Positions 1 through 64,000 of a stretch of 64,000 nucleotides of DNA are shown here, one piece after another. Each line of letters begins with the position of its first letter. Position 1 is the stretch's first letter. Source of the DNA: Octopus vulgaris (lineage: Eukaryota); assembly GCA_951406725.2 (NCBI GenBank), contig OX597814.1, positions 134,230,001-134,294,000 of the forward strand, given 5' to 3'. Below the pieces are notes generated by a model that did no database searches, was not told the origin of the DNA, and saw only the letters and a program-made list of their open reading frames with translations. Made by a program: the position numbers and the translations under genes.

Positions 1-560
1 ACATTTTGTTTTCTTAGGATTAATGTTATTTTTCCTTTGATTAGAAGCTCCCATATGGTGCTCATGTCTATGCTCTACATACAGAACAGGATATCAAAGT
101 CCATCAGTCATCTTATCTTCCAGTGTTCCTTTTTTATTATCTTGACTTTATTCTACAAGAGTTACTGATTCCCATTTTCCTCCACAAATGATCAACTTTA
201 GCTGGGGGCGGTATTATCTCCCCACAAATTACGGCCTGATGATATTCTTCTGGTCTTACATTTAGGGAGCAAAACGTTTCGCCTTTCTATTTCCTACCAC
301 AGCTGCATGAGAGAGAATACACACAATTCTTGGTCAAGATTATATTTGAGAGCTGTGTCCCTAAAGTGTAGACCTGTTTTTAAATACTCTTCCGACATGC
401 TTCAAATTTAAGGCAGGCATATTTTAGTTGTTTCTTGACCATTGTCCTTGTTCCTTCTATCTCCGTTTTTCAAAGATAATGTTATGCTTGCAGGCAATGA
501 CAGCGCCAAACAGGGAGAAGTCAGGACAATACCTGGGCTCTCAAAAGTTTTGTCCAAAAT
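1..560 (-). mobile_element. Highly degenerate non-LTR retrotransposon reverse transcriptase fragment (RTE/CR1-like)
   Basis: Minus-strand translation across frameshifts gives 'ITLSLKNGDRRNKDN..ICLP' (cf. IxLIFKKGDxxxxxNYRPIxLL) and 'SIDMSTIWELLIKG' (cf. AFDSVDHxAIWxAL); many stops. Confidence 0.4.
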
Positions 561-1054
561 GGTAAACTTTCTTTTTAATATAACCTGAACAAAGCCCATT
601 GTGAATGACGGCAAGATAAATACTATTATTCGATATTCAATTTTACTACTTAAGTTTATGTCTATATAATCAGAATCAACTGTACAAATACTCTTTCAAC
701 AGAAAGATAATATAATAATGTTGTTCCTTTAAAAACCCAATGATACGGAGCCGGTGCTACTGAACAACTTTCATCAGTGAAACAATTCAAGTATTTAAAA
801 GCAGTTTTTGTGACATGTATGTATGCATGCATGAACATATAGATCAATGCACATGTACAGCACATAAATCATGTATTCATATACATATGTCCGTATTTAC
901 ATATGTACTATAGATAGAGAGAGACAGAGTGAGAAAGAGAGAGACATGTACAAATATATATATTTATAAATATCAATACATACCTGTATACATGTGTATG
1001 TGTCATAATGTAAATGTAGCAAAATACATATGAATATATATATGATTACATACA

Positions 1055-1232
1055 GCGGTGAGCTCGCAGAGTTGTTAGCACTCCGAGCAAAATTCTTAAA
1101 GGCATTTCGTCCATGTTTCTGTTCTGAGTTCAAATTCTGCCAAATAAGTACCTATTGACCACTGGACTCGATGTAATCAACTTTCTCCCTCTCCACGAAA
1201 TTGCTGGTCTTGTGCCAAAATTTGAAACCAAT
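1055..1232 (+). mobile_element. tRNA-derived SINE family A, internally deleted
   Basis: Head GCGGTGAGCTCGCAGAGTTGTTAGCA...GAGTTCAAATTC (B-box-like) and tail TTGTGCCAAAATTTGAAACC shared with more than 10 other copies in the window. Confidence 0.8.
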
Positions 1233-1245
1233 ATATGTTATATTA

Positions 1246-2476
1246 CAAGTGTAGGATAAAAAAGTTCATGGGATTCCTATGAAGGAGTGATGCTAGAAAT
1301 GTGAAATCTTGCATGCATTAATTTCAACTTTTCTTATTAATAACTGCACAGTTTTGCCCAGGTAAACTGACATTTGACTATTCAAAGATGTTTTCGAAAG
1401 TAAAAAGTACCTGTAGAAAAAGGATTTATCTCCCAGTGACATCCATGCTGACATGCTTGATACATTAGGGAGATGACGCTACAGTTTTATCATCGGTGCA
1501 AAAGCGGACAGCTGAATTTAGGAGTGAAAGGGAGAGTCTTGAAGATGACCAAGGGCTGGACGTCCTGCAACTGCCGCCACTGAAGAAATAATTGATCGTG
1601 TTCATCACATCGTAATGGATGACAGGCGATTGACTATAAATTAAATAGCCAATGCTATCAGCATATCCCATGAGAGAGTTAGGAATATTTTGCACAATGA
1701 ACTTAACATTCTTCTCGGTGGGTGCCACATCTTCTGACACCTGATCAAAAGCGCATCAGGTTGGTCACATCACGGGAAAATCTTACATTGTTTAAGGCAG
1801 AGTCAGCTGTTTTTACTTTGAACGTTTCCTAATGCTGGCTGAGTGTTGGCTTCATCACTTTGAGCCAGAGACAAAGAAACAATCCATGCAGTGGAAACAC
1901 CCCTCATCACCTGCTGCAAAGAAGGTCAAGATAGTTTCATCTACAGGGAAGGTGGTGGTGTCAGTTTTGAAGGATGCAAAAGACATTGTATGTATTGACT
2001 AGCTTCAAAATGGTCACACTATCGATAAAGAGTACCTTGCCACCTTGCTGGGGCACTAACGAAAGTCTATGAAGACCAAAAGCCCAGGAAAACTGACGAT
2101 ATGACGTCTTGTTGCGTCAGGACAATGTTCCAGTGCAAAAGTCCTTGGTTTCAATGACTGCTGTGCTTGACTGTAGCTTTGAACTGGTTGATCATCGTCT
2201 CTCTTCTCCTGATTAGTCCCCATCTGACTATTATTTGTTCTCCAAACAACGCTTGGATGGAAACCAGTATTGCAGTGATGAAGATGTCATATCTGCTATT
2301 GATGCCTTCTTTGACCAGTAGGATAAAAGATTCTTCATCAATGGGATGAAAGCAGTGCAACACCGATGATAGAAGTATGTGGGCCGCAAGAGAGACTATG
2401 TTGAAAAATAAACCTCATTTGGTCACATTCCACGAGAGTATCTTTGTCAGCCTATGAATTTTCCAGCCGACCCTCA
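1246..2476 (+). mobile_element. Near full-length defective mariner transposon
   Basis: TA on both sides, degenerate TIRs (CAAGTGTAGGATAAAAAAGTTCATGG vs reverse complement TGAGGGTCGGCTGGAAAATTCATAGG). Broken transposase with WVPHLLT, ECWLHHFEPETKKQSMQW, QDNVP, SPD*SPSDYYLF and DYVEK* motifs. Confidence 0.9.
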
Positions 2477-4047
2477 TATTGTATAAATAAATGTCCATAC
2501 TCTTAGTGCAAACATTATCTGATACAGACATCCACCCTCCTTGGGTTGAGTGGACAGATATGTTTATAACAAAAGAAAATACCGTATTTTCAACCTTGTC
2601 TAACGGAGTCTCGCCCTTGGCTTCGTTCGCATTAATTGTAAATAAAACAAAGTCATTTCATAAATTGAATAGTTCTCACTTGTTCTAATGCGTTTTTTTT
2701 TTCCAATATCTGTGAAAAATTTCGTGAATACCAAGCTGCTTCTGGACTTGATGTTGACTCTCTTCCAGTGGTGCACACTTTTGATGTCGACGTCTAGTTA
2801 TGTAATACTCAATGCTATGATAGTGCCTTGGTTATGAAGGAGAAATCACAGATGTTGAAGTGGAACTGCGTGTTTTAGCTTGTTCTAAATGCAGTTTATG
2901 ACCACTGTGTAAGTTATTTCGATGAGCAGGCAGCTCAGCTGATTGAATTACTGAATACTCATCGTCTAAACGGCCAGAGCTCCATATCCTTTACTACTTA
3001 TTATGTATGTATATATGTCATGTCTGAGTGTATGTATGTACATATGTATGTTTATGTATCCATTTGCTTTTGAAACGTGGTACATATGCGTGCGAGAGTA
3101 TGTTCGCGCTCGTATGTGCGTCAGGTTTATTTCGCCACTAAATAGGTTTCAAATACAGACACTAAGGTTGATGCTTACGTATGTTCGCTATTTTTTACAA
3201 TTTCTCTCTCTCCTCTTTCTTCCCCTCTGTCTCTCTTTCTTTGTCTTCTTCTTTCTCTCCATCTCTCACTCCAATCTTAAACATTTACATACATATTTAC
3301 AAAGTCAAATTTCAGCAACGTTAAATCTCGTTCTTTCTCATATCTATCCACCCATTGATTCAGTTATTTGTTGCTTGTTAGTGAGGGGAGTGTTTACTTC
3401 CTAGTTCTACTTTTATGGTCTTAAACGGCCGTAAACAATAACGATCATGTCTAACCACCAATCTTAAAATCTGTATTTGACACCTGTCACAAAATTTCCT
3501 TATTTACAAACCCAATAGTTACATTTTACAAGTTAATATTCTTTCTTTTAATTTTTCTAAGTTTTCTTTCCTCTTTTTCCTTTAATGTCTCTTATTATGA
3601 TTGCTTCTTCTCTCTCCTATCTGCTTCTTGTTCTTGTGTATGTCTCTATTTTTCCCTTATTCATTCATATTGATCTAATAAAGACACTTTTGAGCGCTTT
3701 CCGTTTAATTTATTTCAATCTGCCAACTTGATTTTTTACAATCATTATTTTGTTAACCAATCGTAAAATACAGCGATCCTATTTACCAACGAAATACCGA
3801 CTTTTTTATTTGAAATTTGTTACATAATTTCCTGATTTAGCAAGCAAATAATACTAACTGCGCCTGTAATATTTGTATACTTCCAACATTCCTTCTTGTA
3901 AGAATATGCTTAATTCTCACTATTCTTTTGATAATATCAGCAATTTTATAAAGAAATAAGTTTAATAAATTGAATATATTGAATATTTTAACACATAAAT
4001 GTTCAAACTACTTTCTTTGACGATTCAAAAGTTTTTGAAGAGGCACT

Positions 4048-4440
4048 TATACATACATACATGCATGCATGCATACATACATACATACATACATACATAC
4101 ATACATACATACATACATACATACATACATACATACATACATGCATGCATACATACATACATACATGCATGCATACATACATACATACATGTATGCATGC
4201 ATGCAGGCTTACATACGTACATGAATAAAACATACAGACACACATACAGGCATATAGACATACAGACAAGCGTACAGACGTTCATGAATATATGCATGCT
4301 TATATACATACGTACATGCATACATGCATACAGACATAATACATACAGACACACATACAGTCATACAAGCATACAGACATACAGATGAACATGCATACAC
4401 ACATGCATACATACATGCATACATACACGAATACAAACAT
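4048..4440. repeat. (ACAT)n microsatellite with degenerate flanks
   Basis: Visible tetranucleotide run; source of the HTYI/MYVC ORFs. Confidence 0.95.
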
Positions 4441-4499
4441 CATCACCGCTAATGCATCTGTGATTTATTTTAGAAAATGTAAATACCCTTCTCATTTCG

Positions 4500-5800
4500 C
4501 TTGATATTTGTAATTAAACCGGGATGTTGTCCGATGCTACGAAGAAGTCTACGATCAGCTAGATGAAGCGGTTAAAAATATACTGGGACGATTCTCATCC
4601 CAACTTAAACCATTTACCAACAAAGTAGCTGCAGCAACAGGTATCATTCTTCGCCCGGAAAATGTGTGTCCCAGATAGCAATAGATATTCTGAGTCTTGT
4701 GATACTTTCACCTTTCCAACAATATTCAAAACCGGTTTAAAATTGCTATAGAGACTGACAAGAATGTAAGCAAACTGGCACCGCCAGCCCCACCATCACA
4801 CGACTCTGTAAGATCGGTATCTGTCTTTCCTAATTCGACAGAGATTATAGCATTAATAGAAAACGCACAGCTGAAAAACATTTTACAACACAGTTTGAAA
4901 ATAATTTCATCAGCTTCTGTAACCTGTCATTAAGTAACATACCATTTTTGACAAGAGTGAGAAAACTAACCCCTTCACGTGATAAATATTATTGAATATT
5001 ATAATAATATCTAATAATATGGATAAATATTATTAAATATTATTATTTCGCTAGAGAACGCATAAAAAGTATGGAAGCTTGCGTTGAAATATTAATACCT
5101 GCTTTATTCTATTCCTGTTTCTCTAACGGAATACATGGGAGATATTTGCAAAGCAAATGGCACTGAAACAATGCATCATAAGCAACCTAAATAGGAAACG
5201 ATGCGAGAAGAAAGTACAAAGAATTTAAGGCACAGAAACAGCAGATAAATGCCATTACAACATGTAAAAGGACTATGACTCTACAAATGAATTTTTTGGA
5301 GGAGGTGAGGAAGAAATGCTCAAACTCTTCAGATTAATGATGAAATATGAATCTTACATATATGTCTACATCTAGCATACGGGTTTCTAGTTTGGAGCAG
5401 TTTGTATGTTATATTATGGTAAAGAAAAATAATTATGAATGAATGTTGCTCTATATGACGTGATCCGACTTGATACACGAGTAGAAGGATCGTTTTCATT
5501 ATATAAAGACTCTCTTTTTAAATACATAATACGCGCTAATTATCAAACAGGAGTATTTCGCAACTTTCTTCAAATTGAATGGAACTAATGTTGGAGTAAG
5601 TTGACGGTCCCTGAGATCTTTATCTTGACTATTACAGTCGTCCACCAGCTTCAGGTGACATTTTAGAACCCACCAATTGCAAAGAAGGCAATTTCAGAAA
5701 TGAACCAACGTTGGAAATTCAAGCATCTTATAATGAAAATGAAATTCCCTAAACAGAACTGTATAAATGCTGCCAAGAACTTCATGGATGGAACTGCTGT
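4500..5800 (+). mobile_element. Degenerate Academ-like (AcademX) DNA transposon coding remnant: XPG/H3TH-like region plus Cys-rich C-terminus
   Basis: Frameshifted peptides YDSTNEFFGGGEEEMLKL (cf. GCDxTSxFxGxGK), SLEQFVC, KDSLFKYIIRANYQTGVFR (cf. LxxHxxRANYQxxIW), RPPASGDILEPTNCK and NEIP*TELYKC in the expected order at about 5270-5775. The upstream 4500-4930 match is weaker. Confidence 0.6.
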
Positions 5801-6092
5801 ATGTGATGATAAGAAAACAGATTATAATTATAATGTATTTTTAAAGATCTTTTCTATTATCATTTGAAAGTACTAGAATAAATGAAAGTACTAGCTTAAA
5901 CTAACAACTGGAAAGTAATAATTTTGAATTGTTTATTGTCCATAGTCATTGCCCATGAAATGAACAAAGCTTTCATTCTAAATATATTATTTCATACTTT
6001 TCATTGGGCAATAACTAAAGTTACTAAAATTGTTGTCAAAATCTGGAACTCATTTTTTTTAGTTCGTGTATTTCTAAGACTTCTAAATAAAT

Positions 6093-6365
6093 ATTGATTT
6101 CAAATTTTGGCACAAGTCCAGCAATTTCTGGAGCGGAGTTAAGTTGATTATATTGACCTCAGTATTCAACTGGTACTTATTTTATTGACCCCGAAACCCG
6201 AAAAGATTAACGGCAAAGTCAATCCCGGCGGTATTTGAACTCAGAACGTAAAGACGTGCAAAATTCCACTCAGCCTTTTGTCCAACGTGCTAACGATTCG
6301 GCCAGTTCGCCGCCTTAAAGCATTCTGTCCGGCGTGCTAGCGGTTCTGCCAGCTTGCCACCTTGA
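6093..6365 (-). mobile_element. SINE family A (head partly duplicated)
   Basis: Reverse complement of the family A consensus; two head ends (GCCAGTTCGCCGCCTT and GCCAGCTTGCCACCTT). Confidence 0.85.
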
Positions 6366-6749
6366 CTTGCGAATTATATTAAAACTTTGTAATGCAGCTC
6401 ATAAAAGCTTAGAAAACATTTTTTTTTCTTTTAAGATTGGTTCCAACATTCCTTTATGTGAGATTTCATTAATTCTATACTTAATGCTGGCTATCGAATG
6501 AACTCAGAAACCTTGAGAAGATAAAAATTATCTCTTTACTGTATCGAAATAAATTAAACTTGCAAAAAAAAACTGGTAACATCGCTTAACCGTACACTTG
6601 ATGTCCGGCCTTTTAACGTTGGCTTTCATCAGCTGTCCATTAAAAGATCAAAAATGCATCCAGTGTTCTGCACCAGAAGCTTAGTCAACAATCCTACACA
6701 GACAAATTGGCATAAATGGCTCAATTGATCAGGAAAAATCAGAATTATA

Positions 6750-6839
6750 TACATATACACACATACACAACGTACGCACACATACATGCATACACACACA
6801 TACACACATACGCACACACATACATACATACATATATAA

Positions 6840-6872
<33 letters not shown>

Positions 6873-6973
6873 CGGAAAAGGAGTACTCAATACCATCATG
6901 AAGATTAGTAATACATTTTATATTGCCGGAAGCCCCTGTGAATACACGCGCGCACGCAAACACACACACATAC

Positions 6974-7069
<96 letters not shown>
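6750..7069. repeat. Compound (CA)n/(TG)n/(TA)n/(GA)n microsatellites
   Basis: Directly visible. Confidence 0.95.
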
Positions 7070-7071
<2 letters not shown>

Positions 7072-7109
7072 TATAGTTAATATTCTGTTGGTAATATTTT
7101 CTTTAACTT

Positions 7110-7295
7110 AGGGCAAAATGCTTAGCGTCATTTCGGCCGCCCTTACGTTCAAAGTTCAAATTCTACCGGAGTCGATTTTTCCTTTTATCCTTTCGGTGTC
7201 GATAAAATAAGTAGCAGTTGAACAGTGGTGTCGATTTAATCGATTCAGCCCTTCCCCAAAACCTGCTGACCTTGCGCCAAAAATTTTAAACCAAC
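7110..7295 (+). mobile_element. SINE family A, 5'-truncated
   Basis: GGGCAAAATGCTTAGCG...GTTCAAATTC...TCCTTTCGGTGTCGATAAAATAAGTA...CTTGCGCCAAAA. Confidence 0.8.
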
Positions 7296-7614
7296 ATTTT
7301 CCTTAACCACGCGTTGAAAACAATAGTGATCATTTGCTGTATTTAGTCGTTTTGAAATTTTTAATCAAGGGTACATTTTTTACCAGTCTGTGTTAGTTTT
7401 TAAATTGTTTCCATGATTGTTTCCGAAAATCTGAAATTAACAAGATAAATGAAATATGCTCTGAGGCCGAAGATGTTCAAAGTCAATAGAAATTACATCC
7501 ACCTCGCCAGTCCAGGAATGTCTTCACTTGTAAAGAAAGCTATTTGTTCGTCTTACTGAACCATTAGAATTAAAAGATGTAATTTCAAAACAAGGCTAAA
7601 TACATGCTCTTATA

Positions 7615-7685
7615 TACTCTTTTACTCTTTTAATTGTTTCAGTCACTTGACTGCGGCCATGCTGGAGCACCGCCTTTTAGTCGGT
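7615..7685 (-). mobile_element. SINE family B 3' fragment
   Basis: TTTACTCTTTTA..GTTTCAGTCA..TGCGGCCATGCTGGAGCACCGCC matches the family B tail. Confidence 0.7.
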
Positions 7686-7727
7686 GCTCCATGGAATAAA
7701 TTTAGATGCTTCACATTGTGTTGCATA

Positions 7728-8531
7728 ATATTGGTTTCAAATTTTGACACAAGGCCAGTATTTCGAGGGATAAGTTAAGTCGATCACATTGACTCCAGTG
7801 GTCAACTAGTACTTATTTCATCGACCCTGAATGGATGAGAAACAAAGTCGACATCGGCGGAATTTGAACTTATAACGTAAAGACGGGCGAAATGCTGCTA
7901 AGCATTATGCTTGGTGTGCTAACGATTCTTATTTCTTTACTACCCACAAGGGGCTAAACATAGAGGGGACAAACAAGAACAGACAAACGGATTAAGTTGA
8001 TTACATCGACCCCAGTGCGTAACTGGTATTTAATTTATCAATCCCGAAAGGATGAAAGGCAAAGTCGACCTCGGCGGAATTTGAACTCAGAACGTAACGG
8101 CAGACGAAATACCTATTTCTTTACTACCCACAAGGGGCAAAACACAGAGAGGACAAACAAGGACAGACAAACGGATTAAGTCGATTACATCGACCCCAGT
8201 GTTCAACTGGTACTTATTTAATCGACCCCGAAAGGTTGAAAGGCAAAGTCGACCTCGGCAGAATTTGAACTCAGAACGTAGCGGCAGACGAAATACCTAT
8301 TTCTTTACTACCCACAAGGGGAAAAACACAGAGAGGACAAACAAGGACAGACAAACGGTTTAAGTCGATTATATCGAGCCCAGTGCGTAACTGGTACTTA
8401 TTTAATCGACCCCGAAAGGATGAAAGGCAAAGTCGACCTCGGCGGAATTTGAACGCAGAACGTAACGGCAGACGAAATACGGCTACGCATTTCGCCCGCG
8501 TGCTAACGTTTTTGCCAGCTCGCCGCCTTAA
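7728..8531 (-). mobile_element. Tandem array of four family A SINE units: three ~184-bp units with a Tx1-like tail plus one with the ordinary tail
   Basis: Tail TATTTCTTTACTACCCACAAGGGG starts at about 7930, 8114 and 8298; only one complete head at about 8481-8531. Confidence 0.9.
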
Positions 8532-9314
8532 TGTGTTGCGTAATATTAATGCATCATATTTGACGCACATGGTTGGCATGATTCTCATCGCATTCGATTA
8601 TCAATAAGTTGAGTACCAGTGATATGCTACGATTTCAGCTGTATACCGACACCATTTTAAATAAATTGCAATATTCTATTTCATCTTCACTTGCTTCTGT
8701 ATTTAAAATTTCTTGCCTTTAAGTCAACTTTATTTTGCATTTTACGCAAGAACGATTGGATAGATACCAGAAATATATAGTAATGAAATTGACTATATCC
8801 TTACCGAGAAAAATGTTGACTTCGTGCCTAGTCAAAATAAGTTAATAATTGTACAAGAAACATTCTTTCTACTGTCATTAGGTAAGTATAACTAAAAGGC
8901 ATTTTGCCAGAACACAAAATCTGAAAAAGATTTTGATTTTTTTTATGAATGTTTAGATTCACTGGTATCAGTTCAAAATGTTCATGTTATTGTATCTATT
9001 ATTTTATCAAGCACAATTTCCATCTCCTGATTGTGTATCTAACATCAAAATCAATACATAGTCACTAACGAGCATATCTGTGGTCTCAGTTCTCGTGGAC
9101 TTAGTCCTATTATAGGATAGGAAATACCAACTTTTGAGTTGGTTGTACAGTATCATCACATTGTGTTTGACTTTGCTTTTCGTTTTCCAAAGTCGACTAA
9201 ATTACTACTAGAAAAGGTCTGAAATAAATTATATTCGATGGCCTAGTACCGAAGTTACACTATATCTGTCTATTTATCTATCTTTCTTTCTATCTATCTA
9301 TCTCTCTTTTTTTC

Positions 9315-9572
9315 TTTTTTACTCTTTTACTTGTTTCGGTCATTTGACTGTAGCCACGTTGGAGCACCGCCTTTAGTCGAGCACATCGACCCCAGGACTT
9401 AGTCTTTGTAAGCCTAGTATTTATTCTATTGTTCTCTTTTTGCCGAACCGCTAAGTTACGGGGACGTAAACACACCAGGATCGGTTGTCAAGCGACGTTG
9501 GGGGGACAAACACAGACACACAAACATACACACACACACATACATACATACATACATACATACATACATACA

Positions 9573-9606
<34 letters not shown>

Positions 9607-9826
9607 CATACATACATACATACATACATACATACATACATACATACATACATACATACATACATACATACATACATACATACATACGACGAGCTTCTTT
9701 CAGTTTCCGTCTACCAAATCCACTCACAAGGCTTTGGTTGGCCCGAATCTATAGTAGTAGACACTTGCCACGCAGTGGGACTAAACCCGTAAGCAAGCTG
9801 ATTACCACACAGCCACTCCTACGCCT
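9315..9826 (-). mobile_element. tRNA-derived SINE family B with internal (TACA)n
   Basis: Head (rc) GGCGTAGGAGTGGCTGTGTGGTAA, body CCAAAGCCTTGTGAGTGGATTTGGTAGACGG, tail GACCGAAACAAGTAAAAGAG; microsatellite at 9530-9686. Confidence 0.9.
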
Positions 9827-9828
9827 AT

Positions 9829-9897
<69 letters not shown>

Positions 9898-10441
9898 ATA
9901 TATTTAATATCTATCGATCCATATATATTTTTTATAACTGATTCACCCACACATTAAGAAAGTTTCGAGGGTATAGGACATTTCTATTTCATCAGCTATA
10001 AGGAAAAGTGTAAAGGGGACTTAAAAGAAATTTAAAATAGCATCTACGTATTAAGACTTCCATTATTCAGCTTTGATCACGTGTGTTGTTGTTATAATTG
10101 CTGTTTTGTTTTGTTTTTATTGGGTTTTTTTCTTTTGTTATAGTGACTTTAGATATTTTATTGTTAGTTTATGGTGGTGCAGACAGGATGATTGCAATAC
10201 TTTGTTTGCAATCTGTATGCTATATGCAGTGACACCAATTTTCACAGTGGGAGCAGCTCGTGGTATGGTAGATAAGACGTTGGCGTCACTCAGTAAATTA
10301 GTCATTATTGCGTAGGGTACGGAACTTAGCGACAGTAGTTATGAACTGGAGGTAACCGATTTGATAGTGTCAGGTTATAAATTAGTTCGTGTGACAGGCA
10401 TGAGTGGGTTGCAATTTCTATGGGCAATATGTATTGGAGTT

Positions 10442-10740
10442 GAGGCGCAATGGCCCAGTGGTTAGGGCAGTGGACTCGCGATCGGAGGATCGCGGTTTCG
10501 AATCCTAGACCGGGCGTTGTCTGTATTTATTGAGCGAAAACACCTAAAAGCTCCACGAGGTTCCGGCGTGGGGAGCGACCCCTGTTGTACTCTTTCGCCA
10601 CAACTTTCTCTCACTCTCTCTTCCTGTTTCTTGAGTAACGCTGCGATGGACTGGCGTCCCGTCCAGCTGGGGGGAACACATACGCCACAAAAAACGGGAA
10701 ACCGGGCCCATGAGCCTGGCTAGGCTTGAAAAGGGTGAAA
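10442..10740 (+). mobile_element. tRNA(Arg)-derived SINE family C
   Basis: A box TGGCCCAGTGG, anticodon-like CTCGCG, B box GTTTCGAATCC, then non-tRNA body with CTGCGATGGACTGGCGTCCCGTCCAG and an A-rich end. Confidence 0.75.
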
Positions 10741-12496
10741 AGAAAGAAAGTATGTATTGAATACTCTGACGTTGTGTGAGCTATCTAGGGCCCACATATC
10801 TAGGGTCTAGGGTGGAATATCAGCGGCCAAAAGCTTGAAATTCATTGAGAAGGCGTATTTCTGGTAGCAACAGTAAGATAAACCATATTTTCTTATTGAC
10901 GAATACTGCAGGCTGATGGAGTGAATGTAATTTCTCACGGAGGCAGAGTTGGCAATTACGAGGTCCAGTTGAATGAGGAGGGGCCCGGTTTAGGATGTTG
11001 GAGAAGTTTATTTCACGTAACGTTACGGTTAGGTGTTCATGCCTAGCTAATATCGCTTACAAAATCGCATGCTACAACAGAAACAAATACGCGTCAACAC
11101 GGTCTCCACCCTACACTCCACTCTGTAACTTCAGAGATCCTACTAAGTTCCCATTGAGAGGATCTTTATTCACAAAGGCTGTAGTCTATAGAATCACTCT
11201 CATCATCCAATAGCATTACAAGACAATCTTGGGGAAAACTGGACCTACATTTTCCACTTCATCTGGACACTCCGAGACTACCCAGTCTACACCACGTGAG
11301 CCCAGCAATAAAATAACTGACGGCAACAAAGAATCTGAAAATAAAAATGTCTCTATACCTGAAAATATCTTGAACGGTCATCAGATTTAATAATATTTCG
11401 TTTGTTAGGACTTACAATTTTGGTTTATTGCGCCAAAACCTACTTATCATCAATAAAAATATTTGATTTGAAATGTCTGTTTGAACCTTTTCTGTTCTAT
11501 AAACTTAGCGTATTAACGGACTGGGACAGAGAGAAGTATACAGCACCATTCAGAACAAAACTAGGCAGAAGAATCTTCTCTCTCTCTCTCTCTACTTCCA
11601 TAAGCCAGCTCCGTTGCAACCGATGCCTGTTACGTTGGAACAGGGTCTCTTAGGGAAATTTTACAGAGCAAGAAAGCTTTTGTGAAAATTCTGGATGGAG
11701 ACACTGGCCTTGGTCCTCTCAAAATTCAAAAAGAACTTGAGCTTTTTTATCTGTTCTTCTTTTATGTGAGATGACCGACAGACATTCATGGAACCTTCCT
11801 TGGCTCTCTATATCCGAACTAATGTATTGGCTGAACCCCCATCACACACACACACACACACGAACACACGCACATTTTCAAACACATACACTCTTATAAA
11901 CCATACATAGGAATACTAGAATTATTGAGGTACTATTTAATATGCAGTAACTTTACATCTTAAGTGTGTTCTTATACAGTATTAATTCAGTATCAGTCTT
12001 GGAAACTCCATCTTCTTGATATATGTGCGCTACAGTTTGGCTTCTGCGGAAACGTAGCTTTACAAGAATTTATGTAGGCGAATAAATGAATGTTTAGAAA
12101 AAACTTTTTCGTTTCTCCTTTAGTTTTTCTTGATTCAGTAACAACAGCAACCTTTCTACGAGCATATCATCGTTTGCACCACATGCTTTTAGTTGAAATC
12201 TTCTACAGTACAAATGCATAATTTTCCTTATAGCTGTTTGATGTCGACAGCGACAAACGTGCAAATGAACAGTATCTGTAATATATTGTCCTACATTTGA
12301 AATATTCTAAGTCTCTTCATTAGTTGCCTACTTTATGGAATATATCAGAAGCAACACTATCATATCTTAGAGCACAACAAAGCACATACATCTAGTTATT
12401 TACCAGCATTTCATTCTTTTTTGTTCTCTCATTCTCTCTGCTGCTCTGTCTCTCTTCTTCATTATCAATCTTTCATGCATGTATACAGATATACAG

Positions 12497-12910
<414 letters not shown>

Positions 12911-13833
12911 GCATCACTTTTTATCTTTTACTTGCACTATAGTTTACTGGCTAACATTTGTTTTGTTCCTCTAAATAGCTATTCATTTAGATTAACCAAA
13001 GACGGATCAGTCTATATTTCCCTCTGAATTTGAGACACATTTTTACTAAAATCAGAATCTATTTATTGTGCCATTGCCAAACATATATCGTCATAAGCAT
13101 CTCCCAAAAAAACAAAGCAAAGAACTTCCATTATGCTTTCTGGACTACTTCATTTATGAGTACAGCGTTATTCTTTTACCAACTTCACACAAGTAATTGA
13201 ACCAATCTCTAGGGAAAAAATATAAATAATCCATCATTTCAATAAGATTTTTTACTAACTCTAACGTATCTTATTTTGAGTAGTACCATTTTAGTTTTCT
13301 ATAATATCTTATTTCCTGTGATGGAGTGTTGTATGAAAAACAGAGAGGATTCCTAGAACGTCGAATTAAATACTTTTCTTTTAGTTTTCTTTTCCTTTGG
13401 CATCTTAGTTTAAATCTTGTTCTGGTGGAATTTGCATTCTATCCCTTTCCATATCAATAAAATGTGTTCTGCATATTCATTGGGTGACGGTTCAATCCGC
13501 TAAACATTTCAGATTTCGTACCAATGCAGTGAAGTAAGATTCAGCTCTGATACAAAATTTGTTTAATGTACTACACAAAGAAATAAATCACTATCTTCTG
13601 AGGAAATATATGCTGTCTTCTAATGAAGTCTAGAACAAATGGTGGGTATATCGTTTCCTTTAATTATAATTTATATCTCAGACTGCAACAGTTCTAATTA
13701 TTTGTTTGTTACCTCAGGCATAATAACATCAGCAAGTTTCGTTTCCCTTTTTTATTGAACATCAAAGATTGTTATGTTAAGACAACATTCAAAATCAATT
13801 TAAAATAGATAGTTTAAAAAACGGAGGTAGTAT

Positions 13834-13944
<111 letters not shown>

Positions 13945-15179
13945 GTGACCTGTATCTACTTTCGTACTATGGTTTCATGCAAGTATACATAATAGCAGTG
14001 TACGTGATGTTTGATGTCACTACTGTTTTGTCTGTTGAGAAAATAAAAATCTCTTATTGTGTCTGCAAGCTGACATTAGTTCTGTATTTCTGTCATTATT
14101 GATGTGGGCTGGACTATGATATTTTTCAGTCAGACATAAATTGTAAAGTTTTAACCATTATTACATAGTATGGATCTATCCAAGAGAGACCATGTAATTG
14201 TGGTAGACACCCATCTTTATTTTGAAGAATGTGCTTTTGTAAACGATTTGGTGCTTATTTGTGAGAGTATTTGAAAATGTTTACAGATATAACTGAATCT
14301 TAAATAAGTTTCCTGTTAAGCTCCTGTGAGACACAGTACAACCAGTTTTGTTGTTGTTTTTACGTTGTAGCAGACAGATACACAATGCAGTTACTCATGT
14401 GTAAGAACATCGTGCTTGAGGCCACTACAACTGAAAAATATTGTTTGAATGTGTGTAACGCGGCAATCGGCTCCTTCTTGAGAACAATTTACACCGAACA
14501 AATTCAAATTTTATGAAAAGTATATAAATACATCTGTGAAATATCATCTACAACTGACACACGAAACATGGAAAGATTCTACTATCAGTCCATTATCGCA
14601 AACATCCCAATGAAATGTTTTGTATTCACTCAGATATTGTCGAGAGACGAAAAGGGTCTATTAGATATGGTATTAGACTGCTAACTCTTGGGTTCTGACA
14701 TACTTTTGTAGTCATCAAATTTATCTCTCTTTCAATCGGGTTACTATTTTGCTTTTGTTTTGTTTTATTGCATTGATACACTACCGCCCCATCGAGGATA
14801 GTACAAGTACGTAGACGACGTCAATTGACTGCGCTACGAGCAGTCAAAATACTCATCTGTGGTACCGACGGTATGGACGAGGAATTAAGACTTTCACTTT
14901 GCAACTTCATGATTTTAGATTCAATCCCACAGCACACCACCATTGCAAATGCATTCTACCATAGTCTCAAACTTTATGAGTAAAATTTGGTAAATGGAAA
15001 CTGTGAAAGCCTGTCAGAGAAAACTTTTCTATTTTTGGTGGGAGTCTTAGTATGTTGCTCTGTTTTACGGCATCACCAAAATCTTAGGTACCTTCCTTTC
15101 TCTCATCCATGTCTGAAAAAGCTCATGAGCGCAACTGCTTCTCCTCTGTTTAAATCTTTTAATATCTTTAATGATGATC

Positions 15180-16150
15180 GCAGTGGAGTAATGTCTAATT
15201 CCTACAAATGAATGCCTCGGTTGTAGTTGCACGTATTGTCCTCCGCACGCGCATTTGTGTATTGGATAAAGATGTTGCCGGTTGTGAACACATTCAATAT
15301 TAATTCGTCTACTGTCTTAATCATTGTGCTTATCGGAGCTAAATCCATGGTGTCGTTACGGTAGGAAGGGATATCTTTCAACTTGTTACTAATTTTTCCG
15401 CAAACTAACCAAGAAGCTGAACTCCAAAAAGTTACACCCTTGTGTTGTAGATTGTTCAAAGATTTTTAACGTTGATCCACAGTGACAACAATTTAAGATA
15501 AGCACGGATTTCATTAGCATTTGTTTCTTTTGAGGTCACAGGCTGGGTCTGACGGAAGTCACCCGACAACAGTATTACTGCTCCATATTTAAGCTCTGTC
15601 ATGTGTGTCCTGCAAATGGTCTCCACAGATCTTGTGTGTACCACTGCGTGCCTTTGTTTCCATTTCGATTTTAGAAACGGCAGAGCGTTGGACAAAAGGT
15701 CTAAGAGCGTTTAATTGCATCTCTTGTGCTGGGATGTCATCAGCGATCGAGTAACCTTTTTAACTGTCCATGGAGTTATTTCTTACAAACTACTGTTTCG
15801 AAATACTTAAGTAAACTTCATATATCGAGCTGCGTTTATGAGGCACCCTTCAAACACTGAGGTTGACTTTGCCATTCAGGTAAGTGTTAGAACGTTCTAG
15901 AACATAAATCTACTTGATTAAGTGCAAACTTGTAATATCACTAGAAAGAGAAATGTTGAAGATTTTTGCGATAATAGAATCTGAAGTACACTGTTTTAGG
16001 ATAATTGAAGAGACTAACTGCAGTTAGGGAGGCAACAGAGCTTGCAGTATTGCAATGCACGAAGACATCTTTTGTTTTCTCAATGCCACCGAGTTCATGG
16101 AGGTAGATGAGCTTTTCAACCATTGCAAGATGTGTTTTTTACCCTCGTTA
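15180..16150 (-). mobile_element. Helitron RepHel remnant (PIF1-like helicase), pseudogenised
   Basis: GGIEKT..TASSVASLTAVSL..KTVYFRF (cf. PGGTGKT..VASSGIAATLL..RTAHSRF), VILLSGDFRQTQPV..NEIRAYLK..LW (cf. GDFRQILPV..DEINACLKxSxLW) and DELILNVF in the correct order. Confidence 0.75.
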
Positions 16151-16774
16151 GACAACGCAACAACGTGAGAACCATTTTAGGATTTAGAGGACTTGAAGTT
16201 ATAAGTTCAAGGTGTTACGGGTTGTTTTTGCGTAAGGAATTACCTAAGAGGGTAGTTTTGCTCACTTGCACAGCTGTCTCACACATTTCGGTAGTGGAAA
16301 ACATTTTCTGTCAAACATAAATAGCGTAAAACGTGGGAGTGCACCTCAATAAGTAACTGACTGGAAGTGCCATAAAGCAAGGCAGGTGGGTGTCGTGTAT
16401 GGTATATGAATGTGTGGCGAACACCCTTGATAATGGAGTGACCCGTCGTTCCTATAAGTGTAGAGACAATGATAGTTTAATGAAGGTTATGTTTGGAAAA
16501 GAAAATATATCAAATGTCTGAAGTGTCAAAGATACGAGTGACAGCAATAAAGTTTGCTAAGAGTATAGAATGACAACTGACTCGACTTCTGCACCAGTAC
16601 TGTTTGCGTAGAACGAGTTGTGCTCTTTGAAGTCACCGAAGGCAATAAGTTCAGAAAGCGAGTGATGAAATAGTTGTACAGGATTTCAATATATCTTACA
16701 AACCTACACAAGGTTCATATGAATATAAGTAGGGATCTCTGCACTTTTAACAACAAAAATACACGTTATTCATA

Positions 16775-16776
<2 letters not shown>

Positions 16777-16864
<88 letters not shown>
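16777..16864. repeat. (CT)n microsatellite
   Basis: Directly visible. Confidence 0.95.
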
Positions 16865-16869
<5 letters not shown>

Positions 16870-18427
16870 ACACGACTATAACTTGTGTCCGACTGTGACG
16901 GGAGGGACTCAGAACACTGACACACACCCCTCAGCCGGCACTCCGATAACTTTATCGATTCGTCTACCAAGGAGCTGCAGAAAAAAATTAAGTCCAAAGG
17001 ACATTATAGGAACGATTCAATGGAACATACCAATTAAAGAATTCAAACTTTTTTATAGCAAAGAACTTTTATTAGGGTCGATAAAATAAAATAGAATCTA
17101 GCGGGGAAAAGGTCCAAATTGATTTAGCTGCGCAACAAAACAAACACTCTGGAATGGATAAGAATGTTTGTTAGCAGCAAAGGAAATGATATTGAATGTA
17201 AATCACAAAAACACGGATTGGAATATTATGGTTGCTTGAGTAGACTGCTTAAAACACGACAGTTTCCGAGAGACGAGTTATTTTGCTGTAATTAACATTG
17301 TAGATGTTAAGTGGAATGTTTTGTTCGTTTGTGCACACGTATACACGCATACACGTGCGGGTGCGTATGTGTGTGAGAGTGTAACAGTTATTATGTTAGT
17401 TAAATGTGTTTGTATGCATATGGATATAAGTATGCATTTGTATGAGCATTCAAGTCTGTTATCCAGATACTTATGTTAATGTGTGTATTTTATTTAGGTG
17501 CCGTATGCGTTAAGTAAAGTGTCTATATTTACTATACATATATATATATAAAGAGAGAGAGAGAGAGAAAAGGGAAAGAATGGGAGCGTATGTATGTGCA
17601 TGTGTGTGTAATATATAAATTATTATACATGCAAATGTTTGTGTGCATAAGTATGTGGTTCATAACTATCTTACACCATTGTTCTGTATAAGAAATTATT
17701 TCTGGAGAATAGATCGAAGATTAATCTTAAAAATAAACTTGACGTCTAGCAAGTTTTGTGTATTGAAGTCTGACACTCAAGATTTCACTCTGCTACTTGG
17801 ATATCCCTAGTTTATATTGCCGATTTAATGGTTCGTCGTTGTATATTTGATTTATAACAATCTCCAAGCGTATCTAATTGTCCTGTTATTCAATACGTAT
17901 ATTTACTAAAAGCACAAAATACTTTTGAAGGGCTCCTTGACAATAAAAACTCGAGCATACGAAGATTGTTCAATGTAGACATCACGGCAGCATTGTTGCT
18001 GGAACGGATAATTGTTATACTTAGTTTTCTTTCAACTCTACGCGCTAGTCATTCAATATGTTTATTATATTATCAGAATGTCATTTCAATAATTTCAAAT
18101 ACATTTTTATATCCTGCAATATAACAATTTCAAACAAAAGCATAAGTCCACAATTTGTTTAAGAATACGTAATATATTAGATTCATCCTGGAATGATGAC
18201 GAGTAAGGACAATTCTAACGTGATTTGAACTCACCACACTTTTCTACCATCCACCGCTCTTCATATCCAGTATATCCGTTATACACATAGTAATTGTTTC
18301 CTTCTTTTAAGTGCTCACAAAGACCCTTTTTTTTAGTTTCAATGACGAAAAAGTTCAAAAGTAGTTATGTTCATTCCTTTTCTGGGAACGTTATCCTCAA
18401 CCATTAATCGAAGCCAGATTGTTTAAC

Positions 18428-18731
18428 TTCGGCTTACAAAGAATGTAGTCTTGGGTCGATTTCTTCGACTAAAGCACTTTAAGGCGGTACTCCAGCATGA
18501 CTGCAGTCAAATGACTGAAACAAATAAAAGAATAAAAGAATATATTAATATATATTTATATCCATGTATAGGCACAAGCGTAGGTGTGTTGTAAGAAACA
18601 TGCTTCCCAACCACATGGTCCTGTGTTCAGTCTCACTGCGTAACACCTTGGGCAAGTGTCTTCTACTATAACTTCGCGCTAACCAAAGCCTTGTGAGTGG
18701 CTTTGGTAGAAGGAAACTGAAAAAAACCTGT

Positions 18732-18809
<78 letters not shown>

Positions 18810-19056
18810 CGTGTGTGTGTGTGTGTGTGCGTGTGTGTGTGCGTGTCTGTGTGTGCCTTTCTGTCTGTGTTCGTCCCCCACCATCCCTTGACAATCGGTG
18901 AGCTTACGTCCTTTTAACTTAACAGATCGGCAAAAGAACTGATAGTATAAGTATCAGGCCTTAAAAAAGTACTGAGATCGATTCATTCCTCTAAAAATTC
19001 TTTCATGCGGAGTCCCAGCATAACCGAAGTTTAATGACTGAAACAAGTAAAAATGA
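18428..19056 (+). mobile_element. SINE family B: a 3' fragment (18428-18540) followed by a full copy with internal (TG)n (18570-19056)
   Basis: Family B head, ACCTTGGGCAAGTGTCTTCTACT core and ATGACTGAAACAA tail. Confidence 0.85.
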
Positions 19057-19071
19057 AATATAGAAGACATA

Positions 19072-20238
19072 CTAGACTGGGTCAAAAGTTTTTCGTATTT
19101 CAAGATTTAATTAGTTAGAAAAAATCACATACGAAGAGCGTTTATTCATCAAAGTATACCCCTTCATATTTTATAATTTGTTGCCATTGTGGTGTCAGAA
19201 ACTCAATCCTACGCTTATAATATTTGGATGGTTTAGAGGAAACATACTCCTTGCACCTGTTTTCAACCTCATCCACGTTGCTGAACCTCCGTATCCATGC
19301 AGGAAATGAGATATGGCCCGGAAAACGCTTGAACTGTAAGCAGGGTAAGATAGCACTTCCAGTCCCTCAAATCACATTACCAGATAGAGAGCTTTCAACG
19401 CATCATGTATTCGCTGCAGTTGTTGAGCATAAAGGTTAGCATTCATAGCTTGACCATCTGAGACAAGATCAAAGTACAACACGCCTTCGATATGCCACCA
19501 AACACAAAACATAACCTTCTGTTCTAACCGACCTTGTTTGGCAAGAGGTTCTGAAACCTAGTTGGGATGAAACCACTGATTTCTCTTAAGATTAAGAAAA
19601 TAGATTCATTTTTCCATCTCCAGTTACAATTCGACGCCCAAAACAGGCATTTTGAGGATTTTCCAGTGGTTGTTTGCAAATGTTCACACCTAATTGGTCA
19701 ATGTCATTGGTCACTTCAAGAGGACTTTCTCGACAACGTCTGTTCACAAGGTCGAGCTTATGATGGTGCCGATTGACGGTAGTTTTGTAAAGAATCAAGT
19801 TTTGCCATCAATGTACGAGTGATTGTGCTTGGCATTTGTTCAACTATTTCAAACAAGGCCTTATTTTCCACAGCAGGTCTCCCTGACCTTGGTTTATTTT
19901 TAAGGCTGGTGTCGCCCTCCTCGAAACGTTTCGACCCTGTTTTAAACCACACCTACGTTGACAGTTCTTGGGTTTTCAAGTCGTTAACTTGTGTTACTGC
20001 TGCTCTTGTACTCAGTAATTTTTTTTCTACAGGTAGCGTAAAACTGCAATTTTTTTACCACTCCTTATCAAAGCAGTAAAATAATGACCATACGATTAAT
20101 GTTTATCTGCTATATATGAAAATAAAAAATAATTCAGAAACGATTGGAAAAGTTATATCAAATTAATGATATAACATGGAGATACAAGTTGCCAAAAATC
20201 ATCAGTGAAAAACCGAAAAAACCTCTGTCTCAACTTAG
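19072..20238 (-). mobile_element. Defective mariner transposon
   Basis: Minus-strand peptides 'KRFEEGDTSLKNKPRSGRP' and 'RRIVTGDGK'; degenerate TIRs CTAGACTGGGTCAAAAGTTTTTCG / CGAAAAAACCTCTGTCTCAACTTAG; same family as 33470-34640. Confidence 0.85.
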
Positions 20239-20239
20239 A

Positions 20240-20322
<83 letters not shown>

Positions 20323-20859
20323 GAGATTTCTGTAAGCGTCTGCGCGTGAACATTTTACATATTTTAGCAGCGTTAAATCTTCTATTGCACAAACATGTTC
20401 GTCTCGTTTTATATTACATCGGTGGGCAACTGTTTAATATATACAACGTATATATCTCTTATTTAATGATAATGAGTCTGCTGCTGTTATTTTGCTGTGG
20501 GATAGAGAAATATAGCCGTAAATATAAATGTCTTTGTTGGACATAATCAGATAGACATAAAGAGTTTATTTCATGTCAACCGATATGCATGTATGATTGC
20601 TTGTGACTGCTTGTATGTATATGTAAATGCATGAATTAATGTATACATGCACACTCGTTATGAATACAATGCATGTGTGTATGTGTATGTGTGTGTATGT
20701 GTGTGTATGTGTGTGTATGTGTATGTGTGAGTGTGAGAGAGAGAAAGAGCTTGTGTGTATGTCAGTAAATTACACAAATGTGCTTGTAGAGGAATGAATG
20801 TGTATAAACAGTCCAATATTTAGGATTATGTCAGTGTGTATAGATGTGACAAAGAAAAG

Positions 20860-23931
<3,072 letters not shown>

Positions 23932-24008
<77 letters not shown>
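23932..24008. repeat. (GATA)n at the 5' junction of the Tx1 element
   Basis: Directly visible. Confidence 0.95.
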
Positions 24009-24009
<1 letters not shown>

Positions 24010-24067
24010 TAAGAAGACAAACGGTTATATCGACAGGCACATAGGTAGGTAAACATATATATACACA

Positions 24068-24299
24068 CATAGGATTAAGTCACCCGACAGTAAGTCAAAA
24101 TTCCATAAATACTATCTGTAATTCTGTATTGACTCGAATGGGAAAATGTGTCGCTCAAGAAAGACTTCAGTTTGAACAATTTTCATGATATTTCATATTT
24201 AGATGTTTTTTATTAAATTCATACAATTGTTAAACATAAATAAATCCTGGAATTAAATGGTTTTGATTTACTGTCAGGTGACTTTTGGCCAACCCTGTA
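24068..24299. mobile_element. Tc1/mariner-type MITE
   Basis: Inverted repeats AAGTCACCCGACAGTAAGTCAAAA / TTTTGATTTACTGTCAGGTGACTT; right end ...CAACCCTGTA. Confidence 0.65.
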
Positions 24300-24731
24300 T
24301 GTATATATATATATATATAAGTATGGGTAGCACATTCTTTTGTTTGATTTCTTTTAAGGCGTGACTATCTTCAATAAAATCTAGACGCCAACAGGTCATC
24401 CGGTACTGCTACTACAGCCATCAGTTATTGGGGTTTATTGACTGAATTGATAAATGATTCTTATGGTGACCTTAACATTAAGAATAGCATCCTTAATATT
24501 GGTTGGATTGTTTATTTGTTTGGGTTCCTTCCCTATTCTACAATGTGTTATTTCCTTTCAATTTTTTTCTTTTTAATTCCAGAAACGATGTTTTGTTATG
24601 TTTACATGACATGATCACCTCAAACTACCTATTCATCACGTTTTCCCCTGGATGTGATGATTTCCATAGTCTCTTTTAAGCATGGGTTGCAAACCCGTGA
24701 TGTTCCGTTATATGCTGTTGCATATTTTATA

Positions 24732-24827
<96 letters not shown>

Positions 24828-24909
24828 GAGAATGGGGGGAGACCCACTTCGGTCATGAATAACCATGAGATTGCACCGAGAAAGTCCGGGGGCAAGGTTA
24901 TTTATGGGA

Positions 24910-25140
24910 GATATAATCGGCTTAATCTGTTTGTCTGTCCTTGTTTGTCCTTTCTGTGTAGTAAAGAAATAGGTATTTCGTCTGCCGTTACGTTCTGAGT
25001 TCAAATTCCGCCGAGGTCGACTTTGCCTTTCATCCTTTCGGGGTCGATAAATTAAGTACCAGTTGCGTACTGGTGTCGATCTAATAGACTGGTTCACTCT
25101 CCTAAAATTTCGAGCCTTGTGCCTAGTGTAGAAAAGAATA
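24910..25140 (+). mobile_element. Tx1-like SINE tail joined to a family A SINE body
   Basis: ...TTGTTTGTCC..GTAGTAAAGAAATAG|GTATTTCGTCTGCCGTTACG...; junction 24972/24973. Confidence 0.85.
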
Positions 25141-25334
25141 AATTAATTTGTACATAACTATAGTTTAAATAACAGAGAATGAATCACTTTAGTGTATTTA
25201 CAGTATGTTCGGGCTAAATTTGACGATTTTTATGTCTCCTTTTCTCAACACCAGCTTGATATATTGCTGAAGAACCAAAAGCATTATGAGCATGAAAATT
25301 AAAGCTGTAGTTGAGAAAAAGTTAGCTGACAATA

Positions 25335-25722
25335 TTTTAAATTTTGATACAAGGCCAGCAATTTCAGAGGAAGGGATAAGTCAATTGTATCGACCCCAGT
25401 GTTCAACAGGTACTTATTTTATCGTCTCCGAAAGGATGAAAGGCAAAATCGACCCCGGCAACATTTGAACTCTGAAAGTCGGAAGAAATACCTATTTCTG
25501 TTTCTTTACTACCCACAAGGGGCTAAACACAAGGAGGACAGACAAACGGATTAAGTCGATTATATCGACCCCAATGCGTAACTGGTACTTATTTAATCGA
25601 CCCCGAAAGGATGAAAGGCAAAGTCGACCTCGGCGGAATTTGAACTCAGAACGTAACGGCAGACGAAATACCGCTAAGCATTTCGCCCGGCGTGCTAACG
25701 ATTCTGCCAGCTCGCCGCCTTG
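25335..25722 (-). mobile_element. Two-unit family A SINE array: full copy with Tx1-like tail joined to a more diverged headless copy
   Basis: Full head at 25672-25722; tail junction GAAATAC|CTATTTC at 25491/25492. Confidence 0.88.
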
Positions 25723-25759
25723 AAAAAGTTAGCTGCCATGGAGGACTGAAAACCGTTTG

Positions 25760-26135
25760 AACATTGGGAAAATTTTACCTGTGTCATGGTGATCCTCGCC
25801 GGGTATCAAAATGCCGACGTCAATGGTCTGTGAACACTGTAAAGGCTGTATAACGTGACATGGACAGCTGCAACGGAGACTACGAAGCCATGACCAACAG
25901 GAAGGGATACAGTAGGATTTTTGACTGCGTTCACACGTCGCGCTCTATCTGCACATCGTTGAACAGGACTTTAGGCTGAATTCAGAGGCTATGTGAAGCT
26001 GCTGGAGACTGTGGTCAAACCCTGGATGGAGAGGTTTGCCGCTGTAATGCCAAGTGTGTTGCAGTAGGATTCAGCTCCTTGCGATACCTCTGGAAGGAGT
26101 CAGAAGTGGTTGTCGGAGAATTTCTACAACTATAC
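25760..26135 (+). mobile_element. Tc1/mariner (probably maT/DD37D-like) transposase fragment
   Basis: VKLLETVVKPWMERFA...Q*DSAPCDTSGRSQKWLSENF (cf. WQQDSAPxH..TQxWL); a second copy of this segment lies at 26690-26797. Confidence 0.6.
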
Positions 26136-26204
26136 TTCAATTTTTGGATGGGTTATTGTGTTTTCTTTTCTTTTCAAGCAGACTGTCAAATTTAGCCCGA
26201 ACAC

Positions 26205-26440
26205 TATTCTTTTATTCTTTTATTTGTTTCAGTCAACTGACTGTGGCTATGCTGGAGCACCGCCTTTAGTCGAACAAGTCGACCCCAGAACTTATTCTTT
26301 GTAAGCCTAGTATTTATTCTATCAGTCTCTTTGCCGAACTACTAAGTTACGGGGACGTAAACACAACAGCATCGGTTGTCAAGCGATGTTGGGGGGGGAC
26401 AAACACAGACACACAAACACAAACACACAAACACGCATAT

Positions 26441-26502
<62 letters not shown>

Positions 26503-26665
26503 GACGGGCTTCTTTCAGTTTCCGTTTACCAAATCCACTCACAAGGCTTTGGTCTGCCCGAAGCTATAGTAGAAGACACTTGCCCAAGGTGCCACACAGT
26601 GGGACTGAACCCGAAACCATGTGGTTGGTAAGCAAGCTACTTACCACACAGCCACGCCTGCGCCT
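26205..26665 (-). mobile_element. SINE family B with internal (TA)n
   Basis: Full-length match to the family B consensus. Confidence 0.9.
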
Positions 26666-27869
26666 ATTTTCTCAAGTAATTAATATTATGGATGGAGAGG
26701 GTTGCTGCTGTAAGGCCAAATGTGTGCCAGCAGGATTCGGCTCCTTGCCATACCTCTGGAAAGAGTCAAAAGTGGTTGTCGGGGAATTTCTACAGCTATG
26801 TTTATTTAGATAACCAATTCTGCATCTATATTTATTTTTCCTAATCTTGCGGTTGTTTTGTAGGTTTGTGGTGTGTTGTGGTTATGTTTGTTTGAATATT
26901 GTTCTGTTGTCAGTTCGAGTTGGTTAGCTAGAATTGTTTTGCCTTTACTGAACACTCACACGTTGTCTTCGACGGAAAATTCCATCATCATCACCATCAT
27001 CATCTTCATCATCATTACCTCCATCATCAGTATCATCAGCATCATCCTCATATATGAAAAACAAAATAGTTAAACCGGTGAGATTTGAGCTCAGAAATGT
27101 AAAATGGACATAATTAAATACTACAATACATTTTGTTAGATGCTCTTCTACTTCAACTGCCCTCCACTACCCTTCCGGTCACTTCTAAATATTAAAGCAA
27201 ACATGAAGATGAGGTTATTATAATGCCATTAATTAATAATTGTGAGAGTAATATTTAATTATTTGGAAATTCAATAAAAACATTAAATTGAATAAAATGA
27301 ATAAATATTTTAATATTCTTTAACTTGTTTTTCTTTAATTGTAATATCTTTAAAACATTCACTGAACGATTAATTTTAATATTAATTACTTGAGAAAACT
27401 TTTAACTATGATTACATTTCTAATTAAAAAGGATCGCCTTTTAACCATCCACAGGCCACTTGCTCCTTTCTACAAATGCTGCGAATAGACAACTTATAGT
27501 TACAATTACGTAAAAGTAAGTGCTACAGAATCTCGATCTGAAAAACACAACAGCCAAATTTCCCTCAAATCATACCATAGCAAATTAGAAAAGGCATTTG
27601 CATGATTCCTTTAGTTCCCGTGACATGAGGTCACAGGGAGAAAATGCCACCTTTATTTCCGGCGTTCTTGGGTTTGTTCGATCAAAGCCGACTGAGATCA
27701 AACAACAACAAATACAATTCAGCAATACATTTGTCTTGGATTTTTATACATAAACCTTTGAGATCATGCCTCAGCACTAAATATTATGACACAAAAGACA
27801 GCACAAGCAAATGAACCACGAATTCTCAGACATCAGAATTACATTTGAAGTTATATCTTGTATCATATT

Positions 27870-28075
27870 TTGGTTTCAAGTTTTAGTACAATGCCAGCAA
27901 TTTCGGAGTAGGAACTAAGCCGACTACATAGACATCAATGTTCAACTGGTATTTATTTTATCAATCCTGAGAGGGTGAAAGGCAAAGTCGGACCTTGGCA
28001 GCATTTGAACTCCGAACGTTAAGTAGGATGAAGTGCCGCCGGGCATTTTGCCCAGAAGCAAACGATTCTGCTACC
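27870..28075 (-). mobile_element. Diverged SINE family A
   Basis: GAAAGGCAAAGTCG...ATTTGAACTC...CATTTTGCCC...AACGATTCTGC. Confidence 0.75.
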
Positions 28076-28120
28076 TCGACGGTTTGCTCGTATCATATAT
28101 TAAAGCTGGAAACAATTTCA

Positions 28121-28173
<53 letters not shown>

Positions 28174-29805
28174 GATGAAGGAGCTGTTCTAGTTTACGCC
28201 ACGACATGCGAACTTAAACAAACTCACGAAATGTATAATGTTCACAAATACAAACAATGCCATTTTCTTCAAACTTCCCACAAATTTTCCAGTGCGACCT
28301 CGTCTCGATTCTAGCGTTCAAACACTTAACGTCATTTGAATTTAATACTATTAGAAAACATATCAACGTCACAACACCTCGTTTGTCTTTTCTGTAGAAT
28401 TTTGAACATTTAAAAGATATCCGTCAAACAAAATCTATAGACTAGGCAGGCCGTGAGTGGACAGCAAAAGACACGTCCTCCTCCATTTTTCTAGCTCATC
28501 AACCAACATCTCTTCCGGTAAACACACGCACACGCCCTAACGCGCGTGCGCACGCACACAGAGCTTCACATGCAACTATGTACGCATAGGTATATGTATG
28601 TAAGCTTCCACTTGAATGTGTATATGCGTGCGCCTTTTAAGTGTTTTCACCATTTCAGTCCTTTCCTCCTCACCTGCAGCTTGTCTCATACAATCCTAAT
28701 GTTCAATAATTCACTTAACCTGGCTTTCATTCGACCTGCTTCCATACACAACTTTTGTCAGATTACCCTCTCACTTTACCTCCTCCGATGCCGTTCTTCT
28801 TCCATATATTCATATTACTTCCTACTACTAACATTGTCCATTAAGCTCCCCTCCTCTCCCTCCTCATTTTTCACTTACTTCCTAACTATCGTGGTCTTAA
28901 TCTCTATAATTTTTTTTCTTTCCGGAGAAGAATTAACCAAAATGTTAAACTTTTACTCTTCTCACATCAAATTAATTTGCGGTATTATAGTTGATCTGTG
29001 AGCTTTTAGGGATAAACTTTTGCCAACTCAGACCGCCACCAGTTTCCTTAGACTCTGAATCTTATTTTACAATGTGTAGATTTTTTTAGCGTTGAAAAAT
29101 AATTGTGATAGCTATGAAAGATATTTAACTCAACTATTTGTGGTTCTGTTCGAGAGATGCAAATACTAACTCTTTTATTGAAACGTGTTTTATTCAAGGT
29201 AACGATTACATCAGAAAATGTTACGAGCAGGCCAAACGCATCTCTACAAATTCCATTAGCTAATAATATTTAATAGAAGGGAGTTCTGATTGAATAAGGT
29301 TTCTGGCAATAATCAAGTCGTTTCAAATAGCGCCAAAAGCTTTAGAATACGTTACAACTCACAATAGCAATTCCTTTGCTGTAACTAAATTATAATTATG
29401 CTTATTATATACAACTGAATTTTAGTGTCATTTTTGTATTTAATTCTGCATTCGTAATTTTATTATAGATGCACAGCATAGTCAAAATCTTTGTACATGT
29501 AAGTAGGAAGGTGACCCTACGGACGGAATGACTTCTTAATAAGGAATTGTAAAGGGAATTTGGTCTAATCAAGGCATTTGTTATGATAAAACTTCTTAAC
29601 CTTTCTTTGTGGTGTCAGATGAATATAGTACAGTCAAGCGTTTGAAAACAATTTTCTGGTTTGTTTAATCTCTAAAGAATTTAGCATCAAAGAAAACGAA
29701 ATAATAATATAGTGATTAAGATAAACGTCGAACATTGTAAGAATCCTTCTAATTTAAAACATCGTTTTTAAGATAGGCATGACAATTGAAAAAGTGGTCA
29801 ACATT

Positions 29806-30086
29806 TTAGTGAAGAAGATAGTAGAAAAATCTTTCAAAAGGTGATACAAATATCCAGTCAGGCACACCTACAGTTTAAAACATTCTCTTTAAAGTAGGCA
29901 TGACTTCCAACGTGAAAATCGAAAATGGCGGCCAAAATCCAAGATGGCGTCCGACATTAAAAATTTACAATTGAAATGAACAGGAAATAAGTCTTATTAT
30001 GATAAACATTATTTATTATGCAATATTTTACACAAATAGCCTTATATTTACATTTTGAAGGATTTTTCTACTATCCTCTTTACTAA
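29806..30086. mobile_element. Non-autonomous DNA transposon (MITE) with 36-bp inverted repeats
   Basis: TTAGTGAAGAAGATAGTAGAAAAATCTTTCAAAAGG (29806-29841) vs CATTTTGAAGGATTTTTCTACTATCCTCTTTACTAA (30051-30086); internal AAAATGGCGGCC and CAAGATGGCGTCC motifs. Confidence 0.65.
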
Positions 30087-30321
30087 TTCAGGTTATAAAT
30101 GTCAGGCGAAGCTACATATCAAGCAGGGCACATATCAAAGTTAATGCTTCTATGCTAGTGAGCAAGCGGATTAACATGCAAATAAACCCTCTAAAAGAAG
30201 TTAAGTACTACCGCGATTATCGTTAATTATAAATCAAGATAATTTGCCAGAGTGTTTGGTGTTGCCGACAAAATATGCAAATTCACATACAAAATTAAAA
30301 TTGACAACTACATTAATATAT

Positions 30322-30538
30322 ATTAGTTTCGATTTTTGGTGCAAGCCCATTAATTTCCGGAGAGGGCTTAAGTCAATTACATAGACCCCAGCGCTCAACT
30401 GGTACTTATTTTGTCGATCCCGAAAGGATGAAAAGCAAAGTCGACCTCAGTGGAATTTGAACTCAGAACGTAATGACGGACGAAAAGCCGCTAAGCATTT
30501 TTCTGGTGAGGTAACAATTCTGCCAACTCGCCGCCTTT
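30322..30538 (-). mobile_element. SINE family A, full length
   Basis: Matches the consensus from head (CTCGCCGCC) to tail. Confidence 0.85.
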
Positions 30539-30727
30539 CACATTAACCTATATTACGATGAACAAATGTACATTATTTCGTTTTTATGTTTGGTTTGCGA
30601 GATTATTGATGTGAACCCGTGTGTTGAAACAAATTTTGTTATCTCTCAGGACGGTCATTATGCCAATTATAAATGCACACAGTGGTTTTATTTCACTTCT
30701 TTTATTACTATTACGAGTTAATTGTTA

Positions 30728-30848
30728 AGGCGGTGAGCTGGCAGAATCGTTAGCACGCCGAGCAGAATGCTTAGGGATATTTCTTTACATTCTGAGTTCA
30801 AACTCCTCCCCCAAAATCGCTGACCTTGTGCCAAAATTTGAAACCATT
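30728..30848 (+). mobile_element. SINE family A, internally deleted
   Basis: GGCGGTGAGCTGGCAGAATCGTTAGCACGCCG...GAGTTCAAA...CTTGTGCCAAAATTTGAAACC. Confidence 0.8.
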
Positions 30849-32788
30849 ATTAACGAATCGGTTAATCAATTAACTAATCGCTTAGTCGTTCGATCAGTTA
30901 ATCAGTTAGGTTTGTCAACGTCATTTCATCGCTATTCGCGATTTCACCAATGACATGACCTCTCAACTCTTGGTCTGCCTCAGGTCTTTCTATATTTATA
31001 GAGATTCCAGTGAGAGAATATGTGGGAGAGAGAGAGGGATGCATAGCACATTCAAAATATCCAAGCATGCACATGCAGATAAAACCAAGAGGCTGCTTAT
31101 TTCAACTCCTACAACAGCAAATTGCTAAAAATATAATTAACGATTAACAATTATTAATCATAACCTAATCACTTCTTGGCTGTACACTAGAACTTATCCA
31201 CATAAACAAATAATTAAAACTGTTGGGACACTAGTATTATTCGATGTACCTAATTTGATATACATACAAGTCTATAAACTAAAGCAAAAATATTTCATAA
31301 GAGCTATTTAACAACAAACAAAACCGTTAGATTCACTTAAATTTTTTAAATATTTCATTTATTTTTTTATAATTTATTTTCTTTTGTAGTTGCAGTGAAA
31401 TTGCGTCGTGACCGGGTTGTTGTTGGGCGACAAAAATATTGGACATTTCATGAAATCAATTTAAAGTGAATTTGACAGCTTTATATTTTATTAAATAGCT
31501 ATAATGATTACTCCGCTATGCAGTTGCTTCACTTTCAACGGACGATCTCGGATCAAATCAGTTGCTAGGCAAGTACAACTTCGAAATATAAATAAACTTC
31601 TCATTTAAAAATTGAAAACATTGCAAATTATAGCAATAAGCAGTTGCATTGGAACTAATAAGCCATTAGTCATATTCTTGAAGTAATCTAATTGCATTTA
31701 AATATATGATTTTTATTAATTTGTTGTGTATGTATGTACGTACATGCACATAGATATACATATTTATAGTGATATAACACACATAACACACATACAGACA
31801 TATATGCACATATACCAACATACATTCATGCATTTGTTCATTCATACATCCCTTCATTCATTCATTCATGCATACATACATACATGCATACATGTATGCA
31901 TACACGCATACATACACACATGCATACATACAGATATACATACATACATATATACATACATGCCTATATACATGCATGCATTCATATATATATACATGCA
32001 TACATACATACATATATATACATACATGCCATACCTTCTGAATAACAACCAACTACTGTTCACTAATTTATAACCAACTAACATAACAGTTTTTTTCTGA
32101 AATCAACCAATCGCAGCATAATCTGCAGTGTATAATATAATCTACAACCTGTCTACATTATTCAACTAATAAACCGGCCATTGATTGCATATTTGCTAGC
32201 AAAAACCAAAATGAAAGGAAATTGTAGTTATACTTGATGCTACACCTTTTATACAGAATAAAGGACACAATTAGTGAAAGTCAATGCTATGCAGTTTACC
32301 ATGTTTTTTTTTTCCTTACCTGTTATCTAGGGCAATTACAATATCGAGCATACAAATACAGAAACCAAACCAATGTACTTCAACTCAGAATTATACTTTT
32401 AATTTCAATGCGCTAGTTAGTGACAATATTTCCTTATATTCCAGCTCAGTTTAGCATTATATCATAATATAAACATATATAGGTGTAAAATATATTTGAT
32501 AGACGCGATTATAATGTATATATAACTTGGTATGGTGCGTATAAACACTTTGACATTATATATAGTAAATGGTATTGGTAAAACATGCATATGTGCACAT
32601 TTTTTTATAAATAGTGATTTTTCCAGATCATACCTACCTAAAACATCAGACAATGAGTTATATTTTATCTTATTTTATCTTATATTATTTTGTTTTGTTT
32701 TTATTTAGTGCATATTCTTTGTGTAGAGCATATATAATTGAACGTATAGCAGGACATATGCATATCGAAAAATATTTATCAAATGCAA

Positions 32789-32881
<93 letters not shown>

Positions 32882-33244
32882 ATAAGAATGTACCTTCAAA
32901 GCAGCTGGAAAAAATAGTATTCAAATATCAAAGATAGGGGTAAATATAGTAAAAACTTTCGCAAACTATTACTCTGGGTTTCACGTAAACCGCTCATCTG
33001 ATTCAAAGTAACTGACTGTGAAATCTTGCGGCTTCAGTAAAGCACTGCGTGTGTGTTGCTGACGGTGACTTCGAAGTTTCTGCTCGGTTACCTTCGTCAG
33101 TCAATTGAAGGTAACTGAGCTTCAAAACTGCTGCCACTTTTGCTAAAATAAAATTGATACTCTTACCTAAATGTATAGAGTGGGTCCTCCAATATATTTT
33201 TTACTGTTTTGTGTGTGTGTGTGTATGTGTGTGTGTGTGTGCGT

Positions 33245-33279
<35 letters not shown>

Positions 33280-33369
33280 CGTATACTTGAAATTTATAGA
33301 AAAACAAAAGACGAAGACAGGTGTATGAACAACAAGCATGTGTGTTAGTCTAACGCTCGGGTAAGTGAG

Positions 33370-33410
33370 AAAGTCTTTTACATTTCGAGCCTATGCTCTT
33401 CAACAGGAAG
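33370..33410 (-). ncRNA. Degenerate minimal hammerhead-ribozyme-like motif (Penelope-type)
   Basis: Minus strand CTGTTGA-A-GAGC-ATAG-GCTC-GAAA-TGTA-AAAG: core-like CUGxxGA, 4-bp stem II and GAAA, with deviations from the catalytic consensus. Confidence 0.4.
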
Positions 33411-33469
33411 GAACAAGAGAAAATAAACAGAGAGAGAATTTTTTAAAAATTGTGCATTTAGCGAAATTA

Positions 33470-34640
33470 CATACACAAAGCGTTTATTCTTCAAAATATT
33501 CCCTATCATATTCTATTATCTGTTGCCATTGTGGTGCCTGAAGCTCAATTCCATGCTTATACCAATTGGGTGGTTTAGAAGCCAAAAAAACTCCCTACAC
33601 CCCTTTTCAATCTCATTCACATTTTTGTCTGACGACGTGGTAATTTGATGGTGCAAGTCTGAAGTGGGAGGAAGCATTTCCAGCCGTTCAAGTTCCTCCT
33701 GTTTGCGCTTGGTCACATTAGCAGTGTATGTTGCAGAGAGTGCACATCTTCAATTGGCTAATGCCGAGTAGCAAGCTTTCAAAAGTATCAAATACTCGCC
33801 GCATTTGTTGAGCATAAAGGTTAACGATCACAGCATGACCATCTAGGACAAGCACAAAGTGCAACACGTCCTCGATATACTATCAATCGCACAACATGAA
33901 CTTCTGTTCAATCCGCTCTTATTTGACTACAGGTTCTGAAGCCTTGCCGAAATGAAGCCACTCAATTTCCTTATTAATGTTACGAAAATAGATTCATTTT
34001 TCATCCCCAGTTACAAGTCAACGCTAAGAACGAACATCACGAGGATTTACCAGCAGTTATTTGCAAGTGTTCACACATCGTTACCTTTGTCATTGGTTAG
34101 TTCATGTGGAGTTTCCCGACAGTGCCTGTTCGGAAATCTGAGCTTATGGCAGTGTGAATTGATGGTGCTTTGTGAAGGATCAAGTTCTGCTGTCAATGTA
34201 TGAGTGATTGTGCTTGGCTGTTCAACTATATCAAGCAAGGTTTCATTTTCCACAACAGAAGGTCTACCTGACCTTGGTTTATCTTCACGGCTGGTGTCAC
34301 CTTCCTTGAAACGTCTCAAACAGTTTTATGCCACACATTCGCTAACAGTTCCTGGCCTTCCATGTCAATAATTTGTGCTGCCGCTGGCCTTGCACTCAGT
34401 CCATTTTCCCACAGGTAACGTAAAGTGGCTTTAACTGCATCTTTCTCACTGCTCATTATCAAAGTTGTGGAAGAAAGAGTAAACAATTAATGTTTATATG
34501 TTATATATGAAAATAAAGAATGAACAATCCAACAACGAATGAGCAACAACTTATATCAAATTAATGATATAACATGGGGATACAAGTTGCCAAAAATTAT
34601 CAGTGAAAATCCGAAAAAAAAAACTTTTGACTCAGCCCGG
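33470..34640 (-). mobile_element. Defective mariner transposon (same family as 19072-20238); left TIR not seen
   Basis: 'RRFKEGDTSREDKPRSGRP..ETPHELT', 'LPPTSDLHH'; right TIR ...AAAACTTTTGACTCAGCCCGG followed by TA. Confidence 0.85.
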
Positions 34641-34907
34641 TATGTATACTTGAGTCGAAATAGTCACTGATTTCCATATACCGCTAGCAGTGAGATTTGA
34701 ACTGTATGCGGGTACTGGATGTCTGCTACTGAAGAGACGGGGCACGTTGAAATCACGTGATTAGGAAGATTTGGTACCCGTAGCAGACGATTCTCGACTG
34801 CCAGCGATATAGATACTTATACTTTTATGCATCATGCGTCCATATGAAAGGTCATCACAGGGTGGATAATGCAGTGATCGGCGCTCTAACAACACATCCA
34901 CGATAAG

Positions 34908-34975
<68 letters not shown>

Positions 34976-35334
34976 CATATTGAATATTGTATGTTTTGCA
35001 TTGTGTTGATATTGGCTTTTTAAGCCAACCAATGGCAACACAATACCCACTCCATAATATAACCTATAACCTGTTTACAGTATTTGCGTAATAAACTGTC
35101 CATCGATTGTATATTTGCTAATAAAAACAAAATGAATAGAAACAGAATTATAGACACTAAAATCTATATACGTAAGAAAAAAACTGAAAGTGTATGTATT
35201 TTATAAAAACTGGTTTTTCAATCAACCTCAAAAATAACATCGGAAAATGTTTGAATTTAGTTTTTGGTTAGAACATATTTATCAATATACAGTAAATATA
35301 CCTATATATATGTACATTTATGTAAGCTTCTATG

Positions 35335-35392
<58 letters not shown>

Positions 35393-35430
35393 GATATTCA
35401 TTTTCCTTTTTGTATATTTTGTTGACTGTA

Positions 35431-36395
35431 TTAGGTTGTCAAGAAAGTTCTTGCGGTTTTTAACCTTTAAATTCAGATGCACATATCTCGGCTCAAACAA
35501 AACTTTATTAATCGAAATAAACACAATCAGAATCATCACACTTTATCCAACGCGAAACAAGTTTATTTATGCCAGTTGTGTAAAAATCCTGCGTTCTGGT
35601 GGCGATGAAGTCGTTGAAGGCGTGTTTGGCATTATCTTGGTTTTTTAAGCATTTCTCACGCAGGATGTTGTCGAGATGCTTGAAAAAGTGGTAGTCGGTA
35701 GGCGAGAGGTCTAGTGAGTATGGTGGATGAGGAAGAGTTTCGTAGCCCAATTCGTTCAACATCTGCAGGGTCAATTGTGCGACTTGCGGCTGAGCGTTGT
35801 CGTCCAGAAAAATTGATCCTTTTCTATTGACCAATGCTGGCCGTTGTCGGAGTTTCTTATGCATTTCATCCATTTGCTGACAGTTCTCCGCCGTAATGGT
35901 TTCGCTTGGATCCAAAAAGCTGTGATGGATGAGACCGGCTGCAGACCACAAAACAGTCACCATGACCTTTTGGTGCAACTTTGGCTTCGGAAAGTGCCGT
36001 GGAGCTTCATCGACGTCCAACCAGTGAGCTGAGCGTCGCCGGTTGTCGTAAAGAATCCACTTTTCATCGCAAGTCACAATCCGGTCGAGAAACGGGTCGT
36101 TCTTGTTGCGTAAAAGAAGGGAAGATGACACTTCAAAACGGCGTTTTTTTTTATATATTTGGTCGTCGTTCAATTCGTGCGGCACCCATTTCTAGTGTAG
36201 TATACGTTACGTCTAATTTAGAAGCAAGCTCTCGAACAGTTGTGCGTGGATTGCCTTCGACTAAGGCTTTTCGTTGATCGTTGTCAACATCCGATGGCCA
36301 ACCATTACGCTTACCATCTTCAAGACTCTCGTCACCGCAACGAAATTTTTTGAACCACTATTGTGCTGTACGTTCATTAGTGGTATGCATGTATA
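35431..36395 (-). mobile_element. Mariner transposon with a 225-aa D,D34D catalytic domain ORF (35508-36185); N-terminus frameshifted and truncated
   Basis: [26 protein letters not shown] with 34 residues between the second and third D; TA followed by TTAGGTTGTCAAGAAAGTTC terminal repeat. Confidence 0.9.
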
Positions 36396-37799
36396 AAGCC
36401 CAATGTGCCGCAAAGGGAGATTGAACCGACAACCATGTAGCTGCAATGCAAGTTTCTTAACCACAAAGTCATTTTTTCACCTGCTATGTGTGCGTGCGTT
36501 TGTGCGTGCGTATGTATGTATGTATGTATGTATGTATGTATGTATGTATGCATGCATGCATGTATGTATACGTATAAGTATATATAACCTTTTATTATTT
36601 TGAGTAGTGTCCAAATTTATTGTGGTTTCATGCATTTAATCATTTATTGCACTGCTTAACCTTTTTTATAATTTTGATAGTTCTGTCATTTATTTTAATT
36701 TTCTGTTCATAATGGGTGTTTTGTGGGAGGGACGGTCAATGTCAGTTGCTGGTTTTCTTTTGCTTTATTTTTTTTATTTGTTTCCTTTCTTTCCTTTTAC
36801 ATAATGGACTTTTTCTTCCAATTCTGTCAAAAGTCGTGTTTATATTGTTACCCGTTGTTGTTGCTATTGTTGTAATTGTTGTTCCTACATTTTGCTCTTA
36901 CTTTTCGATTAGGATTTATTAATTGGTTTCAAAAAAAAAGATATCTGTTCGCCTTGTTCTCATTTGTATTGTTGTTGGTGATGATGATGAGGAGGAGGAG
37001 GAGAGGAGAGGAAGGAGCAAGAGGAGGAGGATTATAATTATGATTATGATGATGGTGGGTGTAATTATAATAGTTGTTGCTGTGATTTGTTGTTTAATTT
37101 TGTGCACTGAGTGAAGGGGCGAATTTAATTAGTTTCTTCACGATTTTCTCTTTCTTTTGTGACGTTTATTATTCCAAACGCCATTACACTCGCCATCATT
37201 CATCGTCGTCGTCGTCATCGTCGTCATCATCCTCATCGTCATCATCGACAACATATTCACCATCATTATTGGTATTATTACTATTGTTATCGTTGTTATA
37301 TTTTTCCACGCCAATGTTTACGTGTTTTGTAATTGATACTGGGGGGATTGTTGATGTACATTAAGTCTGAAATTCTGTCGCAAAGTGTCATATTGGTGCT
37401 TAGCGTCATATATGGTTATTGTTTGTTTATCCTACGTCAACCCTGATAAAAAAAACCTATGATCAAAGACGCACTAGTCGTAACCATCGCATTGTCTCTT
37501 GTTTACCTAGGAATACATTATCCAATGTGTCTTTACTCCTTTTTATTAAGCTATTAAATGATGATTAGGCTGTTATATCACACAAGTCGAGCAACCACGT
37601 AGGAGATTCACTGTTTTAAGGAAAGGCTGGTTCCCACAAATCTTGTACTTCGACGCTTTAGATCTGGGATTTCATTTCAGACATTATTCATTTCTTTTGT
37701 TTACATTTCTTCAGATTTACGATGCAAGTTGACAATTTCAGAATGATTATATTCAGTAGTTTCTGCTATGTTCGCTGAATATAGAATTGATTCACCCCC

Positions 37800-40250
37800 A
37801 TCTCTTCCTCAGTCAGCACAGTATTCCTCTCCGTCTAATTCACATCATTCATCGCTTTATCAGGCTTTCGTTGCTAATTCGGACAATCGTAATTTTCAGA
37901 GCCTCCCGAGCCGAGAAGTGCACTCTTTAATGTGAATTCGTTCTTTTCATCACAAGTCGATAGAGTTGAACTGCTGCTCGTAGCTCATGGCCAGCTTTGA
38001 ACTGGAAGAAGAAACTATTCGGTTTCTCGTTACCCTACCTTAATTGTACCTAGTGTCAGTGACATTAAGAATAAGATGATTCTTTTTTTATTGTCTATGT
38101 TTCCGCCATTGCAATCCTCGAAGCTGTAACTGGTAGTTTTATGGAAACTGTGACAGCAATGGCCATAACGTTGTAATCATCTCTGCTGCTATCTACCGCC
38201 CTCCATATTTTTTTGTTTTCTTCAAGGCAGTAGCAACACGTAGCAACTGGGCTTTATTATCTCCACCACTAGTTTAACTGGCTTCCTCTATCTTCCCTCA
38301 GTAGGATTATAACTCCAGTATAACTCATAAGACCATCGAGGAAGGTCAGTGCAGGTCATATCCTCACATATCACATGTTCATACTATTGCATAAAGGTGA
38401 CGGCAAACTAATAGATAATGCCCATACCAATATCTCTAACCGTGATCCTCATCTACCTTGAAACCCATGTCCTGATGTACCAGTTATTAGGTAGGTATAG
38501 GTACGTGATAGAGTACCTCTACATGTCTTTTCGCCTTATTGACAAGATGCATGCTTCCATATTCCCACTGTAGTCAAAAAACATACTGAAGAACATCAGC
38601 CAGTGCTGCTTCAAACTCCTCTTTTGAGGTCATAAGGAAACTCCTGCTGTTATTCACAACAATAATAATCCTCAAGATGATGGAATGCAAAAATTAGATT
38701 TCATTATTTTAAGAGAGGGAACTAGGGGTATCAGTTGTTGCTAGTGGGAATTAATGTTGCAGTGGCTGTTGGTGGTGGTGGTGGTCTTTCTGTTGTTTTT
38801 GTTGATGTTGCAGGTCATGTTGTTGGTGATGATGTTGTTGCTATTTGGGCTTTGATGGCCGTTGTTGGTAGATATCTTGGTGTTGGGAGAAGAGAGAGTG
38901 TCCTCTTTTTCTTTCAATGTTGGATAGAGGACTCTTATGTGTGGTGGTCGAAAGGCAACTATGACACTATGACACTTCTACTCTAATGCCTAGAATGATA
39001 CTGCCTAAAAGATGTATCTGATCTAGGACAGCTTCCACAATTTTTCACTGATCTGGATAAGGAGTTCTATTCCCATTCCCATCAGTTCTATTATCTGATC
39101 CGGTAGACTTCGAGGACTTTTGTGCTTTCTTCGATGTCTTACCGTGAACGCAGTATTTAGCCAAGGAATGTCTACTCCTGACGGCACCTACTGGATGCAG
39201 AAGCTTGCCAGTCTCTGGTCTCAGTAGTAAGGGACTAATAAGAGATCCTCGCTTTTCAGGAGTTTGTGGAATGAGTGGTCTCCTCCTCTTTTTCAAATCT
39301 CACTTCCGTTGTCCGAAACTTCTTTCTCGTGAGATATACTCTTTTAAATGCTTCTTTTTTTTGTTTTAGCCGCGGTGGCTCTTTCCACTCTTATTGACTT
39401 TAATCCAACAGTACGGTACGTCCTTGTGCGGCATACGGTATTTTGGATGGTGTCGATCTGAGGGTTGAGGTTGACAGTTTGTCCATGTCGCTTTTGTTGA
39501 TCTCTTTCTCAGAGTCCTTCATTTTTTGGAAAGGGAGCTTGGTGACACTAGCGAGAGACTAGTTGCCTTTATACCAGATTGTTGGTCTGTTCTGTTGTTG
39601 TTGTTGTTATTGTTGCTGTTGTTGTTGTTTTTGCTGCTGTTGTTGTTGTTGTTGTTGTTGCTGCTGCTGCTGCTGCTGATGCTGCTGATGCACATATCTT
39701 TCTTGGAAGTAGCCCTCATTATGTTGATGTTGGTATTTGTCATCTCACACACGGATGACTTCGATTTGTTTACGTTTCTATTGCAGTTGTTATTGTTGTT
39801 GCTGCTGTTCTCGTTGTTGTCGTTGTTGTCATTGCCTTTGTTTGTGTTACAGTAGTTAACAATTCTGTCATTTTCCATATTCACAGTCGCATTATTTAAA
39901 ATAGTATGATTTTGTTGTTTCATTTCAGTCTTGTCTTCGTTCACCATCTTCATTTCACCTTTTGAAAAGGACCTTCTCTTTCTATGTGATGTATTGCTAC
40001 GTCGTCCCTTCTCGCTAGTATCCATGTTGAAGTTTTTGTTAAAAACTTTTCTGTGAAAATCAAAACTGTCGATACCCACCCCTCGTAGGGGTGTCGTATC
40101 AAACCTACAAACCAACATGTGACAAGCATGTCAGGCCCTCTAAATCTTTGTCGAGTTTAAAGCCCGAACAAAAGGTAGAGTCGCTGATAAACAAACAAAA
40201 TAACTAACATTCCAGAGCCGATGTGAAGCCTATCTTCTGCCTCTGAAGTC
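37800..40250 (-). mobile_element. Probable decayed 5' half of an L1/Tx1-type element (Asn-rich ORF1 start, ORF1 core, weak endonuclease-like remnant)
   Basis: The 199-aa low-complexity ORF 39519-40118 continues through frameshifts into TTEVRFEKEE..HST..KSEDLLLVPYY*DQRLAS; many stops downstream; the 5' end abuts (AAT)n at 40252. The family assignment is a recalled resemblance only. Confidence 0.4.
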
Positions 40251-40268
40251 AATAATAATAATGATGAT

Positions 40269-40754
40269 GCAGTGGCTCTCATGGCTTCTCATGTTAACTG
40301 AATGGAAGTGTTATCATGTACATTATTTTGTCTTGGTATAAAAGATGGGCTACAGCAAATATTCTGCTCAATACCACAGATTTGCTTGTCAGGTGTTTGA
40401 CCTTAACCAGTTAGTGGCTGAAGATATGTGCATCTCTGGTCACGAGCAGAAGTAGTGGGGAAGTTTCATAACCATGTGTTGAGAGGAATTTGTGGGGGGA
40501 TAATTCACCTTTAGAAATAATTCACCTTTATTCAGGGACCATTTGAGCGGAATAGGCTACTCGACCTGATGAAAGTTCTAACTGGGCCCCACCTGCAAGG
40601 TTATTCTCTGTTTATCTTGATATGAGATCACCATATCGCACACATATGGTTGTGATGCGTGTGCCCTTATCAGACGGTTAGTCATCATGGGTATACTGGG
40701 CTTCGTATATTTTACCCAAGTGTCATTTTGATGGCATGTACTTCTCTCTCACTT
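40269..40754 (+). mobile_element. (AAT)n-flanked non-coding interspersed element, copy 1
   Basis: High identity to 56632-57070 and 57144-57706; ends CTCTCACTT(AAT)n. Confidence 0.85.
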
Positions 40755-40784
40755 AATAATAATAGTAATAGTAATAATAATAAT

Positions 40785-40871
<87 letters not shown>
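40755..40871. repeat. (AAT)n/(AAC)n microsatellite
   Basis: Directly visible. Confidence 0.95.
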
Positions 40872-42945
40872 TTCTTTATTAACCACAAGGGTTTACATTA
40901 AGAAAAGCATTATGGACAGTACAGGACGAAACAAAGAATGTATGTGTGTTAGTGTGTTGTAAACAAGACTAACAAAATAAAAGGAAAGAAATCAATAATA
41001 AGGAGACGTTCGAGGACTGCTAATGGAAAAACCCTTTAAAAACCATGGGTACCCTGACTTTTAGGGCAAGTTCCCTTTTTCCTTTCCTTTTTTCCAACTA
41101 CAGGCGTATGCTCAGGGCAAGCCCGTTCACTCGCACCATTCTCGCTGCTTTCATCCACATGTCAGCAAACTGGCAAGAAGACAACACTTCCCTCTCTACT
41201 CTTATTTTCCTTTTCGAAGTGAAACTTGAAGAAGTCCATCAGGGATTGGCCAAAGAGAAAATTGTTTGTCTTCAACCCCTTCAATCTCATTCACCATACA
41301 ACCTCTTTCGCCATGGCGAAACCCTCACAACAACACACACACACACACTCACACACATGCATTCTTTGTTTTGTCCTGTACTGTCCATAATGAAAGGTCG
41401 GGCAGAGGTGACTAACGCGTGTATCGCGTCCTTGTCTACTATCGCTTGACCGTTGCGCCTTGACCTGGCCACCGTCTGATTACGCTGGAGAGTATGCTCT
41501 TCCGCTTCTTGTGGAAGGGACGCGTCACGATGGTCAGGTGGCCTACCTGCTGTCAACACCTGCTGCGTGGTAGCTTGGGCTGAAGCTATGACATCTCCAG
41601 TGCTTCCTTGGCGGTGAACAGGTGTGGTCGCCGTTCGCCAGACACGTATATCCGCAGCTAGTTTCTTTCATGGAGCTGCAGTCCTGGGTCAAACAAAAAC
41701 CGAGGGGAGAATTCGGAAAGTGGAATGTCTTCAAGCGCTCACAGCCCTCAGCCAATCGGACACTGCGATAGGTGGAACGTCCACCATAGCTTTTTATAGA
41801 GGATTAGTGGAGGAAAAGTGCGACGACGTTCTTGGGGAGACCTTGGGCGTCGTAGAAGATCAGCTAGCCGCTCTTTTCCGGAGAACTTTCAGCCCCTGGA
41901 ACGATGGATAATTTCCAAAAATATCTGGCTCGGCAGTGCTACCGGGGAGCTTTGTCTGTTCGAGATAAACTTTACGGGCACAGAAGTGTCGTTAGCCGAG
42001 CACGTCCGAGATGCGCGCAAGACGACAAGACGGTCCTGCATGCACTTGTCCTATGCCCGAACATTGCTGTGAGTTTATATCGAACACCTGTTGTCGTCTG
42101 TGGCACAGATCCAACGTGGAAATCGCCCTGCTGCCTTCCTTTAACCGGGAAAGAAAGGCTGTGTTTATATGCCTGGTGACCATACTCGGCCCATTTCTGG
42201 GTGAGAGTAGTCATCCTGCTCGTTACCTCGTCTCAGTTTTTGTCTGTCTGGAGGTCCGGACCAAACCAGACCTCGAGCAATTTAACCGGTCCGTCCAGCA
42301 CCCAACGACGCAATTGGACGACATGTAATTGCTTCTCCAGCGGCCGAGATGCAAGCCCACTGATGTTTCCTGGTTAATCATCGCTTCTGAAACCGCCCCA
42401 TAGTCCCTGAGAGCAATGCCGATCATTTCTATGTGTTTATGATCTGACACCATACGGTAACGTCGTCAGCATGTGCCGACACGCATCTTCCACATCCTTG
42501 GTCACGTGGGATACTTCCTCTCAACACCTCCAATTTGTGTAGTAGTAGCTCGAGAGTCAGTACATACAAGAGAGACGAGAGGGGACACTCTTACCAGACC
42601 GAGCGCATGATGTTGAACGGCTCTGAGAGGTGACTGCTCACTCTGACCTCTGAACAGATGTCGCTGTGCATATATGACCGAAACCAGCTGTCTTGAAGAC
42701 CTCCACCAGGTATAGATGATCGACTCTATCGAAAGCTTTAGACTGATCTAAATTGATCAGGGTTCCACTCGTGCCAGGTTCTTTAGCCACTTTCTCAATG
42801 ATGTATCGCATGGGGTGGAGGTTGTCGTGGATGGATCTTTCCGGGATGGCACATATATGTGCCTCCTTACCAGATCCACGGCGACAAGCGCCAACCTCGT
42901 AGCTAACACCTTGGCCAAAATTTTGAACTCTGCATTCACCAACTT
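40872..42945 (-). mobile_element. Second, older 5'-truncated Tx1-type element with an internal ~800-bp inversion (41385-42183)
   Basis: Minus strand: FKILAKVLA, IHDNLH, LDQSKAFDRV, HADD, KWAE. Plus strand: KGRAEV...MDNFQ..RDKLY..CPN..RKAVFICLV. Minus strand again: MAK..KIRVEREVLSS. 3' end AATAAAGAAA on (TTA)n. Confidence 0.85.
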
Positions 42946-42961
42946 CAGAAAAGGTGTACTG

Positions 42962-43623
42962 AGGGAAGGTGTCAGCAAAATGTAGAGTTTGGGGAATTTG
43001 GGATGAAACAATGGCACACATTGTTGCAGAATGTCCCAAGTTGGCTCAGGGAGAATATAAAAAATGGAGGTATGGCCAAGATGTGAAAGTTTTGCACTGG
43101 AAGCTCTGTCAGAAATGGGAGTACTTGATTGAAAGAGTGCTTGAGTCGGAGAAATGCAAGATTTTATGGGATTTTTTAATTCAAACGGATAAGAAAATGG
43201 AAAATGATAAATCAGATATAACAATAATAGACAAGGAAAAGCAAAGTTGCTTACTAATTGATCTAGTATATCCATTTGATTCCATGACTGAAAAGAAAGA
43301 AAATGAAAATTTTAAAATATACAATCCCTTAAAATTTGAAATTGCAAGAATTTGGAATATGAAAACTTTAAAGGTTATACCAGTAATAATCGGTGCATTA
43401 TGGACTGTGAGTGATAGTACAGACACATGGTTGAAAGTGATTGGAATAGAATGTCCCGTAGACTTTCTACAGCAAGTTTGCCTCATCGGAACAGGAAAGA
43501 TTATCAGAAGGGTTTTAAGCACTTGAAAGAATATTTAAAGCTTGTGAATATCTAAGATTACACACAGTAAACCGCTACCCGCATAAATTCTACCGGAAAT
43601 AAAACCAAACCTGAGTCAACTCG
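42962..43623 (+). mobile_element. 5'-truncated R4/Dong-type element (zinc knuckle plus restriction-like endonuclease)
   Basis: CRVW..ETMAHIVAECPKLAQGEYK, KILWDF, KSDI..DK..CLLID, VIPVIIGA; ends in AATAATAATAAT. Confidence 0.85.
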
Positions 43624-43632
43624 AATAATAAT

Positions 43633-43832
43633 AATCCTTTCTAAAATAAGCACAAGGCTTGCTGTAGGAGGAAGGATAGGTAATCACATCGAGCTCAGTG
43701 CTCAAATGGTACTTATTTTATCGATCCCAAAAGGATGAAAATAAATGTCACACCTCATCGGTATTTGAACACAGAACGTAAATATGGATGAAATGCCGCT
43801 AAGTATTTTGTCCGACGCGTTAACGATGTCTA
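43633..43832 (-). mobile_element. SINE family A
   Basis: Diverged consensus match with (rc) tail TTGTGCTTATTTTAGAAAGGATTATT. Confidence 0.75.
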
Positions 43833-43899
43833 CCATTGTTGTTGCTGCTGTTGTTGTTAGAGAGTGACCAAATTAAACATTCAGTAAGGGATAAAAGGA

Positions 43900-46350
43900 A
43901 CGAAGTTGCAGCTACAGAGCTACAGATACTACAGAGGAAATAATTATAGACCGACCCAGGTCTGATGAAAATGTAATAGTGATTGAAAGAGCTAATGTTA
44001 CTGATAAGTAAAGTGAAATACTCTCTGAACTAACCATAAGCACTAAGGCGAATGAAAATCAAAAACATGAAGAAAGTCACACAGAACTACATGATCTAAA
44101 AAATCAAATTGTGACTGAATGCCTAAAAATTAAAGAAACCAGTATGAATGAGCGCGACACTCTCCCAAAAGCTCAAAATTCTAATCAAAACCTGAAAGCA
44201 ATTAGCGAAATCCGCCTTGCATTTAAGGAAATAATTTCAGCTAATGATGTTGATATTACAGATATCAACCACCTGCGCTATGCATCCGCGAAAATCTCAA
44301 AGATTCTCTATAGTGAAAAGATTAGAAAACGACAATATTCCCACAAAAAGCCTACTTGACAAGAGTGTATTCATCATCAAATTCAGCTATTTAGGTCTGA
44401 TATAGAATGTTTAAAAAGCTTTAAGTCTGACAAGACTATCAAACCAACAAAAGTCCGAAAATTAAAGGAAAAATATATGAAAACCATTCTTGGCATCAAC
44501 ACCGCCATAGAAACTATCAATCAAAAGCTAGGTGCTAAAGCTGCCCGCATAGTAAGGTATGAAAAGCGCGTTAGATTCTTCAAGGAAAACAACATGTTAA
44601 AAAATAACCCAAAAACTTTTTATAGGAAGATAGAGAAAATGCCAGTTACAGTAAAGTATGCCCCATCAAAAGAAGAAGTACAGGAATTTTGGCATAAAAT
44701 TTGGGCAGAAGAAAAAACACAATGAAAAGGCCCCTTGGATTGATAGAATATCTACAGACTTAGAATCCTTAGAAGAGCAAAAGTGAGAGGTTGTCAAGGT
44801 AGAGGGTGTAAGATCTGCTCTCAGGAAGTCAAGCAAATGGAAGTCTCCAATAAAGGATAAAATTCTTAACTGCTGGTTGAATGCCTTCCCAGAGAGCCAT
44901 GAACTGCTAACAAAACTTTACAACATTGCTTTGCAACAACCTAGTATGATTAACTTGGCTAGTTAATGGTGTAACATTCCTACTTACAAAAAAAAAAAGA
45001 AACAAATGACCAAAAAATTATAGACCCATAACCTGCCTAACAACAATGTATAAAATACTAACATCTGTCTTGACTGAATATATCTATAGTTTTTTTTAAT
45101 AGAAATTGGCATATTCCCTAATGAGCAAAAAGGATGTAAACGTGGGTCCTGTGATTGTAAAGATCAGCTACTCATCAATAAAATTATCTTAGAAGATTGT
45201 CACAAACAACACAAAAAAACTTGTCGATAGCCTGGATATACTATAAAAAAGCCTTTGACAGTCTACCACATAGTGGATTAAGACATGTCTGGAAATGTAT
45301 AAAATAACACCTACTCTGCGAAACTTTTTGTCTGTAAGTATGAGATCATGGAGAACTACACTGACTTTGAACAGTGACAATGAATCTCTCAATGCTGGTG
45401 ATGTAAGAATTTCATGTGGCATTTTCCAGGGTGATTCTCTGTCACCACTCCTCTTTTGTTTAGCCTTAATGCCTCTCTCAAAATTACTATAAAATGTTTC
45501 ATAAAAATATAAATCATCTCATTAACATCCAACGTTAATCTTGACCAGCAGAATGTCATAAAGGAGTTAGAACCAGCGGGGAGCTACAAATACCTAGGGG
45601 TATTTGAAGGGTACGGAATCAAAAATTCAGTGATGAGGTAAAGGGTCAGAAGAGAATGTTATTGCAGGGTAAGGGCAATACTCAAGACATCATTAACTGG
45701 TCAATTATTAAAATATATAATCATAACAGAAAAATACGAAAATTGTTGACAATGCATAGAATGCACCATCCTAAGGCAGATATAGAACGACTTTACCTGC
45801 CAAGAAAAGAGGGTGGCTATGGACTTTTACATGTAGAATTAATAATGAAGATTGCCGCAGTTGGCTTAGACACCTACCTGAAAAACTCTGATGACTGGAT
45901 GTTAAAACTTGTCTCAAAACATGAAAACAAGAAAGCATCATATTCAGTAACAAAACAGGCAAAGGAATATCTGAGTGAATTCCAAATACAACAAATTAGA
46001 CGTACTAGAAACAAGCACAGAAAACTAAGCGTACAAAAACATGTGCTAAAACTGCTGCTTTAGATATTCTTATTGATAAATAGCAAGAAAAACCTCTGGT
46101 AAATACCCAAAGAGAGATGTTGTCAAAGCCCTTACCCATCAATGGTTAGTGTCTTCTGGATTAAAATCAGAAACAGAAGGGTTTATCATAGCAGCCCAAG
46201 ATCAATGCCTACCTACAAAGAATTACCAAGCCAACATATTAAAGAACGGCAGTAGCCCAACATGTCGTGTATGTCAACAACAAAATGAAACCATTGATCA
46301 TGTTGTCTCCATGTGCAGTCTTCTTGTGCCTACAGAATATCTCGACAGGC
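43900..46350 (+). mobile_element. Degenerate R4/Dong-type element (RT to zinc knuckle, internal deletions, 3' end missing)
   Basis: [87 protein letters not shown]. Confidence 0.88.
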
Positions 46351-46499
46351 ATGCTGTGGGAACCGGGGCAGTTTTCTCTATGAAGGCCTTTTTTAGTCTA
46401 TCCACTGATATAGTATCTTTACGACCATTGAGGTCTATAGTGAAAATTTTATCCGTGCGTGAAAGAAAACGGAAAGGACCTGCATACGGTGTTTTTTTT

Positions 46500-46970
<471 letters not shown>

Positions 46971-47319
46971 AACGGAGGTTTAACAACATCGTTGCGCACA
47001 AAAACGTGAGTCCAAGAAGTAAAGCTTCCTTCAAGGCAGAGTTAGAAATGCAATTGTCAAGTAGGTAAGAGGTTTTAAACAGGAGAGATATATTCAAAAT
47101 TGGTAGAACTAAAAATTGTCGAGGATAAATTAAATTTATTATTGTTACTGAACGGTTTTGCTGCCGAGTAAAATTAAATAATAGAGAAACGGAAACAAAA
47201 CTTTGGAAACAGCAACGCCACCATAGCTTACGTGGAAACCATGAGGTTGCTTTCAAGGGAGATAATCAGAGAAAGACTTGAAAGAACGTAAGATCGTAAT
47301 ACTTCATGTAAAGTAAATA

Positions 47320-47511
47320 TGAAAAATGAATTAGAATCCTTGTCCGGCACCGGATCGATCCCAAAATCTTATCAGTTCGTGCCAGTCACGAGGTCAAACA
47401 TCCCTGAAAGTTTCATCCGAATCTATTCAGCGATTCTTGAGATATCTTGTCCACGGAGAAACAAACAGGACTGAAAAACAATACCTCCGCTTCCACTAAG
47501 ATGGAGGTAAT
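47320..47511 (+). mobile_element. Non-autonomous Helentron/DINE-like element 3' part
   Basis: AAGTTTCATCCGAATC..GATTCTTGAGATATC..AAACAAAC..AAACAATACCTCC(N14)GGAGGTAAT terminal hairpin. Confidence 0.45.
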
Positions 47512-47715
47512 AATCCTTTCTATTTTAGGCACAAGGCCCGAAATTACATCGACCTCAGTGTTCCAATGGTACTTAATTTGTCGACCCCGAAAGGATCAAA
47601 GGCAAAGTCGACTTCGGTGGAATTCTTTGCCTCGGTGGAGTTGACCATAAAAAGTCCGGAGAAAGAGCGCAAGGTACTTTTTTCTGATGTTCTAACGTGT
47701 CTGCCAGCTCGCCAA
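47512..47715 (-). mobile_element. SINE family A, diverged
   Basis: TCGACCCCGAAAGGATCAAAGGCAAAGTCGAC...CTGCCAGCTCGCC. Confidence 0.75.
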
Positions 47716-47751
47716 CAATAGATCTTATCAATAAAACAGCAGCAGCGTTGA

Positions 47752-47752
47752 C

Positions 47753-47802
<50 letters not shown>

Positions 47803-47895
47803 CAGCTGTTGATGTTGTTGTTGTTCTTCTTCTTCTTCTTCTTCTTCTTCTTCTTCTTCTTCTTCTTCTTCTTCTTCTTCTTCTTCTTCTTCTTC
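47752..47895. repeat. (TAG)n and (CTT)n microsatellites
   Basis: Directly visible. Confidence 0.95.
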
Positions 47896-48179
47896 TCCCT
47901 CTTCTCCTTGCTGTTGCTCTTGTTCTTGTCTGTTTTTCTAACTGTTTTGGTATATTGAGGCTCTTGCTGTTGCCATCAAAATTATTTTATTTCCATCATG
48001 AAAGAAAGTTTTTTTTGTAGAAAATAATTTATTATTATATTATATTATTTAATATTATATTATTTAATATTATATTATTTAATATTATATTATACTATAT
48101 TATATTATATTATTTTATATTGTATTATTTAATATTATATTATATTATATTATATTATATTGTATTATATTATATTATA

Positions 48180-48320
48180 TTAGGTTGTCCCAAAAGTTCG
48201 TAAACACTTGCGAAAATTGAATTTTTACTCGCCAAGTACTAACAAAAACAACAAAAATTATTCCTCAAAATAAAGACCATTATTTTCCAAGACTTTCTAC
48301 GAACTTTTGGGACAACCTTA
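48180..48320 (-). mobile_element. 141-bp internally deleted mariner (MITE) within (ATATT)n
   Basis: TIRs TTAGGTTGTCCCAAAAGTTCGTA / TACGAACTTTTGGGACAACCTTA with TA flanks; interior retains the transposase C-terminus KVLENNGLYFEE*. Confidence 0.85.
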
Positions 48321-48689
48321 TATTATATTATATTATATCATATCATATCATATTATATTATATACATTTTTAACAGTTAAATTCACTTGAGCGTAAATCT
48401 ACTTTAAAACTTTCTGGATGTTGAGGATGAACAAGCCAATAAACAAACGCCAGAAGAAAGCCGGATTTTACGTTTACACTGTTTCAATATACTTCTGTGT
48501 ATATGCAAGTTGAGACATGAGAAAATGTAAGCAAGTATGTATGTATGTATGTATGTATGTATGTATGTATGTATGTATGTATGCATGTATGTATGTATAT
48601 ATATATGTATGTCTTAGGTGAGTGTGAGTGTGTGTGTGTGCGGGCGTATATATATGTGTGTGTGGAGAGAAATATTTATATCTATGTAT

Positions 48690-48772
<83 letters not shown>

Positions 48773-49029
48773 CACACACACACATATATATATATCTGCA
48801 GGTAGAGGAGGTGGGAGAGGAGGTGATAGAGACAGGCAGATAGACAGGCACTCAGGCAGGAAAGCAGGCAGGCAGATAAATTGACCAAGAAAGAGTGGTG
48901 AAGGAGAGACAGGTAGAGAGGGGGAGGAGGAGGAGATTTCCTCACGTGATAGTAATAATCCACAAGAAGAAAATACTAAAGATACATGATGACTTTTACA
49001 TAACCAGATGTAAATATTTTCATCCCGAA

Positions 49030-49285
49030 GACTGTGGCCATGCAGGGGCGTCGCCTTGAAGAAACTCGTATAAATCTACCCCAGTAGTTATTCAACCGAT
49101 CTCTTTTGCCGAACTGCTAAGTTATGGGGATACACACACATAGATATATACATACACGACGGTCTTCTTACAGCTTGCACTCACAAGGCTTTGGTCGGCC
49201 CGAGATTATAGTAGAAGACACTTGCTGAAGATGCCATGCAGCGGGACTGAACCCAGAACCATGTGGCTAGGAAGCAAGCTTCTTT
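49030..49285 (-). mobile_element. SINE family B, diverged
   Basis: CACTCACAAGGCTTTGGTCGGCCCGAG..TAGTAGAAGACACTTG..GGGACTGAACCC. Confidence 0.8.
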
Positions 49286-49704
49286 GCCCCACATCCACTC
49301 AGTCAATTTGGTGCTCCGTCAAAGCGCCGAATGTTAAAACATCTCAAAGTCATAGACAGGCGAAACAACTCGCTCAAAATCTCATTCAGGAGCGATGGAC
49401 ATAGAAGTTTTGCTATATTTGTGGTTTATCAACATCATGTACCTGAAGCGAATTAGAGGCGAAATGAATCGTGAGTCCATGACTATATGCAAATAGTGTC
49501 AAAAACCATTTGCTTGTAGGTCCCAAGTCATAAAAATTATAAAGCATCGATGTCCATAGCTTTTAAATGGGATCTGGGATAAGTTTTTTCTCCTGCCTAT
49601 GACTTGGAGGTGTTTTAGCACCCAGTACTTTGAAGGAGTCATCTCTACTGTGCTAATTTGCAGCCTACCAGCGAACAAGCAAAGCACTTACATTTAACCT
49701 GTTC

Positions 49705-50140
49705 AGTTCAATGAGGATCGATTAAATAAGTTCATCCACGAGGATCCGCATCAGTCCACTAGGGGATTAACCCAGCATAGGGGCCATCACCTATACTCGG
49801 CAGGCAATCCAGCTGAAACGACCCAACCGGCGATATAGTGTGCGTCTTCAACACGACAACGCTAGTCTCTTGTTGCTAATTTTACCAAAAATTTTGCAAC
49901 TAGTTCGGCTGGGGAGTTCTACCGCACCTACCATATTCTGTTGATATAGCACCTTGAGATTATCATCTTTTATGGTCGCTCTTCAACAGTCTGCGAGGCG
50001 TTTCGTTCAACAACAACGTGGAACTGAAAACTTGACCTAATGAATTCCTCTGATCAAGACCCGGTGATTTCTACCGTCAATGCATTGACAAATAAGTAGG
50101 ACGTTGGCAAGAAGTCGTATAAGAGAATATATTGTTGACT
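49705..50140 (+). mobile_element. Internally deleted mariner transposase remnant
   Basis: EDPHQSTR, QHDNA, PYSVDIAP*DYHL, FYRQCIDK*VGRWQEVV. Confidence 0.75.
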
Positions 50141-50571
50141 GATTCGTTAAAGGCGTTAATAAAAATAAGGATTAAAATGGTTAAAAACGAACGAATTTAT
50201 CTGACAATCCAATATTTCCATGACTCTGAAATATGTCTAGAGATCTTACTGTGTTCCCAACTACATGTCCTCATTCAATTTTTAATTCATTTGGATTCGA
50301 AGTTTTCTCCCTTACTATTTTTAACAAGAAATCATTACCACTAATGATTTACGGGTTTTAACCTTAATTAAAAAGTTGATTTTGGTTCACTACATTAAAT
50401 ATGTTAAATCAAACTTAATTGCAAGTAGTTTGATAAGTAAAGTGAAGGCAAACTGAGAGAGTTGACTGTGAAATAGTATGAGCATGCGTAAGATATGAAA
50501 GAGCTCATTCATACGTGAGTGTGCAACACGTTGCGTGTATGCAGTTACGAAGGCATGTGTATTTACATATT

Positions 50572-50657
<86 letters not shown>

Positions 50658-51679
50658 CAAGGGTTAAATTTTATAATGTGAAAGTGTATTCGATATATTA
50701 AGGCTTAAATTCATGCTTGGGCGTGGTAATAAATTTATGTATGACATGGAATGAGAATATGGAATGGCTGTCAAAAGAAAATGTTATAGGCATAGTGTGT
50801 GGAAAAGAATATGCTCGAGAGAAAGGAAGAAATGAAAAAATTAATGGAGAAAGGAAGAAAAGAAACAAAGAAAAGATGAGGCACAAAAAAGGGTGAATGA
50901 AAGTATGCGTTGAGAGAAAGAGGAAAACAGAATGCAGGGGAAAAAAGAATGAATATATGAATAAATGAAAGGGAAAGAAAAGAAAAAGAAAAGAAAACCA
51001 AACTAAAAACAAAGAAGGGGAAAATAGCATGAGTATGAAGAAAGGCAGGAAGGTGAAGAAATAGAGAGAAAATGGTGGAGAAAGGCAGAAAGAACTATAA
51101 GAAGAATGGAAGGAGAAATATGTATGCATATGTATACCTACTAATCGCTTGGGCAGTTTTATTCAATTCTATGTAAAATATATGTATGGGGTTAGAGGTA
51201 TGTGTACGTATGTATTATACTCATATTCTTATATATATATATATGTGTGTGTGTGTCTATGTGATGTGCGTATACATGCATACAATCATACATAAATTTA
51301 TGTATGTGTATCGACTACTGTATATACAGTATGGGACTACGTTTTCCGATTCGTCCTTTGCTAATTTAAGACAGAAGAATATGAACTGAAGAAATATTCA
51401 CTGCTATTTCTACCAGGCTGAGCGATCGCTTAGAGCCTTCCTTCACAGGTTCGAAGTAAACTTGAACGTTGTTATGTAGTTGTCACAGAGCAACCTGATT
51501 GGGAAAAACCATAATGAAAGGCATTCCAATCGTGACAGTCCCGCCATTTCGTATATCAGGAATTCTATTTGATCAATATTATAACTTTTATTTGAGTCGA
51601 TAGAGAGTGGTTTGGGAAAGATTTGGCTGCTATGTTGAGCAAGTCGAGTGACTATGTGTTAGATAAGGGAAAACAAACA

Positions 51680-52137
51680 CGTCTTTTAATGAGCAGCACT
51701 GGCTCTCTCTCTCTCCTTCTCTCTCTCCCTCTATCTCCCTGTTTCTCCCTCTCTTTTTCTATATCTCTCCCTTCGTTTCTCTCTCTCTTTCTCTTTCTCT
51801 GTCTGTCTGTCTCTTTCTCTCTCTCTCTCTCTAGCAGAAGTTATTCAATAAATCGTCTTCTAATGAGCAGCACTGACTCTCTCTCTCTCTCCTTCTCTCT
51901 TTCTCCCTCTCTCTCTTTCTCTTTTTCCTTCTCTCTTCCTCTCTCTCCTTCTCTCTTTCTCTCTCTCCCTCTGTCTCCCCTCTTTCTCTCTTTCTCCCTC
52001 TCTCTCTTTCTCTTTCTCCCTCTCTCTTTCTCCCTCTCTCTCTTTCTCCCTCTCTCTCTTTCTATATCTCTCTCCTCGTTTCTCTCTCTCTCTCCCTCAC
52101 TCTTTCTTTCTCTCTAGAAGAAATTATTCAATAAATC
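51680..52137. repeat. Two-unit tandem duplication with CT-rich cores
   Basis: CGTCTT(T/C)TAATGAGCAGCACTG-(CT-rich)-CTCTAG(C/A)AGAA(G/A)TTATTCAATAAAT occurs twice. Confidence 0.8.
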
Positions 52138-53224
52138 AAGACGTTATCTTGTACATTATTTTATATGCCTTTATTTGTCTTTGTTGTTTGAATACAGGCC
52201 ACTCTGAGTTTTTTCTTTTTACCTCATTTTCGTTTCATTTATGCAAATTATCTAGGTTATAAATGTGTTCAACTCTTTTTCTGTATCTGGCTAAGTGTCT
52301 CGCCGCCGGAGATAAGGTAGAACAATTACTGAGCGGAAGACTGAAACGTGTCCACAACTCTACTCTTATCTCTAGATAATCAGGTCTTTTCCTTAATGGC
52401 ATGTCAATTCTGGAGAATTGCTAATTCTTAAGATTATCTCCCCTTCGTATTAGAGTTGGTACCAATTACCAACAAGCGATTAGGTCTACACATTCTGAAA
52501 GTGGAGATGATTCAAATAAACTAAGGTTGTTCTCTCTCTTTCTCTCTCTTTCTCTCTCACCCTCTCTCTGTTTGAGTTGTGTGCATGTGTGCACGCTGTA
52601 TCTACTTTTTAGTGGACATCTACTGTACTTCGTTCAGTAGGACTGAGTATTCAGGTTCAGTTATATACACTTTTCTCTGATATAAAATAATAGACATGAT
52701 ACAGTGCATTAAAATCTGTTATGGCGTTACCAAAACAGTTGTACCGTAGTAGACATTATGGATAAATTATGTCATCAATTTCATTCCACAATTAAGATTG
52801 TTTCAATAGTTCATTATGTACATTATTCTTTCAGCACATTTTCAATAATTTTACTTAGGAACAATCGTATTTAGCACTTTTTTAGAAAACGCTCACTTCT
52901 TAATGTAAAGGTAAAAATAATAAACAACTCTCAAGACCATAGAGATTTCAAGAGTATAACAAAAATTATTTTCAAAGATTTTTTTCCTAAGACTATACTT
53001 TCAGCACTATATATGCGGACTTTACACCATTTCCAGAATCAAAGGCTTCAGAAAAAATATAATTTCAAAACAAATTATGTATTTTGTAGTTCTCTGTTAA
53101 CTCCCAACAAAGTTTACAAAATAACCGTATGATTTCCACAGGTACTGCTACTTATGCAATAAGTTTAAGCATAAACAATGTTAGTGGAGATGAAATACTG
53201 TTACAAAATAAAGTTTAATAAATA

Positions 53225-53580
53225 ATGCGTAGGAGTGGCTGCGCGGTAAGTTGCTTGCTTACGAACCACATGGTGCCGACCAAAACCTTGTGAGTGGATT
53301 TGGTAGACGTAAACTGAAGGAAGCTCGTCGTACATATGCATATATATGTATGTGTGTGTATATGTTTGTGTGTCTGTATTTGCCCCCCTCCCAACATCGC
53401 TTGACAACCGATGCTGGTGTGTTTATGTCCCTGTAACTTAGCAGTTCGGCAAAAGAGACCGATAGAATAAGTATTAGACTTACAAAGAATAAGTCCTGGG
53501 GTCCATTTGCTCGACTAAAGGCGGTGCTCCAGCATGGCCACAGTCAAATGACTGAAACAAGTAAAAAGAGTAAAAAAAAG
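53225..53580 (+). mobile_element. SINE family B (short internal repeat, partial deletion)
   Basis: GCGTAGGAGTGGCTG...CCTTGTGAGTGGATTTGGTAGAC...ATGACTGAAACAAGTAAAAAGAG. Confidence 0.88.
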
Positions 53581-54854
53581 AGAGAATGCTGAGAAATATA
53601 GAAACAAGAAATTTTTAGTGAAATATATTTCTCCTCTCAATTAAGCAAAGCATTTTAGTGGTGCTATGACTTCAAAGTATGCTAAAGAATTTCGAAGAAA
53701 CTGTATTGTATTCTATTATAAGACTTCTCACATCAACTCGAATAAAGGACTGCAACGTAAGAATCAAGCAAATAACTACTAGCATTTCTTTGCCATTTAA
53801 ATTGAATAAGATTAGTTTCATTGGCTTCAACATCATAATTTTGAATTTCACAATTTTAAGTCTTCAAAATGTTATCTCTTTTCTCTTGAGATTAAAATAA
53901 AATTAGACCCATAAAACGTCACATAGTTGGCCGAATCAGTAACCTTGTTAGTCTATAGGCTGCAAAGTTTTAGTTTCAAATCATATCAGGTAATACCTTA
54001 TCTACTCAACTATTTGAATTTTATACTGTACCTATTTATTGATCAGTATTTGTTGCACGCATGTGTAGAAAATGGCTGACTGTAGAACTATGGCGTATAT
54101 GTTTTGCATCTCCTACTTCGAATAAAAAGAATTGATTCTAAATTCATTTAAAACCGGCAGCAACTTTGTTGTTCGTCTTTATGAAACTCGATAAATTAAC
54201 TACCAGTAATATACTGTGGCTGTTACAGTCGCTTATACTCCAGGACAAGTAGGAAGTCTCATTTGTTACTTGACAGTTAATTGCCATCGAATCGTTGTAA
54301 TCATTACTAACAAACGAACCTCAACTCTGTACGGAAAACTCTGTTTTAGAATTGAAATAGATCAGCTAAAAACATTATGTCTGACAGAAGGCAATTAAGG
54401 AAAATAAAATTCAATAAATAAGTGATCCGTCAGTGAGAAAAGCAACAGCTACTAAAACATCAAAGATTTATAAACGGAATGTTTATTCTTTTGACATATA
54501 TAACGTGTATTTCGTAACAAAATTGTCCAAAGAAAGACCTCTGATCATAAACTGGAGTCGAAAAGTGTGAAGTTAATAATTAAATCAGTTCTTTTAGTTA
54601 ACGTTATTAGAGAAAGAGAACCTGAAGAAAGTAAAACTTCTGTTCTTTTTTTTTTTTTTTTTTTTACTAAGCTCTCATGCTGATGTAGTGAAATATGTTG
54701 ATGTCAAGCAACTGAACCACTAAATAAATTGCATACGAAAATATCAGCTTTACATATTATCAAAAGTGATCATATTTTGAGCTGCAAACTTTAGGTCACT
54801 TGTTGTGTGATATACTTTTATATAGTAATTACATTTCTTTCTTGTATATACACA

Positions 54855-55047
54855 GGGCCTGAAGACTTGGGAGCGGGATAGTCGATTACATCGACTCCAG
54901 TTCTTCACTGGTACTTTATTTTATCAACCCTGAAAAGATGAAAAATAAAGTTGACCTCGACGGTATTTAAACTCAGACAGTAAAGAGCCGGAAGATATAT
55001 TGGTAAGCATTTTATCCAACGGTTGATGATTCTACCAGTTCGCTACC

Positions 55048-55049
<2 letters not shown>
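54855..55049 (-). mobile_element. SINE family A, diverged
   Basis: GTCGATTACATCGAC..CTGGTACTT..GACCTCGACGGTATTTAAACTCAG..CCAGTTCGCTACCTTA. Confidence 0.75.
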
Positions 55050-55101
<52 letters not shown>

Positions 55102-55110
55102 GCAATAATA

Positions 55111-55186
<76 letters not shown>

Positions 55187-55187
<1 letters not shown>

Positions 55188-56585
55188 ACAGTATCAGAAT
55201 GGAGTTCGGACTGAAAAAGTGTGGTGAGTTGATCTTGAAGAGAAGCAAAATCAAATGTATGGACAGTCTAAACGATACCGTCGGGGGAGGTTATGAAGCA
55301 GATAGAACAGACGTGCTATAAGTACTTGGGGATATTAGAAATGGATAAATTCATGGAGAAAGAAATGACAGAAAAGTTTGAGGTGAAGTGGAGTACTTGC
55401 GCAACCTGAGACTGATCCTGAAGTCGAAATTAAACGAACGGAATAAGATTGAAGCTATCAACACCTGGGTGGTTTCACTCCTTAGATATAGAGCAGGAGT
55501 AATCGCATGAACAGTGGACGAACTAAACAGCTTAGACAGAAAGACAAGGAAGTTCCTGGCTAGATATGGGATAATCCATTCAAAAAGTGACACTGACAGA
55601 CTGTATGCACCAAGAAAAAGAGGGAGAAAAGGATTGACTGGATGCGAACACAGAATTAGAGCAGAAGAAAACAATATAACATGGTATATAAAAAATGCCA
55701 CAGAACCGCTATTATTGGAAGTAAGAAGGTCAGGCTTGTGTAGGGTGAAAGAATGCAAAGATAAAGCACTGTACAAGCATTTGAGAATGAATGAAACTGA
55801 AAATAAGTCGATAAAGAAAAGAATGGCTACGGATGACTAAAAGTGATATAAAATCGCAAACGAAGGCTCTAATCTGTTCTGCCCAAGAGCAAGCATTAAG
55901 AACCAATTACATCAAATACAGAATAGACAACACAGCAGAAAGGTATACGCGCAGAATTTGTGGACAAAATGGTGGAACCGTATGGCATATTACCAGTCAA
56001 TGAACGCATTTGCCCAGAAAAAATATAAGAGACGTCATGACAATATAGCAAGGATTGTCAATTGGACACTTTGCAACAAGTATGGACTTGACAGAGCAAA
56101 AATAATTAGTAAGAAGGCATCGTCGAAAATGATAATGCAATGATCCTATGGAATTTTATGATTCAGTGCGACCATGAAATAGAGAATAGAAAACCAGACA
56201 TAGTGTTAATTGAGAAAGAAAGCAAACGATGCTGGGTCATAGATAGAGCGTGCCCAGCTGACAACAAGGTATGCGATAAGGAAGAAAGAAATGTTGAGAG
56301 ATATAACAGGTTAGCTTGGGAAGTTAAGCAGTTGTGGTCGATGAAAAAGGTGGTAGTAGTACCAATAATTGTCGGAGCCCTGGGAACAGTGAGCAAAAAT
56401 CTCTATAAGTACATGGAACAAATAGGGGCTGCAATAAGGGTGGAGCACTTGCAGAAAACAGCACTGCTTGGAACCACTCGAATACTCCGGTTGGTACTCG
56501 AAAAATAACGGGTGTTACCTTAGTTTACCGGTAGTGAACAGCTGACACTGTAGTGCATCTCCGGCGTTAGAAACTATGCACAGAC

Positions 56586-56586
<1 letters not shown>
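55187..56586 (+). mobile_element. 5'-truncated R4/Dong-type element between (AAT)n(GAT)n and (AAT)n
   Basis: EFGLKKC, YKYLGI, DRLYAPRKRG, YKRRHDNIA, ILWNF, RKPDIV..K..CWVID, VVPIIVGALG, LQKTALLGT. Confidence 0.9.
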
Positions 56587-56631
<45 letters not shown>

Positions 56632-56634
<3 letters not shown>

Positions 56635-57068
56635 GTCTACAGCAAATATTCTGCTCAATACCACAGATTTGCTTGTCAGTTGTTTGACCTTAACCAGTTG
56701 AGCATGTCCCTTAGTGGCTGACAATATGTGCATCTCTGATCACGAGCAGAAGTAGTGGGGGAGCATTATAGCCATGTGTTGAGAGGGATTATTTGGGGTT
56801 TGAATAATTCACCTCTGGAAACATGGGTGTTTCGTTCAACATCCTCAGGGACATTTTGAGCGGGATGGGTTACTCGACCAGAAGAAAACTCTAACTGGGC
56901 CCCACCTGCAAGGTCATGTGCTGTTTATTTTGATATGAGATCACCATGTTGCGCACATATGGTTGTGATGCATGTGCCTAGTGTACCCCTATCAGACGAG
57001 TAGTCATGATGGGTATACTGGCTTTGTATATTCTAGTGTCACTGTGATGGCATGCACTGCTTTCTCAC

Positions 57069-57070
<2 letters not shown>
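56632..57070 (+). mobile_element. (AAT)n-flanked non-coding element, copy 2
   Basis: Near-identical to copy 3 but about 100 bp shorter at the 5' end. Confidence 0.88.
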
Positions 57071-57143
<73 letters not shown>

Positions 57144-57706
57144 GCAGTACATGCCCTGATGCAGTACCAGGCAGTGGCTCTCATGGCTTCTGATCTTAAC
57201 TGATTGGAAGTGTTATCATGTACATTGTTTTGTCTTGGTATAAAAGATGGGCTACAGCAAATATTCTGCTCAATACCACAGATTTGCTTGTCAGTTGTTT
57301 GACCTTAACCAGTTGAGCATGTCCCTTAGTGGCTGACGATATGTGCATCGCTGATCACGAGCAGAAGTAGTGGGGGAGCATCATAGCCATGTGTTGAGAG
57401 GGATTCTTTGGGGTTTGAATAATTCACCTGTGGAAACATGGGTGGTTCTTTCAACATCCTTAAACAACCCTTATTCAGGGACCTTTTGAGCGGGATGGGC
57501 TACTCAACCTGAAGAAAATTCTAACTGGGCCCCACCTGCAAGGTCATGTGCTGTTTATCTTGTTATGAGATCACCATGTCGTGCACATATGGTTGTGATG
57601 CATATGCCTAGTGTACCTTTATCAGACGGGTAGTCATGATGGGTATATTGGGCTTCGTATATTTTACCCCAGTATCACTTTGATGGCATGCACTGCTCTC
57701 TCACTC
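57144..57706 (+). mobile_element. (AAT)n-flanked non-coding element, copy 3 (longest, about 560 bp)
   Basis: (AAT)n on both sides; 3' end CTCTCTCACTC(AAT)n. Confidence 0.88.
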
Positions 57707-57760
<54 letters not shown>

Positions 57761-57761
<1 letters not shown>

Positions 57762-57834
57762 TGTAATCGACTTCTGTCGATTTTCATGTAAGAGCGTTTG
57801 AATGGGACGATTTTAAAAATAGAGAGAGAGAGAG

Positions 57835-57904
<70 letters not shown>

Positions 57905-59005
57905 CGTGTGTGTGAAAGAGAAAGACAGAAAGCGAGGGAGCGGGAGAGAGAGAGAGAAAACAACTTTAAAAATAAAAGAAGCTACATCTATTTGCGATGG
58001 ATGCGTGAATGTAAAATGAGTCCAGACATGGATTTTGCTATGAAGTCACAATGGGGACACTGATGATTTTGATTTTGCCTGGAATTGGGTAAATGCGGTT
58101 ATCTTTCAACATATCCTACCCATCTGCACTGAATTCTCAGCAGCATACTTTTGATACTGGAGATATGATATTTTTCTACGATTTTGACATTTGATATCTT
58201 ATCTTGCCATTTTATGTTGCAGATATTGCGCAGATAGCACATGTGAAAGTTTTCAAGTTTCTTTATATGCCTATAGTAAGGAGTCTATGCTTCTGCCCCA
58301 TACAGAAGTGTGCTTAAAAGGCAAGATTTGTATACACTTATTTTAATTTTCAGACTGACACCGTGTTCATCCCACAAACGATGGGAAATTTTTCCAAAAG
58401 CACTTGTTACCTTAGATATTCTAACATTGATTTCGCCAGGAAGAGCACTCTTAAATTTTACTGTACTTCCATGATATCCAAATAACCTGATTCATTTGAG
58501 CGGCTTCTTGTCAAACAACACATTTGAATATTGAGTATGTTCTGCTCCAGGTTTAAGTTGAAATAAAACTCCAGTCTTCTTGATGCTGATTGTCAGTCCA
58601 AATGCACGAGCTGCCGCTGAAAATCTGTCGACTGTTTCCTGAAGTCCCTCAAATGTATGGGGAATCAAAGCGCAATCATCAGCAAATAGAAAATCCCGTA
58701 CAATCTTTTCCTTGGTCTTTTCCATTGATCTAAACTTTGCCCTTTTATGTTTAGTAGACCTCCTGTGCGAAACTGGAATTTTACACACTTATGGTAATCC
58801 CTAAAAGCATGTTGGAGCAGTATTATTGAAAAGAATATGGTAAAAGTACAAGGGATAAAACACAGACCTGCTTGGTTCCAATGGCAACAGAAAATGCCTC
58901 TGAACATTGACAGATGGATATCAATGCTTCCATCATTTTTTCCCGTAGAGCTACTATTGCCCTTATCATTTTATCGGATGACCGACTTTTGACAAAATTT
59001 TCCAA
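57761..59005 (-). mobile_element. RTE-clade LINE, 5'-truncated and internally deleted
   Basis: GTKQVCVLS, FLFADDCAL..GLQ..DRFSAAARAFGLTISIKKT, C-terminal C2H2 finger CPHCDFIAKSMSGLILHSRIH*; 3' end runs into (TTA)n. Confidence 0.85.
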
Positions 59006-59069
59006 ATAATAATAATGACGATAATGATTTCTTTTATTTACTACCAGAGCGAAGGATGAGATGACAACC

Positions 59070-59247
59070 ATAATAATAATGGCCAATTCAGTCGAGTGTT
59101 TTAAAGAAAGAATTTTGTTTTAAATGGATTAACAAAAAGAAGTTGCATCTATATGCGGTGGACGCATGAGTGTAATTTGACTCTCAGTATGGATCTTGCT
59201 ATGAAGTCACGATGGGGAAAATGATTTTGATTTTGTTTAGGATTGCA
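59070..59247 (-). mobile_element. Second RTE 3'-end fragment
   Basis: Diverged repeat of 57985-58088 (PHRDFIARSILRVKLHSCVHRI*) ending in ATTATTATTAT. Confidence 0.7.
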
Positions 59248-59249
59248 GG

Positions 59250-61016
59250 ATATAATTCATAGAAAATAGCAGCAGAGATAACAATGAAAATACAGTTCTT
59301 ACTAATAAGAGTAATCCCATAGCACAGGAAAGGAGCAGTGGTAGTTTACTTGATGAGAGACATATAGATGATCTAAAAGACGATAAAACTAATGGCGACA
59401 TGACAGATGAACAAAAGGCAATCTACGACAGAATAAAGGTAAGAGTACAGGAGAACGATAGCGACATTATTTGCAACCTTAAAAAGGTTGATCGATGGAA
59501 ATTGAACCAAGAAACGAAAAATGTCAATGAAATTCTGAAATACATCAGAAGAAACAACATCACAGAAACAAATAATTTGATCAAGGCAAGTATTGTTGTA
59601 GCAGAAAACGTGGGTGTTGATGTCAAGAAAAACATAATGGAGTGACAAAAGAAAAGATCAGTAGCGGAAAGGAAGAATTCAGGCTGGGTTAGACATGCTC
59701 TCGAAGGAAATCTCTGTGTTAGACCGATAAAAGCAAGGGGAGCTCAAAAGCGAACAAAAATACAGGGCGCTGAAAAGGAAATATAATATTGAAAGAAAGG
59801 GTCTGAAAATAGTAGTAGAGGAACTGAAACAGCGCCTCGTTGCAAAGAAAGCAAAGATGGTAAGATACGAACAAAGAATGAAGGGTTACAACCAGAATAG
59901 GTTATTCAGAGTAGCTCAGAAGAGATTCTATAAAGAACTAAATGGAGAGTGTACAGATGAAAAGTTGATATAAGACTACATAGAAAGTCAAATGTTTTGG
60001 AGTAACATCTGGATAAAAGACAAGGAGCTCAAGAAGGATGCTGAATGGTTGCAAGAACTGAAACAAATAGTAGTCTGTCCAAAACAGGCAGAACTAGTCA
60101 TTTCAGTTATGGAAGTGAAGGAAATCAGCAAAAAAATGAGCAACTGGAAGGTCCCGGGACCAGATGGAGTTCAAGGCTACTGGATCAAAAGATTTGGTGA
60201 ATGTCATGCACGAATAGCTGCACAACTCAACATCTTGTTAAATACCGACCAAGGAACATCAGAGTGGTTGACATTGGGTAGGTCAATGCTGTGCCTGAAA
60301 AACATCGAAAAAGGCAAAACGATAAACAAACTACATAAAATACAGAATAGACAACACAGCAGAAAGTGATAAGTGCAGAATCTGTGGACAAAACGATGAA
60401 ACCGTATGACATATTACCAGCCAATGTACGCCACTAGCCCAGAAGGAATATAAGAGACGTCACGACAATATAGCCAGGCTTGTCCATTGCACACTCTGCA
60501 ACAAGTATGGACTTGACAGAGGAAAACATTGGTACGACCACAAACCTGAAGGCATCGTCGAAAATAGAAATACAATGATTCTATGGAATTTTATGATTCA
60601 GTGCGACCATGAGACAGAGAATGGGAAACCGGACATAGTCTTAATTGAGAAAGGAAACAAACTATGCAGGATCATTGATATAGCATGCCCCGCTGATAAC
60701 AAGGTATGCGATAAGGAAGAAAAAAAAAGGAGAGACATGACAGGTTAGCTTGGGAAGTTAAACAGTTGTGGTCGATGAAAAAGGTAGCAGTAGTACCAAT
60801 AATTGTTGGAGTCCTGGGGACAGTAAGCAAAAATCTCGAGCAAGACAAATAGGGGCTGCAATAAGGATGGAGCACTTGCAGAAAACAGCACTGCTTGGAA
60901 CCGCTCGAATACTCCGGATGTTGCTCGAAAAATGAGAGGTGTTATCTTAGTTCACCGGTAGTGAACAGCTCACACTGTAGTGCATCTTCAGCGTTAGAAG
61001 CTGTGCAAAGGCCATG
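59250..61016 (+). mobile_element. R4/Dong-type element (same family as 55187-56586) with most of the RT deleted
   Basis: MSNWKVPGPDGVQGYWIK..CLK jumps at about 60320 to TNYIKYRIDNTAESDKCRICG..YKRRHD; 3' UTR matches 56510-56586; (AAT)n at 61020-61117. Confidence 0.88.
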
Positions 61017-61019
61017 ATG

Positions 61020-61117
<98 letters not shown>

Positions 61118-61329
61118 TAGAGCAAAGCAAACAAGACCGAACACTCTGTGAAGTAAAACAATATGACTACAGAGGATAGTCGCTACAGGAACAAAAACAA
61201 CATCAGCAACAACAACCACAGAAAGAACAACAGCAATAACAACAGGGCTGTGAGAAGATAGCCAGAATAACGAAAATAATAACAAAGACAGCAACAACTC
61301 CAAAAGTAACAATATGTTACCTCATCACC

Positions 61330-64000
61330 ACAAACCACACTATCAATGAAAATGTCAAATACAAATGTATTGAAGAACGGCGTGAATGAAGGTGGAACTG
61401 ATAACAGAGAAGATTTCTCGCAGGGTAGGCCCGGTCGTCAACTAGCTACTGCGGTAAGAAAGAAAGGTGGAAAGATCCACTGGAGTAGATTGAATGCAAC
61501 CGTGATGGAATGTTACATCCGAAATTAACCAAGCAGATTTGGCTTTATAGACAGGGTGAGAGAGATATGGCTTGAAAAGGGGACGTTTAATGTAAACCGA
61601 CCAAGACGAAGTGACCAAGTAAGATAGACTAAAAAGAAAGACTGGTTAACAGAAGAAATCAAATGCAGAATCTATCAGACGGAAAATAGCAATGTGAGAC
61701 AGATAGATGTCAATGATAGTGAAAGTAGAGACATAGAAGTTCAGATACCACGTATCAAAAGACTCCTAACAGTGCACGATGACCCAGAATATAGCTTTTC
61801 CGATAAAGAGCTGATCATTACTGACAGACTACATGAAAGAAAAAAAGATTACCATCTATAAAAAAGATAAAGAACAAAATAGTGAAAGAGTTTCAGATAG
61901 TTAACCAAGCCTCGGACAAGATTTGAAGTAATGGTATCACCATAACCAACAACTTAAAATATGCTGCAGCAGTGATCGTAATGGAAAGACGAAGTGAAGA
62001 TTTCGCAACCCCAAAAGAAAGAAAGATAACCCTGGTGGAAATGGCGATTACAGGGAGAGGCAGACCAGCTGCGAAAAGATCTTGCACAGGGTAGAGGTTC
62101 TTAGCAACGGGGATAATATAAAGACTAGACTCCATGAAGCAATCCAAAGAAAGTACTAACTGTAACAAAAAGGATATAGAAGAGTAATGGAAGAATTAAA
62201 ACAAAGGATAAAATCGAAAGCTGCCAAGATCACGAGATACAATAACAGGATTGCACAGTTTAGAGAAACTAAGTTCTTCGAACCAGATAAAATTAGATTT
62301 TACAAGGAACTAAATGGAGATGTTACAATGGGCATATCGCCTAACAAGGAAGAGACAAAGGAATGCTAGAGAAACATTTGACGTCATGAAGTGAAATTCA
62401 ATGGTGATACAGAATGGTTGAAAAAGATAAAAGCAAAGAATGCAGATTTGCCAAAGCAGAAAAATACGGAGATCACAGGAGAAAAGTTGAAAAATGTCTT
62501 GATAGAGATGCCTAACTGGATTTTGGCTGAAACGTTTCACTGCGCATCATGATAGAATGAGAACACAAATAAATAATTGAATTGCGACAGGAGATTCTCC
62601 TGAATGGATGACGAAAGGTAGGACGGTTCTGATACTGAATGATCAAAAATAAGGAAATATAGCAAGCAACTACCAACCAATAACTTGCCTTCTGCTGATG
62701 TGAAAGTTGCTAACAGGTGTTATTACAGTAGATATATATAATTATCTTGGGGAGGGCGATCTACTGCCTGAAGAATAGAAAGGATGTAGAAAATGTTCTA
62801 AAGGGATAAACTACCAATTATATATAGATCAGCGTGTCCTCCATGACATTATATGCAAGAAGGAAAACTTAGCAACTGCATGGATTGATTACCAAAAGGA
62901 TAATCATGGTATTCCACATTCATGGATCCTAGGATGATTCAATATATCTGGGATGGCCGAGAATGTTGCCTAGCTCTTACAAAGTAGTCTACCAAAATGG
63001 AGGATTATAGTAACATCAGGACAAGGTAAATTAAGTGATGTCAGCATAAGTAGGGGAATATCCCAAGGTGATACGCTTTCACCACTGCTATTCGTGATTG
63101 CTCTTATCCCTCTTACATTGACCTTGAGAGGGGCTAAATCATGCTACGAATGTGGTGAGAAAATAAACCTGAAATTATTTGCCAAAAGTGAGAAAGCTTT
63201 AGATTCACTGCTTCCGACTGTTAGAGTTGTGAGTTGTGAGTAGATAAATTTACAGTGCTAGTGATAAAAAGACGAAAAATATCCAAGTCAAAAGGGATTA
63301 AACTCCCAGGTGAATCATCAATCCGAGCAATGAATGAGGGTGACAGTTACAAGTACCTAAGTGTATTAGAAGGAGATAGAATTCTCTGTCAATAAATGAA
63401 AGAGAAGGTAAGGAATGAATATCTCAGGTGAGTAAAAAAAGTGGTAAGCTCAAAACTGAATGGAGGGAAAAACATCTCTGCAGTAAACACATGGATGGTC
63501 TCTCTCTAATATGATATTCTGCTGCTTTCCTGAACTGAACCAAGGTAGAACTAAGAGACAAAGATTGTAAAACCAGAAAGACAATGTCCATGTACAGGTC
63601 GCTGCATCCCAGAGACAGTGTCGAGGGTGGGGAGAGGACTTATATCAATAAAAGACTGCGTAGAGATGGCATAGAAGAATGTGTGAGAAGCAACTCAGAA
63701 AGATTGATTTCACCTGCCAGAGGAGAGGAGAAAGAAGCTGTGACAAATACAACTGAATACAAGAAAAGAAGAAAACAGGAGCGAAAAAGAAATATCTGAA
63801 GAAAAGAACTACACGATCAGCATCTCAAACAAACGCAGGACGTCTTGGTTGTGGCTGAAAAATGGAGACCTCGAGAAAGAAAGAAACGGAAGGACTCATA
63901 ATGGCTACTCAAAGCCAGTCATTCCAGGCGAATATCATTAAGGCCTGAATAGATAAATCCGCGAAAAGTGCAAAATGCAGAGTATATAATGAGAAAAAGG
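61330..64000 (+). mobile_element. Long degenerate R4/Dong-type element, continues beyond the window
   Basis: VMECY, ELKQRIKSKAAKITRY, NYQPITCL, AWIDYQK, GISQGDTLSPLLF, YKYLSVLE, LHPRDSV, TEGLIMATQ. Confidence 0.85.

Follow-up and report, generated by a model that had tools for sequence, protein, structure and literature searches.

The 64-kb stretch of Octopus vulgaris DNA analysed here (hereafter the window) is animal genomic DNA rich in microsatellites. It carries one SINE family at 12 loci, of which nine are solo copies with ordinary tails and three are composite: array A (8529-7733, minus strand), array C (25721-25332, minus strand) and locus B (24910-25140, plus strand). The inner units of the composite loci end in another tail of LINE type, which is absent from the terminal units; the window holds five such tails to 16 SINE bodies. 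The composite loci are made up as follows.

8532..8547, minus strand: target-site duplication of array A, upstream copy, 16 nt (15/16 match to 7717-7732; 4/5000 random segments as good)
8298..8529, minus strand: unit A1, with a complete tRNA-like head (putative A and B boxes), body and LINE-type tail (about 8358-8298)
8114..8297, minus strand: unit A2, headless, starting at site 1 (GGTATTTC), with body and LINE-type tail
7930..8113, minus strand: unit A3, headless, starting at site 1, with subfamily variants unlike those of A1
7733..7929, minus strand: terminal unit A4, an old SINE starting at site 2 (AGAATCG), with an ordinary tail
7717..7732, minus strand: target-site duplication of array A, downstream copy
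25722..25738, minus strand: target-site duplication of array C, upstream copy, 17 nt (16/17 match to 25315-25331; 7/5000 random segments as good)
25493..25721, minus strand: unit C1, with a young complete head, body and LINE-type tail, the tail internally deleted and duplicated at its end
25332..25492, minus strand: terminal unit C2, an old SINE from site 1, with an ordinary tail
25315..25331, minus strand: target-site duplication of array C, downstream copy
24910..24971, plus strand: unit B1, the last ~14 nt of a body and a shortened LINE-type tail (5' part missing; unrelated sequence precedes)
24972..25140, plus strand: terminal unit B2, from site 1, with body and a second kind of ordinary tail

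The family is short, dispersed and high in copy number, as tRNA-derived SINEs are, and bears 16-17-nt duplications at 2/2 complete arrays. Motifs that by eye are A-box-like and B-box-like occur in its head, a putative Pol III promoter; ARAGORN and Rfam gave 0 matches. The outer duplications of arrays A and C abut the head start and the ordinary-tail end exactly. Since each array lies inside one outer target-site duplication, each occupies one SINE-type insertion site. Both contain a single complete head, as the original prediction had stated, and the unit of about 184 bp that it described is recovered in array A as a tandem period of 184 bp (3.0 copies, 92% match). The LINE-type tail of array C ends in a small duplication, AAAGAAAC-AGAAATA, and that of locus B has an internal deletion and is preceded by only about 14 nt of body. 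The missing 5' part of B1 is replaced by unrelated sequence (24826-24909) that follows an (AT)n tract and occurs once in the window; the break is probably a deletion joint.

Elsewhere, at 6366-6090 (minus strand), a 47-nt head-only copy that ends 3-4 nt before site 1 adjoins a complete old SINE (period 47). It could be a head left over from a targeted insertion whose array later collapsed, or the product of a local duplication. The window also contains a second dispersed repeat family with internal microsatellites (7607-7683, 9284-9828, 18431-19053, 26205-26667, 46492-46971 and 53227-53607) and a Mariner-type transposase fragment (Transposase_1; 35511-36191, minus strand).

The tail motif GTAGTAAAGAAA occurs exactly five times in the 64-kb window, at 7932, 8116, 8300 and 25501 on the minus strand and at 24958 on the plus strand, which bears out the five copies at three loci that had been predicted. 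Allowing up to one mismatch raises the count to 6, whereas shuffled sequence gives 0.65 on average and 3 at most; the sixth, at 59033 with one mismatch, lies outside any SINE. The tails end in AAAGAAATA and continue into GGTATTTC in 4/5 copies and into AGAATCG in the remaining one. All five are joined to the head of their own family at the three loci, and it was rightly noted beforehand that no window tail is followed by unique DNA. Writing the joint as a slash, the main joint (site 1) is GC/GGTATTTC and the second (site 2) the similar GC/AGAATCG; they fall at bases 50 and 17, respectively, counted from the AAGG with which the complete head begins. The five joints first proposed are all real, and each has to be moved by one base because comparison of both junction types assigns a G to the target side. 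They lie at 8298/8297, 8114/8113 and 7930/7929 in array A, at 24971/24972 in locus B and at 25493/25492 in array C.

The fifth joint had been placed in the same head as an exception to the rule. Its location there holds, at base 17, and it turns out to be less of an exception, since site 2 (TGGC/AGAAT) resembles site 1 (TAGC/GGTAT). The two were compared over windows of four sizes, which were picked after both sites had been seen, and in three of these site 2 comes first among sense-strand matches to site 1; on both strands it ranks 3-5 of about 325, and in the widest comparison (8+8) it ranks 19 of 315. Judged by its letters, site 2 is a degenerate copy of site 1, and this likeness is among the better arguments for sequence preference. 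Unit A4, which was entered at site 2, has a mutated site 1 of its own, TAGC/AGCATTTC. Altered versions of site 1 include CGTATTTC and GGCATTTC; the former is found in the head of A1 (TAGC/CGTATTTC). This A1 variant (8481-8486) appears to be common, the other base being seen in only 24-34% of the depth of contig set X1 (described below), a figure that may be affected by reference bias. Lead units bearing it might be immune to re-targeting. Occupied sites make up 4/5 of the intact GGTATTTC sites and 0/11 of the altered ones, an association that we do not count as evidence because it would be circular if the element carried the junction in with itself. The junction itself (8290-8304) is a short inverted repeat, perfect and with GG in its middle; in the computed fold of the head, a hairpin loop has the native site 1 (25660-25685) at its 3' foot.

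Two LINEs in the window bear on the origin of the tail.

21120..23931, minus strand: 5'-truncated L1-superfamily LINE (RT and zf-RVT) with a 3' end like the SINE tail and (TATC)n on both sides
40871..43045, minus strand: second L1-superfamily LINE, decayed, similar at its 3' end and ending on (TTA)n

The SINE tail (~60 nt) aligns to the exact 3' ends of both LINEs with scores of 44 and 48, and 0/500 shuffles reach either score. A Helitron reading was dropped because of this match. The first LINE has a 639-residue frame with RVT_1 and zf-RVT domains, the nearest solved structure to its RT is L1 ORF2p, and an APE-type endonuclease domain is present in most of its longer relatives among those listed. 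The best named homolog of the longest RT frame in the window comes from the octopod Argonauta hians (65% identity). Homologs of the window LINE and the protein atlas gave RT and zf-RVT labels only, and the name Tx1 was not found among them; the tail is therefore assigned to the L1 superfamily, and to Tx1 presumptively. The idea of a Tx1-served tail thus stands as regards its likeness to L1-superfamily LINE 3' ends in the window, the narrower Tx1 assignment being conjectural. Both LINEs end on microsatellites, which fits the behaviour of Tx1 elements as recounted in the accessible parts of PMC4494074. As neither ends in a SINE, neither is the partner itself, and we regard the LINE at 21120..23931 as a relative of the presumed partner. 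Folding the tail and both LINE ends as RNA gave weak structures with no clear common form.

In their own right, the long intact RT frame and flanking (TATC)n of the LINE at 21120..23931 make a microsatellite-specific family likely. The (TTA)n end of the decayed LINE (40871-43045) adjoins another repeat, and at 41343-41392 this LINE holds within itself a short repeat of its 3' region. Proteins P0123-P0125 and P0127, which are close (62-73%) relatives of the protein encoded by the window LINE, are catalogued as coming from metagenomes and a bacterial MAG, probably through host contamination.

The units of the composite loci differ in age. Against a young majority sequence, A1-A3 and C1 differ at 1-5/97 non-CpG body columns, whereas A4 differs at 16/97, C2 at 12/94 and B2 at an intermediate 9/97; five of these same units went into the majority sequence, and their own counts are biased in their favour by it. 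The earlier expectation that terminal units have ordinary tails and are more diverged is thereby confirmed for A4 and C2. Nor are the terminal units homogeneous, a point raised as a check on the prediction: A4, C2 and B2 are pairwise 73-81% alike, with two kinds of ordinary tail and two start sites, for which reasons a fixed dimeric SINE was rejected. A4 shares no private difference with C2 or B2, and C2 and B2 share one boundary column. All three terminal units are unrelated and two sites were used, in a sample of three loci.

Relationships among the inner units run across loci. A1 is 98% identical to C1, 17 kb away, and 93% identical to its neighbours A2 and A3, which are themselves 90% alike; these figures, and the LINE-type tail missing from terminal units, speak against a SINE-derived satellite. 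A variant of A3 recurs in B2 and is seen at 34-44% of X1 depth. The tails of A1 and A2 are identical at 63/64 positions and have in common a T run found at no more than 7% of X1 depth, which hints at local exchange. In array C, C2 has old-type bases 8 and 11 nt past the joint and the tail end of C1 is duplicated, so that this joint was formed at the tail end, apart from the others. The head of array C differs at 0/50 columns from the reference head, which is that head itself, and old solo copies differ at 5-17. As this head is wholly young and the terminal unit old, either a young head took the place of an old one or the entire dimer was copied at a later time. C1 and C2 are 83% alike, unlike the near-identical LTRs of a TRIM, and the duplications measure 16-17 nt against about 5 bp, so that a TRIM with a Pol III promoter was also rejected. 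The joints point to at least three separate joining events: at site 1 of young type, at the old-type site 1 in array C, and at site 2.

Four of 24 listed sequence sets were aligned to window positions 8245-8604: two contig sets from two organisms (X1 and X4) and two raw runs (X23 and X24). Alignments were obtained for 454,095 of 35,842,385 records in X1 and 190,260 of 14,162,910 in X4. Relative to four positions in the tail interior, the summed contig depth at 8296 (past the tail) and 8305 (inside the tail end) was 0.94/0.92 in X1 and 0.91/0.91 in X4. A calibrating unitig simulation (3000 copies, 3-5% divergence) gave 0.87-0.95 when 90% of tails ran through and at most 0.61/0.77 when 50% did, from which we estimate that about 90% of tails are at site 1; the simulation used plain unitigs free of indels and subfamilies, and some joints and loose ends are uncounted in the depth data. 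No loose end at the tail end appeared among the six listed for each contig set. Tails followed mostly by unique DNA, which the original prediction had named as an outcome to look for, are thus not what the contig depths indicate. By the measure of target specificity given in the accessible parts of PMC4494074 (one target type in >20% of flanks), the share here is 5/5 in the window and about 90% by depth.

Depth differs from copy number and can weigh a few long arrays as heavily as many dispersed ones; with that in mind, the tail-to-body depth ratio is roughly one third, as in the window (5 tails to 16 bodies), and given this agreement dispersed arrays suffice to account for it. The ordinary-tail type of B2 is a common loose end at 8363. 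An old-type base at 8286, just past the joint, accounts for 3.9% of X1 and 2.6% of X4 depth, so that the bases there are mostly young-type. Such an excess is predicted by inheritance of a single junction, and equally by alignment bias together with a preference for intact sites.

The raw runs X23 and X24 yielded 17 and 230 aligned reads out of 12,895,792 each, and we drew no genome-wide count from them. In eight X24 reads, unrelated DNA comes after the tail. Two loose ends, with 25 and 17 X24 reads, consist of short tandems of tail and junction only, some with a canonical AATAAA, which suggests secondary satellite formation from the junction. Pattern scans for tail and body gave 0 and 0 matches in the metagenome collection, 0 and 0 in the viral one and none among plasmids; in the genomes collection there was 1 match, on a bacterial contig, which we attribute to chance, and no SINE-bearing DNA.

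The feature is real and genome-wide, and the family acts like a target-specific, presumably Tx1-served SINE that has itself as target. We consider it probable that the arrays arose by repeated, site-preferring insertion into the SINE's own head, mediated by an L1/Tx1-type partner. The fuller claim, that the SINE is its own sequence-specific target, having captured an enzyme's tail, being cut at a fixed point in its Pol III head and regaining promoter and landing site with every insertion, strikes us as evenly poised. What these readings start from is that the tail resembles LINE ends, that its joints are constant, that the terminal units are old and unrelated, that there is an outer duplication and that a high proportion of tails sits at the main site; the enzyme's cut, the partner, the pairing of read-through RNA and the resolution of the 5' end by annealing would then fit together in the following way. 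A putative partner enzyme would nick the bottom strand at GC/GGTATTTC, or less often at GC/AGAATCG, and reverse-transcribe from the tail. RNA reading through the tail into the next unit could pair with the nicked target and so sharpen the choice of site; such read-through is plausible because the common form of the tail has no T4 run to stop Pol III. The far end of the cDNA would anneal to the homologous upstream head, leaving neither a second head nor a new duplication, so that one head would be kept and the target site re-made. Repeated in this way, insertion would string together ~184-bp units that stem from different source copies, all within a single old SINE. The accessible text of PMC2718515 offers a precedent for 5' resolution by cDNA annealing in melanogaster-type R1, and that of PMC4494074 one for target preference in Tx1-Mar/SINEU.

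Other routes could lead to similar structures. The main rival is that one or a few founding tail-to-head junctions spread by homology, with no sequence-specific nuclease involved: read-through RNA or cDNA, or array DNA, would use the SINE homology flanking the tail to convert single SINEs to arrays. We rate this as unlikely while acknowledging how much it accounts for: it would explain that the joint is constant, that there is one head and no new duplication, and that about 96% of contig depth shows young-type bases past the joint. The founding event could even have been a one-off skip of a loop, given the inverted-repeat junction and the native site at the foot of a hairpin loop. The reading is strained by array C, where only 8 nt of the ~125-nt homologous body would be open to the crossover and the tail end has been independently altered, and by site 2, which would demand a second founder at a site-1-like site. 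Less probable again, to the point of being doubtful, is that arrays are copied mainly as wholes and targeted joins are rare founding events. The young head would here drive transcription as far as the ordinary tail, whose LINE would insert the multimer with a fresh outer duplication. The wholly young head of array C, with no leftover of an old one, agrees with this, as does the absence of a T4 run between that head and 25448. The three terminal units, however, are unrelated, the units of array A differ in age and subfamily, and the tails of A1 and A2 now hold T runs. Its further support lies in the outer duplications, matching at 15/16 in both arrays against 9-14/16 in 7 solo copies (random mode 8-9). 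The chance of their being kept so well is P 0.03 at an expected pairwise divergence of 20% and 0.12 at 15%, so the excess is significant only if that divergence is at least 20%. The signal is a weak one because the duplication mismatch of the solo copies is near their body divergence, and this age test yields no decision between insertion in place and whole-array copying.

If a SINE segment were duplicated locally in tandem or underwent unequal crossing-over, as in reptile SINE satellites or blood clam arrays, the outward anatomy would be the same as that of the clam arrays described in the accessible parts of PMC11481361. A1 and A2 share a tail variant, and the tail-plus-junction tandems in X24 illustrate that such amplification occurs. 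Yet the repeated tail is absent from the terminal unit and so cannot come from duplicating that SINE, the lead unit is nearer to another locus (A1-C1 98%) than to its neighbours (A1-A2 93%), and the same joint is found at three loci with different terminal units. Local duplication is thus largely refuted as the origin of the arrays, and we give it very little credence in that role; it may have supplied extra units in some of them. Repeated insertion into the SINE's own head remains our preferred reading, with the young head of array C and the well-kept outer duplications also compatible with later re-copying of whole arrays.

Target-specific retroposons are known to use RNA genes, microsatellites and other transposons as safe havens. 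Targeting of the own family, if true, would make new targets in the course of spreading and place young promoters on old copies. The element would then be a self-feeding retroposon that has reached roughly one copy in three within a major SINE family of octopus and lands almost only in its old selves. Retrotransposition would also be able to turn dispersed SINEs into tandem repeats, with a result that looks like unequal crossing-over, and the case would point to an uncharacterised sequence-specific endonuclease with a short site. As SINEs make up 11.6% of the Octopus vulgaris genome in the account of PMC13282606, nested units of young and old age would then be lumped together in automated copy counts and age landscapes. 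That annotation lists 13 recently active L1-Tx1 families and, in its accessible parts, does not mention targeting. The literature covered, which does not extend to most subscription journals, to Repbase Reports or to the octopus SINE paper of 1994, yielded no description of a SINE targeting its own head, and prior notice is possible.

The family may be one of the octopus SINEs already named. tRNA SINEs of octopus were reportedly described by Ohshima and Okada in 1994, and a third name, OK, is used beside OR1 and OR2. Judging by description, these SINEs probably represent the same host group and kind of element. OR1 and OR2 are named in the accessible parts of PMC4824008 and PMC4758252. Tail swapping among SINEs is established according to PMC4824008, and SINEs with L1-type tails were rare in one survey, which found 3 (PMC3747384, accessible in part).

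Among known systems (the sources cited here are accessible in part), the Cassandra, Helenus and Ajax TRIMs also carry small-RNA-like repeats in tandem arrays (PMC10886601). They differ in their paired LTRs and 5-bp duplications, whereas the octopus flanking units are 83% alike (C1 and C2) and the duplications measure 16-17 nt. The TSD-(SINE)n-TSD arrays of Scapharca broughtonii (PMC11481361) and the SINE satellites of squamates (PMC10702118) have, as here, one complete head, headless inner units, a complete terminal tail and one outer duplication. Their units are pieces of one SINE, discussed as products of unequal recombination or of repeated insertion at one locus, whereas the octopus inner units bear a LINE-type tail of foreign origin, are younger than the terminal unit and are not related to it. 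A foreign tail on inner units is described in the accessible text of neither paper.

R1 of the melanogaster type (and R2) has target-bearing transcripts and forms precise 5' joints by cDNA annealing, with no duplication (PMC2718515). Its target is 28S rDNA, and unlike the octopus SINE it is not homologous to the target along its length and does not rebuild the target within itself. Sequence-specific LINEs of the Tx1 clade include Tx1 in Tx1D, Keno in U2, Kibi and Koshi in microsatellites and Dewa in tRNA spacers (PMC4494074, PMC3706591). Like the octopus tails they occupy fixed sites in multicopy targets, and both window LINEs end on microsatellites; they differ in being autonomous, and none is described in the accessible parts of these two papers as targeting a SINE head. 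The closest parallel is with SINEU-3/Tx1-Mar of crocodilians, where a SINE-like element likewise has a strong target preference that is ascribed to a Tx1 partner (PMC4494074). Of 347 near-full copies of SINEU-3, 313 have Mariner-N4_AMi at their flanks, and tandem copies have formed by sequential insertion. SINEU-3 targets another transposon family, has a duplication between tandem copies and possesses an snRNA-derived head, whereas the target of the octopus SINE is its own tRNA-like head and its units are joined with no duplication between them.
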